The translations under genes were made by a program, and so were the position numbers. The notes under the pieces were generated by a model, which did no database searches, was not told the origin of the DNA, and was given only the letters and a program-made list of their open reading frames with translations. A stretch of DNA of 64,000 bases from the NCBI RefSeq assembly GCF_964213995.1, contig NW_027590147.1, forward strand, positions 1 through 64,000. Reading direction: 5' to 3'. The stretch comes from Mustelus asterias. Lineage: Eukaryota. Of the stretch, positions 1 through 64,000 are shown one piece after another (position 1 is the stretch's first letter; each line of letters opens with the position of its first letter).

Positions 1-22
1 GCATTCAGGTGACCGACCTTAC

Positions 23-133
23 CTCAAAATAGCCACACCCTGGCCGTCATCATGACATTGAAGACAATGCTCTTGAAAAACAAAATTCTTAGTCCCATCA
101 CCGTCAAAGACAAAAAGTTCACCCTCAGTCGAT
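23..133 (-). CDS. TRDC: TCR delta constant region, transmembrane/cytoplasmic exon
   Basis: Acceptor TTTTGGCAG|AT; encodes (D)RLRVNFLSLTVMGLRILFFKSIVFNVMMTARVWLF* with the TCR alpha/delta TM basic residues R and K (LRILFFK). Stop TGA at 26-24 is followed one base later by a GTAAG donor, so the 3'UTR exon lies outside the window. Confidence 0.95.
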
Positions 134-249
134 CTGCCAAAATAAGAGAAACAAATGATAGATCTGGTTTAATGGATATATGATTTGGTATTGAAAAACA
201 ACTGTATACCTCTAATGTGATATTTTTTCCATTATCTAACAGCTTGACT

Positions 250-490
250 TTCGTCCGTCTGTCCATCCCTGTCCGTCCGTCCGTCTGTCCATCTCTGTCA
301 GTCCGTCCGTCTGTCCATCCCTGTCCGTCCGTCCGTCTGTCCATCTCTGTCAGTCCGTCCGTCCGACCGTCTGCTTGCCTGTCTATCTATCTTCATCTCT
401 CTTTCACTCTGAGTTTCTCTCTCTCTCCCCGCCTCTCCTCCTCTCTCGCTATCCCCCTCGATTGATATATCTCTCTCCCTCACTCTGTGT
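250..490. repeat. (GTCC)n/(CTGT)n compound microsatellite and CT-rich tract
   Basis: Visible tandem GTCC/CTGT repeats followed by (CT)n; source of the spurious DGRT/VRPS ORFs. Confidence 0.85.
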
Positions 491-596
491 GACAATCTAT
501 CTTTTTCCCCATCTCACTATGTGTTTATCATTCAATCTCCGGGTCTGTATCCGTGCCTATTTGTCCACTTATCAATCCGTCTATTTGCAAGTATTT

Positions 597-2692
597 TAGA
601 ACATAGAACATTACAGCACAGAACAGGCCCTTCGGCCCACGATGTTGTGCCGACCTTCATCTGAAACCAAGATCAAGCTATCCCACTCCCTACCATCCTG
701 GTGTGCTCCATGTGCCTATCCAATAACCGCTTAAATGTTCCTAAAGTGTCTGACTCCACTATCACTGCAGGCAGTCCATTCCACACCCCAACCACTCTCT
801 GCGTGAAGAACCTACCTCTGATATCCTTCCTATATCTCCCACCATGAACCCTATAGTTATGCCCCCTTGTAATAGCTCCATCCACCCGAGGAAATAGTCT
901 TTGAACGTTCACTCGATCTATCCCCTTCATCATTTTATAAACCTCTATTAAGTCTCCCCTCAATCTCCTCCGCTCCAGAGAGAACAGCCCCAGCTCCCTC
1001 AACCTTTCCTCATAAGACCGACACTCCAAACCAGGCAGCATCCTGGTAAATCTCCTCTGCACTCTTTCCAGCGCTTCCACATCCTTCTTATAGTGAGGTG
1101 ACCAGAACTGCACACAATATTCCAAATGCGGTCTCACCAAGGTCCTGTACAGTTGCAGCATAACCCCACGGCTCTTAAACTCCAACCCCCTGTTAATAAA
1201 AGCTAACACACTATAGGCCTTCTTCACAGCTCTATCCACTTGAGTGGCAACCTTTAGAGATCTGTGGATATGGACCCCAAGATCTCTCGGTTCCTCCACA
1301 GTCTTCAGAACCCTACCTTTGACCCTGTAATCCACATTTAAATTAGTCCTACCAAAATGAATCACCTCACATTTATCAGGGTTAAACTCCATTTGCCATT
1401 TTTCAGCCCAGCTTTGCATCCTATCTATGTCTCTTTGCAGCCTACAACAGCCCTCCACCTCATCCACTACTCCACCAATCTTGGTGTCATCAGCAAATTT
1501 ACTGATCCACCCTTCAGCCCCCTCCTCTAAGTCATTAATAAAAATCACAAAGAGCAGAGGACCAAGCACCGATCCCTGCGGCACTCCGCTAGCAACCTGC
1601 CTCCAGTCCGAAAATTTTCCATCCACCACCACCCTCTGTCTTCGATCAGATAGCCAGTTACCTATCCAATCGGCCAACTTTCTCTCTATCCCACACCTCC
1701 TTACTTTCATCATAAGCCGACCATGGGGGACCTTATCAAACGCCTTACTAAAATCCATGTATATGACATCAACCGCCCTACCTTCATCAACACACCTAGT
1801 TACCTCCTCAAAAAATTCTATCAAATTTGTGAGGCACGATTTGCCCTTCACAAATCCGTGCTGACTATCCCGGATTAATCCGCATCTTTCTAAATGGTCG
1901 TAAATCCCATCCCTAAGGACCTTTTCCATCAATTTACCAACCACCGAAGTCAGACTAACCGGTCTATAATTACCAGGGTCATTTCTATTCCCTTTCTTAA
2001 ACAGAGGAACAACATTCGCCACTCTCCAGTCCTCTGGCACCATCCCCGTGGACAGCGAGGACCCAAAGATCAAAGCCAAAGGCTCTGCAATCTCATCCCT
2101 CGCCTCCCAAAGAATCCTAGGATACATTTCATCAGGCCCAGGGGACTTATCGACCTTCAGTTTATTCAAAACTGCCAATACATCCTCCCTCCGAACATCT
2201 ATTTCCTCCAGCCTATTAGCCTGTAACACCTTCTCTTCCTGAAAAACATGGCCCCTCTCCTTGGTGAACACTGAAGAAAAGTATTCATTCATCACCTCGC
2301 CTATCTCTACTGATTCCATACACAAGTTCCCACCACTGTCCTTGACCGGCCCTAACCTCACCCTGGTCATTCTTTTATTCCTCACATAAGAGTAAAAAGC
2401 CTTGGGGTTTTCCTTGATCCGACCCGCCAAGGACTTCTCATGTCCCCTCCTAGCTCTCCTCAGCCCCTTTTTCAGCTCATTCCTTGCTAACTTGTAACCC
2501 TCAATCGAGCCATCTGAACCTTGTTTCCTCATCCCGACATAAGCTTCCCTCTTCCTTTTCACAAGACATTCCACCTCTTTTGTGAACCACGGTTCCCTCA
2601 CTCGGCCATTTCCTCCCTGCCTGACAGGGACATACCTATCAAGGACACCCAGTATTTGTTCCTTGAAAAAGTTCCACTTTTCATCAGTGCCT
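597..2692 (-). mobile_element. 5'-truncated young CR1 LINE in the Cdelta hinge-TM intron
   Basis: Uninterrupted ORF2 segment with RT motifs (NYRPVSLTS, GVPQGSVLGP, FADD) and CR1 C-terminus; (TTCTATG)-type 3' tail near 600. Confidence 0.95.
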
Positions 2693-2725
2693 TTTACTTT
2701 GATAAATGTTGAATAAAGCACATAC

Positions 2726-2788
2726 CGTTTTCCGTGTCACTTGATTCTGTCAAGGAATCACTTCGACCTGTAGGGCATTTAGGTTTAT
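2726..2788 (-). CDS. TRDC: TCR delta constant region, connecting-peptide (hinge) exon
   Basis: 63-nt phase 1/1 exon: TTTTGCCCTTCCAG|AT AAA CCT AAA TGC...GAA AAC G|GTATGT; encodes (D)KPKCPTGRSDSLTESSDTEN with the expected interchain Cys. Confidence 0.88.
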
Positions 2789-3704
2789 CTGGAAGGGCAA
2801 AAATGACATTTGACTTATTAAGTGAGCAAGTGACATTACTGTAACCATGTTTGTTCTCAATATCACTTTGAATAATGTTGTTGTCATAACCAAAAGCCAC
2901 GAAGAAAGTAAGAATCAAACAGCACGATTGGACTTGTTCACTTGATTATTCACAACGGAGAAACATTGGTAGCTCTGCCATTTAGTTCGGCCCAATTCTG
3001 AGTTCAAAGAGTGCAGGATCGATTCCCCATCAGGGATTAAAACCCAGGATCCAGGGCCGTTCCATCAGTGCAGTATTTCACTGTCTTCCGAAAACGTCGT
3101 GAAACCGAGGCCTGATTTCAGCTCTGCAGTGGATTAAATGATATCAGGGCATTTCTCCAGAGGAACGGGATTCTCCAGTACCCTGGTTAGTATTTAATAC
3201 GTTCCTAAATTCGGTGATGTACCAGCAGTTACGGGCCCTGCACACTGCCCTGAATTATAATAGTTAGCTCTTATTATTTTTATTCATTTACGGAATGTGG
3301 ACATCGCTGGCAGGTCAGCATTTATTGCCAATCCCTAACTGCCCCCTTCAGAAGATGGTTGTGAGTCTCCTGCTTGAACCTCTGCAGTCTGTCAGGGGTA
3401 CGTACTCACACAGTGCTGTTAGGGAAGAAGTTCCACCATTTTGACTCAGCGACAGTGAAGGAACTGCCGAAACATTTCCAAGTCAGGATGCTGAGTGACA
3501 TGGAGGGTAACGTCCAGATGATGGTGTTCCCAGGTATCTGCTGCCCTTGTCCTCCGAGATGATAACGGTCGTGAGTTTGGAAGATTCAGCGGAAGGAGAC
3601 TTGGAGAGTTACTGCTGTGTATCTTGTGGATGGCACACACTGCTGCCATTGTGCTTCGGTGGTGGAAGAAGTGGATGTTTGTGAATAGAGTACTTAATGC
3701 TTGA

Positions 3705-4090
3705 GCCGCACAGTGGCACAGTGGTTAGTACTGCTGCACCGCCACCCCCCCCCCCCCCCCACGCCCCGCCACTCCCCTCCGCCCCCCCCGCCCCCCCCCC
3801 CCCGCCTCTCCCCCCCCCCCCCCCCCCAAAGTGTCAGGGACCTGTGTTCGATTCCCGGGCTTGGGTGACTGTCTGTGCAGAGTCTGCACGTTTTCCTCGT
3901 GTCAGCGTGGGTTTGATCCGGGCGCTCCGGTTTCCTCCCACAGTCCGAAAGACGTGCTGATTAGATGCATTGGCCATGCTAAATTCTCCCTCAGTGTAAC
4001 CCGAACAGGCACAGAGTGTGGCGACTATGGGATTGTCACAATAAATTCATTGCAGTTTTAATGTAAGCCGACTTGTGACACTCATAAACA
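3705..4090 (+). mobile_element. tRNA-derived HE1/V-SINE-like element interrupted by a poly-C tract
   Basis: GGCACAGTGGTTAG A-box and GTTCGATTCC B-box, conserved GGTTTCCTCCCACAGTCC core; poly-C run at about 3740-3830. Confidence 0.75.
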
Positions 4091-4357
4091 CACTGTTAAT
4101 CAAGCGGAGCTGCTTTGTCCTGGGTCGTGTCAAATGTCTGAGTGTTATTGGAGCTGCATTCATCGAGGCAAGTGGCGAATACACTACCACAGTCATGATT
4201 ATGTCTTGTGGATGGGGCAGAGAATTTGGGGGATGAGGAGATACGTTACTCACCACAGGATTCCCAATCTCCGACATTCTCTTGCAGCTACAGCACTTAT
4301 ATGGATAGTCCAGTCCAGTTTCTGAGCAACGTTAACCCTCAGGATGTTGATAGTGGG

Positions 4358-4740
4358 GGTTGACCTGATAGAAGTCTACAGGATTATGAGAGGCATGGGC
4401 AGAGTGGATAGTTAGAAGCTTTTTCCCAGGGTGGAAGAGTCAATTACTCGGGGGCATAGATTTAAGGTGCGAGGGGCAAGGTTTAAAGGAGACGTACGAG
4501 GCAGAGTTTTTACACAGAAGGTGGTGGGTGTCTGGAACTCGTTGCCGGGGGAGGTAGTGGAAGGAGATATGATAGTGAGTTTTAAGGGACATCTGGACAA
4601 ATACATGAATAAGATGGGAATAGAGCGATATGGTCCCCGGAAGGGAAAGGGGTTTTAGTTAAGTCGGGCAGCATCGTCGGTGCAGGCTTGGAGGGCCGAA
4701 GGGCCTGTTCCTGTGCTGTAATTTTCTTTGTTCTTTGTTT
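4358..4740 (+). mobile_element. CR1 3' fragment inserted in an older decayed LINE
   Basis: TRGHRFKV...FTQKVVGVWNSLP C-terminal motif and GAAGGGCCTGTTCCTGTGCTGT 3' end. Confidence 0.8.
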
Positions 4741-5528
4741 CAGTCATGGTAATGCCATTAAATGTCAAGAGCCGGTTGTTAGCTTCTTTCCTGTTGGAGT
4801 TGGGCATTGCCTGGAACATGTGTGGCGCAAATGTTACTTGCAGCTTGTCAGTCAAAGCCTAGGTATTGTCCAGCTATTGGTGCATTTGTAATGCACTACT
4901 ACAAGATCTGAGGTGTCATGAATGGTGCTGAAAATTGTTCAGTCATCAGCGAACATCCCAACTTCTGACCTTACAATGGATTGAAGGTGATTGATGAAGC
5001 AACTGAAGCTGGTTAGGCCTGAGACACTGAGGAACTCCTGCAGTGAAGTCCCCAGACTAGGATAATTGACCGTCAATCATTAGTCAGCTAATCTTTCAAA
5101 AAGACTACACTTTGAGTGACGATGACACCGAGAGTCCTTAGGTCGTTAAGAGGATGGATAATATTTAGTGCAAGTTCTTCCTGTCATAAAACATTCTGAG
5201 AGGACGCAGTGGCGCAGTGGCATTGTCACTGGACTGGTAATCCAACGACCCAGAATGCTGACCTGGGAATGGCAGCTGCGAAATTTGAACATTTTTTTTA
5301 AAATTGGAATTAAAAGTTTCATGATGACCCTGAAACCATTGTCGATTATCATTAAAACTCATCTGGTTCACTAACTTCCTTCAGCGAACGAAATCTGCCG
5401 TCCTTACATGGTCTGGCCGGCAAGTGACCCTTAAATGTCCTCTGCTGAAGGGCAGTTTAGGACGGGCAATAAATGTTGGCCAAGCCAACGACACCCACAT
5501 CACGTGAACGAAAATAAAATAAACTTAC

Positions 5529-5840
5529 CAATTTCAGCTGTGGGCGGGATGTTTACTGAGTAATTTCGATTATCGTGAAATGCCTTGCACGTGATGTTTG
5601 GCGATTTCTCGGATTGGCGGAAAGAGAGAAAACCCGAGCTCCTGTAATTCCCGCTCTCCAATAGGACACTGGGTCTTGTCACATTGGCCTCCTGGCCCGA
5701 TCCCGTGTACAGGGAGAGCATGATTGCGTTGGGCGAGAAGTCCGAGGCCAAGCAAACTGCAGCTGTGTCGATGCCGGTGGCTCCCCGTGGCACTGGCGGG
5801 TAAAAGACGCTCAATGTAGGCTCCACCGGGCCTTTCGCCT
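5529..5840 (-). CDS. TRDC: TCR delta constant Ig domain exon
   Basis: 312-nt phase 1/1 exon: TTTTCAG|AG GCG AAA...GAA ATT G|GTAAGT; encodes (K)AKGPVEPTLSVFYPP...AAVCLASDFSP...YRSSGFL...NITCKAFH, a C1-set domain with both canonical Cys. It joins in phase to the J donors. Confidence 0.95.
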
Positions 5841-6051
5841 CTGAAAATTTAATAAATAAAAGGAAATAATCAGAATCCAACAGAGTGACCTCCTCCAACC
5901 TGCTGAGCCATTCGATTAGACCCGCATTTTTTCTATGTCTTAACCCTATGTGAGTTTCTCCATGAATTTACCGAATGCTGAGACTGGATAATTAGGGCTT
6001 TTTCGCTTGGCACAGAGAAGGCTGAGGAGTGACGCCTCTCTTTCTCTCTCC

Positions 6052-6086
<35 letters not shown>

Positions 6087-6214
6087 ACCTTCACACACTC
6101 ACATGCACACGCACACATGCCCAGGCATATAAGCAGATAGACGGACATGCATAGACACATATGCACACAAACACACACACACACGCACACATATACATAC
6201 ACACACACACGGGT

Positions 6215-6981
6215 GAACATAGAAACATAGAACAGTACAGCACAGAACAGGCCCTTCGGCCCACGATGTTGTGCCGAGCTTTATCTGAAACCAAGATCAA
6301 GCTATCCCACTCCCTATCATCCTGGTGTGCTCCATCTGCCTATCCATTAACCGCTTAAATGTTCCTAAAGTGTCTGACTCCACTATCACTGCAGGCAGTC
6401 CATTCCACACCCCAACTACTCTCTGCGTAAAGAACCTACCTCTGATATCCTTCCTATATCTCCCACCATGAACCCTATAGTTATGCCCCCTTGTAATAGC
6501 TCCATCCACCCGAGGAAATAGTCTTTGAACGTTCACTCTATCTATCCCCTTCATCATTTTATCAACCTCTATTAAGTCTCCCCTCAGCCTCCTCCGCTCC
6601 AGAGAGAACAGCCCCAGCTCCCTCAACCTTTCCTCATAAGACCTACCCTCCAAACCAGGCAGCATCCTGGTAAATCTCCTCTGCACTCTTTCCAGCGCTT
6701 CCACATCCTTCTTATAGTGAGGTGACCAGAACTGCACACAATATTCCAAATGTGGTCTCACCAAGGTCCTGTACAGTTGCAGCATAACCCCACGGCTCTT
6801 AAACTCCACACACTATAGGCCTTCTTCACAGCTCTATCCACTTGAGTGGCAACCTTTAGAGATCTGTGGATATGGACCCCAAGATCTCTCTGTTCCTCCA
6901 CAGTCTTCAGAACCGTACCTTTGACCCCGTAATCCACATTTAAATTAGTCCTACCAAAATGAATCACCTCACATTTATCAG
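6215..6981 (-). mobile_element. 5'-truncated CR1, same young subfamily as 597-2692
   Basis: Nearly identical to 597-1380 apart from a short deletion near 6808; 3' tail at 6215. Confidence 0.92.
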
Positions 6982-8630
6982 GTGAGATCCTAAATGAATA
7001 TTTCTCATCAGTCTTTACTGTTGAGAAAAGCATGGATGTTAGGGAACTTGGGGAAATAAATAGTGATGTCTTAAGGAGTGTACATATAACAGAGAAAGAG
7101 GTGCTGGAAGTCTTAAAGCGCATTGAGGTAGATAAATCCCCGGGAACTGATGAAGTGTATCCCAGGATATTGTGGGAGGCTAGGGAGGAATTTGCGGGTT
7201 CCCGAGCAGAGATATTTAAATCATTGTTAGTCATAGGTGAGGTGCCTGAAGATTGGAGGGTGGCAAATGTTGTGCCTTTGTTTAAAAAGGGCTGCAGGGA
7301 AAAGCCTGGGAACTACAGGCCAGTGAGTCTCACATCTGTGGTGGGTAAGTTGTTGGAACGTATTTTGAGAGACAGGATCTACAGGCATTTAGAAATGCAA
7401 GGACTGATTCGGGACAGTCAGAATGGCCTTGTGAGTTTGAGTTTTTGAAGGGATAGCCAAGAAGGCAGTTGATGTTGTCTACATGGAAGTTGGCAAGGCC
7501 TTTGACAAGTTTCCTCATGGTAGGTTGATTGTAAAGTTAAATCTCACAGGATCCAGCGTGAGGAAGCCAAATGGATACAAAATTGGCTTGATCACAGAAG
7601 CCAGAGGGTGGTTGTAGACGTTGTTTTTCAAACTGGAGGCCTGTGACCAGCGGAGTGCCTCAGGGATCAGTGTTGGGTCCAATGTTATTTGTCATCTATA
7701 TTAATGATTTGGATGAAAATATAGGAGGCATGGTTGGTACGTTTGCAGGTGACACCAAGATTTGTGGCATAGTGGACAGTGCGGAAGGTTATTTCGGTTT
7801 GCAATGGGATCTTGATCAATTGGGCCAGTGGGCTGACGAGTGGCAGACAGAGTTTAATTTAGACAAATGCGAGGTGAGGCATTTTGGTAGATTGAACCAG
7901 GGCAGGACTCACTCAGTTAATGGTAGGGCGTTGGCGAGACATACAGAACAAAGAGATCTAGGGGTGCACGTTCATAGCTCCTTGAAAGTGGCGTCACAGG
8001 TGGACAGATTGGTGAAGACGGCATTCAGCATGCTTGGTTTCAATGGATATCGGAGTTGGGACGTCTTGTTGAAGTTGTACAAGACATTGTTAAGGCCACA
8101 CTTTGAATACTGTGTACAGTTCTGATCACCCTATTATAGAAATGATATGATTAAACTAGAAAGAGTGCAGAAAAGATTTTCCAGGATGCTACTGGGACTT
8201 GATGGTTTGAGTTATAAGGAGAGGCTGGATAGACTGGGACTTTTTTCTCTGAGGGGGCTGAGAGGTGATCTCATAGAGGTCTATAAAATAATGAGGGGCA
8301 TAGATCAGTCAGATAGTCAAAGGTAGGGGAGTCTGCAACTAGAGGGCATAGGTTTAAGGTGAGAGGGAGAGATACAAAAGTGTCCACAGGGGCATTTCTT
8401 TCACACAGAGGGTGGTGAGTGTCCGGAACAAGCTGCCAGAGGTAGTAGTAGAGGGAGGTACAATTTTGTCTTTTAAAAAGCATTTGGACAGTTACATGGG
8501 TACGATGGGTTTAGAGGGATATGGGCCAAATGCAGGCAATTGGGGCTAGCTTAGGGTTTATGAAAAAGGCGCCATGAAAAAGTTGGGCCAAAGGGCCTGT
8601 TTCCAAGTTGTAAACCTCTATGATTCTATG
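6982..8630 (+). mobile_element. Decayed CR1 RT-3' region
   Basis: Frameshifted ORF2 pieces (VDKSPG, NYRPVSLTS, GVPQGSVLGP) and 3' tail near 8620. Confidence 0.9.
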
Positions 8631-8769
8631 ACACTATGACACACACATGCATCTGGAAACATGCATACCCCCGCCCCGCCCCCCCCTCCCCCCCCTCCCC
8701 CCCCCCTCCCCCCCACACACACACACAGACACACACTGAGACATTGAGAGACACACACACCCAGCACCA

Positions 8770-9137
8770 CACACAAACACAGAGAGACTGGATTTGGGGA
8801 CCAAATAAAATATTTCCAATCTTGCTGATGAGCACAACTAATGGTGAGGAGGATACAAGGAGGACTTGAAGGGAGTTGGGACAGGCTGAGTAAATGGGCA
8901 AGAACATGGCAGATGAAATAAAACTGAATATGTGTGAAGTTATCCATTCTGGCAGAAAGAAAAGACATCAGAAAGGCAGAGTATTTCCTAAACAGTGCGA
9001 GATTGGACAGGGTTGTTGCCAGAGAGAGCTGGATGTCCTTGTTCATGGGTCAGCAAAAATTAGCATGTAGGCACAGCAAGACATGTGGAAGGCAAATGAT
9101 ACATATTTGTGGAATCAAATAGGAGCGCGAGAGCGCG

Positions 9138-9174
<37 letters not shown>

Positions 9175-10030
9175 CATGATCTGTTTGAAAGTTGGAGCAT
9201 TATTTTTGGGCCAAATGGCCTACTCCTGCTCTTATGTTCCTTTGAGACTGAAATACTTTTGCACGCCGCAGACACACACAGGCAAGCATGGACGTACAGG
9301 CACACAGGCGTACACACACCCACACACACACATACAAACACACCCACGCACAGATCGAGAGACAATCAGACGGAGGTATTGAGAGACAGACATGCCCAGA
9401 AACAAACACAGTGACTGGAACACACCCAGAAACTTGATGTGGGGACCAAATAAAATAGGTAAAACCTTGCTGATGGCACAGACATAATGGAGAGGAGGAT
9501 GCAATGGGGGCTTCAAGGGCATTTGGACAGGCTGAGTGAATGCGCAAAGACATGGCAGATGGAATAAAAAGTAACTAAGTATGAAGTTATCCACTCTGGC
9601 TGGGGGGAAAAAAAACAGAAATACAGAATATGTCCCACATGGTGCAAGGTTGAAAAGAGTTGACTTCCAGAGAGACCTGTTCACTAAAAGCTAGCATTCA
9701 GGTACAGCAAACAATGAGGAAGGCAAATGCTACGTTTCTGTGTCACAAAATATTAATGTGAGTGTGCGTGTAGCTTGTGTGTGTGTTTGTGTGCATCTGT
9801 GTGAGTGTTTCTGTGTGTGCTTTTGTATGGGTGGGTGCGTGTGTGCACGTCTGTGAACGTGTGTGAATGTGCCATGATCAGTTTGAATGTTCGATCAGTA
9901 TTGATGGGCCAAATGGCCTATACCTGCTTCTATGTTGATTCGAGATTTGAATACATACACACGCCGCAGACACTCACACAGACAGGTATGGACATACAGA
10001 CGTACAAACACACTCACACATAAACACACA
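8770..10030. repeat. Old ~650-bp tandem duplication of a CR1 fragment flanked by CA/GT microsatellites
   Basis: GGGGACCAAATAAAATA occurs near 8796 and 9441; TTGGACAGGCTGAGT, GTGAAGTTATCCA/ATGAAGTTATCCA, GGGCCAAATGGCCTA and ACGCCGCAGACAC each recur in both units. Confidence 0.7.
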
Positions 10031-10469
10031 CACACACACACGCACGCGCACATGCACGCACAAATACGCACGCACATATATATCTATACAGAATGATATG
10101 CAGTGTAGTCGTGTTTATTAAGACAATGTGATAAAATGTGATAGAATGCTGAATATGCAAATGACACAATAAACAGCATTGTAAGCAGCGTAGCTGGAAG
10201 CATCAAATTGCAAAGAAATATTAATATTTTGTGAATGGATAAAACTAATGGATGTTTTCAGTGCAGGGAAATGTAAGTTAACGCACCTTAGAATTAAAAA
10301 TCAATGAACCATGTTGTTTATAATTGTCCATATGCTAAGACTAAGCATTGATCAACGAATGTCTTTATTCAAATTCTTTAGACAGGTAAAGAAGACAGAA
10401 TGCATAAACACTGAGAGACCGAAAAATATATTCGGAGCTTAATATTCATGTTTGAATGTGAAGATCTGA

Positions 10470-11446
10470 GATTATATATTAACGATCTAGATGACGGGAC
10501 TGGGAGCATTCTGGCCAAGTTTGCCGATGATACAAAGATAGGTGGAGGGGCAGGTAGTATTGAGGAGGTGGGGAGGCTGCAGAAAGATTTAGACAGTTTA
10601 GGAGAGTGGTCCAAGAAGTGGCTGATGAAATTCAACGTGGGCAAGTGCGAGGTCGTACACTTTGGAAAAAAGAATAGAGGCATGGACTATTTTCTAAACG
10701 GTGACAAAATTCATAATGCTAAAGTGCAAAGGGACTTGGGAGTCCTAGTCCAGGATTCTCTAAAGGTAAACTTGCAGGTTGAGTCCGTAATTAAGAAAGC
10801 AAATGTAATGTTGTCATTTATCTCAAGAGGCTTGGAATACAAAAGCAGGGATGTACTTCTGAGGCTTTATAAAGCACTGGTTAGGCCCCATTTGGAGTAC
10901 TGTGAGCAATTTTGGGCCCCACACCTCAGGAAGGACATACTGGCACTGGAGCGGGTCCAGCGGAGATTCACACGGATGATCCCAGGAATGGTAGGCCTGA
11001 CATACGATGAACGTCTGAGGATCGTGGGATTATATTCATTGGAGTTTAGGAGGTTGAGGGGAGATCTGATAGAAACTTACAAGATAATGAACGGCTTAGA
11101 TAGGATGGACGTAGGGAAGTTGTTTCCATTAACAGGGGAGACTAGGACGCGGGGGCACAGCCTTAGAATAAAAGGGAGTCACTTTAGAACAGAGATGAGG
11201 AGAAATTTCTTCAGCCAGAGAGTGGTGGGTCTGTGGAATTCATTGCCACAGAGGGCTGTGGAGGCCGAGACGTTGAGCGTCTTCAAGACAGAAATTGATA
11301 AATTCTTGATTTCTCGAGGAATTAAGGGCTATGGGGAGAGAGCGGGTAAATGGAGTTGAAATCAACCATGATTGAATGGTGGAGTGGACTCGATGGGCCG
11401 AATGGCCTTACTTCCGCTCCTATGTCTTATGGTCTTATGGTCTTAT
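10470..11446 (+). mobile_element. 5'-truncated CR1 (RT C-terminal half, open frame)
   Basis: YINDLD...FADDTK...WNSLP ORF; (TCTTATGG)n tail. Confidence 0.93.
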
Positions 11447-13409
11447 CAGGATTGAAATAAAGAAGAGTCCGCAATCAGAACCGGCAACATTTTTGTTCTG
11501 GTTTTCATAAAATTAAAAATCAGCATTTAAGAATTCCTTGAACAGAGCAGGAGGAGAAGAAATTTTACTCTGTAAGCTGTATGTATGTTCAGAGTACCCG
11601 ATTAACAGTGGAGATGATGTTTAACTCTAAAACGCTGGAATTTAGTTAAGGAGTGACTTAATCATTCCCAAACGGAGAGGGTTGATAAACAGGAACATTT
11701 GCTGCTGGTTGGGGAGTTCAAGATTCAAGCAAATTGGATTTTTGACGATGTTTAATGTTTAAGACTTTCAGGAGCGAAATCAGGAAACATTTTTCAACTT
11801 AATACCTCACTTTCCTCCATTAAGACATTTCCTAAATCCAATCCTTTTTTGATGAAATCTAATATCGTGTGCAGTTTTGGTCCCCTTTCGAAGAAAAAAT
11901 ACACTTGCAATAGAAAGAGTGCAGAAAAAGTACACCAGACTGATTATTAGGATGGCAGGATTGTCGTTTCAGGAGAGGCGACTGCATCTGTATTCACTTG
12001 GAGTTTAGAACATGAGAGGCGATGTCATTGAAATATACAGAATTTTAGCAGTGATGAGCAGACTGGATGCAGGGATATTGTTTCCTTTGGCGGGGTGGGG
12101 TCCAGAAAAAGGGAGCAAAGTTTCAGTGTTCAGGGTTGGACATTTAATTCTGAGATGAGGACATTTTGTCTTGACTCAGAGGCTGGAGAACTGTAATTCT
12201 CTACCACAGAAGTTTGTGGATGCGAAATCAGTGAATATATTTTAAAATGATATATATTTCTATACTCTAAAGGTGTCAAGAATTATGAGGAGAGGGCTAG
12301 TATGATGTTGAGTTACAGGGTCAGCCACGTTCGTATCGAATGGCAGAGCAGGGTTTAAGTGTCGACTGATCCACTCGTGCTCCTATTTTCTATCTTTCTC
12401 TATATTATATATGTCCATGAAGGAAAGTGCTGGGTGATAGCGCTGAATATTAATTCTTTCATAAAACTCACAAGACGAAATTAATCACAGTGATATCTGA
12501 CTCTGTAACAAACTTTTGATTGAAACTATCACTAAACATTCTTCATGCAACATTGTGGGATGGTTGCAGCGAAATGGCAATGTCATTGGATTAGTAGTGC
12601 AGAACCCCGGGCTAATTTCTCTGAAGGAATGGGTTCAATTCCCACCCCAGCACTCGGAGTAATTTCAAATAAATTGATCGAAGTGTAGCCTCCAGTAAAA
12701 ACTCCGGCAACTATCGACGATTGCCGTAAAAAAACATTGCCGTTCAATGGTTGGCATCTTATCTTTGCAGAAAAAAGCTTTGAATAAGATCTCGGCAGAG
12801 GGCTAATTCAGAGTTTATGCGTTTGGGGTAATATATTCGCATGGAAAGAGGATTCGCCAATCGATAGGATACAGAGAGTTGGGATAAGAGGAGCATTTTC
12901 AGGGTGACAATCTGTTACAAGTGGAGTGCCTCAGCGATCAATGCTCGGGCCACAATTATTTACAATATACATAATGACTTGGACGAGGGAAGTGAATTTA
13001 TTATTGCCAAGTTTGCGAATGAAAACAGGACTTCTGCCATGGGTTGTAAATGCCCATTTAGATCAACAATGTCCTTTGGAGAAGGAAATATGTCGTCCAG
13101 TGGTTTGGATCCAAGAAGCAATGTCATGGAACCTGAAATTGCCCAGAGGGCAATTCGGATTTGATTTGATTTGTTTTGATTTAATGCCCACATCCAAGAA
13201 GTAAAAGTAAAATTATGATTTTTTTAGTCCAATATGACATTACTAAGGACTGGAGCTACAAAGACTGTACACTGCAATTTAGGACGAGCTGAGGTGGATA
13301 TTCAGCTGCGCAAATTCATTATATCAGTGCAATGTCCTCAATTACCTTCCCACATGATGCTGGCTCCCTGTCTATCACAGATAATGACATTAAGTAAGCT
13401 TATCCTTAC

Positions 13410-13471
13410 TGGTCACATATTTCACTGCTGAATGTGGGTGTCTCACTGTGATTAATAAATATGCAGGAAAA
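13410..13471 (-). pseudogene. Possible highly decayed J relic
   Basis: Plus-strand CACTGTG-12-GCAGGAAAA next to 34 nt ending CCA|GTAAG on minus. The TTCAGCAGTGAA core resembles TTCGGCAGTGGA (FGSG) but is out of splice phase. Confidence 0.25.
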
Positions 13472-14229
13472 ATTTCCAAGACAGAAACTTCGCATTGCAG
13501 CAGCTGAGTCATATTTACCTCACAGAGGACAGAAGAAAGACATTTAATTTGCATTATTTCGGGAGCGCTGTATACAAATTTCACACAAAGTCAAGCCAAG
13601 GATGCACACATGTTTTTCGTGTGAGGTTAAGTGTCACTGACTTGCAAAGATTACAGGACGATATGGGCGAGCTGGTCAGACAGGTAGAGCAGTGCCAAAC
13701 GGAATTTAAACCTGAAAAGTGTGAGGTGATGCATTTTGCGAGGGGTAAGAAGGCAAGGGAATACGCCATGAACTGCAGGACGCGAGAAAGTGCAGAGGAC
13801 CAGAGGGACCTTGGCATGCAAGTCCAAAGATCATTTATGCCGTAGCATTCAAGGCTACAACCAAGTGCTGAAAAATGCGATTGGAATAGATATGGTTATA
13901 ATGGCTGGAGCAGGCACAATGGGCCGCAGGACCTCTTCCTGTTCTGTAAAATTCAATGACGATGATTCTACTGTCCCCAAAGCAAGAGCGATGGGCTTAA
14001 TGGTCTCCTCCATCGTTGCAGGAGTCTAATAATTTGCTGTTTGTAAATTCTAACACAGAGTTGTCAGAGGACGTTTTAATTTTTCACTCCACCCTCTCGC
14101 CTCCTGCTCCTCCTAATCAACTCAACAGCAGCAATTACAGGATAAAGATTCTTTACAGGTGTATGAGAATCGGACATTACTTTCGTAAACTATAACCAGA
14201 CACAAAATGCAGAGAATAGTTTCACTTAC

Positions 14230-14317
14230 TGGGTTCTACAGTGAGTTTGGTTCCACTGCCAAAGGTAAGCTTTCTGGTTGCATAGTTTGCACAGTGATTC
14301 CAGATGGTACAAAATCG
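14230..14317 (-). CDS. TRDJ: Jdelta segment (NYATRKLTFGSGTKLTVEP) with 12-RSS; intact
   Basis: Coding 14230-14289; FGXG; donor GTAAGT; RSS CACAGTG-12-ACAAAATCG at 14290-14317. Confidence 0.95.
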
Positions 14318-15085
14318 ACATAACCCACATGAATAGCAATGTAAGGATTGTTTGTCATGCTAAGGTTTTTGAGATTCGATTTGCTTCCACAGCTGGTTCA
14401 TTATTACGGCCAGAAATAAATGCAAAACAATATCCAAGGAAAGATGTTCTGGCTAAAGAGGGAGTGCACCGAAGGTTCACCGGACAGATACTGGAGTGGC
14501 AGGACTGACATATGAGGAGAGATTGAGTCGGTTAGGATTTTATTGTCTGGGGTTCAGAAGAAGGGAGGCAGGAGGAGAAGATCTCATTAAAACCCATAAT
14601 GCAGGATTAGAAACGATAAATGCAGGATGGCGGCAGGGTCCAGAACCGGGGTTCATAGTCAAAGAATATGGGACTGATATGAGGAGAATTTATTTTTCAA
14701 CAAGAAAATGAAAAGCCTGTGTAATTCACAATTACAAAGGTTTAAACAGAACAATTGTGCTTATTCGTCTCCCCTCTATCTTTTTGATCAACTCTCTGGG
14801 TGGAATCTTTCTATCCCGTTCACAGTACACAAATCTGCTTCTCAGTTCAATACCATATTACCGATTACCAATACCATATTATCCCAACTCCTATCCCATG
14901 TACCTCTAATGACTGGGTAGGCAGGACTAGATCAAAACTGACTCAAAATTGTGCAATCTCTTCGCCTGCATGCCACATATTATATTGGCACTCTGCCCAA
15001 CTTGACTAGACTACTTACAACAGAAAACTAGATCACAGAGGAGACGTGGAGTGAAAGGATAAACACACACTGACTTCACACTCAC

Positions 15086-15163
15086 TTGGTACAACTGTCA
15101 CCTGGGTGCCGCTGCCGAACGTTAGCTTATCGTAGCACAGTAACAATTTCTCAGACAGAAACC
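15086..15163 (-). CDS. TRDJ: Jdelta segment (YDKLTFGSGTQVTVVP) with 12-RSS; intact
   Basis: Coding 15086-15135; donor GTGAGT; RSS CACAGTA-12-ACAGAAACC. Confidence 0.95.
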
Positions 15164-15708
15164 TTCTATTGAGTTAGCTGTTTCAGATTTCAGACTATTC
15201 ACGGCAAAGACAAAACTGGAACAGTCACTGATTCGCTGCAGGTAACAGATATTGCATATCTTCCCCCTCCCCGCCATCACAGGCTAAATGGGCCGAATAG
15301 CCTCCTTGGATGCTCTAAGATTCTATCAACGTGAAGAATTTCTGAGCCAAGGTAGCCACTGGTCAAATATAGCCATCCATGTCCTCCCCCTGCAGCAAAT
15401 ATATTTTGCCTCTGAATCTTCGTTAGGTAACATAGGAACAAGGGAAGGCTATTCAGCCCTTTGTGCATTCTCTGCCAATCTCTGAAATGGCATAACAGAA
15501 ATTTGCAACATGGCCTTGCCAGTGGCGCCTCAACCCCTGGCAGAAAAGAAATGCAATTCAACGAATGGTATTTAATTTGTTAGCTAAGCTTTCTCTCCTT
15601 ACAGATGCTGCCTGACCTGTTGTGATTTGTCCCAGCATTATCTGTACGTATTGTCATTTCCAAGAGGTAAACAGAAATGTTGAGTCTGAAAGATGTGTTT
15701 CTGTTTCA

Positions 15709-16119
15709 CTGTATCAACAGTTACTCGGGCTCAGTTTCCAAAAGTGAGATATTTTTTATTCCTTCGTGGGACATGGGCACCGTTGGCTGGCCAGAATTTA
15801 TTATCCATTCCCAATTGCCCTTGAGTGTCAACCAAATTGCACATGTAGGCCAGATCAGATAAGAATGGCAGATTTCATTCTCTAAAGGACATTACTCAAC
15901 CAGATGGGTTTTTCCAACACTGGTTTTCATCGTCAACAGTAGAATTTTAATTCCAGATTATTGAATTCAAATTCCACCATCTGCTGTGGTGGGATTTGAA
16001 CACAGCGTCCCCAGAACACGAGTTGATTTCCTGGATTAATAATCTAGCGATAACACCACTAGGCCATCGCCTCCCCCCAGTTTCACCACCTCACAATATT
16101 GCAAGGTCACCCAGTGAAA
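15709..16119 (-). pseudogene. TRDJ: Jdelta pseudogene split by a SINE
   Basis: Joining 16091-16077 to 15752-15709 restores GGETGYLTFGN*ARVTVDT; heptamer CACAATA at 16092-16098; nonamer and donor are degenerate. Confidence 0.7.
15753..16076 (-). mobile_element. tRNA-derived SINE inside the J pseudogene
   Basis: Minus-strand GGCGATGGCCTAGTGG head and GTTCAAATCCCACCAC B-box; related copies at about 5200-5500 and 39380-39690. Confidence 0.75.
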
Positions 16120-16269
16120 CTAATATGCCAGGTGGTTGGGACCCTATGTAAGGAGTCAGGGAAAGAGGGAACAAGGACAAAAACAAGAGGTAGAAAAGGG
16201 AATAAGAAAAATGAAAGCAGAGAAACCAAGGAAAAAATTCAAAAAGGGCCATAGAGAAAAATGCTGGGA

Positions 16270-19125
16270 GCGAGACAATCAATGTTAAAAAGACAAGCTT
16301 AAAGGCTCTGTGCCTTAATGCACGGAGCATTTGCAATAAAGTGGACGAACTAATCTTGGAGATAGATGTAAATGGGCATGCTATAATTGGAATTACGGAG
16401 ACATGGCTGCAGGGTACCCAGGGATGGGAACTGAATGTCCCAGGGTATTCAGTATTTAGGAAGCACACGCATAATGGAAAAGGTGTTGGAGTGGCACTGC
16501 TGGTTAAAAAGGAAATTAACACACTGGTGAGAAACGATATTAGCTCTGATAATGTGAAGTCTATACGGGTAGGGTTGAGAGATACCAAGGGGCAGAAAAC
16601 ATCAGTGGGTGTCATATATAGACCCCAAAACTGCAGTGGTGATATTGGAAATGGCATTAAACACGAAATTAGAGATACATTTGATGAGGGAATATCGGTG
16701 ATCAAGGGTGATTGTAATCTGCACATTCATTGCGCAAATCAAATTAGCCACAATGCCGTAGAGGAGACATTCCTGGAGTGGATACGGGATGGTTTCCTTA
16801 ACCAATATGTGAAGGAACCAACAAGGGAGCAGGCCATCTTAGACTGTGTAATGTAGTGAAAACGTAAGAATTGCCAATCTAGCTGTGTGAGACCCCTTAG
16901 GGATGAGTGAACATAACATGAGAGACTTTTTATCAAGTTGGAGAGTGAAGTATTTGACTCGGAGACTACTGTGTTGAATCTTAATAAAGGAGACTATGAA
17001 GATATGAGGCGTCATTTGGCCTTCATAGATTGGGGAGACTTACTTAAACGGATGACAATGGATAGGCAACGGCAAACATTCAAGGAACGCATGGGGGAAC
17101 TGCAGCAACAGTTTATTCCAATCTGGCACAAAATCAATATGGGAAGAGGGCCAAACCATGGCTTACAAAGGAAATTAAAGATAGTATCCGATTCAAAGAA
17201 GAAACATACAGATTGGCCAAGAACAGTAATAAGTCTAAGGATTGGGAGCAGTTTAGAATTCAGCAAAGTATGAAGGGATTAATTAACAAGGGGAAAATGC
17301 AGTCCGAACGTAAGCTTGCAGGGAACATAAAGACTGATACTACGAGTTTCTAAATGTAGAACCCCTACAGACAGAGCCGGGGGAATGTATAATAGGGGAC
17401 AAAGAAATGGCTGACCAGCTGAATACATACTTTTGTTCTATCTTCACAAATGAGGACACAAATCAGATACCAGAAATGTTGGAAAATGCAAGATTAAGTG
17501 AGAGGGAAGAACTGAGGGAGATCAACATTAATAGAGAAATGCTACTGGGAAAATTGATGGGATTGAATGTGGATAACTCCCCAGGGCCTGATAATCTTCA
17601 TCCCAGAGTACTAAGGAAGTGGCTGTCGAAATAGTGGATGCATTGGTGGTCATCTTGCACGATTCTATAGACTCTGGAGCAGTCCCTGCAGATTGGACGG
17701 TACCTAATGTCCAATATTGAAAAAGGGAGGTAGAGTGAAAATAGGGAATTACAGACCAATAAGCCTAACATCGGTAGTGGGGAAAATTCTCTAATCCATT
17801 ATCAAGTAGTTGCAGTGGAGTATTTTGAAAGCAGTGGCAGGATCAGATAGAGTCCGCATGGATTTATGAAGGGGAAATCATGCTTGACAAGTCTGTTGGA
17901 GTTCTTTGAAGATGTAACGAGTAGGATTGACAAGGCAGAGCCAGTCGATGTGGTATATTTGGACTTTCAAAATCGTTTGACAAAGTCCCGCATAAGAGAT
18001 TATCGTGGAAGATTGAAGTGCATGGGATTGAGGGAAGTGTATTGAGATGGACAGAAAACTCATTGCCAGAGAGGAAACAAAGAGTAGGAATTAACAGGTC
18101 ATTTTCAAATTGGCAGGCAGTAATTCGTGGAGTGCCACAGGGATCGGTCCTGGGATACCAGCTATTCACAATATATATTCATGATTTGGACGAGGGAGCA
18201 AATGTAACATCTCAAAGTTTGCAGATGATACCAAGTTGGGTGGGAGGCTGAACTGTGACGAGGATGCAGAGATCCTTCAGCCTGATCTGGACATGTTGCA
18301 TGAGTGGGCAAATCAATGGCAGATGCAGTACAATTTGGATAAATGTGAGGTTAGTCACTTTGGAAGCAAAAACAAGAAGGCAGATGGCTACCTAAATGGC
18401 TGTAAATTGCGAGAGGAGAGTATACATGGGGACCTGGGTGTCCTTGTTCAACAGTCGCTGAAGGTAAGCATGCAGGTGCAGCAGGTAGTTAAGAAGGACA
18501 ATGGTATGTTGGCCTTCATTGCGAGAGGTTTTGAGTACAGGAGCAGGGATGTATTGTTGCAATTATACAGGGACTTGGTAACACCACACCTAGAATATTG
18601 TGTGCAGTTTTGGTCTCCTTTTCTGAGGAAGCAGGGAGTGCAGCGAAGCTTTCCCAGGCTGATTCCGGAAACGGGCGGGGCCGATGTATGAGGAGAGATT
18701 GACGAGGTTAGAATTGTTTTCGCTGCAGTTCAGACGAATGAGGGGGGATCTCATAGAGACTTACAAAACTCTAACGGGACTAGACAGTTAGATGCAGGGA
18801 GGATGTCCCCGGTGGTCGGAGCCCAGAACCAGGGGTCAGAGTCTGAGGATTCGGGATAGACCATTTAGGACGGTGGTGAGGAGACATTTCTTCACCCAAA
18901 GCGTGATAAGCCTGTGGAATTCATTACCACAGGAAGTAGTAGATGCCAAAACATTGAATGTATTCAAAAGGTGGCAGGATATAGCACTTGGGGTGAAAGG
19001 TTTTGGGGAGAAAGCAGGATTGGGCTACTGAGTTGGACGATCAGCCATGATCGTAATGAATGGCGGAGCAGGCTCGAAGGGACGAATGGCCTCTTCCTGC
19101 TACGATCTTCCATGTTTCTATGTTT
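16270..19125 (+). mobile_element. Decayed CR1 ORF2 (APE endonuclease + RT)
   Basis: CLNARSI, GITETW, VIYRP, GVPQGSVLG motifs across many stops and frameshifts; 3' tail near 19120. Confidence 0.9.
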
Positions 19126-19383
19126 CGATAAGGCACCCATCAATGCGTGTCACATTGCTGAGGCCCAAAGATTGGCTTGTCACCTGCAGCATGTCTAAAT
19201 AAGCATTGAGAGCTGAGCTAGGTAGCTCCCTATCTTCTTGAAGCTCATCTCACAGACAAAATGCCTTCACTTGCATCCCATGCAATACTTTGCTTCGTTG
19301 CCTACTTGCTATTGGTCAGACACCACATTGCGAAAAAATAATCTACATGAAACAGAATGAAAGTAACTTCCAATCGTACTCAC

Positions 19384-19472
19384 TTGGCACAACAGTCAAC
19401 TGGGTGCCGCTGCCAAATGTGAGCTTCACGGTATCGTCATAATGCATAGTGCAAAGGGCACAGACGTAAACC
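19384..19472 (-). CDS. TRDJ: Jdelta segment (HYDDTVKLTFGSGTQLTVVP); open frame, non-canonical heptamer
   Basis: Coding 19384-19444; donor GTGAGT; RSS CATAGTG-12-ACGTAAACC, where CAC>CAT is expected to impair RAG cleavage. Confidence 0.9.
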
Positions 19473-19594
19473 TTCCAATGGAAGTGAAGATGCAGATATC
19501 ATTTAATACATGATGAAGCATACCCACTAATTCCGGGGCAGGGCAATATACAAAGTTCATATTCGGAAGAGCCCTTGAGACCCTTGAAGGAAAC

Positions 19595-19682
19595 TTCAGC
19601 TACTTTAATTCTAACCAGATCCAAACTGAAGATTTTAAATGTCTTATTCGGTTGCATAGTGAATGTGTTGCTCTGCGAAAGA
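19595..19682 (-). pseudogene. TRDJ: Decayed J relic (..NLQFGSG/RIKVAE)
   Basis: TTTGGATCTGGT (FGSG) then a frameshift to AGA ATT AAA GTA GCT GAA; heptamer CATAGTG at 19655-19661, 12 spacer, weak nonamer. Confidence 0.6.
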
Positions 19683-20031
19683 TAAGTTTTAAAGTTCTGG
19701 TGCTAGCACATCAGTACACAATGTGACAAAAAATTAAACCGAACAAGGTGAGCCGAAATATAAGATTTATTTGTATTTTATTTCTCCTGCGTTTGAGTTT
19801 TGAGTTCAATTGCAGATTCTGCTGACTTCAACAGCCAGGGCAGGTTATATCTTGAAAGGAAAATATTTCCCCACATCCAGCAATTTAAATGCAATTCCTT
19901 CTTCTCGTCTGTTAGCTCCACATGACATATATTTCTATCCACTTACAAATGGGAATTTCATTCTCAGTAAATATTGTTCAGATTTTCTGCGTCCACAGTG
20001 CTTCACCATTACATTTTGCGAGGGTGCTTAT

Positions 20032-20119
20032 TGGGTTCCACAGTAATTTTGGTTCCAGTGCCAAGGATCAGCCTTTCATCGGTGGGGGTGACACTGTCGA
20101 TGTAGATGCTAAACATATC
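20032..20119 (-). pseudogene. TRDJ: Jdelta pseudogene (TPTDERLILGTGTKITVEP)
   Basis: LGTG instead of FGXG; donor reads ATAAG; RSS CACTGTC-12-AAACATATC is degenerate. Confidence 0.85.
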
Positions 20120-20127
20120 GGTTACTC

Positions 20128-20305
20128 TGGGGTGAACACAGAAAGAGTTATAACAACACCAGGTTAAAGTCCAACAGGTTTATTTGGTAGCAAACACCAT
20201 TAGCTTTCGGAGCGCTGCTCCTTCGTCAGATGGAGTGGACTTTAACCTGGTGTTGTTCAAACTCTTTCTGTGTTCACCCCAGTCCAACGCCAGCATCTCC
20301 ACATC
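20128..20305. mobile_element. Short palindromic Penelope-derived repeat with hammerhead-like core
   Basis: ~46-bp inverted arms (TGGGGTGAACACAGAAAGAGTT...GGTTAAAGTCCA and its reverse complement); minus-strand CTGACGA-AGGAGCAGCGCTCC-GAAA at 20229-20201; sibling copy at 62632-62768. Confidence 0.7.
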
Positions 20306-20860
20306 GGGAACAGTAACGCCAGAGTCTTTATTGTCTTGCTTGCTGTTTTGACCATAGATTCGGATTCAAGTTGCAAGAGAAAAATGCAACTGTGCCCCGA
20401 AACCACCCCTCATCTAACTCCAATTATATTTGATTTTCTCTATTTCACAAAAGCACAACACATAGCTAGAGGTTTAACGTTCCTTCCATGCAGGGTTTCA
20501 TTAACTTCTCTGTACTCTCTTGCCATGTTAGTCCCCCCTAAATGCGTCATCCCACACTTTTCAGAGTTAAAATTTCCACAGCTCTGCCCATTTGACCAAT
20601 CCCTCTGTATCGTACTGCAATTGAAGGATTTTCTCCTCGCTATTTACCACACCACCACTTGTTGTGTCATCTATGAATTTACTGGTTATATCCCCTGGAT
20701 CGCTATCTCTCTACTTAACTTCTAATGATACATTGATCCATCTAACAACTTATTATTAAATTGAATTAATCAATTATTTTCGCTCTTTGTCACCATTTGT
20801 TGGACACGGGTTCAGCAGAAAAGTCCATCGAAGGATGCAGAGAAATCAGCTGGCACTTAC

Positions 20861-20953
20861 TTGGCACAACAATCAATTGGATTCCGCTGCCAAAGGTGAG
20901 TTTCTAACTACCGTCATAGTAATAAGCGCCGTGACACATTGCCAGCAGAAAGC
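20861..20953 (-). pseudogene. TRDJ: Jdelta pseudogene (YYYDGS*KLTFGSGIQLIVVP)
   Basis: Good donor GTAAGT and FGSG, but in-frame TAG and a degenerate RSS CGCCGTG-11-GCAGAAAGC. Confidence 0.85.
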
Positions 20954-21297
20954 TATCAATGCATAAGGTCATTCAGTTTCTGGCTATTACACATAGCAAG
21001 GAAACTGGAATATTGACTAATGGGTGGGATGCCTTGAAAGCTGCTATGGTGTACGAAGAGTTCATCTTAACATTGATTTACCACCAACAGAGGAACAATG
21101 AATCTTATACGATTGTATAACACTAAGGACATCTAACCCCAAATTCCCTAACTGCGTCCAGTGGTGCACTAAGGCACAATTAATCTGCTTCCAGAGCTAG
21201 CTATTTCTGGAACAGGTCGTTATACTGTTGCCAGGGGCTTAGAGATTTAGGAAGCCACGATCCATAACAAACGTGGCTGAGCAGGAATCTCACTCAC

Positions 21298-21347
21298 TCT
21301 TACCACCAGTGTTATAAACTCAGCTTCCTTGGCCATCAAGTACATTG
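21298..21347 (-). pseudogene. Possible J relic with GXG deleted (RKLSF/ITLVVR)
   Basis: AGG AAG CTG AGT TT ATA ACA CTG GTG GTA AGA|GTGAGT; heptamer-like TACATTG at 21341-21347; the rest of the RSS is replaced by a SINE fragment. Confidence 0.45.
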
Positions 21348-21571
21348 ATTAGAACTCGAACCCGGCATTTCTGGCTCAGAGGCAGAGACTTTAACACACT
21401 ACGCCACAGCACGTCCCCAACTTATTAATGGCCTTTATATTACCTCTCCTTCCCCAAAAGTCGATACGGATTGAAACAAAAGACGATATCGTGATTTATA
21501 TATTCGAACTGTAACTTTCAATTATCCCACTACTGTAAATAGATCATGATGGAAAATAGTTGAGGACTTAT

Positions 21572-21659
21572 TGGGCTCCACAGTGAATTTTGTCCCTTTG
21601 CCAAAGACAAGCTTCTCAGTTTGGTAGATAACACAGTGGTAACGGCTACCACAAAACAT
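21572..21659 (-). pseudogene. TRDJ: Jdelta (IYQTEKLVFGKGTKFTVEP) with good RSS but no GT donor
   Basis: Open frame with FGKG; RSS CACAGTG-12-ACAAAACAT; donor position reads ATAAGT. Confidence 0.9.
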
Positions 21660-22644
21660 AGAACCAGCCACATGAACACAGGGCTAGCTTACATTCAGTT
21701 TGAGTTAATGTTACTCGTCTTGTTAGCTTCTCTCCCGAACCAAATATAACAGTTTCCTCTCCCTCAATCTTAGTTACTACGTTTTTCACAATTTTAAAAG
21801 GCACGTTATTGGATCAATAAATCGACTGACTTCACATTTTCCATCTCCGCTGATATCTCTCCCTGAGCAGAAGGAGGCCATTCGGCTCACCATTCAATGA
21901 GATCATGGCTGATCTGATGTCATAATCCTCAACTCCATTTTCCCACCGCATCCCCAGAACCCTCAATTTCCTTGCAGATTAAAAATCTGTCTATCCCAGG
22001 ACTGATCATACTTAACGACAGCCCTCTGTGGTAAAGAAGTCCACAGATTAGGAACCATCCGAAAAAAGAAATACTTCATCAACCCCTTACTCTGGGATTG
22101 TGCCTCTGGTCCTCGACTCTCCCACCAGGGAATAAAATAGAAGTCGACAGCACATCAAAGGCCCTGCGTCCCATCGTGTCTGTCTCGCCAAAGATAAACC
22201 AGCTGACTTTTCTAATCCCATTTTCCAGCACTTGGCCCGTTTGCCGTTTGTGAAATGGCATTACAAGTGCATATCCAAATACTCCTTAAATATTGTGAGG
22301 GTCTCTGTCAACACCAGCCTTTCAGGCACTGAGTCCCAAGCTGCTATCACCCTTTGGGGGGAAAGTTCTCTTCACATTCCCTCTAACTCTCCTACTCTGC
22401 ACTTTTACTCAATGCACCGCCCCCAAAAAGCACTGCTCATTGATTCCTCCGTTATGGGGATAGGTGTCTTCCTGTCTACTCTATCTCTGCTCCTCATTAG
22501 GCTGAAGCAACTTTTACAGTACAGTCTATCTCTCTGACTCTATGACCCTATCGGGCTGTTCCTCTTCTAACTATGTATCAATGTATCATTTAATTGCATT
22601 GCACACAATCATTTCAGCAATACATCTCCTTGACAGGTGGATTT

Positions 22645-22865
22645 TCATAGAATCATAGAAACCCGACAGTGCAGAAAGAGGCCATTTGGCCCATCGAGTC
22701 TGCACCGACCACAATCCCACCCAGGCCCTATCCCCATATCCCTACATATTTGCCCACTAATCACTCCAACCTACACATCTCAGGACACTGAGGGGCAATT
22801 TTAGCATGGCCAATCAACCTAACCTGCACATCTTTGGACTGTGGGAGGAAACCGGAGCACCCGAA
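22645..22865 (-). mobile_element. 5'-truncated HE1/V-SINE-like element
   Basis: Matches the 3' half of the copies at 60245-60582 and 61855-62195. Confidence 0.8.
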
Positions 22866-23103
22866 CGATGAAGGACAGTTAAATGTTTTAAGGAAACAAT
22901 CTTGAATTGTGGAAACAATAAAGCTGTCATCTGCTCCATCTCAATGCCAAGTGAAGCTGCTTTTTAGATTCCCAATTAGAGCTGCTCACCCGTTCCATAC
23001 AACAACAGTGATAATTGAAATAACACAGCGACTGTATGTCTCAATGAAGCCATGGGGGAAAAATAACATGTTGAGTAATCATAATCCAGGATTAGTTACT
23101 TAC

Positions 23104-23194
23104 TGGGTTCCACAATCAGCCTGGTTCCATTGCCGAAGATGAGCTTTATAGTCTCTCCATATGTTACACATCCTTTGACTCCATAACAAGATCC
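23104..23194 (-). CDS. TRDJ: D-proximal Jdelta segment (TYGETIKLIFGNGTRLIVEP); intact
   Basis: Coding 23104-23166; FGNG; donor GTAAGT; RSS CACATCC-12-ACAAGATCC. Confidence 0.93.
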
Positions 23195-23376
23195 ATTGTG
23201 GCCTCGTCCATCTCTCTCTGCCCCTCTGCCGTGTCCCGGTGCCTTGATTGGGGGTGGGTCAGACCAGTAATGGTGTACACTCGGTGAATATCACGGTGGG
23301 GATGGAATGCGGTGGTGGGGAGTGGTGTTGGGAGGGTGCTATTGAGAGAGCTTGGTGTTTTCCCATGGGGCTGTGA

Positions 23377-23458
23377 GGTTATTGTACGGGCGTTACGGGA
23401 GATTCAACTACTGTGGTCCCACGATATCCCCACAGTGATACGTGCCAGCACAAAAACT
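23377..23458 (-). CDS. TRDD: Ddelta segment GGGATATCGTGGGAC (23430-23416) with 5' 12-RSS and 3' 23-RSS
   Basis: V-facing CACAGTG-12-ACAAAAACT (23431-23458); J-facing CACAGTA-23-ACAATAACC (23415-23377); G-rich and open in all three frames (GISWD/GYRG/DIVG). Confidence 0.96.
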
Positions 23459-24655
23459 CTTCAGCAGCTGTTGCTGCTGCTGTTGTCGTATGTATCACCT
23501 CAGCTGCGACAGCAGAAACTTCCTCTTAGATACAATTATCAATTCCATTCCTATGAAGTACCCGCACCAGATTAAAACCGTCCATGTGATTCCACATGAG
23601 CACTGGCTAAAAGTGTTTGGCACAGCACACCTGTAGGGGTTAGAAACCAGAAAGATGTTTTGCGGTTGGGGAAATTTATCAGGAACATTATTAAAGGAAA
23701 GGCGATAAGGAAGCTGAGGTGGAAATGTGGGGACCGGGTGGGGGGGGGGGGGGGTGGGGGGTAGCAGGTGGAGCGGTGAGGAAATAAACTAGAGAATTTC
23801 CCAGCTCAGGAACAAGGCTATTGAAGGCACAGTTGCGGAGTGAGGGGGAAGTGGAAGAACGGATATGTCAGGACATAATGGATAGGTGCAGGAAAAATAG
23901 GGTTGTTGTCGTGGGAGACTTCAATTTCCCTGTTATAGACTGGAAATCGCGTAGGGCTGGGAGTCTGAATGGGGAGGAATTTGTAAAATGCGTACAGGAA
24001 GGTTCTTTGGAACAATATGCAGATAGCTCGACGAGAGAGGGGGCTATACTGGATCGAGTACTGGGGAATGAGCCCGGTCAGGTCTTCAAAGTTTCGGTAC
24101 GGGAACAGGTGGCAAATAGTGACCACAATTCTGTTAGCTTTAGGATAGTGATGGAAAAGGATGAGTGGTGTCCCAAGGGTAAGGTGTTGGATTGGGGGAA
24201 GGCTAACTTTAGTGGGATTAGGTAGAAATTGGCAGCTGTTGATTGGGAGAGGCTGTTTGAGGGTATATCCACAACTGGCATGTGGCAGTCTTTTAAGGAA
24301 CAGTTGTTAGGGCTGCAGGACAGGCATGTGCCTGTAAAAAAGAACGATAGGAAGGGTAGGATTCGAGTACCGTGGATAACCAGGGAAATTGAGGGATTGG
24401 TCAAAAAGAAAAAAGAGGTGTACGTTAGATCCACGCAGCTAAAAACGGAGGGAGCTCTGGAGGAATACAAAGAAAGTAGGAAAGAACTCAAACGAGGAAT
24501 TAGAAGGGCAAAAAGGGGTCACGAAATTTCCTTGGCAGACAGGATTAAGGAGAATCCCAAGGCATTTTATTCATACGTTAGGAACAAAAGGGTTGTCAGG
24601 GAAAAAATCGGACCTCTCAGGGACAAAAGTGGGGAATTATGCTGAGAGCCCAAAG

Positions 24656-27600
24656 CCAGAGTGAGAAACAGGAGAGATTTTTTGCAGGAGTGCTGGGGTA
24701 AGAGATCGACTTTTAAAATACTTTTAATTTAAAAAATAATACTTTTAATTTTAGTTTAAATTACTTTTTCGCGGGTGTTTTAAAAAAAAATAGAAACTTT
24801 GAACTCTAACCCAGAAGTAGGCCACTGGGTGTTGTGGGAAGTGTCCAAATTTTTCTTCAGCGCGCGCGAGATATATACATATGCCGCACTATTAAGCGGG
24901 CAGCGGAGTGAGCAAGGAGCAGAGTGAGAGCTGACGGGCTTTGGCTCATCGGGCTTCGGCGTAAACAGGCAGAGGTGCTGTAGGTTTAGACAGTTTTTCC
25001 TGTGTCATTGGAAGAAAGGGGGAATTATGAGTGTGAGGCCAGTTTGTTGTTCTCACTGTCGGATGTGGGAGGTCCTGGAGTCAGCTAGCCTCCCGGACGT
25101 CCATATCTGCGCCAGGTGTGTCGAGCTGCAGCTCCTCAGGGACCACGTTGGGGAACAGGGACTGCAGCTCAATGACCTTCGTCTGGTGAGGGAGAATGAG
25201 GAAGTGATAGATAGGAGTTACAGGCAGGTGGTCACACCGAGGCCACGGGAGACAGACAAGTGGGTCACGGTTAGGAAGGGGAAGGGGAAAGGTCAGGTAC
25301 TAGAGAGTACCCCAGTGGCTGTGCCCCTTAAAAATAAGTACTCCTGTTTAAGTACTGTTGGCGGGAGCAGCCTACCTGGGGGAAGCAACAGTGGCCGTGC
25401 CTCTGGCGCACAGTCCGGCCCGGCAGCTCAGAAGGGTAGGGAAAGGGAGGATGAGCAAACTGACCACCGCACCAAGGTATAGGGAACCATCCAAGTTGGG
25501 GGAGAAACAAAGAATTTAGTAGAAATTGGGGATAGTACACTTTTGGATGCTGTTTGGGGGGATGACTTAGCAGGGGAAAGCCATGGGGTACAGGTCACTG
25601 GCTCAGAGTCTGTCCTTGTGGCTAAGAAGGGAAGGGGGGAGAGGAATAGAGGATTAGGCACTGGGGACTCCATAGTTAAAGGGACGGATAGGAGATTCTG
25701 CGGGAACGAGAGAGAATCGCGGTTGGTGTGTTGCCTCCCAGGAGCCAGAGTCCACGATGTCTCGGATCGTGTTTTCAAAATCCTTAAGGGGGAGGGGGAC
25801 CAGCCCCAAGTTGTGGTTCACAAAGGCACTCAAGACATAGGTAGGAAAAGGGATGGGGATGTAAGGCAGAAATTCAGGGAGTTAGGGTGGAAGCTTAGGG
25901 CTAGAACATAAAAAGTTGTTATCTCTGGTTTGTTACACGTGCCACGTGATAGTGAGGGGAGGAAGAGGGAGAGAGAGCAGTTGAACACGTGATTACAGGG
26001 ATGGTGCAAGAGGGAGGGTTTCAGATACCTGGACAATTGGGGCTCTTTCTGGGGTAGGTGGGACCTCTACAAACAGGATGGTCTGCACATGAACCAGAGG
26101 GATACCAATATCTTAGGGGGAAATTTGCTAATGTTCTTCGGGAGGGTTTAAACTAATTTAGCAGGGGGTGGGTACCTGAATTGTAGCTCCAGTGTACAGG
26201 AGGTTGAGAGTTGTGAGGTCATGGATGAGGTTGCAAGGTCGTAGGAGCATACTGGCAGGCAGGAAGGTGGTTTGACGTGTGCATACTTCAACGCCAGGAG
26301 CATCCGGAATAAGGTGGGTGAGCTTGCAGCATGTGTTGGTACCTGGGATTTTGATATTGTGGCCATCTCGGAGACATGAATAGAGCAGGGACAGGAATGG
26401 TTGTTGCAGGTTCCAGGGTTTAGATGTTTCAGTAAGTGCAGGGAAGGTGGTAAAAGAGGGGGAGGTGTGGCATTGTTAGTCACGGACAGTATTACGGTAG
26501 CAGAAAGGACATTTGATGAAGACTCGTCTACTGAGATAGTTTGGGCTGAGGTTAGAAACAGGAAAGGAGAGGTCACCCGGTTGGGAGTTTTTTATAGACC
26601 TCCGAAAAGTTGCAGAGATGTAGAGGAAAAGATTGCAAAGATGATTCTGGATAGGAGCGGAAGTAACAGGGTAGTTGCACTGGGGGACTTTAACTTTACA
26701 AATATTGACTGGAAAAGCTATAGTTCGAGTACTTTAGAGGGGTCAGTTTTTGTCCAATGTGTGCAGGAAGGCTTCCTGACGCAGTATGTAGATTGACCAA
26801 CAAGAGGCGAGGCCACATTGGATTTGGTACTGGGTAATGAACCAGGCCAGGTGTTAGATTTGGAGGTAGGTGAGCACTTTGGTGACAGTGACCACAATTC
26901 GATTACGTTTACCTGAGCAATGGAAAAGGAGAGATATATACCAAAGGGCAAGAGTTAAAGCTGAGGGAAAGGAAATTATGATGCGATTAGGCGAGATTTA
27001 GCTGGCCTAGGTTGGGGAAGGAAATTGCAGGGGATGGGCACAATTGTAATGTGGAACTTGTTCAAGGAACAGCTACAACGTGTCCTTAATAAATATAGAC
27101 CTGTCAGGCAGGGAGAAGTAGAGGTGTGAGGGAAACGTGGTTTACTAAGCAGGTTGAATCTCTTGTGAAGAGGAAGAAGGAAACTTATGTTAAGATGAGA
27201 CGTGAAGGCTCAGTTAGTGCCCTTGAGAATTACAAGTTAGCCAGGAAAGACCTAAAGAAAAGTTAAGAAGAGCCAGGAGGGGACATGAGAAGTCTTTGGC
27301 AGGTAGGATCAAGGAAAACCTTAAAGCTTTCTATAGGTATGTCGGGAGTAAAAGAATGACCAGCGTAAGATTAGGGCCAGTCAAAGACAGTAGTGGGAAG
27401 TTGTGCGTGGAGTCTGAAGAGATAGGAGAGGCACTAAATGAATATGTTTCGTCGGTATTCACACTGGAGAGGGACAGTGTTGTCGAGGGGAGTACTGAGA
27501 TGCAGGCTGTTGGACAGGATGGGATTGAGGTTCATAAGGAGGAGGTGGTAGCAATTCTGGAAAGGGTTAAAATAGCTACGTCCCCTGGACCGGATGGGGT

Positions 27601-29135
27601 TTATCCTAGGATTCTCTGGGAGGCTAGAGAGGAGATTGCAGAGCCTTTGGCTTTGATCTTTGTGTCGTCATTGTCTACAGGAACAGTGCCAGAAGACTGG
27701 AGGACAGCAAATGTCATCCCCTTGTTCAAGAAGGGGAGCAGGGACAACCCTGGTAATCATAGACTGGTGAGCCTTACTTCTGTTGTGGGCAAAGTATTGG
27801 AAAGGATTATAAGAGATAGGATTTATAATCACCTAGAAAGGAATAATTTGATTAGGGATAGTCAGCACGGTTTTGTGAAGGGTAGGTCGTGCCTCACAAA
27901 CCTTATTGAGTTCTTTGAGAAGGTAACCAAAGAGGTGGATGAGGGTAAAGCGGTTGATGTGGTGTATATGGATTTCAGCAAAGCGTTTGATAAGGTTCCC
28001 CATGGTAAGCTTTTGCAGAAAATAAGGACACATGTGATTGAGGATGATTTAGTGGTTTGGATCAGGAATTGGCTAGCTGGAAGAAAACAGAGGGTGGTGG
28101 TTGATGGGAAATATTCATCCTGGAGTTCAGTTACTCGTGGTGTTCCGCAAGGATCTGTTTGGGGGCCTCTGCTGTTTGTCATTTTTATTAATGACCTGGA
28201 TGAGGGCGTGGAAGGATGGATTAATAAATTTGCGGATGACACTAAAGTCGGTGGAGTTGTTGACAGTGCAGAGGGAAGTGGCAGGTTACAGAGGGACATA
28301 GATAAGCTGCAGAGCTGGGCTGAGAGGTGGCAAATGGAGTTTATTGTGATAAAGTGTGAGATGATTCACTTTGGAAGGAGTAACAGGAATACAGAGTACT
28401 GGGCTAATGGTAAGATACTTGGTAATGTGGATGAACAGAGGGATCTGGGTGTCCATGTGCACAGATCCCTGAAAGTTGGCACCCAGGTTGATAGGGTTGT
28501 TAAGAAGGCGTATGGTGTGTTCGCTTTTATTGGTAGAGGGATTGAGTTTCGGAACCAAGAGGTCATGCTGCAACTGTACAAAACTCTGGTGCGGTCGCAC
28601 TTGGAGTATTGCGTACAGTTCTGGTCGCCACATTATAGGAAAGATGTGGAAGTGTTGGAAAGGGTGCAGAGGAGATTTACCAGGATGTTGCCTGGTATGG
28701 TGGGAAAATCGTATGAGGAAAGGCTGAGGGGCTTGCGGTTGTTTTCGTTAGAGAGAAGAAGGTTAAGAGGTGACTTAATAGAGGCATAGAAGATGATCAG
28801 AGGATTAGATAGGGTGGATAGTGAGAGCCTTTTTCCTCTGATGGTGATGGCTAGCACGAGGGGACATAGCTTTAAATTGAGGGGTGAGAGATATAAGACA
28901 GATGTTAGACGTAGGTTCCTTACTCAGAGTAGTAAGGGCGTGGAATGCCCTGCTGCAGCAGTAGTGGACTCGTCAACATTAAGGGCATTCAAATGGTTAT
29001 TGGATAAACATATGGGTGATATTGGAATAGTGTAGATTAGAGGGGCTTTAGATTGGTTTCACTGGTCGGCGCAACATCGAAGGCCGAAGGGCCTGTACTG
29101 TGCTGTAATGCTCTATGTTCTATATTCTATGTTCT
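24656..29135 (+). mobile_element. Full-length decayed CR1 (5'UTR, ORF1, ORF2) nested in the host CR1
   Basis: ORF1 zinc finger CSHC..HICARC plus esterase-like GDSIVKG; APE and RT with several stops; (TTCTATG)n tail. Confidence 0.92.
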
Positions 29136-30859
29136 AAGTAGGGGAGATCCTAAATGAATACATTGTGTCGGTATTCACAAAGGAGACAGATGTGTTAACT
29201 GGGAGTGTCTCGGACGGGAGTGTTGACCGTTAGAGAAAATCTCCATTACAAGGGAGGAAGTATTAGTTTTTTTAGGGAATAAAATGACTGACAAATCCCC
29301 AGGGCCCGATGGAATCTATCCAAGGCTGCACAGGGAGACGAGAGATGAAATCGCTGGGCCTCTGACGCAAATCTTTGACTCGTCACTGGACACAGGTGAG
29401 GTCCCAGAGGATAGCTAATGTGGTCCCGTTATTTCAGAAGGGTAGGAAGGATAACCCGGGTAATTATAGGCCGGTGAGCTTGACGTCCGTGGTCGGGAAG
29501 TTGTTGGAGAGGATTCTTAGAGATAGGATGTATGCGCATTTAGAAAGGGATAAACTCATTAACGATAGTCAGCATGGTTTTGTGAGAGGGAGGTCATGCC
29601 TCACTAACCTGGTGGAGTTTTTTGAAGAAGTGACTAGAATGGTTGACGAGCGAAGGGCCGTGGATGTCGTCTATATGGACTTTAGTAAAGCATTTGACAA
29701 AGTCCCTCATGGTAGGTTGGTGCAAAAGGTTGGATCTCATGGGGTAAAGGGGGAGGTGGCTAGATGGGTGGAGAACTGGCTTAGTCACAGAAGGCAGAGG
29801 GTGGTAGTGGAAGGGTCTTTTTCCCGGCTGGATGCCTGTGACTAGTGGTGTTCCGCAGGGCTCTGTATTGGAACCTCTGCTGTTTGTGATTTATATAAAC
29901 GATCTGGAAGAAGGTGTAACTGGGGTGATCACTAAGTTTGCAGACGACACGAAATTGGCTGGACTTGCAGATAGTGAGGAACATTGTCAGAGGCTGCAGA
30001 AGGATATAGATAGGCTGGCAATGGCAGATGGAGTTCAATCCAGATAAATGCAAAGTGATGCATTTTGGTAGAACTAACATAGGGGAGAGCTGTACGATAA
30101 ATGGCAGAACCATAAAGGGTGTAGAGACGCAGAGGGACCTGGGTGTGCAAGTCCACAGATCTTTGAAGGTGACGTCACAGGTGGAGAAGGTGGTGAAGAA
30201 GGCATATGGCATGCTGGCCTTTATAAGACGGGGCATAGAGTATAAAAGTTGGGGTCTGATTTTGCAGTTGTATAGAACGTTGGTTCGGCCGCATTTGGAA
30301 TACTGCGCCCAGTTCTGGTCGCCACACTACCAGAAGGACGTGGAGGCTTTAGAGAGAGTGCAGAGGAGGTTTACCAGGATGTTGCCTGGTATGGAAGGGC
30401 TTAGTTCTGAGGAGAGATTGAGTAAACTGGGGTTGTTCTCAGTGGAAAGACGGAGGATGCGGGGAGACCTAATAGTGGTGTATAAAATTATGAAAGGCAT
30501 TGTTGCGTCATTGCGTCTTGGAAGTGCAGCAGAGAGGGAGAGATTCGCGAGTGGAGTGCTGCGGGTAAGCGCTGTTATTTTTAACTTACTTTTTCGCGGG
30601 TTTTTTCTTTAAAAATATCTAAACCCGGAAGTGGTCGCGCAGGGAGGTCTGGGAGAGAGAGATTTTTTTTTTCCCCAATAAATTGGAACAGAGAGGAATC
30701 CCGATACTCTACACTTGTAGAGTATCCCACCCTCCCTCCTCCTCTAACCTAAAAAAAAAGACCCAGTGAGAGCAGGGCTTTGGAGAAAACAGGAGGAGGA
30801 AAGGTAAGTTTAAAATTTTCATTCACTTTTTTTTTCCCTGTGTGTTTAAAGGGGCAATT

Positions 30860-31777
30860 ATGAGTGTGAGGCCAGTATGTTGTTCCCAATGTAGGATGTG
30901 GGAGGTCCTGGAGGCTCCTAGCCTCCCGGACGACCATATCTGTGCTGGGTGTGTTGAGCTGCGGTTCCTAAGGGACCATGTTAGGGAACTGGAATTGCAG
31001 CTCGAGGACCTTCGCCGGGTTAGGGATAGTGAGGAGGTCATTGACAGGAGCTATCAGCAGGTGGTCACACCGGGACCACGGGAGGAGGGTAACTGGGTAA
31101 CAGTGAGGAAGGAGAAAGCTCAGTTGATGGTGAGCACCCCGGTGGATGTGCCCCTTAATAATAAGTACTCCTGTCTGAGTACTACTGGGGTGGACAGCCC
31201 ACCTGGGGGAAGCAGCGGTGGCAGTGTCTCAGGAGCTGAGCCTGGCCCAGTAGTGCAAAAGGGTAAGGAAAGGAGGGTAGTGCTAATTGGGGACTCTACG
31301 GTGAGGGGGTCAGATAGGCGTTTTTGCGGACACAGACGGGACTCTCGGATGGTGGTTTGTCTCCCTGGTGCAGGGGTCCGGGATGTCTCTGGTCGAGTCC
31401 CAGAAATCCTGAAGGGGGAGGGAGAGGAGCCGAAGGTCGTGATGCATATAGGTACTGCTGACATAGGTAGGAAGAGGGAAGGGGTCATGAAAAGAGAATA
31501 TAGGGAGTTAGGTAGACAGCTGAGAAAGAGGAATGCAAAGGTAGTAATCTCGGGATTGCTGCCTGTGCCGCGGGAGAGTGAGAACAGGAATCGGTGGAGA
31601 ATGAATGCGTGGCTGAGGGACTGGAGCAAGGGACAAGGATTTGGGTACTTGGATCATTGGGACCTCTTTAGGGGCAGGTGTGACCTGTTTAAAAAAGACG
31701 GGTGGCACTTGAATCCCAGGGGGACCAATATCCTGGCGGGAAGGTTGGCTAAGGCTACTGGAGAGACTTTAAACTAG
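30860..31777 (+). CDS. CR1 ORF1p (zinc finger, coiled coil, SGNH esterase-like domain)
   Basis: MSVRPVCCSQC...HICAGC, LELQLEDL heptads, IGDSTVRG, HIGT and DGWHLN motifs; open frame. Confidence 0.88.
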   Translation: MSVRPVCCSQCRMWEVLEAPSLPDDHICAGCVELRFLRDHVRELELQLEDLRRVRDSEEVIDRSYQQVVTPGPREEGNWVTVRKEKAQLMVSTPVDVPLNNKYSCLSTTGVDSPPGGSSGGSVSGAEPGPVVQKGKERRVVLIGDSTVRGSDRRFCGHRRDSRMVVCLPGAGVRDVSGRVPEILKGEGEEPKVVMHIGTADIGRKREGVMKREYRELGRQLRKRNAKVVISGLLPVPRESENRNRWRMNAWLRDWSKGQGFGYLDHWDLFRGRCDLFKKDGWHLNPRGTNILAGRLAKATGETLN

Positions 31778-31782
31778 AAAGG

Positions 31783-34698
31783 TTGGGGGGAGGGAATCGA
31801 AATGAGGGGACTGAGAGCGAGGAGGTTAGCTCGCAAATAGATAAGGAATGTAAACAGGGTAAGAGGGAGGTTAGACGAGTGATGGAGAAGGGAAGTGCTC
31901 AGGCTGAAGGTCTGAGATGTGTCTATTTTAATGCCAGGAGTGTAGTGAATAAAGTGGATGAGCTTAGAGCGTGGATTGCTGCTTCGAATTGTGATGTGGT
32001 GGCCATTACGGAGACTTGGATGTCTCAGGGACAGGACTGGGTGCTTCAGGTGCCGGGTTTTAGATGTTTCAGGAAGGACAGGGAGGGAGGCAAGAGAGGG
32101 GGGGGGGGAGTGGCACTGTTGATCAGGGATAGTGTCACGGCTGTAGAGAAGGTGGACGCCGTGGAGGGATTGACTACGGAGTCTCTGTGGGTGGAGGTTA
32201 GGAACAGGAAGGGGTCGGTAACGTTGCTGGGTGTTTTCTATAGGCCGCCCAATAGTAACAGAGATGTTGAGGAGCAGATGGGGAAACAGATCCTGGAGAG
32301 ATGTAGGAATAACAGAGTTGTCATGATGGGAGATTTTAATTTCCCAAACATAGATTGGAATATCCCTAGGGCTAGGGGTTTGGATGGAGAGGAGTTTGTT
32401 AGGTGTGTCCAGGAGAGTTTCCTGACACAGTATGTGGATAAGCCTACTAGAGGAGAGGCTGTACTTGATCTGGTGCTGGCTAATGAACCTGGACAGGTGG
32501 AGGATCTCTCGGTGGGTGAGCATCTTGGGGATAGCGATCATAATTCTATCTCCTTCACGATAGCATTGGAAAGAGATAGGATCAGGCAGGCTAGGAAAGT
32601 GTTTCTCTGGAGTAAAGGGAAATACAGTGTCATCAGGGAGGAAATTAGACGGGTAAATTGGAAGGAGGCATTCTTGGGGAAAAGTACCGAAGGAAAGTGG
32701 AGGATTTTCAAGGAATGTTTGTCTGGAGCTCTGCATGACAACGTTCCGATGAGACAGGGGGGTGTTGGTAGGGTACGGGAACCGTGGTGCACGAAGGTTG
32801 TGATGAACCTGGTGAATAAGAAAAGAGAGGCGTACAGAAGGTTCAGAGAGCTAGGAGGTGTTAAGGATTTAGAGGAGTATACGGGATGTAGGAAGGAGCT
32901 TAAGAAGGAAATTAGGAGAGCGAGAAGGGGTCATGAGAAGGCCTTGGCGGGTAAGATTAAGGAGAATCCCAAGGCTTTCTACAAATATGTCAAGAGTAAA
33001 AGGATGAGATGTGAAGGCATATGACCCTTAAAAGGTGAAGGGAGAAAAGTTTGTGCGGAACCGTTAGAAATGGCGGAGCTGCTTAATGAATACTTTACCT
33101 CGGTATTCACGGTGGAAAGGGATCTGGGTGGTTGTACTGCTGGTGTGCGGTGGACAGAAAGGATCGAGCATGTGGACATAAAGAAAGAGGATGTGTTGGA
33201 ACTATTGAATGGCATCAAGGTTGGTAAGTCGCCGGGACCGGATGGGATGTACCCCAGGTTACTGTGGGAGGCGAGGGAGGAGATTGTGGAGCCTTTGGCG
33301 ATGATCTTTGCATCGTCGATGGAGATGGGAGAGGTTCCGGAGGATTGGAGGATTGCAGATGTGGTCCCTATATTCAAGAAAGGGAACAGGGACAGCCCGG
33401 GAAATTACCGACCAGTGAGTCTAACCTCAGTGGTTGGTAAGTTGATGGAGAGGATCCTGAGAGACAGGATTTATGATCATCTAGAGAAGTTTAGTATGAT
33501 CAAGAGTAGTCAGCACGGCTTTGTCAAGGGCAGGTCGTGCCTTACGAGCCTGGTTGAGTTCTTTGAAAATGTGACCAAACACATTGACGAAGGAAGAGCG
33601 GTGGATGTGGTCTATATGGACTTCAGCAAGGCGTTCGATAAGGTCCCCCATGCAAGACTTCTTGAGAAAGTGAGAGGGCATGGGATCCAAGGGGCTGTTG
33701 CCTTGTGGATCCAGAACTGGCTTGCCTGCAGAAGGCAGAGAGTGGCTGTGGAGGGGTCTTTCTCTGCATGGAGGTCAGTGACCAGTGGAGTGCCCCAGGG
33801 ATCTGTTCTGGGACCCTTGCTGTTTGTCATTTTCATAAATGACCTGGATGAGGAAGTGGAGGGATGGGTTGGTAAGTTTGCTGACGACACCAAGGTAGGT
33901 GGTGTTGTGGATAGTTTGGAGGGATGTCAGAAGTTGCAGCGAGACATAGATAGAATGCAAGACTGGGCGGAGAAGTGGCAGATGGACTTCAACCCGGATA
34001 AGTGTGTGGTGATCCATTTTGGCAGATCCAATGGGATGAAGCAGCAGTATAATATGAAGGGTACCATTCTTAGCAGTGTAGAGGATCAGAAGGACCTTGG
34101 GGTCCGGGTCCATAGGACTCTTAAATCGGCCTCGCAGGTGGAGGATGCGGTCAAGAAGGCGTACGGCGTACTGGCCTTCATTAATCGAGGGATTGAGTTT
34201 AGGAGTCGGGAGATAATGCTGCAGCTTTATAGGACCCTGGTTAGACCCCACTTGGAGTACTGCGCGCAGTTCTGGTCACCTCATTACAGGAAAGATGTTG
34301 AAGCCATTGAAAGGGTGCAGAGGAGATTTACAAGGATGTTGCCTGGATTGGGGGGCATGCCTTATGAGGATAGGTTGAGGGAGCTTGGTCTCTTCTCCCT
34401 GGAGAGACGAAGGATGAGAGGTGACCTGATAGAGGTTTACAAGATGTTGAGAGGTCTGGATAGGGTAGACTCTCAGAGGCTATTTCCAAGGGCTGAAATG
34501 GTTGCTACGAGAGGACACAGGTTTAAGGTGCTGGGGGGTAGGTACAGAGGAAATGTCAGGGGTAAGTTTTTCACTCAGAGGGTGGTGGGTGAGTGGAATC
34601 GGCTGACGTCGGTGGTGGTGGAGGCAAACACGTTGGGGTCTTTTAAGAGACTTCTGGATGAGTACATGGGATTTAATGGGATTGAGGGCTATAGATAG
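31783..34698 (+). pseudogene. CR1 ORF2 (APE + RT) with a single nonsense codon
   Basis: ORFs 31783-33024 and 33070-34698 are in the same frame, separated only by TGA in EGI*PLK. Confidence 0.9.
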
Positions 34699-36869
34699 GC
34701 CTAGAGGTGGGGATGTGATCGGCGCAACTTGTGGGCCGAAGGGCCTGTTTGTGCTGTGGCTTTCTATGTTCTATGTTCATAGATAGGGTGAACGGTGGGA
34801 AGCTTTTTCCCAGGTCGGTTGTGACGTTCACGAGGGGTCATAGGTTCAAGGTAAGGGGGGCGGGAGGTTTGACACGGATATCAGGAGGACGTATTTTACA
34901 CAGAGGGTGGTGGAGGCCTGGAATGCGCTGCCGGGCAAGGTAGTGGAGGCGGACACACTGGTAACGTTTAAGAATTATCAAGATAGCCACATGAACGGAG
35001 TGGGAATGGAGGAATACAAAATAATGGTCCAGTTGGGACCAGGGAGCGGCGCGGGCTTGGAGGGCCGAAGGGCCTGTTCCTGTGCTGTATTGTTCTTTAG
35101 GGGCACTATCAAAAGGCCAAAACTGTAGAAACAGCAGATTGAACAATAACACAGTTTGGAGACGCCAGAGATGATGAGAAGAGCATCCATCGAAGGATTT
35201 GATGAGAAGTAGGTGAATCGTGATGTTTAACTCGAAGCCAAATGTTTTTGGTTTTACTTATTATCTCATGGGGTGAGGGCTTCACTGACAACCCTAAGTG
35301 CCCTGAATTGAATGGATTGTTTAAAGTTATTCATCAGTGTCACAGGTAGGCTTACATTCACCCTGCAATGAAGTTACTGTGAAAATCTCTTAGTTGCCAC
35401 ACTGTGGTGCCTGTTCGGGTACCCTGAGGGACAATTGAGCATGGCCAATGCACCTAACCAGCACGTCTTTCAGACTGTGGGAGGAAACCGGATAATTGTT
35501 CGATTATTCCAGATGGCAAGCCATTGCTGTGCATCTGGAGTCAGACCAGGTAAGCTTGGTTGTATGTTATCCAGCCTCAAAACGTGGCTTCTCTCCACAG
35601 ATGCCATCAGACCTGCTGGGATTTTCCAGAATTTTCTGCTTTTGGTTTGAGCCTGGAGGACCCTTAATCAGAACTGGCGAAGGGTCATCGAGACTCGAAA
35701 CATTTGAACTATTCGCTCCTCACTGATGCTGTCAGAGCTGATGAGATTTTCTAGCATTTTCTGTTTGTGTTGAGGAAGTTCTGCAATGTCACTCATCCAT
35801 GTTTAGACGTATCAAATAATCTGTCTTGTCTGATGGGCGTTTAATGTCCCATGGCTGATTTGAAAGGAGAGCTGTCGAGTTAGTCAAAGAGTCGTAAATT
35901 TTTATAGACCTTCGGCCTATCTTGTCTGTGCTAGCTATCAAACATATATCCATTCCAATCACATCTTCCAGCTCTTGATCAATAGCCTTGTAAATAAGGC
36001 GTGTCAGGTGGTCATCAAAATGGTTCTTTCATAGCTTAAAAATCCTGGGGGCAACCATTGACCAGAAACCTTTACGAGTCAACCAAATTGCTGTGTTTCT
36101 GGAGTCACATTAAGGCACATTTCCTTCCCTAAAAGGGCATTAGTAAACAAGATGGGTTTTGACAACAATCGACAATGGTTCATTAGATATTTTTATTGAC
36201 TTCAAATTTCATCATCAGCCTTGTTCGGATTTGAACTTGGATACCCGTTCGTATCAGTAACCCAGGTGCCTGAGTTGCTTATCTCGTGACAAAACCAGTG
36301 GGCTACCAACTGCCCATGTCCCAATATTGAAATCCCACAACCATCAATGAGCGGACACATGTTGTTAGCTCAGAATGAGATCAGAAATGGAGAAGTCCAA
36401 AGTGGTGCTATTCCTATAAACCTTCTGTTCCGCCAGGATGGGAGATTCCATCACTCAACCTCTTTTTCGACATATTTCCACCTCCCTGCAATTGAGACAT
36501 AATATTTACAATATTGACATTGTAAATACTGAACGTACTCCCCTTTGAAAGTCACTATGGAACTGGCTCCCCCACTCTAACTAAATCGCTCCTGAACCAC
36601 TCGAAAAGAGTGCAAATCATTTAAATCTGCGTGATTTTGGCACCTGCCTTCCTGACAATGAAATTGTCTCTCCTTGAATATTCCATATAAATACTAATTT
36701 GGATGGCGAATATACTGTGTCAGCTCAGCTTCTCCAGACTCCACACATAACTGCAGGATGTTGTCCTTACACAGCTTTGCTCTGAAGGCGGAGACATGGA
36801 TGGGTGTTGGATGCTTTCTGAGGGCTAACGTTCGTTGAGAATGGAATATATTCAAGGTGTTCATTATTC

Positions 36870-37680
36870 TCGACACGAGTGCCCCGCAAGACTGTGTCCT
36901 CAGTCCCTTACTTTACTCCTTATACACCTAAGATTCTGTGGCCAAATTCGACTCAAGCTCGATTTCCAACTTTGCTGTGATGCCACTGTCGTAGCGCGGA
37001 TCGCAGACAATGATTAGACAGAGCATAGGAAAGATTTAGAGAATTTGGTGAATTGGTGCGACGCCAATAATCTGTCCCTCAGTGTCAACAAAACAAATGA
37101 TCTCGTCATCGACTTCAGGAAGCGTGGTGGAAGACACGCCCTTGTCTACATCAACGGAATGAAGTGGAAATGCTCAAGAGCTTCAGGTTTCTCGGTGTCC
37201 AGATCACCAACAACCCGTCTTATCCCTCCACGCCGAGGCTGCAGTTAAAAAAGCCCACCAACGCCTTCACTTTCTCAAGAGGCTAAGGAAATTCGGCATG
37301 TCCGCTGCGACTCTTACCAACCTTTAGAGGTGCACCATAGAAAGTATCATTTCTGGCTGCATCACGGCTTGGTATGGCTCCTGCTCTGTCCAAGACCGCA
37401 AGAAACTACAAAGGATTCTGAACGAAGCCCAGTTCATCACGCGAACCAGCCTCCCATCCATTGACTCTGTCTACACTTCCCACTGCCTCGGCAAAGCAGC
37501 CGGCATAATCAAGGACCACACGCACCCAGGGCATTCTGTCTTGCACCTTCTTCCGTTGAGAAAAGATATAAAAGTCTGAGGTTGCGTATCAACCGTCTCA
37601 AAAACAGCTTCTTCCTTGCTGCTGTCAGACTCTTGAATGGACCTAACTCATATTAAGTTGACATTTCGCTACAACCTGCG
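36870..37680 (+). mobile_element. Decayed Rex1/Babar-like LINE RT fragment
   Basis: PQDCVLSPLLYSLYT-like motif and LVNWCDANNLSLSVNKT..LVIDFRK, typical of that clade. Confidence 0.7.
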
Positions 37681-39729
37681 TTTGAAATGCGTTGGGTTGC
37701 AAGGGGTATTCTGTCAGAGTCGATACAGATTTCACGAGCCTAATAACTTCTTCTGCACTTTAGTGATTCTATTTATCTGGTGTGCACGATCAAATCTGAA
37801 ATCAAAACAGAAAATATTGGGAATATCTAGCAGGTCAGACAACAGTTTGGAGATCGAAAGAGAGTTCCCAGTTTCTGACTGTGACCTTGCATCAGGAAAG
37901 TTAGAAATCTAATCGGCTTTGAGCAACTGAATGGGCAAAGCGGGAAGAAAATAAAGTACAAAATCTGAGATAAGGTGGAGGGTATGAAAGATTCATTTGC
38001 AAAGATTTCATGTTCCAACTTATTATTGTTCATTTATAGGTTTGTGGGCGTTACTGCGTCGGGAAGCATTTATTGTCCAATGAGGCGGTGAAGTACCAAC
38101 TTGAACCACTGCAGTCCATGTGGTGTAATTACACCCACCGTGTTGTGAAAGAGGGAGTTCCATGATTTTAACTCAGCGACAGTGAAGGAATGGTGATACA
38201 TTTCCAAGTCAGGATGGTGAGAAGCTTGGAAGGGAATGTTGAATGAGATTCAGTAATGGTAATGTGGATGGATTTTAAAGGGCGACTGTCCGACTCGCTC
38301 TTGTTGGAGAGGAACATTGCCTGGCACTTGTGCAGCGTAAATGTTTTCTTGTGACTTGTCAGCTCAAGCCTGGATATTGTCCAGGTCTTGTTGCATTTGG
38401 ACATAGAGTGCGTCGGCATCTGAGAAGTTGCGAATGATGCTAAACATTGTGCAGTCATAAGCAGAGATCCTCACTTCAAACCATTTGTTGGTATGAAGGA
38501 ACCAATGTTTGTAAGTTTTGTTGTATTGTTCCATCCTGGGCAAATCAAAACAGCTTTGTAAGCAGGTATTTGTGCAGTTTTTATTTGTTTGAAACAACCG
38601 TGCATGAAATATGCGCCATGTGAAATTGACATTAATCATGTGGCTAAAAGGATGCTCATGGACCCACTATGGTGAGCGAACCTAAGTTCACACTGGGACA
38701 ATGATTATCTCAATAGCCATCGAACTGATCTGCTGCTTTCAGTTACTTAGTGTGAGTGAAGAGCACACATTGTCACATTGCGTCTGACAATCAGAAACGT
38801 TTCCATACATAATCCGCATGTTTAACCGTAAGGAATAATCTTTGGAATTTCTGTTTCAAAAGAAACTTGCTTTTCTTTCGTCTATTCTGGCCCCTGGTCA
38901 AGATTCACAGGGTGCATGCAGATTCAATGATCAGCTATCTGATTTGAACTCCGCGTGAGTGTCCTTCATCAACAGCTCTGTGTAATTCTGTCAGACGGGA
39001 TCAGGAAGGGCCAGTCGCCCTTCTCGGTTGTTTCATTCGTCTCGCGTGTGGAAGAAAAAAACGGTAGCTAATCTACTTGCTTGTCAATGCTCTCATTGTC
39101 ATTGCTCTCCCAATGCTCTCTGCTGGCACAGTGAACAGAACGCACTCATCAATGCAACAGGAACATCGACTCATAGAGTCGACACACAGATGCTGGTCAT
39201 TCGGTTGTTCCAACATACTGATATTATTGCCCCGGATGACCGTTCCCCCAAAGCTCTTCATCCAATCCGATCAATATATTTTTAGGTTTCCTTCTCCCTC
39301 GTATGCTTAACTAGATTCGCCTTAAATGCATCTGTCTATTTGCCTTAGTTACTCCCTGTGGTAGCAAGTTCCACATAAGAACCACAGAGCAATGGAATAA
39401 TTACTGAGCAAAGGGGGCTCGAATCCCACAAAGGCAGATGCTGAAATTTGAATTCAATAAAAATCTGAAAGCAAAAATCTAATGACGACCATGAAACCAT
39501 TGTCGATTGTCGTGAAGAATAATCTGATTCACGAATGTCGTTTACGGAAGGAAATCTGCCTTCCTTACTTCATCTTGCCGACATGTGACGGCCTATCCAC
39601 GCAACAATGCGGTTGACTCTCAAGCACCATTTGAAATGACCTAAGAAACCATTCAATTCATGGAAAATTAAGCGTGGGCATCCCATGAATGGAAAGAAAA
39701 GCAGGGAAATGGCTGCAATTCCTCTTGTG

Positions 39730-40244
39730 GGTTTTTGTACAAGTCTGGATGTGATCTATATCAGTGTGCTGCTGTGCACAGTAATACGTCGCGCTGTCTG
39801 CTATTGTTAACGTGCTGACAGAGAGATCGAATACGTTGTTGGAAAGGTCCTTGGATGCAATGAATCGTCCACCAAGCTGCTGATTGTAATCCTTTCTATT
39901 TTAATTATTGTACGAAAGCAGCCATCCCAGTCCCGTCTCAGGACTGTGCCGGTACCAGAGCATGGTGTAGCTCCCAAGATCAAATCCGCTGGTTTTACAG
40001 GTTAGGGTCAGGGATTGCCCTACTACCCCCGTTTCTGCCTCTGGCTGGGTCAACACCACATCCGACTGGACGCCTGCTAAAGGGAAGAAACAATAATTAT
40101 GGTGAGGTGAATCCAGTTTGTGTCATTCCACAGGGAATGATTGATGTCAAACAGAAACTGTGCAAATTTTCTGATAATATCCAACTACTCACAAGATAAG
40201 ATGACAAGGAACACACAGAGAAATATCGCTAGCATCATGCTCAT
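39730..40244 (-). pseudogene. IgH-like V gene (TAILV/VH-type) with leader and 23-RSS; single stop in CDR2
   Basis: Leader 40244-40193 (MSMMLAIFLCVFLVILS), 119-nt GT-AG intron, V exon 40073-39769: [100 protein letters not shown]; RSS CACACTG-23-ACAAAAACC. Confidence 0.93.
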
Positions 40245-40349
40245 GGAGCCTGTGTTAAATTAGACACCCCGACAGAACCTCCAGTCACTCACTGAACAAA
40301 GTACTAAGCTGATCGTTAGATTCTGATCGTCAGTCACAAGGATTTGTGC

Positions 40350-40427
40350 AATGGGCGGGGGAAGGCCTTGACAAGACAACGACTATTGGCTGCCTGGAAT
40401 GGAAGACGCTGTCATCACATGATGACA
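40350..40427 (-). promoter_or_regulatory. Candidate promoter elements of the IgH-like V
   Basis: GC box GGGCGGGG (~40353), CCAAT on minus (40385-40389), and CRE-like inverted repeat TGTCATCA-CA-TGATGACA (40410-40427), 110-180 bp upstream of the ATG. Confidence 0.4.
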
Positions 40428-40592
40428 CCCACCTTAATACAGAATGGGCGTCAACAAATCTTCATTGTTAATTAAGTCTGCAAAGACTCACTGTTACTCA
40501 CGATGAATTGAACCCTATTCCTGATGTTCCCGTTAACATTTCCATTTGGAATATTGTTTCACTAGGTGACCGATTTCATGTTGCTTTAGCCT

Positions 40593-40881
40593 CACTGTGT
40601 TAGCTGTGCACTGACATAAGCAGGGTGTCCTCCATCGTCACCCTCCTGACATCGAAAGCAAATATATTGTGTGTAAGGTCATTGGAAGCAGTGACTCTTC
40701 CTTCAGACTCCTCACTGTTGGATATTTAGCTGGTCCTGCCTCTTCCCGGTACTCTTCTGGTTCTAATATGGCCACTGGCCACTGAAGTCGAAGCAACTGG
40801 TTTTGGAGGCTAGGGGCAGGAACTACCCTGGGAGCCCCATCTCTGCCTCTGACTGCGTCAGCGATACTTCCAACTTGACAT
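40593..40881 (-). pseudogene. Second, heavily decayed IgH-like V
   Basis: Acceptor TTTAACAG|AT; VKLEVSLTQSEAEMGLPG*FLPLASKTSCFDFSG..., then after a frameshift GRVTASNDLTHNIFAFDVRRVTMEDT; heptamer CACAGTG at 40599-40593; nonamer lost. Confidence 0.8.
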
Positions 40882-43707
40882 CTGTTAAAGTTAGAGAGAC
40901 ATCAGTCATGGTGAAGGGCGACACGGTAGCACATTGGTTGACACCGCTGCCGCATTACACGACAGAACAGGTTTCGATTCCAGCCTTGGCTGACTATATG
41001 GAGTTTGCACGGTCTCCCCGTGTGTGTGTAAGTTTCCTCTCGGTGCTCCGGTTCCCTCCCATAGTCCAAACATGTCTGAAGTTTTGGTGGATTGGCCATG
41101 CTCAATTACTCCTTAGTGTCCCAAGACGTTTAGATTGTTTGATTGGCGAAGTTAGGGGAAAGGGCGGGTTGTGGATCTGGGTGCAGACTTCTGCACTGTA
41201 GGGATTCTATGATGACTCCTGCCGGTTTGACACCACTGAGTTGAGGCACAGTGGAAAACACAAACACACACACACATACGAGGCATTGGGAGAATTGTCA
41301 AGCCACTCTGCATATGGAATCCTCCAATAGACTGATTAACATTGTTGGCCATGGCCAAGAAAAGGAGGAGAAATGGAATGGATTTCATGCATGTTGTAAA
41401 GTTTGCATAAAAGGGCAGGAATCACCATCGAATATCGCAGACTGAAAAGATCCTTTACTCACCAATCTGTGTCACAGATGTGTGTGTGTGTTGAAGACAC
41501 GATCATTGGTTCTATGCACTTGTGGGTTATTAATAATCGTTTCAGAGGGAATACAACATCCCTGCATCTGGCTGTCCAGCTCTTTTAGACTTTTATACGT
41601 TTCCGTGAGATGCCCTTTCATTCATCTAAATTTCAGTGAACATAGGCCCAGTAGACTCAATCACTTCCTCATATGACAATCGTTCTCTCCCAGGAACCAG
41701 TCTGGTCAACCATTGCTGCAATCCCTCTATGGTATGTATATCCTTTATTAGATAAGGAGACCAAACTGCATGCAATACTCCAGGTATGGTTTCTCCAAGG
41801 CCCGATACAGCTGTATGAATACATCCTTGCAATGAAGGCCAACATAGCATATGCCTTTCTAACTACTTGCTGACGCTGCATTCTTGCTTTCAGTAACTGG
41901 TGTGGGAGGACACCAATGACCCTTTGCAACAACAATAGTATTCTTGCAAGAACAATACCAGAACTTGCAATAAATAACAATCTTTAGAACCATTAATAAT
42001 GGTGCCTTCTCTATTAGCAGCAAGTGCCAAGACTTGAATCATTTCAATGTTACAAATGTTCATTTATGCAGCAAATTTGATTCCTGTCTCTAGCACCTCG
42101 AGATTCGCCGCTTACCCTCAGCAATAGTGGCACTCAGTCGGATCACGCCAGCAATATGCTAAGGGACTAAGTGCAACAGTCTTCGTGAAAACAAAATGAC
42201 TCTTGTCCTTGTGCTGAGGACCTCACACACATTGGTTCCAGTTGTACTGTGTGCAGAGGCCGAGATGGCCGATGGACTGACACAACGTTCATTAATCCAA
42301 TCCTACCCAAGCCTGGTAAATAACCTGTTTGTGTTACAATCCACATTGAAAAAAGAGTCACTGAGGTGCCTCATATCCACCTGTGCGGAACGATCAGCAG
42401 CTGTGCTTAGCTTGGATTTAAATTTATCCACAGCAGCAGCGGGGAGCGGCATCAATTACAATGTCAATGGTCATGATGATTGTGACAAATAATTGACAGA
42501 ACTCACTGCGCCGCGCACACAGACACATACTAACACACACAGGCACACACACACACACACACAGAATCCTGTTTTCAATCCATGGGCATTGTACTGGGGA
42601 AAGTCAAGGCGACGCAAATCCTTGGCCGACATTGCCACTGGCCGCTGTCCACTGGATACGAAAGGCGACATTCCAATCTGCAGGCAAGAACTGTGGTTGA
42701 GGATCACCAAACACCCAGCTATTCTAGTCGAATTTCCCAGCACTTGTTCCGTAGACTTGCATGCTACGGCGTGTCGAGTGTTCACCTGAATGCTTCTTAA
42801 ATGTTGTGAGGGGTCGCCGTCTCATCAGGCAGTCAGTACCAGATTCCCACCACCCATTGGATGAAAGTGCTTTGACCCCAAATCCCCACTAAATCTGCTG
42901 CCCCCTACCTTAAATTTATGTCACCTCGTTATTGACTTCCGAACTAAGGGGAAATGTCCCTTTCTAGTCACAATATCGATATCCCTCGTAATTCTGTACA
43001 CCTCAATCAGGTCCCTCCCACATCTCTGCTTTAAGGAAAACAACCCCAGCCTAACCAGCCTCCCTTCATAGCTGAAACGATCTCGCCCAGGAAACATCCT
43101 GGTGAGTCTCCTCTGCACCCTCTCTAGTGTAATCACATCCTTCGTAGTCTCTCTTCATGTCTAAAAGTCTGCGTGTATCCATCTGTTGTTCAGAGCTGAT
43201 CACACTGTGCCTTCCTGCTTATTTGTATGTTCATCACCTGTAAGTTAGTTTCAAGTAAGCTAGTCACCATGTATCCATTTTGCCTGCTCGTCCAGCAGTT
43301 GATGTGGCTCCAAACTATCTAACGTCTTCGTGTCCATGTGTATGTTTTGTATGTTAGTCTAGCTCTGTCTATGAATCTATCCATTTAACTATCGAGTGAC
43401 CATTTATTTGTTTTCTGTTAATTCATCCGTTCGTGTGTCTATACATCTATCTAACTGTCCGGTGACCATATTTCTGCCTTGTGTGTTAATGCATCAGTTC
43501 CTGTGTCTATCAATCTATCTTGCTAGCTGTCCAGTGACCATATATCTGTTTTATGTGTTACTGAATCAGCTGATGTGTCTAAGAATCTAATTCACATCTG
43601 TTTGCCTGTCCATCTCTGTGTTGATGCTGCAATTCTACAACACCGACATTGGACAATGGGACTACACATCATGCCGAGACCTTCCATTGCCTGGGAGAGG
43701 AACCTGC

Positions 43708-44066
43708 AGTTTATGCAGAGACTGCTGCCCGGAATATGCCAGTGTGTGTGTTTAAGACGCAGAAGTATTTCCTGGAGTCCTCAGCTGTCACGGGTGCAAC
43801 TGTCAGACTGATGCTTCTGTAAGTTTTGCTCAGGGAGGAGGAAAAGCGACGCCTGGAAAATGTGGCGCTGTCGCTGAAACCGTCGGTGCAGCGGACGAGA
43901 ATATACTCGGGACTCCCTCCCATGGCTGGGTGGAGAGGTTCCCGGTACCAGACCAAGCAAGCCCTCTCCACCTCTGTGTAGGAGCAGGTGATTGTCGTGG
44001 TGGCTCCCTGCTGGACCATCACTTCTGCCTCTGGCTGGTGTATGACTGCGGATGCAGCCAGGCTAC
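43708..44066 (-). CDS. TCR V exon (alpha/delta type, atypical) with 23-RSS; open frame
   Basis: Acceptor CCCCTTCAG|GT; exon 44066-43747: SLAASAVIHQPEAEVMVQQGATTTITCSYTEVERACLVWYREPLHPAMGGSPEYILVRCTDGFSDSATFSRRRFSSSLSKTYRSISLTVAPVTAEDSRKYFCVLNT; RSS CACACTG-23-GCATAAACT. Confidence 0.92.
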
Positions 44067-45640
44067 CTGAAGGGGAGAGAAAATTAGAATTAAGTGGAGG
44101 TTCCAGGCACTATGTCGATTTGAAACTGGGGAGGCGCGGGGGAGGGGGAGGATCGTGGGCCCAATGGAGGGCGGCCCCAGTTCCGCCTGTAGGCATCGTG
44201 CTGCCCTTGGAGGTAGCCAGCAGTCGCGATTTTGCCCTGTGAGTGCATCAGTACCATTGCACGAAGCTGAGCTGGAGGGCGGTGCTGCAGGCGCAGGGTG
44301 ATGCGTCTCCAGCCTCTTGGTGTGCCGCCTGGCCAGAGACTTGGAGATTTAAGATCTGGCTAGGTCAATATCTGCAACATGTATCCAAAACCTAATGAGG
44401 CGTGGGATAGAATTTGAGTTGATAACAGGCCATGTTTTTAATTAGATAGAATCATTTCAAATTTGTTAACGCAGTAGCAGGCCATTCGGCCCATGGGCTG
44501 TTGCTGGCGTTTCTTCACCCCAACCCCACTTCTTCTCACACTATGAGATGAGCCGCCTATTACTCTTTCTCTCCACCCGATAGCCCCCTGAAATACATAA
44601 ACACCGTTCACGTCACATATTCCATGTTCAACAGTTCCACGTTCTCACCATTCACTTATGGAAATAAAAAGGCTTCGCCTAAATCCCACACTAACGACTC
44701 TGTGATTTATTCTGTCTTGGGATATGAGAGTCGCGAGACTGAGCCAGGATTTCTGCCCATGCTAATTTGCCGCCCTTGAGAAGAGAGTGTGGAACTGTTT
44801 TCCTGGAGTGCTGCGTGTGCAGATGCACAAGGTACACTCAACAGTACTTTCAGAGGGAAGGTGATGTCCCCAATGGTTTTAACACAGCGACAGTCATAGA
44901 AAGGTGATTCTAGCTTCATGGATATGTGTGGATCGGAGGGAATACTGCGGGCGATGCTCTTCGTGTCCATCAGCAGCAAATTTCCTTCCAAGTGCTGGAT
45001 GTTTTGGGTCTGGAAGGTATGTCGAAGAAGTGTTTGGTGAACTGTTCATATCTATGATAGGTTTGCCTTTTCTCACTGCTGAAGCTTTTAAACAACTATT
45101 TGTAAAATCCCAATAATTAAAAAAAATCAGTCGCCAGTAATATTGTTGTGTACTTGTCTCGTAAGATCAACATTAAATATAAGAATGTAAAATAATTTCC
45201 TGAAAGGAAATCAATGAGAATAATTCAGTTAAGTTGATTTATCAGTGTCACAAGGCTTATATTAACACTGCAATTAAGTTACTGTAAAAATCCCCGAGTC
45301 GCCACACTCCAGCGCCTGTTCGGTTACATTGAGGGAGAGATCAGCACGGCCAGCGCACCTAATCAGCACATCTTTCGGACTGCAGGAGGAAACCAGAGCA
45401 CCCAGAAGAAACTCATGTAGACATGGGAGAAACATGCAGACTCTGCACAGTGACCCAAGCCGGTAATCGAATCCGGGTCCCTGGCGCTGTGAGGCAGCAA
45501 TGCTAAACATTATGTCAAAATGCCGCCAATTCAACAACTGCGAATATTGCTCTAGTTTTTCTCCAAAAAGCAACATTAAATGTGGAAGAATTAAAGTCTG
45601 TATTGCGAGGTAATCAATGCGAATCTGAAGTGTTACTCAC

Positions 45641-45692
45641 CTGAGATGATTGCTGCTAGAATGAAAACATTTAACTCTCGTGGGTGATCCAT
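45641..45692 (-). CDS. Leader exon of the V at 43747-44066
   Basis: 52 nt, MDHPRELNVFILAAIIS(G)|GTGAGT, phase 1, matching the V acceptor. Confidence 0.8.
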
Positions 45693-45746
45693 CTGCAAAT
45701 TGTATTTGCAATGGTTAGAATAGTGCAATATATCTTGACTTGCTTC

Positions 45747-45778
45747 TTTATAGTGAGGAGCAGAACCGAAGAGGAAGT
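45747..45778 (-). promoter_or_regulatory. TATA box and Ets-type site of the V promoter
   Basis: TATAAA on minus at 45752-45747, about 55 bp upstream of the ATG; GAGGAAGT at 45771-45778. Confidence 0.5.
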
Positions 45779-46459
45779 GCAGTTATTAGGCTTCCACCGA
45801 AATAGGAACAATAAATCCAGCTTGTTTGTACACGAGGTGTTACCAAAACATAGCTAACAAGAGTGGAGTCAATGGAGAAGGCAACAATAATTGAAAAAGC
45901 TACTGAATGAATCAATTAAGAAGCTGGAATTAGGAGCACCGACTGAGACTGGGTTGTCACGGTGTCGACTGTAATGAAAGTGAGACGGAGCACATTGATA
46001 CAGGCATTGACATTGAGAGATAACAGTGTGATCGAGGACAGTGAAACAGTGAGACCAAGAGGTGGGGGTGGACATTTAGTAGGCTTTCCTGCCACCTGAT
46101 GGAAGAAATAAGAAATTCTCCATCAGCAATTTCCTGCTTTGCTTTGGAGGATAGTAGTTACTTCTGAAATCTTTTCAGAAGGACACTGCAGAAACAAGGC
46201 TGTGATCATTAAATAGCCACATGGTGCAGAAGGTAACTTGCAGAGAAAAGGCGAGATTCGCAAGAAGAGAGTCATACTCAAACACAAGCATACATGCACA
46301 GACACAGACAGAGTCTCCCACTTCCAGCCATCTCCCTCTGTTGGACCCTCTCTTTATTTCAAGCAAACAGACACACACACACACAGACACACTCTTTCAT
46401 TTCAAGGCGCGGTGCCTCAACAAACGTCCTCTGAAAGTAAAGTTAGCTCACATCTACAG

Positions 46460-47167
46460 TGTTGTAGGTAAAATAATACCTCTGAGACTAGTCGTAGAGT
46501 CAACGTACAGTGGGTTATTTGCACACAATTGTGGAAGAGGTCTCCCGAACACGGTCTCAGACTTCTAACTGAATACAGGTCAAGAGCAAACATTTGTACA
46601 TATATTTTCACCCCTGGTCACGTCCTCATCTTCCCACGATTATTGCTGTCTCGGCAAGTTCCGTCTTTCCCGTGTAACCGTGGCCATCCTCAAGGCTGCG
46701 AGTGTCTGTTTTGTCGCCACCTGTGCGTTGTTTATTCATCACACAAGACTATAAGTTTGCATAAACAAGGTAACTAAGATACAGGAGCGTATATAGCAAT
46801 TTATATCAGTATCAATAGGATAGATGAATAGCATATAATCAATACATATGAATCTATTGTGTTACAATGACAGAAGGAATACATGTCAGCTCCACCGTGT
46901 TAAACAAAGGTACATAATAGAAAGGAACATAAAATGGAGTCTGCTTAGCTAATTCTGCTAAGCCACATTCCTGATACGCAATTAGCTGGGAACAGCAAGG
47001 ACAGCTGTCTCAATTATCTGGTTTGGATACATGAAAACAAGTTCCACAGACATGAAAACACCGAGCCCTAACGTAAACATTAGCTCCACAGTATTTCTCA
47101 CAACATTGCAGAGTTCGTGTCTCAATGCTTCAGTGTTACAAAGTTCATTAACCCATTCCCGTATTCA
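46460..47167 (-). repeat. ERV 3' LTR
   Basis: Direct repeat of 56347-57054; preceded on minus by the purine tract AGGGGAGAG. Confidence 0.95.
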
Positions 47168-47219
47168 CTCTCCCCTGTTGGTCAGACAACATGGTCCAAA
47201 CATGGCCCCATGACCAATT

Positions 47220-48641
47220 CAGAACCATATGTTACCAGCGAATGGGCCTACCTCCTTTGTCAGGTGGTCTGCCCCCTCTGCCTGTACACTTGTGCCCGGC
47301 ATAATCCGCGCTGTTCCTATTTTGCAACAGGTGTTCAACAATGCCATACAAACATAGCCGGTAATTACAATTACAATTAATACAATCAATCCATGCATCA
47401 GCTATGCACACCACGACCCAAACCATTGCCCCAGCCATCCCGGAGGGTTATAATTGTGATATTGGTTCCCCTCATCCTGCATTGTTTTCGCCACACGTTT
47501 AATGTGATCTGCCAAGCGAGTTATATTCTCCGAAGCATCGGGAACATACGTACAGCATTCGGAGCCAACTATAGCACATGTTCCTCCTTGGGAGGCGAGC
47601 ACATAATCGAGTGCCAATCGGTTCTGTAACGCCACAGTCCGAATAGCTACGACCTCTGCTGATATTTCAGAGATGGCCGTGCTCACCTCCTCGAACCCAT
47701 CTTTAGTCTCATTTGCAATTCTCTCTGGGGTCGAGGCCATCCGTATCAGTTCCTGTGCAGCCTTTTCTGTCCCATAAAGTGGGTAGGCTATCATGAAGAA
47801 CCGTTCTGTCTCACTAATGGCTCGCTTAGCCCTAAGCAGGTGTATCTCGGGGTGGTCCCGTAAGTCAGTGTAATGGTGAATATGAGGCACCACATATGCC
47901 AAGTAGCATGATCCTGCCCAATTCCAGGGAAGCCATGGATAGGCATTGGTTCCACAGACAAAATAGGTACCATTATATGCAGTCATCCTGCTCACATAAG
48001 CGGAGGAGAGACTAACCGGGACGGTGGCTGTGGGGCACTGGATTGTGACCTGTACCATGGCCCAAGTGTCATTCGTGATATCAGTCTCTTGTATACAGTA
48101 GCGACGGCCAGCAGGTATCGTTCCATTTCTTGTCAGGCAGGTAGATCCCCTTTGTTGATTTTTCACAACGAAGTAGGGTGGAGATCCTGATCTGTCGTAG
48201 CTGGGTTGGTAATATTTCTTAAAGGTCGATAAAGTGCACCCTCCGCCCCCTAGCCCGAAAACAACATCACTGTTGCTGATATTAAACGTGTCCTGCATGG
48301 TGGTACCCGATGGGGTTTTAAATGTAGTTTCCTTTTCCATTCCTGGGTTCCATTCTGATTTAAAATACATTCTTTATTTCCAGAGCTGATAAAGGGATAG
48401 GGAATAAAGGAATTCCTCCCTTTCTTCCGTGCATGGGAATGTGTGAACAGACCCAGCACTTGCTCAGATTCGATTGTGATGCATACAGATAAGACATATA
48501 CACAAAGGTATTCATACAATAGACAGAGTCATCATTACAGAGATGATCACTGTGCTTTACCCCTAAATCCTCATAATTCCATCTATACTTTCCCGCGATT
48601 GTTGACAGGGCCAGGGTCGTGAGAAGCAGCGTGAAAAGCAT
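47220..48641 (-). pseudogene. env: Retroviral env, gamma-type, disrupted
   Basis: Signal peptide MLFTLLLTTLALS, CWVC (CXXC), furin site RAKR, ISD LQNRLALDYVLASQGGTC, CX6CC (CAIVGSECC); frameshift near 48365 and TAG at 47404-47402 just before the TM helix LMHGLIVLIVIVITGYVC. Confidence 0.92.
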
Positions 48642-48764
48642 CTTATCTCTTACTAATAACCCGCGCGACCGTTATACAACTTCCCGCGAACCCGTTCAGC
48701 TTGCTTGGAGGTCAGTCGTTGTCTGTACATTCCTGCAATGGGAGTATATCACATATTTTCCCAA

Positions 48765-51700
48765 TTAGTTTCAGCATACTCTTTCAGCAGAGTTTAATGT
48801 TTCCATATTTAAACTATTAAATCGGGGGGAGGGTGCAGGGGTAAGGGGAATTACAAAATCGAAGGTAAAGGAGAGAGTACAAGTGCAGGTTAATGTTGAG
48901 GACATTCAACGAGTTAAAGGAGTAGAGGGCTCGGGAGATGTTAGTAGCGTTTCAACCAACCGGGTCCAGATAAAGACTGGCATAAAGACACTTTGCCTGA
49001 ATGCACGAAGCATTCGAAACAAAGTAAATGACTTGATGGCACAAATCCATACAAATGACTATGATCTAGTGGCCATCACAGAAACGTGGTTGCATGGTGA
49101 CCGGGACTGGGAGCTGAATATCCACGGGTATCAGACATTTAGGAAGGATAGAGAGGTAGAAAAAGGAGGTGGGGTAGCTCTTTAATAAAGGATAATACCA
49201 GGACGGTAGTGAGAGACGACATAGGCTCTAAGGAGCAAAACGTGGAATCGTTGTGGGTGGAGATAAGGAAGAGTAGAGGGGAAAAGACACTGGTAGGCGT
49301 GGTCTATTGGCCCCCAAATAATAACTTAGAGGTGGGAAGGGCTACAAACAAGCAAATAATGGATGCGTGCAAAAACGGAATGGCAATAATCATGGGGGAT
49401 TTGAACCTGCATATTGATTGGTCGACTCAAATTGGACATGGAGTGCTTGAGGAAGAGTTCTTAGAATGCTGTCGGGATAGTTTCATTGAACAGCATGTTA
49501 CAGAACCTACGAGAGAGCGAGTTATCTTAGGCATGGTACTGTGTAATGAGACAGGTAGAATTAAGGATCTTCTGGCGAGGGATCCTCTTGGGTTGAGTGA
49601 TCATAATATGGTTGAATTTCTGATACAGATGGAGGGTGAGAAAGTAGGGTCCCAAACCAGTGTCCTCTGCTTGAACAGAGGGGAGTACGATAAGATGAGG
49701 GCGGAATTGGCTAATGTAGACTGGGCGAGCAGACTGGTAGGTAGGACAGCTGAGGAACAGTGGAGGATTTTTAAGGAGATTTTTTTAAGTACTCAGCAAA
49801 AATATATTCCGGTGATAAAGAAGGACTGTAAGAAAAGGGATAACTAGACATGGATAACGAAGGAAATAAAGGAGAGTATTAAAATGAAAACAAATTAGTG
49901 GATTGGGAAAACTTTAAAAAAACAACAAAGAACGACGAAGAAAGCGATGAAGAAAGGAAAGATAGATTATGAAACTAAACTAGCTCAAAATATAAAAAAT
50001 GACAGTAAAAGTTTTTACAAATATATAAAAAGGAATAGAGTGGCTAGAGTGAATGTTGGAACCTTGGAGGACGAGAGAGGGGATTTAATAATGGAAAACG
50101 AGGAAACGGCTGAGACTTTAAATAAGTTCTTTGTGTCGGTCTTCACGGTGTAAGACACAAATAGTTTACCGAATATGAGAGATCGAGAGGGAGATGAGGT
50201 CCTTAATGGTGGGAGTTGAGGTCCTTAATACGATTACTGCTACTAAAGAGGTAGTGCTTGGTAGACTAATGGGACTGAAGGTAGACAAGTCCCCAGGCCC
50301 GGATGGAATGCATCCCAGGGTACTCAAAGAAATGGCTGAGGTAATAGCAGATGCGTTAGTAGTTATTTATCAAAATTCGCTGGACTCTGGGGTAGTGCCG
50401 GCTGATCGGAAAACAGCTACTGTTATGCCGCCGTTTAAAAAAAGGAAGTAGACAAAAGGCGGGTAACTACAAGCCGGTTAGCTCGACGTCCGTAGTTGGG
50501 AAGATGCTGGAGTCCATCATTAAAGAGGAAATAGCAGAGCACCTGGATAAGAATGGTTCAATCAAGCAGACGCAGCATGGATTCATGAAGGGAAAGTCGT
50601 GTTTGACGAATTTACTGGATTTTTATGTAGATGTGACTCGTGCGGTTGACAGAGGGGAACCAGTGGATGTGGTGTTTTTTGATTTCCAGAAGGCATTCGA
50701 TAAGGTGCCTCACAAAAGGTTGCTGCAGAAGATTGGGGTACACGGAGTTGGGGGTAATGTGTTGGCTTGGATTGGGGATTGGCTATCTAACAGGAAGCAG
50801 AGAGTTGGAATAAATGGGTGCTTTTCTGGTTGGCAGTTGGTGACGAGTGGCGTGCCGCAGGGATCGGTGCTGGGGCCTCAATTGTTTACCATTTACATAG
50901 ATGATCTGGAGGAGGGGACTGAGTGTAGGGTATCAAAGTTTGCTGATGACACGAAGATGAATGGGAAAGCGGTAAGTCTGCAGAGAGAGTTGGATAGGCT
51001 GAGCGAGTGGGCGAGGATCTGGCAGATGGAATATAACGTCAGCAAATGTGAGGTTATCCACTTTGGAAGAAATAATAGTAAATTGGAATATTATTTAAAT
51101 GGAGAAAAATTACATCATGCTACTGTGCAGAGGGACCTGGGGGTCCTTGTGCACGAATCGCAAAAACTCAGTCTGCAGGTGCAGCAGGTGATCAAGAAGG
51201 CGAATGGAATGTTGGCCTTTATCGCGAGGGGGATAGAATATAAAAGCAGGGAGGTCTTGCTGCCACTATACAAGGCACTGGTGAGGCCGCAACTGGCGTA
51301 ATGTGTGCAGTTTTGGTCCCCTTATTTGGGAAAGGATAGATTGGCCTTGGAGGGAGTGCAGAAAAGGTTCACCAGGTTGATACCGGAGATGAGGGGTGTA
51401 GCTTATGAGGAGAGATTGAACAGATTGGGTCTGTACTCGTTGGAGTTTAGAAGGCTGAGGGGTGATCTTATAGAGACCTATAAGATAATGAAGGGGCTGG
51501 ATAGGGTAGAGGTAGAGACATTCTTTCCACTTGGAAGGGAATCCAGAACGAGAGGGCACAGCCTCAAAATAAGTGGGGGTCGGTTCCGAACAGAGTTGAG
51601 GGGGAACTTCTTCTCTCAGAGGATAGTGAATCTCTGGAATTCTCTGCCCACTGAAGTGGTGGAGGCTACCTCGTTGAATAAGTTTAAATCACGGGTAGAT

Positions 51701-51852
51701 AGATTTCTGATCGATAAGGGAATTAAGGGATATGGGGAGCAGGCGGGTAAGTGAAACTGATTCGCTTCAGATCAGCCATGATCTTGTTGAATGGGGGGGC
51801 AGGCTCGAGGGGCTAGATGGCCTACTCCTGCTCCTATTTCTTATGTTCTTAT
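48765..51852 (+). mobile_element. CR1 (APE + RT, decayed) inserted into the ERV pol end
   Basis: CLNARSI/AITETW, GVPQGSVLGP, FADD and 3' tail; ERV integrase-like sequence resumes on both sides. Confidence 0.9.
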
Positions 51853-52280
51853 ATACCTTTCCCTCTTATGTCTATGAGGCACAGGTGACTCCACTAATTA
51901 TAACTTCATATCGCCCATTCCGTTTTGGTGCAAACCCTGGTTTGTCAGGTAGTGTTTTCACTAGGACGTCGCACTGTTGGGACGTCAGGGAGCATTTCAA
52001 GATCTCTCTCTGCGTCTCTTATTTCCTGATTATCTTTTACCAATTTGCACATTCCTTTTAGTTGGGTGCTTAGTTCCAAATCATATCTCCTGATTTTATC
52101 TTTGAGCGGACCTACATCAGTCCCACCTGTTACGATGTTTTCTGGTAATTGCATCACCCGTCCTGTCATTAGTTCATAAGGGGTTAATCCGGTTATCCCG
52201 TTTGTGGTTAGTATGGTGGGCAATACATTTGTCCACATTTTTCCCAATGTCTGTATGGCTTTAGCTCGTGCATTATACAT
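51853..52280 (-). pseudogene. pol: ERV integrase C-terminal remnant
   Basis: AKAIQTLGKMWTNVLPTIL...TGLTPYELMTGRVMQLP and a GPY-like GRYEVIISG downstream. Confidence 0.75.
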
Positions 52281-54854
52281 TTAATTACATGTCCCCCTTC
52301 CATAGAAAGCTCAGTTTGAATCAAATTACACTTTGCACTGGCTGCAGCTGGACATCCATTCATTTGTATATAATCCTATCAAAAGACATCGCTTTCTCCA
52401 TTAAAATCACATGCCATACAGCTCTGAGTTTTATGTGATGTATTCTTACATTAGATTTATTTTGATAATTTGGTTGCGCATAAGCATTATAGTACTTCAC
52501 AAAGTACCACTAAAACACAAACATTTAGCTTGGAATAAATCGCCTTTTCTCCTACAGAATTATGTTTTATCAATACACAATATATACCATAAAACTGGTT
52601 AAGGCCTTTCAGGATTTGATTTTATTCTCGGGTCTACATGGCAGTGCTTATACTGTATAATAATCGAGCGGCAGTTATATCATGCCACTTTACATATCAT
52701 AACTGTGATATCCAAACCCTTTTAATTTATGTCTTGTCTATTTTTAAACTGAGTTCCAGGTTAAAATCCCTGCATTTTTAGAAAAATAACAGGCACAATA
52801 CATATAACAATAACAATAGTTAATTGATTAGAAATGTTTTGGTTTGATTTTTAACTGGCTAGTCTTTAAGCTCTGCAGTGTTTTTATATTTGGGAAACCT
52901 TGAATAATAGATGGCACATGAAATTCTAAAGGCAGTTTATAATTTTAACCAGTTGCAGAATACTAAACTATCAGACGTTCGTAAATCACTTTATTCTGTG
53001 GATCTTAATACTGTATTCTTACTGGGCAATTTGTATTGGTATTGGTCTCCAGAAGTTAGTACTGTAGTCAGGTTTTCCTCTGGATGGGCTAGCCAGAACT
53101 ATCGTCAATGTCAGGTGATGTAATTTGTTGCATGTTAACGAAACAACATCATACAAGCCTTGCATTTCATATTGGTCCAAATGTTATTTAGAACTAACTG
53201 GCAACTCATGTTCCAACAGATCATGGTGTTCAATGGTTGGCAACAAATGCAGATTAAACATATTCAATGACAACATCTTTATCTGCATTGACAACTGAGG
53301 TTTTAATCAATTAATCTCCCGCTGGAACTTGGAGTAATCAGAACTACGATTCATTTCACGAACTTGATATACTTTAAACTGACGCATAGACAATATATTC
53401 ACCTCATTCTTTTGTTCCTGCTTTTCTACTTCTCCACAAATTTACTTATTTTCTTCTCTCAACTAACTCTTTTATAATTTCAACTTCAAGTCAAAGGAGA
53501 GAGCACATGGTCCTTCCAAGGTTTAACTCCTTCCTTAACATTAAAACATTAAAGCAAACAACAACAAAACATCCACTTTGTTAAATATGGATACACATGG
53601 AAGCTTCCAACATTCATTCAAACTTAACATCTTAAACTGCGATGAAAGTAAAACACTTGACAATACAGAACGTTGATTAACATTCGCTTTTATTCTTCTG
53701 TCTTCCAAACTGTAATTAAATTCAAAACAGAAGTAAATTCAAGAAATCTTATCACTTTAATCTCTCACAGTTTTAACACTTCCCCGAAAATAATTTATTA
53801 AACTCGCACACAGAGAAGCAATTCACTTTGATCTGCTATACACTATTCCATCACATGAGGCTCTCGATTGCACAATTACATCCTCTCTGTCTCACTCTGT
53901 ACCATACAGAATCGTACAGCTTGTTTCCTTTTGACCCTTTACTCCCCTCTTTGTTCGATCATGCTTCAAGCGAACCAAGTTTACCTGATTTGAGTCCCTT
54001 CTGTCTTTGCAGTGGCACTGGCGCGTTATTATAATCGGGGCAATGACGGCTACCTTAGATTTCTGGTAATTATCTACACTGGGTCGATTCCACCAATCCC
54101 CCTCCTGTTCATCTGTATCGGTAGTTTGCAACAACATTGGCAAGCCAGATACTTCCGGGTTTTTATCTTTCCTTTGCAGTCTTTCCTGTTCTGCTCTATC
54201 TCTTTTGTCCTTCTCATTCTTCTCACATTCCCATTTCAACATTTCCCAAGTCTTAGGGTTTCCCTCATTATCACATACATTGATCCCTCTTCTGCGTGCA
54301 TTCTTCCCCCCTCTTAACTGTTTTGTTGTGGTAATTCTGCTCCAGTAAGTGGGAGCATTCCCTCTGAGTCTCTGTTTTAAACTGGGTGAAGGGTTTATAA
54401 TTTGCTTTTCGCTGCGCATCTGTTCCCCTTCGGGGTATTGGCACTAAGTTGTGTTCTAGCACTTCCTACTCCTCAGGAGGAGCGGTTGGTCCCTGTTGTA
54501 TGGACTCATTAGGAGGTAGAGGAGCACTTTCCCCTCTCCATTGCTTGTCTTCTAATACGTGGTTTTGTTTCTCTTGTTCCCTTCTTCTGGATTCTAACTC
54601 TCTAATCTTTTCTTTATCTTGCTCAATTAGTCCAGCTAACTGATGTATTAAGAATACTCCTATCCTCTTTGTCTTGTTTCTCTTTAGTAGGCAGGGGTGT
54701 TTTGTCCGTTAATTCCTTTCACATAGATCATTTTATTCGTTATGGGTAAGGGTAGGTCAGTGATAGATTTGGAGGCTCCCCTACCAGTGCAGACACGTAG
54801 ATTCTACCTTCCTTCCTACCCTAACTTGCGGGGGCCCCTTATTGCCCCTCTGCA

Positions 54855-55829
54855 TCACCCCCCCCCCAACTTATTGCAAAACTGGCCGGCAGGGTCCTTC
54901 CTTCTACCTCCCTTTGGAACCCCACAGACTCTGGCAAAGTGACCCGGTTTCCCACAATTATAGCACGCATCCTTTGGTTTAGCTCCTCCACTGTTTGCAC
55001 TAACATTTTCCTCTTTTATTTCTGGGTATGGTTTCTCATCTGGTCCGTCTCTAATTCCAGATGCCCATTCCACTAATTCATCATAAGTCTGGGTATTGAG
55101 AACTCCCATTTTAAGGATTTTTTGGTGAGCTGGCGACAGCCCATCTTTAAATGCTTGTAAAAAGGCTCTCTCTGTTCGGGCAGTTTTGGGCATCCCCGAA
55201 CATTCATGGTATACTCGAAAGAGTCGCTCCCCAAATTCGGAGGCTCCTTCACCCCTTTAATGTTTAATATGGGTAATTCTGGACCAATTGGTTGGTGCGT
55301 TACCCGCTCCGTAACTCAGTCTCCACTTATCCTGTGGGCAAGCGGCCCGTATCAACTGGTGTATATCCTGCAAATGTAAATGGAGCCTTCCCAGAGATGC
55401 CAAAACATGTTGTCTTTCTCCTGGGGTGAAGGGTTTGTATCGGGCAGTGGGACTCTGTAATGTCCCGCCCCGAGTTATGGGCCGAGATCATGGACCTCTT
55501 CCTCATCGGGGTCTCCCACTGGTGCCGTGGGTTCTACGACCGGCCCATAGGGAGGCAAGGATCCCCAGCCGGGGTCCTCTAAACATTAGTTTCTATTTTC
55601 TAATTCTCTTTTCGCTTTGTCATCAGCCCATTTCTTACCCAAGACTGCGACCTATTCAATTATTCCGTCTTTCTGTCTTTCTTTTCCTTTTTCAACCATT
55701 TTCGTTGTTGGTCTAGTCGGTGGTCTAAATCCCACCCCCTTTGTTCATCTGTTTAATGACTTTGTCCCTCTTAGCCATATATTCGTTTATCAGGGACCCC
55801 GGGGCCCCCCATTGTCCTTGTCCCGCCAT
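54855..55829 (-). pseudogene. gag: ERV gag remnant
   Basis: CCHC knuckle CYNCGKPGHFARVC; MHR-like IKQ*RGEGASEFGERL; probable start ATGGCGGGA near 55829; deleted and frameshifted. Confidence 0.8.
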
Positions 55830-56326
55830 AACATCGATAAGTTTATACTAACCACCTGGAGTCTTCTATTCTCCTTTCACACTCTCCCCCTCCTAGGTTG
55901 CTCTTATCCGAGTTCGGTGATACCTGTCAGGGGTGATCAGATCCCTCCGTACCACCACTTATACTATACTTTTATTAAGCCGGCTTTCACATGAAGGCTT
56001 TTCCTTCAACTCCGGCGATCACTCAGACAGTTTCTTTCTCACTCACGTCTGAACGTCACACCTCAGGCAACCTTTTTCTAGACCCTAACACCCATTTCAA
56101 ATCCTGCTCTCAGCGTGGGAGATTTCACCTCTTAACATTCAATCTAAGGCTGGGTGTTAGAGTCAATTGCCTCCTTGTCCATATGTGATCAGTTCAGCCA
56201 TCTTTCATTAGTTCAGACAATCTCTCATCACAGATGATCACCCACTGTACTTTGACCCACTGTATTAAGTTCGGTAATCTATTCCGGTGTCCCGGTCGTG
56301 GCCATTCGACCGGACCCGTAATCAGA

Positions 56327-56344
56327 TCCCGGGTTTCGGCACCA
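56327..56344 (-). promoter_or_regulatory. Primer-binding site complementary to tRNA-Phe
   Basis: TGGTGCCGAAACCCGGGA, 2 nt after the 5' LTR; complement of the vertebrate tRNA-Phe 3' end TCCCGGGTTTCGGCACCA. Confidence 0.9.
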
Positions 56345-56346
56345 AT

Positions 56347-57054
56347 TGTTGTAGGTAAAATAATATCTCTGAGACTAGTTTTAGAGTCAAAGTACAGTGG
56401 TTTATTTGCAGAGCTGTGGAAGAGGTCCTCCCTAACACGGTCTCAGACTTCTTACTGAATTCAGGTCAAGAGCAAACATTTGTACATATATTTTCGCCCC
56501 TGGTCACGTCCTCATCTTCCCACGATTATTGCTGTCTCGGCAAGTTCCGTCTTTTCCGTGTAAATGTGGCCATCCTCAAAGCTGCGAATATCTGTTTTGT
56601 CGCCACCTGTGCGTTGTTTATCCATCACACAACATTATAAGTTTGCATCAACAGGTTAACTAAGATACAGGTGCCTACGTAGCACTTTATATCAGTATAA
56701 ATAGTGTAGATGAACAGCATATATAATGAATATATATGAATCTATTGTTATACAATGACAGAAGGCATACATGTCAGCTCCACCGTGTTAAACAAAGGTA
56801 CATAATAGAAAGGAACATAAAATGGAGTCTGCTTAGCTAATTCTGCTCAGCCACATTCCTGATACGCTATTAGCTGGGAACAGCAAGGACAGCTGTCTCT
56901 CTTATCTGGTTTGGATACATGAAAACAAATTCCACAGACATGAAAACACTGAGCCCTAACGTAAACATAAGCTCTACAGTGTTTATCACAAAATCACAGA
57001 GCTCGTGTCTCAATGTTTAAGTGTTACAAGTTCATTAACCCATTCCCGTCTTCA
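56347..57054 (-). repeat. ERV 5' LTR
   Basis: Direct repeat of 46460-47167; AATAAA on minus at 56406-56401. Confidence 0.95.
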
Positions 57055-59560
57055 TACAGGATCCCCATTGTCCACTTTATTTGTTGCATCTTCGAAGAAT
57101 TCCATGCAAATTAGTCAAAATTATTTGCCCTTCGTAAAACAATGCTGACTTTAATGAATTGCCTTGTGGCATTCTAAATGTCCCGTTACTACAATCTTAA
57201 TAACGGATTCTAACAATTCTCCAAAGACAGATGTCAAACTAGTTGGTGTCTAGTTTGACACCTTCTGCCTCCCTCTCTTTTTGAATATGGGCATTATATT
57301 ATCATTTATTCCAAACCACTGGAACATTTCAAGCATCCAAGACATTTTGGATTATTATAACCAATGTACCCACTATCCCCACTACCGGTTCCTTTAAGAC
57401 AATAAGATATTAGCCATCTGGCTCTGGGAACTTGACTACCTTCAATCTCAATTGTTCGATCAACATTTTTTCCCTATTGATCATAATTGTTCGAAATCCC
57501 TTCCTTTCTATTACCTCTGCATTATCTGTTACTATTGTGATGGTACTCGTGTTGTCCAGCGTGAAAACTGAGGCAAAATATCGATGAAGCGTTTCCACCT
57601 TTTCTGTTCTCCCCACTGTTAACTCCCCAGTGGAATACTCCAAGTGTCCAGCAATCACCTTAGCTCCACTCCTCACTTTTAGATCCTTACAGATGCCTTT
57701 GCTACACGTTTTCTTTAACGCCGTGCGAGTTTTCTTTCACAATTTAACATTGATCTTTTTCTTACTTTTTAGTAACCATTTGTTGATCTTTAAAAGTTTC
57801 TCAATCTTCCAGTCTGCCACTTGCCCTTGCAATATGGTATGCATTAGATATTCTCTTTATGCTGTCTTTAACTTCCATGCTTAGCCATGGATGTTTCTTC
57901 CCCTCTTACAATCTTTCTTCGTCTCACCAATGTATTTTAGCTGGGAGGAATTGTTTGCCTCCTTCAGCATTTGCCACTGATCATCAACTGTCTTACCTTT
58001 CAGTCTGCTTGCCCAGTCCACTCGGGCCAATTCTGTCCTTATGCCTACGTAATTCCCTGTGCTTAACACGAGAAGTCTAGTGTGGGACTTGAGTTTCTCG
58101 TCCTCAAACTGAATTTGGAATTATATCATGCTAAGATCACTCTTCCCTCGAGGATGCTTAACTATGAGATCATCAATTAATCCCTGCTCATTACACAATA
58201 CCAAATCCAGAACAGTCTGCTCCCTATAATAATAGCAAAGTACTGCAAATGCAGGAATCTGAAAGAAAAACAGAAAATGCTGAAAACTCTCAGCAGGTCT
58301 GATAGCATATGTAGAGAGAGAATCGAGCCAACATTTAGAGTCAGGATGACCCTTCCTCAGAGCTGAAGACAAGGAAATCTAGACAAGATTTGTACTGGGA
58401 GGATGGGTTTGTTTTCTGGTGGTGGTGGTGGTGGTGGGGGGGGGGGGTTGGGGGGGGGGGGGTGGGGGGGGGGGTGGGCGGTATGTAGTTGAAACGAATG
58501 GCATAGAGAGAACAACAAAGTGAATGTAAATGTGATGATAAAGGCTGAGAATGGTGCTGAGAGTGTGGAGAGGCAACCAGGGTGGTGTGTTCAAACGATA
58601 AGCGACAGAAATGTCTGGGTCTTGCATGCAGATTGACCATAGGTATTCTGCAAAGCGTTCAACCAGTCTGCATTTGACTCTCCAATGTAGATGAGATCGC
58701 ATCGGGAGCAGCGAATGCCATAGACCAGATTAAAGGAAGTGCACATGAAGCGTTGCTTCACCTGAAAAGAATGTTTTGGGCACTGGGATGCCGAGGAGGT
58801 AGCAGTGAAGGGGCAGGTGCAGCACCTTCTACGATTGCCATTGGCGATAGGCGAGTTGTTAGGTGTGATGAAGAAGTGGACACGGGTGTCATGGAGGCAG
58901 CGGTGCCTGTGGAGTACTGACAGGGAGAGTGAAGGGAAGATAGCTTGAATGGTGGCGTCATGCTGGAGTTGGCAAACATGGCAGCTGATAATTCTTTTAA
59001 TGAGGACGTTGATGAGCTGAAAAGCGAAGGCAAAGGGGACAATATCCTGGTCTTGGGAGGGAGGAGAGAGGCTGAGAGCAGTAGCCCTGGAGATGAGTCG
59101 GACATGGCTAAGAGCCCTGTCCACCACAGTGGGTGGAAATCCACGATTGGAATGCTCCCTAATTGGTTCCACAACATATTGTTGCAGCAAACAATCCCTA
59201 ATGCATTCAGTGAACTCTCCCTCGGGGCTTGCCTTGCCAATTTGTTAAATCCAATGTATATGCATATTAAAATAATCCATAATTATTGCAACACCTTTCT
59301 CACAAGCCCCCAAAATTTCCTTATTTCTCCTGTGCCCAACTACAGACCGACTGTTTGGGGACATATACATTATTCCACCATCTCATTTTCCTTTCTGTCT
59401 ATCCGTCTGAAGTATTGAGCGCCCTTGGATCTTCAATTCCAAAATCTGGTTTTCATTGCAACCACGCCTCAGGAATCGCTACTAAGTCATGTCCATTTGT
59501 CTCTCATTGTGCTGTTAACTCATTAATTTTATTCAGAATGTTTCACGCATTCAAAGATAC
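57055..59560 (-). mobile_element. Old decayed CR1 that hosts both the ERV and a Penelope insertion
   Basis: ORF2 remnants; its VD.G.PVDV..L.FQ.AF motif continues at 46405-46459 across the ERV. Confidence 0.8.
58227..59152 (-). mobile_element. Penelope-like element fragment (GIY-YIG endonuclease + 3' end)
   Basis: FMCTSFNLVYGIRCSRCDLIYIGE...RLVERFAE motif; flanked by the 9-bp duplication TGCTCCCTA (58218-58226 and 59153-59161). Confidence 0.85.
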
Positions 59561-60244
59561 AAAGCCCTGAAGTTTGTTCTGTTTTCAAATTTCCCCATTC
59601 TTGCACGATTTTGGTGCAATATGATGTTCAAATGTTCTGTGCCTTCATGTTCGCTCACCTGCAGTCCAACCTTCTCCTTCATCTTCGATTTTTAAAAAAA
59701 TTTCATGCAACAGGTCCTGGTCTCCCCCCTGCCCATTATTCAGTTAAATGCCATATCTGCAGCCCTACCTATGTGATTTGCCAAGACGCTGGTTCCAGCA
59801 TGATTCAGGATGAGTCGGTACCAGTGTAACAGTTTCCTCCTGCGGTACTGGAGTGTTAATGCTCTCGAGTCATGGAGCTTTACAGCGTTGAAAAAAGGCC
59901 CTTCGGCCCATCTTGTCCATGCCATCCAGGTTTTACCACTAAGCTAGTCCCAATTGCCCGCATTTGGCCCATATCCCTCTATACGCATCTTACCCATGGA
60001 AGTGTCTAAATGCTTTTTAAAAGTAAAAATTGTCCCCGCCTCCACTACTACCTCTGGCTGATCTTTCCAGACACTCACCAGCCTCTGAGTGAGAAAAATG
60101 CACTCTGGACCATTTTGCAGTTTGAAAAACAACCCTTTCCAACCACCCCCTGTCTTCTCTCATCAAGCCAATTTTGCATCCAATTGGCTACTTCGCCGTG
60201 GATCCCGTGAGATTGAACCTTATGCAGCAATGCACCATGTGGTA

Positions 60245-60582
60245 CCATAGAAATCATAGAAACCCTACAGTGCAGAAAGAGGCCATTCGGCCCCTCGAGT
60301 CCGCACCGAACACAATCCCACCCAGGCCCTATCCCCATATCCCCACATATTTACCCGCTAATCTACGCATCCCGGGACACTAAGGGGCAATTTAGCATGG
60401 CCAATTAACCTAACCCGCACATCTTTGGACTGTGGGAGGAAACCGGAGCACCCGGAGGAAACCCACGCAGACACAGGAAGAATGTGCAAACTCCACACAG
60501 ACAGTGACCCGAGCCGGGAATCGAACCCAGGCCCTGGAGCTGTGAAGCAGCAGTGCTAACCACTGTGCTACCGTGCCGCCCC
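60245..60582 (-). mobile_element. HE1/V-SINE-like element, full length, inside a CR1 fragment
   Basis: GGGCGGCACGGTAGCACAGTGGTTAGC head, B-box GGTTCGATTCC, CR1-like tail (TTTCTATGA)n. Confidence 0.85.
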
Positions 60583-60798
60583 ATGTTAAAGTCCATGTAG
60601 ACAACATCCACTGCATTGTCCTCATCTACCATCTTGGTTACTCCTTCAAAAAATTCAATCAATTTCGTGAGATATGATTTTCCACTCACAAAGCCATGGT
60701 AACTGTCCCTTATTAGTCCGTGCTCTCTAAATGCCTGTAGATCCTGTCTCTCAGAATACCTTCTAACAATTTACTCACTGCAGACCTCACCATTTTAA

Positions 60799-60959
60799 GG
60801 TTTTTGTACAGCTCTCTCTGTGTTCTGTATCACTATGTCTGTGATTTTCACCATGTTCATTTTTTTGTACAGCTCTTTCTGTGTTCTGTATCACTGTGTC
60901 TGTAATACGCACCATGTCCAGGTTTTTGTACAGCTCTCTCCATGTTCTGTATCACTGTG
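60799..60959 (-). promoter_or_regulatory. Three tandem 23-RSS copies, 61-bp period, 3' of the supporting V
   Basis: CACAGTG-23-ACAAAAACC (60959-60921), CACAGTG-23-ACAAAAAAA (60898-60860), CATAGTG-23-ACAAAAACC (60837-60799); spacers near-identical. Confidence 0.93.
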
Positions 60960-61265
60960 CTGTGCTCCGACTCAGTGCACAGTAATACACAGCGGAATCG
61001 CTCAGTTCCAGTTTGGAGATCTTTAACCAGCTGATTTTCTCGGCAGAATCGATAGAAGCAGAAATTCTCCCCCCGGCAGCATTTTCTTTATTCTCCTCTC
61101 CTGAAGTGTGTGTCTGAAGCAGGTATTTCAGAGCCTGCCCTGCGGACTGACTGTACCAGTGTACTGTGTACTGACAGAACCCTGAATATTCACAGCTTAA
61201 AGCAACCGTGTCACCAGCAGCAGAGGTTTGGAGAGGCGGATTTTTCGACACCAGGGAACTAGAAT
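60960..61265 (-). CDS. TRDV: NARTCR-supporting Vdelta exon (leaderless, CDR1 Cys)
   Basis: Acceptor TTTTATCCTCCAG|AT; (D)SSSLVSKNPPLQTSAAGDTVALSCEYSGFCQYTVHWYSQ...SDSAVYYCALSRST; in phase with the upstream NARTCR J donor; no leader exon seen in the intervening 1.66 kb. Confidence 0.93.
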
Positions 61266-61854
61266 CTGGAGGATAAAAAAAGAAACAGCGTTTTCTTCTG
61301 TGTTTCAGTCATTGTTTACCAGGGGAATGTGTCAATTGCGGGAGTAGCTCAGTTTTATTCGGTGTTATTATCACTTTAAATCTGATGGAACTGTATTCAC
61401 TGTTATTATTATTGTAAACCAGTGGAAAATGAGGTTTTCTTTACACAACAAGATCCAACGGTCTGGAATGCAATGTCAGAATGATGGTGGGAGCTGAATC
61501 AACAGTGACAAACACACGGGAATAGTCAAGCGCCGGAACAGGAATAAAACAGGGTTATGGGGAAAATTCATGACTGAGGGGAAGAACTGGATTTCACTTA
61601 TAAAGGGCTGCATCTACTCGAGGGTCACCCTTTCGCTCTCCAGGATTCAATGATGTATGTTACATTTCACTTTCTATTTCCCTTCCTAAGAGACAGACAC
61701 GAGGGAACATTTTATTATCAGTGAGGCAATCCGTTCCAAGTGACTAACCCAGCTGCGCTACGTCGAAGCGCACAGCAAGATCCAACAGGGAATGACTGTG
61801 ATTCATCAGCTCCAATGGGGATGGAATGATGTTGAACATCGGTGCTCAAATGTC

Positions 61855-62195
61855 ATAGAAATCATAGAAACCCTACAGTGCAGAAGGAGGCCATTCGGCC
61901 CATCGAGTCTGCACCGACCACAATCCCACCCAGGCCCTACCCCCACATATTTTACCCACTAATCCCTCTAATCTACACATCCCAGGACTCTAAGGGGCAA
62001 TTTTTTAACCTGGCCAATCAACCTAACCCGCACATCTTTGGACTGTGGGAGGAAACCGGAGCACCCGGAGGAAACCCACACAGACACGAGGAGAATGTGC
62101 AAACTCCACACAGACAGTGACCCGAGCCGGGAATCGAACCCGGGACCCTGGAGCTGTGAAGCAGCAGTGCTAACCACTGTGCTACCGTGCCGCCC
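61855..62195 (-). mobile_element. HE1/V-SINE-like element, full length
   Basis: Close sibling of 60245-60582. Confidence 0.85.
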
Positions 62196-62631
62196 TTTCC
62201 TTTATATCTGTTTAACACTTCCCGGGAATCTCTGTTTATTCATCTATTTGGTTTTCTTCTGCTATCTAACTATCAGGAACATCTTTTCTCCTTTTCTCTT
62301 TACTTGGAAATATTTACAGTCAGTTTTATTTTGTTTCAACATTTATTTTGCGCTGTTTGGGTTCGTTGCAATCGTGGAAAGTTCTCCCAAAGTCTCTCAG
62401 TTGTCAGTTGGGTTTATTCTGTTCAGTTCCTGCAGTGGTTTTACAGTTACTCACTGGGAACTGCCTCTTCTGGCTCTCTGACAATTTCAATTCTTTTTTT
62501 GCTCTTTAACTGATTCTCTTCTGCTCTCTCTGGGCGGAATTTTCTCTAAGTTTTACATTGTATAGAAACTGCAGAAGAGGAACAGGCAATTCGGCCTAAC
62601 TCACTGATGTCTGCCTAGATACACCCGTCAT

Positions 62632-62768
62632 GATGTGGAGATGCCGGCGTTGGACTGGGGTAAACACAGTAAGAAGTTTAACAACACCAGGTTAAAGTCC
62701 AACAGGTTTATTTGGTAGCAAAAGCCACACAAGCTTTCGGAGCTGCAAGCCCCTTCTTCAGATGAGTG
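62632..62768. mobile_element. Penelope-derived short repeat with hammerhead-like core
   Basis: Homologous to 20128-20305; minus-strand CTGAAGA-AGGGGCTTGCAGCTCC-GAAAGCTT at 62761-62731. Confidence 0.7.
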
Positions 62769-62930
62769 ACTCCCAAATCACGTCCTGCCCCCAAATCAAA
62801 ATCTGTAACGGATCTGTAAACAGATCCTTATCCGTATCAATTGGACTGAAACGATACAGATCACGATAATAAAATGACGGTGAGCGTTACACGATACATT
62901 TTGTAACACGGCGGGGTTGGAGTAACTTAC

Positions 62931-63021
62931 CGGCTGTGACAGTCACCACCGTCCCTGATCCATCGGCTTCATACCAGGTCGTACACACTGATACCGATCT
63001 CAGACTCCCCGTACAAGAACT
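62931..63021 (-). CDS. NARTCR J segment (TTWYEADGSGTVVTVTA) with 22-spacer RSS
   Basis: Coding 62983-62931; IgNAR-like DGXG motif; donor G|GTAAGT; RSS CACACTG-22-ACAAGAACT. Confidence 0.92.
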
Positions 63022-63331
63022 ACCGACTGCTCAACTTGACGGGAAATCATCACAGTCATTTGGAAGTTCCCATTATTCGGGGGATTTAAATCAATAAATA
63101 TTATTCAATGTTTTGAAGTCTCTGTCAGTTCAAACTGTTCTTTTTGAGGCCCCGCGTTCTCAGTAAATATCTCCAGGTAGGAGATAGTCGCTTCATATTA
63201 ACTGAGAAAAATATCAAAGAAAGATGTGAGTCACGGAAAGTGCAATGTAATTAATCCAGATTGCAGCGCTAATAACATCAACCCATAATTCTCTCTCTGG
63301 GCCCTGCGAATGTATAAGGTAATTGTGCACA

Positions 63332-63403
63332 GGTATTTGCTCAGCTCCTTTTCACTGTGACTGTCCCAACCACTACACAGTGTTATAATTCAGCATCAAA
63401 ACC
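63332..63403 (-). CDS. NARTCR D segment TAGTGGTTGGGACAGT (63375-63360), 12/12 RSS
   Basis: V-facing CACAGTG-12-ATCAAAACC (63376-63403); J-facing CACAGTG-12-GCAAATACC (63359-63332). Confidence 0.9.
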
Positions 63404-63728
63404 CCATATACTGTGTGAGATGTAGGGACATTAATTAAACAGCGGGGACTGCGGTTCCCAGTTCCAGCTGAGAGACGATGATCCCATCTTTTGTTTGGGT
63501 TTGTAACTGGGATCAGTCATTTCCATTCTTCATTCATCACCGCTGATCCCGGAAAGATATCAGCTTCCGCACACACTTCATGTTTATAACACTCAGAATG
63601 TTAACGGTAATAATCAAATCCTCATTATAAACTTGACTGTGGGATTGACGGTGTGCGATGGAACTGTGCGGGTGTCAGAGAAGATTAACTCCGCTTTTTC
63701 ATTTGTTTATGTGAAAATCTTCAGTGAG

Positions 63729-64000
63729 AGTTTTAGTATGGCGGGAAGCCGAGACACATCACTGTGCCGTCTCCTTTGTAATGAGCTTTACAGTAATAGG
63801 TGGCGGCGTCTTCAACTCTCACATCCCGAATTTCCAACGAAAATGTCTTTTCTGCTTTATTCACCGACTCAACAAATCTCCCTCCGCCGGAGATCCGCTC
63901 CCGCTCTGTCCCAGCCTGTGTTTGCCTGAAGAATTCCGCCCTCTCCAAAGCACGAGCGTAGAATCCACCATAGAAAACACAGGTGATGGTGAGGGACTGA
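63729..64000 (-). CDS. NARTCR V exon (IgNAR-like V, 5' part outside window) with 22-spacer RSS
   Basis: QSLTITCVFYGGFYARALERAEFFRQTQAGTERERISGGGRFVESVNKAEKTFSLEIRDVRVEDAATYYCKAHYKGD; short inter-Cys span with CDR2 deleted and ISGGGRFVESVN/YYCKA VNAR signatures; RSS CACAGTG-22-ACTAAAACT. Confidence 0.93.

Follow-up and report, generated by a model that had tools for sequence, protein, structure and literature searches.

An intact NAR-TCR cassette probably heads one of several TCR-delta miniclusters in Mustelus asterias

What kind of locus does a complete NAR-TCR cassette belong to when it stands close to C-delta in the genome of the shark Mustelus asterias? The question is raised by one end of the window, by which we mean the whole 64,000-nucleotide stretch of DNA that was analysed (G000:C115:1-64000), in which all parts of the cassette and of its unit lie on the minus strand (Table 1). 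The best explanation, in which we have good confidence, is that an intact NAR-TCR cassette heads a self-contained TCR-delta minicluster, with 19 C-delta copies in the assembly that likely represent at least 8-10 loci. Segmental duplication probably spread these loci, and RAG likely remodelled them in the germline. Besides the cassette, the minicluster comprises two more V, a single D, six J and a private C-delta.

The initial annotation described the cassette as V(22)-(12)D(12)-(22)J, and our RSS scan recovered each of these signals in its place on the minus strand. The region 60900-64000 contains five RSS, against a maximum of two in any of 500 dinucleotide-block shuffles (none in 484, one in 14, two in 2). 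The NAR D is 16 bp long. The NAR J is followed by a splice donor, GTAAGT, at 62930, and the supporting V is preceded by a polypyrimidine-AG acceptor at 61266. Both sites have phase 1, and joining them gives a frame (...GSGTVVTVTA-D-SSSLVS...YYCALSRST) free of stops, which bears out the proposed in-phase splice to a leaderless V-delta as a prediction; the same junction appears, at the sequence level, in the predicted database gene model of this locus, P0002. No leader exon for the supporting V was found in the 1,665-bp J-V intron by a scan that recovered both of two control leaders, nor in any of the eight paralogous J-V introns that could be parsed (nine further introns were unparsed). Beyond position 64000, the adjoining DNA supplies the leader and FR1 in a single open frame with no lesion, so that the leader, the NAR V and the J-V splice frame are all without a stop, as had been described for the visible parts. 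The 23-RSS of the supporting V at 60959 is a perfect match, and the D-delta at 23416, with a 12-RSS on its 5′ side and a 23-RSS on its 3′ side, is the partner that had been suggested. The distance of ~37 kb given for Ddelta-Jdelta-Cdelta holds for D-delta (37.5 kb) and fails for C-delta, whose first exon is 55 kb away. Behind the supporting V, the window carries three tandem 61-bp units (60786-60964), each with one 23-RSS, and the RSS scan found two to five such units in unjoined paralogs.

Compared with PDB, the N-terminal V finds VNAR first: the best 20 of 576 matches are labelled VNAR/new antigen receptor, with a best E of 2e-20. The supporting V returns generic antibody matches only. The NAR V possesses the a-b loop cysteine (RKECQSL) and lacks the tryptophan of WYRK, reading EFFRQ instead, while the supporting V has a cysteine in CDR1 (CEYSGFCQY). 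The available portions of PMC1845163 define NAR-TCR by an a-b loop cysteine, no WYRK tryptophan, a leaderless supporting V and a CDR1 cysteine, and the cassette carries all five sequence hallmarks given in the available publications: an IgNAR-like V, a leader, the a-b loop cysteine without the WYRK tryptophan, a leaderless supporting V and the CDR1 cysteine. Its layout adds RSS for two V(D)J events and C-delta exons downstream. Full-length relatives of the V-V pair, 55-92% identical, occur across sharks and rays among 46 matches, and near-identical paralogs labelled Mustelus asterias are present in the database. Because of these hallmarks, the VNAR matches, the open frames, the relatives and the matching gene model P0002, the cassette reads at the sequence level as an ordinary intact NAR-TCR, of known biology and predicted to be expressed; the identity and intactness assigned to it at the outset are upheld. 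As far as the available portions of PMC1845163, PMC6795676 and PMC5931798 describe them, the NAR-TCR of nurse shark and elephant shark have the same leader-bearing IgNAR-like V, with its a-b loop cysteine and no WYRK tryptophan, and the same leaderless supporting V-delta with a CDR1 cysteine, two V(D)J events and C-delta. Those descriptions place TCR genes in a translocon, whereas here most cassettes own a private D-J-C-delta.

Table 1. Features of the cassette and its unit, with positions in the window unless a contig is named
Feature	Position	Strand	Remarks
NAR-TCR V exon, 3′ part	63767..64000	-	exon start C115:64055, outside window
NAR V leader exon	C115:64246-64204	-	outside window; in frame with V exon 64055-63767
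22-spacer RSS of NAR V	63729..63766	-	heptamer at 63766; RSS scan
NAR D (63360-63375) with flanking 12-RSS on both sides	63332..63403	-	RSS scan
NAR J (62931-62983) with 22-spacer RSS (62984-63021)	62931..63021	-	RSS scan
Intron, NAR J to supporting V	61266..62930	-	without leader-like exon (leader scan)
Supporting V-delta, leaderless, CDR1 cysteine	60960..61265	-	translation
Supporting V 23-RSS, first of three tandem 61-bp RSS-bearing units	60786..60959	-	RSS scan
Atypical open V exon, 23-spacer RSS with weak nonamer	43708..44066	-	exon 44066-43747; leader candidate 45692
IgH-like V with leader and 23-RSS	39730..40244	-	in-frame stop 39901-39903
D-delta (23416-23430), 5′ 12-RSS and 3′ 23-RSS	23377..23458	-	RSS scan
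Six J-delta	14230..23170	-	G-x-G motif at 23134, 21602, 20062, 19414, 15116, 14260
C-delta Ig-domain exon	5529..5840	-	open
C-delta connecting-peptide (CP) exon	2726..2788	-	open
C-delta transmembrane (TM) exon with stop	24..133	-	ends 24 bases from contig end

The unit holds more than the cassette. The IgH-like V is 59% identical to an IgH V and 67% identical to the matching V of a basking shark gene model; among six close copies, its stop occurs in the window copy only. A broken relic of it lies just upstream (40624-40951), and three V upstream of the cassette, at C115:79-83 kb, looked broken. A reading of the unit as NAR-TCR-only was rejected, given the open atypical V inside it and the further V inside and upstream. 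The CP-TM intron of C-delta encloses a reverse transcriptase reading frame (676-2736), which we take to be LINE-like; this intron is long in C115, C123, C106 and C173 and short in the other 15 C-delta copies.

Searches by DNA, TM exon and protein all returned the same 19 C-delta genes in the assembly, with C, CP and TM exons open in every one. Over 5.4 kb, pairwise distances range from 0.04 to 9.3% and no two copies are identical. Three copies, 1.9-3.1% apart, share a single 20.4 Mb contig (C71), and the remaining 16 lie on separate contigs of 34 kb to 2.6 Mb. As controls, C-alpha has two copies, and RAG2, the one control from another chromosome, has one. The closest pairs, C850/C71 and C123/C106 (0.04-0.09%), may each be alleles or a single locus. 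Since two haplotypes can provide up to two copies per locus, 19 copies require at least 10 loci; merging all copies less than 1% apart leaves 8. We therefore consider it likely that at least 8-10 real loci stand behind them.

A co-oriented NAR-TCR cassette lies 16-58 kb upstream of C-delta, over intervals read in part, in 15 of the 19 copies: C115, C123, C106, C71 at 7.1 and 12.2 Mb, C110, C111, C90, C181, C850, C173, C154, C436, C96 and C119. Closeness to C-delta, which had been singled out as special, is consequently the spacing usual in a unit that occurs many times over. Where no cassette stands upstream, C138 has an IgH V, the contig ends first (C3311), or a broken V is joined to D-delta (C71:11.0 Mb and C401). 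On C138 (217.7-218.5 kb; L082:4700-5470), the IgH V is ~430 bp above a D, which at its 5′ end looks like a fusion with another D, and J-delta and C-delta follow. The basking shark gene model shows the same order of NAR-TCR cassette, V, D, J and C-delta. Further, two different C-delta models on one contig of Heptranchias may mean that Mustelus asterias is not alone in having the duplication. The homolog searches missed several annotated sharks and give no measure of copy number in other species.

The unit in the window is, by its sequence, a locus of its own, because its middle (15-39 kb) is mostly 80-95% alike or unmatched in the five other units with which it was partly compared. It is also a mosaic: the 3′ part is 98-99.9% like C123/C106 and the 40-56 kb part 97-99.9% like C110. 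This would fit unequal recombination among units, and mis-joining fits too.

Cassettes also occur in the assembly as orphans, with no C-delta. At C115:1.038-1.042 Mb and C71:11.087 Mb (L016-L018), far from C-delta, there are head-to-head pairs of supporting V and cassettes with no separate D. The C-alpha genes, on C546 and at C71:18.37-18.43 Mb, are 88% alike around the TM exon, and one strict pattern found 138 and 34 J-like motifs ahead of them, respectively. Relics resembling D-delta, with a shortened 3′ RSS, lie at C546:113.6 and 120.8 kb.

Several units carry joints of the RAG type. At C110:85 kb, in a twin of the window cassette, V and D are joined, D being trimmed and one base added, and 28 kb further on stands an exact signal joint between the 12-RSS of D-delta and the 22-RSS of a NAR V, followed by a hybrid joint. 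The stretch at C110:113.7-114.5 kb (L039:6660-7520) contains, in this order, the signal joint, D, and an RSS of J that is fused with the coding end of an inverted NAR V. The cassette at C71:14.35 Mb, a second twin, has no V-D join, and the signal joint in which it ends involves another V: at C71:14376803 (L090:3803), the same D-delta RSS is joined to the 23-RSS of a TCR alpha/delta V, and this V is unjoined on C471, C87 and C107. The signal joints at C110:113696 and C71:14376803 are both exact and head-to-head. The signal joint at C71:14.38 Mb and a V-D coding joint at C71:11.02 Mb were considered as reciprocal products and rejected, since their V partners differ. One identical junction of supporting V to D-delta is common to C436, C96 and C119, whose C-delta regions are 1.0-3.7% apart, and predates these copies. 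C850 and C401 have supporting V-D-delta joins with other junctions, C90 and C173 have NAR D-J joins, and on C122 (L085:7147-7205) a supporting V is joined to a NAR D by inversion. The C850 join (L081:8239-8291) sits in a cassette resembling that of C154, with a C-delta 0.04% from that at C71:12.27 Mb, and is possibly an inter-cluster join.

Two junctions recur in public reads, compared over 62880-64000. Run X4 (sample S3) contains the exact C110 V-D junction (joint 63368-63766) at a depth of 3.5, and run X1 (sample S1) the C173 D-J junction at a depth of 14.2; these are contig depths, giving no share of cells. Each was listed in one of three same-organism runs, all from one study that is maybe the source of the assembly, with tissues unstated. 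The search of public runs listed no RNA run containing the cassette, which speaks neither for nor against expression. The junction common to three diverged paralogs and the recurrence of two junctions in public reads make joining in the germline likely.

Alternatively, the clusters could be real and the joined copies somatic rearrangements of lymphocytes captured in the assembly. Most junctions occur on one contig each, those of C90, C122 and C138 have G/C-rich non-templated additions, the near-twins C110 and C71:14.35 Mb (99.2% alike over 28.7 kb) differ both in whether they are joined and in the partner of their signal joint, and the C110 joint was found in a single run. We nevertheless regard somatic capture as unlikely, as it must contend with the junction shared by three diverged paralogs, the depth of the C173 junction, the presence of the C110 junction in a run from a different sample than X1, and fully joined NAR V-D-J exons in gene models of great white and horn shark. 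In the models P0012 (horn shark) and P0013 (great white), two tandem fully joined NAR V-D-J domains precede the supporting V.

Another possibility is that the units exist but that most are silent debris of duplication, the window cassette staying open through the youth of its copy. The stop in the window's IgH-like V, the frameshifts in 5 of 14 copies of that V, and the orphan cassettes all point this way. Yet all 19 C-delta are open, even at 9% divergence, and NAR V frames are open in the cassettes that were read, with differing CDR1 loops; we judge debris to be quite improbable. A single TCR alpha/delta translocon with a C-proximal cassette, the other C-delta being uncollapsed haplotypes or assembly duplicates, would suit the fragmented region, the two near-identical C-delta pairs and published elasmobranch maps (a translocon, catshark and stingray each having a single TCR-delta constant entry), but is highly improbable when haplotypes allow at most two copies per locus against 19 distinct ones, up to 9.3% apart and three on one contig, when RAG2 is single and C-alpha double, when gene content upstream differs between copies, and when, in place of one C-delta directly upstream of a J-alpha array, none was found in the 87 kb of gap-free sequence upstream of the first J-alpha on C71 and none seen above J-alpha on C546, where a 200-N gap interrupts the sequence.

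The joints also bear on the claim that two recombination grammars meet in this cassette, which was overstated. In 18 scanned cassettes, the J RSS has a 22 spacer in nine, a 23 spacer in seven, and D-J already joined in two. D-delta 12 has joined NAR-V 22 at C110, and supporting V has joined NAR D at C122. Spacers of 22 and 23 are both two-turn and interchange, and the cross-joins show that signals of the cassette and of the delta locus obey one 12/23 rule.

Under our preferred reading of duplicated miniclusters, repeated segmental duplication of the block of NAR-TCR cassette, V, D, J and C-delta likely gave rise to the clusters. During T-cell development, RAG would join NAR V-D-J in two 12/23 steps inside 0.8 kb, and would join the supporting V to D-delta and J-delta with deletion of ~37 kb. 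The spliced product would be a delta chain with three domains, ordered leader - NAR V - supporting V - C-delta, and its unpaired tip may bind antigen like VNAR, as in the published NAR-TCR model. Occasional RAG activity in the germline would have fixed partial joins and orphaned some cassettes. We infer expression, the true number of loci, the germline origin of single-copy joins and the preference for joining within a cluster; expression, pairing with TCR-gamma and antigen binding would follow, by analogy, the model in the available portions of PMC3457774 and PMC6795676.

Among known systems, TCR-mu of marsupials and monotremes also has a three-domain delta-derived chain and repeated V-D-J-V'-(J)-C clusters, a pattern of repeated V-D-J-V'-C found here in 15 of 19 units. 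Germline joining of the supporting V, described for marsupials in the available portions of PMC7615758 and PMC3457774, is a further likeness. TCR-mu differs in its VH-like V, in a Vmu-j that is intronless and fully joined, and in its unlinked locus. The N-terminal V of the shark units is IgNAR-like, their supporting V is joined to D at most, D-delta is present, and the units have six J and extra V and lie on the contig also carrying C-alpha. The likeness is convergence, not membership. Shark Ig miniclusters are likewise built of repeated V-D-J-C units with partial joins in the germline; their junctions are trimmed and of P type, and a germline hybrid joint is on record (PMC2193153, PMC5192425 and PMC6795676, in their available portions), with germline RAG described in PMC2193153. 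They are immunoglobulin, whereas the units here are TCR and carry signal joints in the chromosome at D-delta. In newts, galliform birds and flounder, extra or separated TRD loci, as covered in the available portions of PMC12698447, similarly place TRD away from TRA, with two TRD clusters and one pre-joined V. They comprise one or two extra loci with no NAR domain, against about ten here.

The elasmobranch AgRC likewise has many NAR-TCR V-V cassettes scattered over megabases, in the available portions of PMC12227049, which describe TCR alpha/delta as a translocon in four elasmobranchs. Its Table S1 has a single TCR-delta constant entry for catshark and another for stingray, lists no C-delta multiplication for its four species, and labels one great white NAR-TCR entry germline-joined; our best great white match (75%, P0013) has the same NCBI description as that entry. 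Mustelus is absent from its main text. In available portions, PMC7615758 describes TCR-mu clusters and names marsupial TCR-mu as the sole TCR whose V is joined in the germline; PMC12698447 reports a further case from a newt and calls receptor locus duplications uncommon; and PMC5931798, PMC5192425 and PMC13433984 contain nothing further on locus number. A literature search, with primary NAR-TCR and shark TCR-delta papers outside its scope, found no report of multiplied shark C-delta. The cassette itself is a known gene type, and the multiplied delta clusters with their RAG-type scars are probably the new part.

Shark TCR genes have been described as translocons and shark Ig genes as clusters. 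Clustered NAR-TCR delta would mean that one type of locus can become the other within one shark lineage. The direction is opposite to the usual story of clusters becoming translocons, and mirrors the independent origin of TCR-mu. A bolder proposition, to which we give even weight for and against, is that the TCR-delta translocon of this shark has become at least ten Ig-style NAR-TCR miniclusters that are expressed and no longer attached to C-alpha. On this view RAG would still act on them in the germline, with the coding, signal and hybrid joints as its recent traces, in part between clusters, and the shark would show an ongoing parallel to mammalian TCR-mu. Such clusters would make several questions testable, namely allelic exclusion across many delta loci, whether alpha-beta T cells retain delta genes that lie away from the alpha locus, whether joining is confined to one cluster, and the present-day activity of RAG on TCR genes in shark germ cells.
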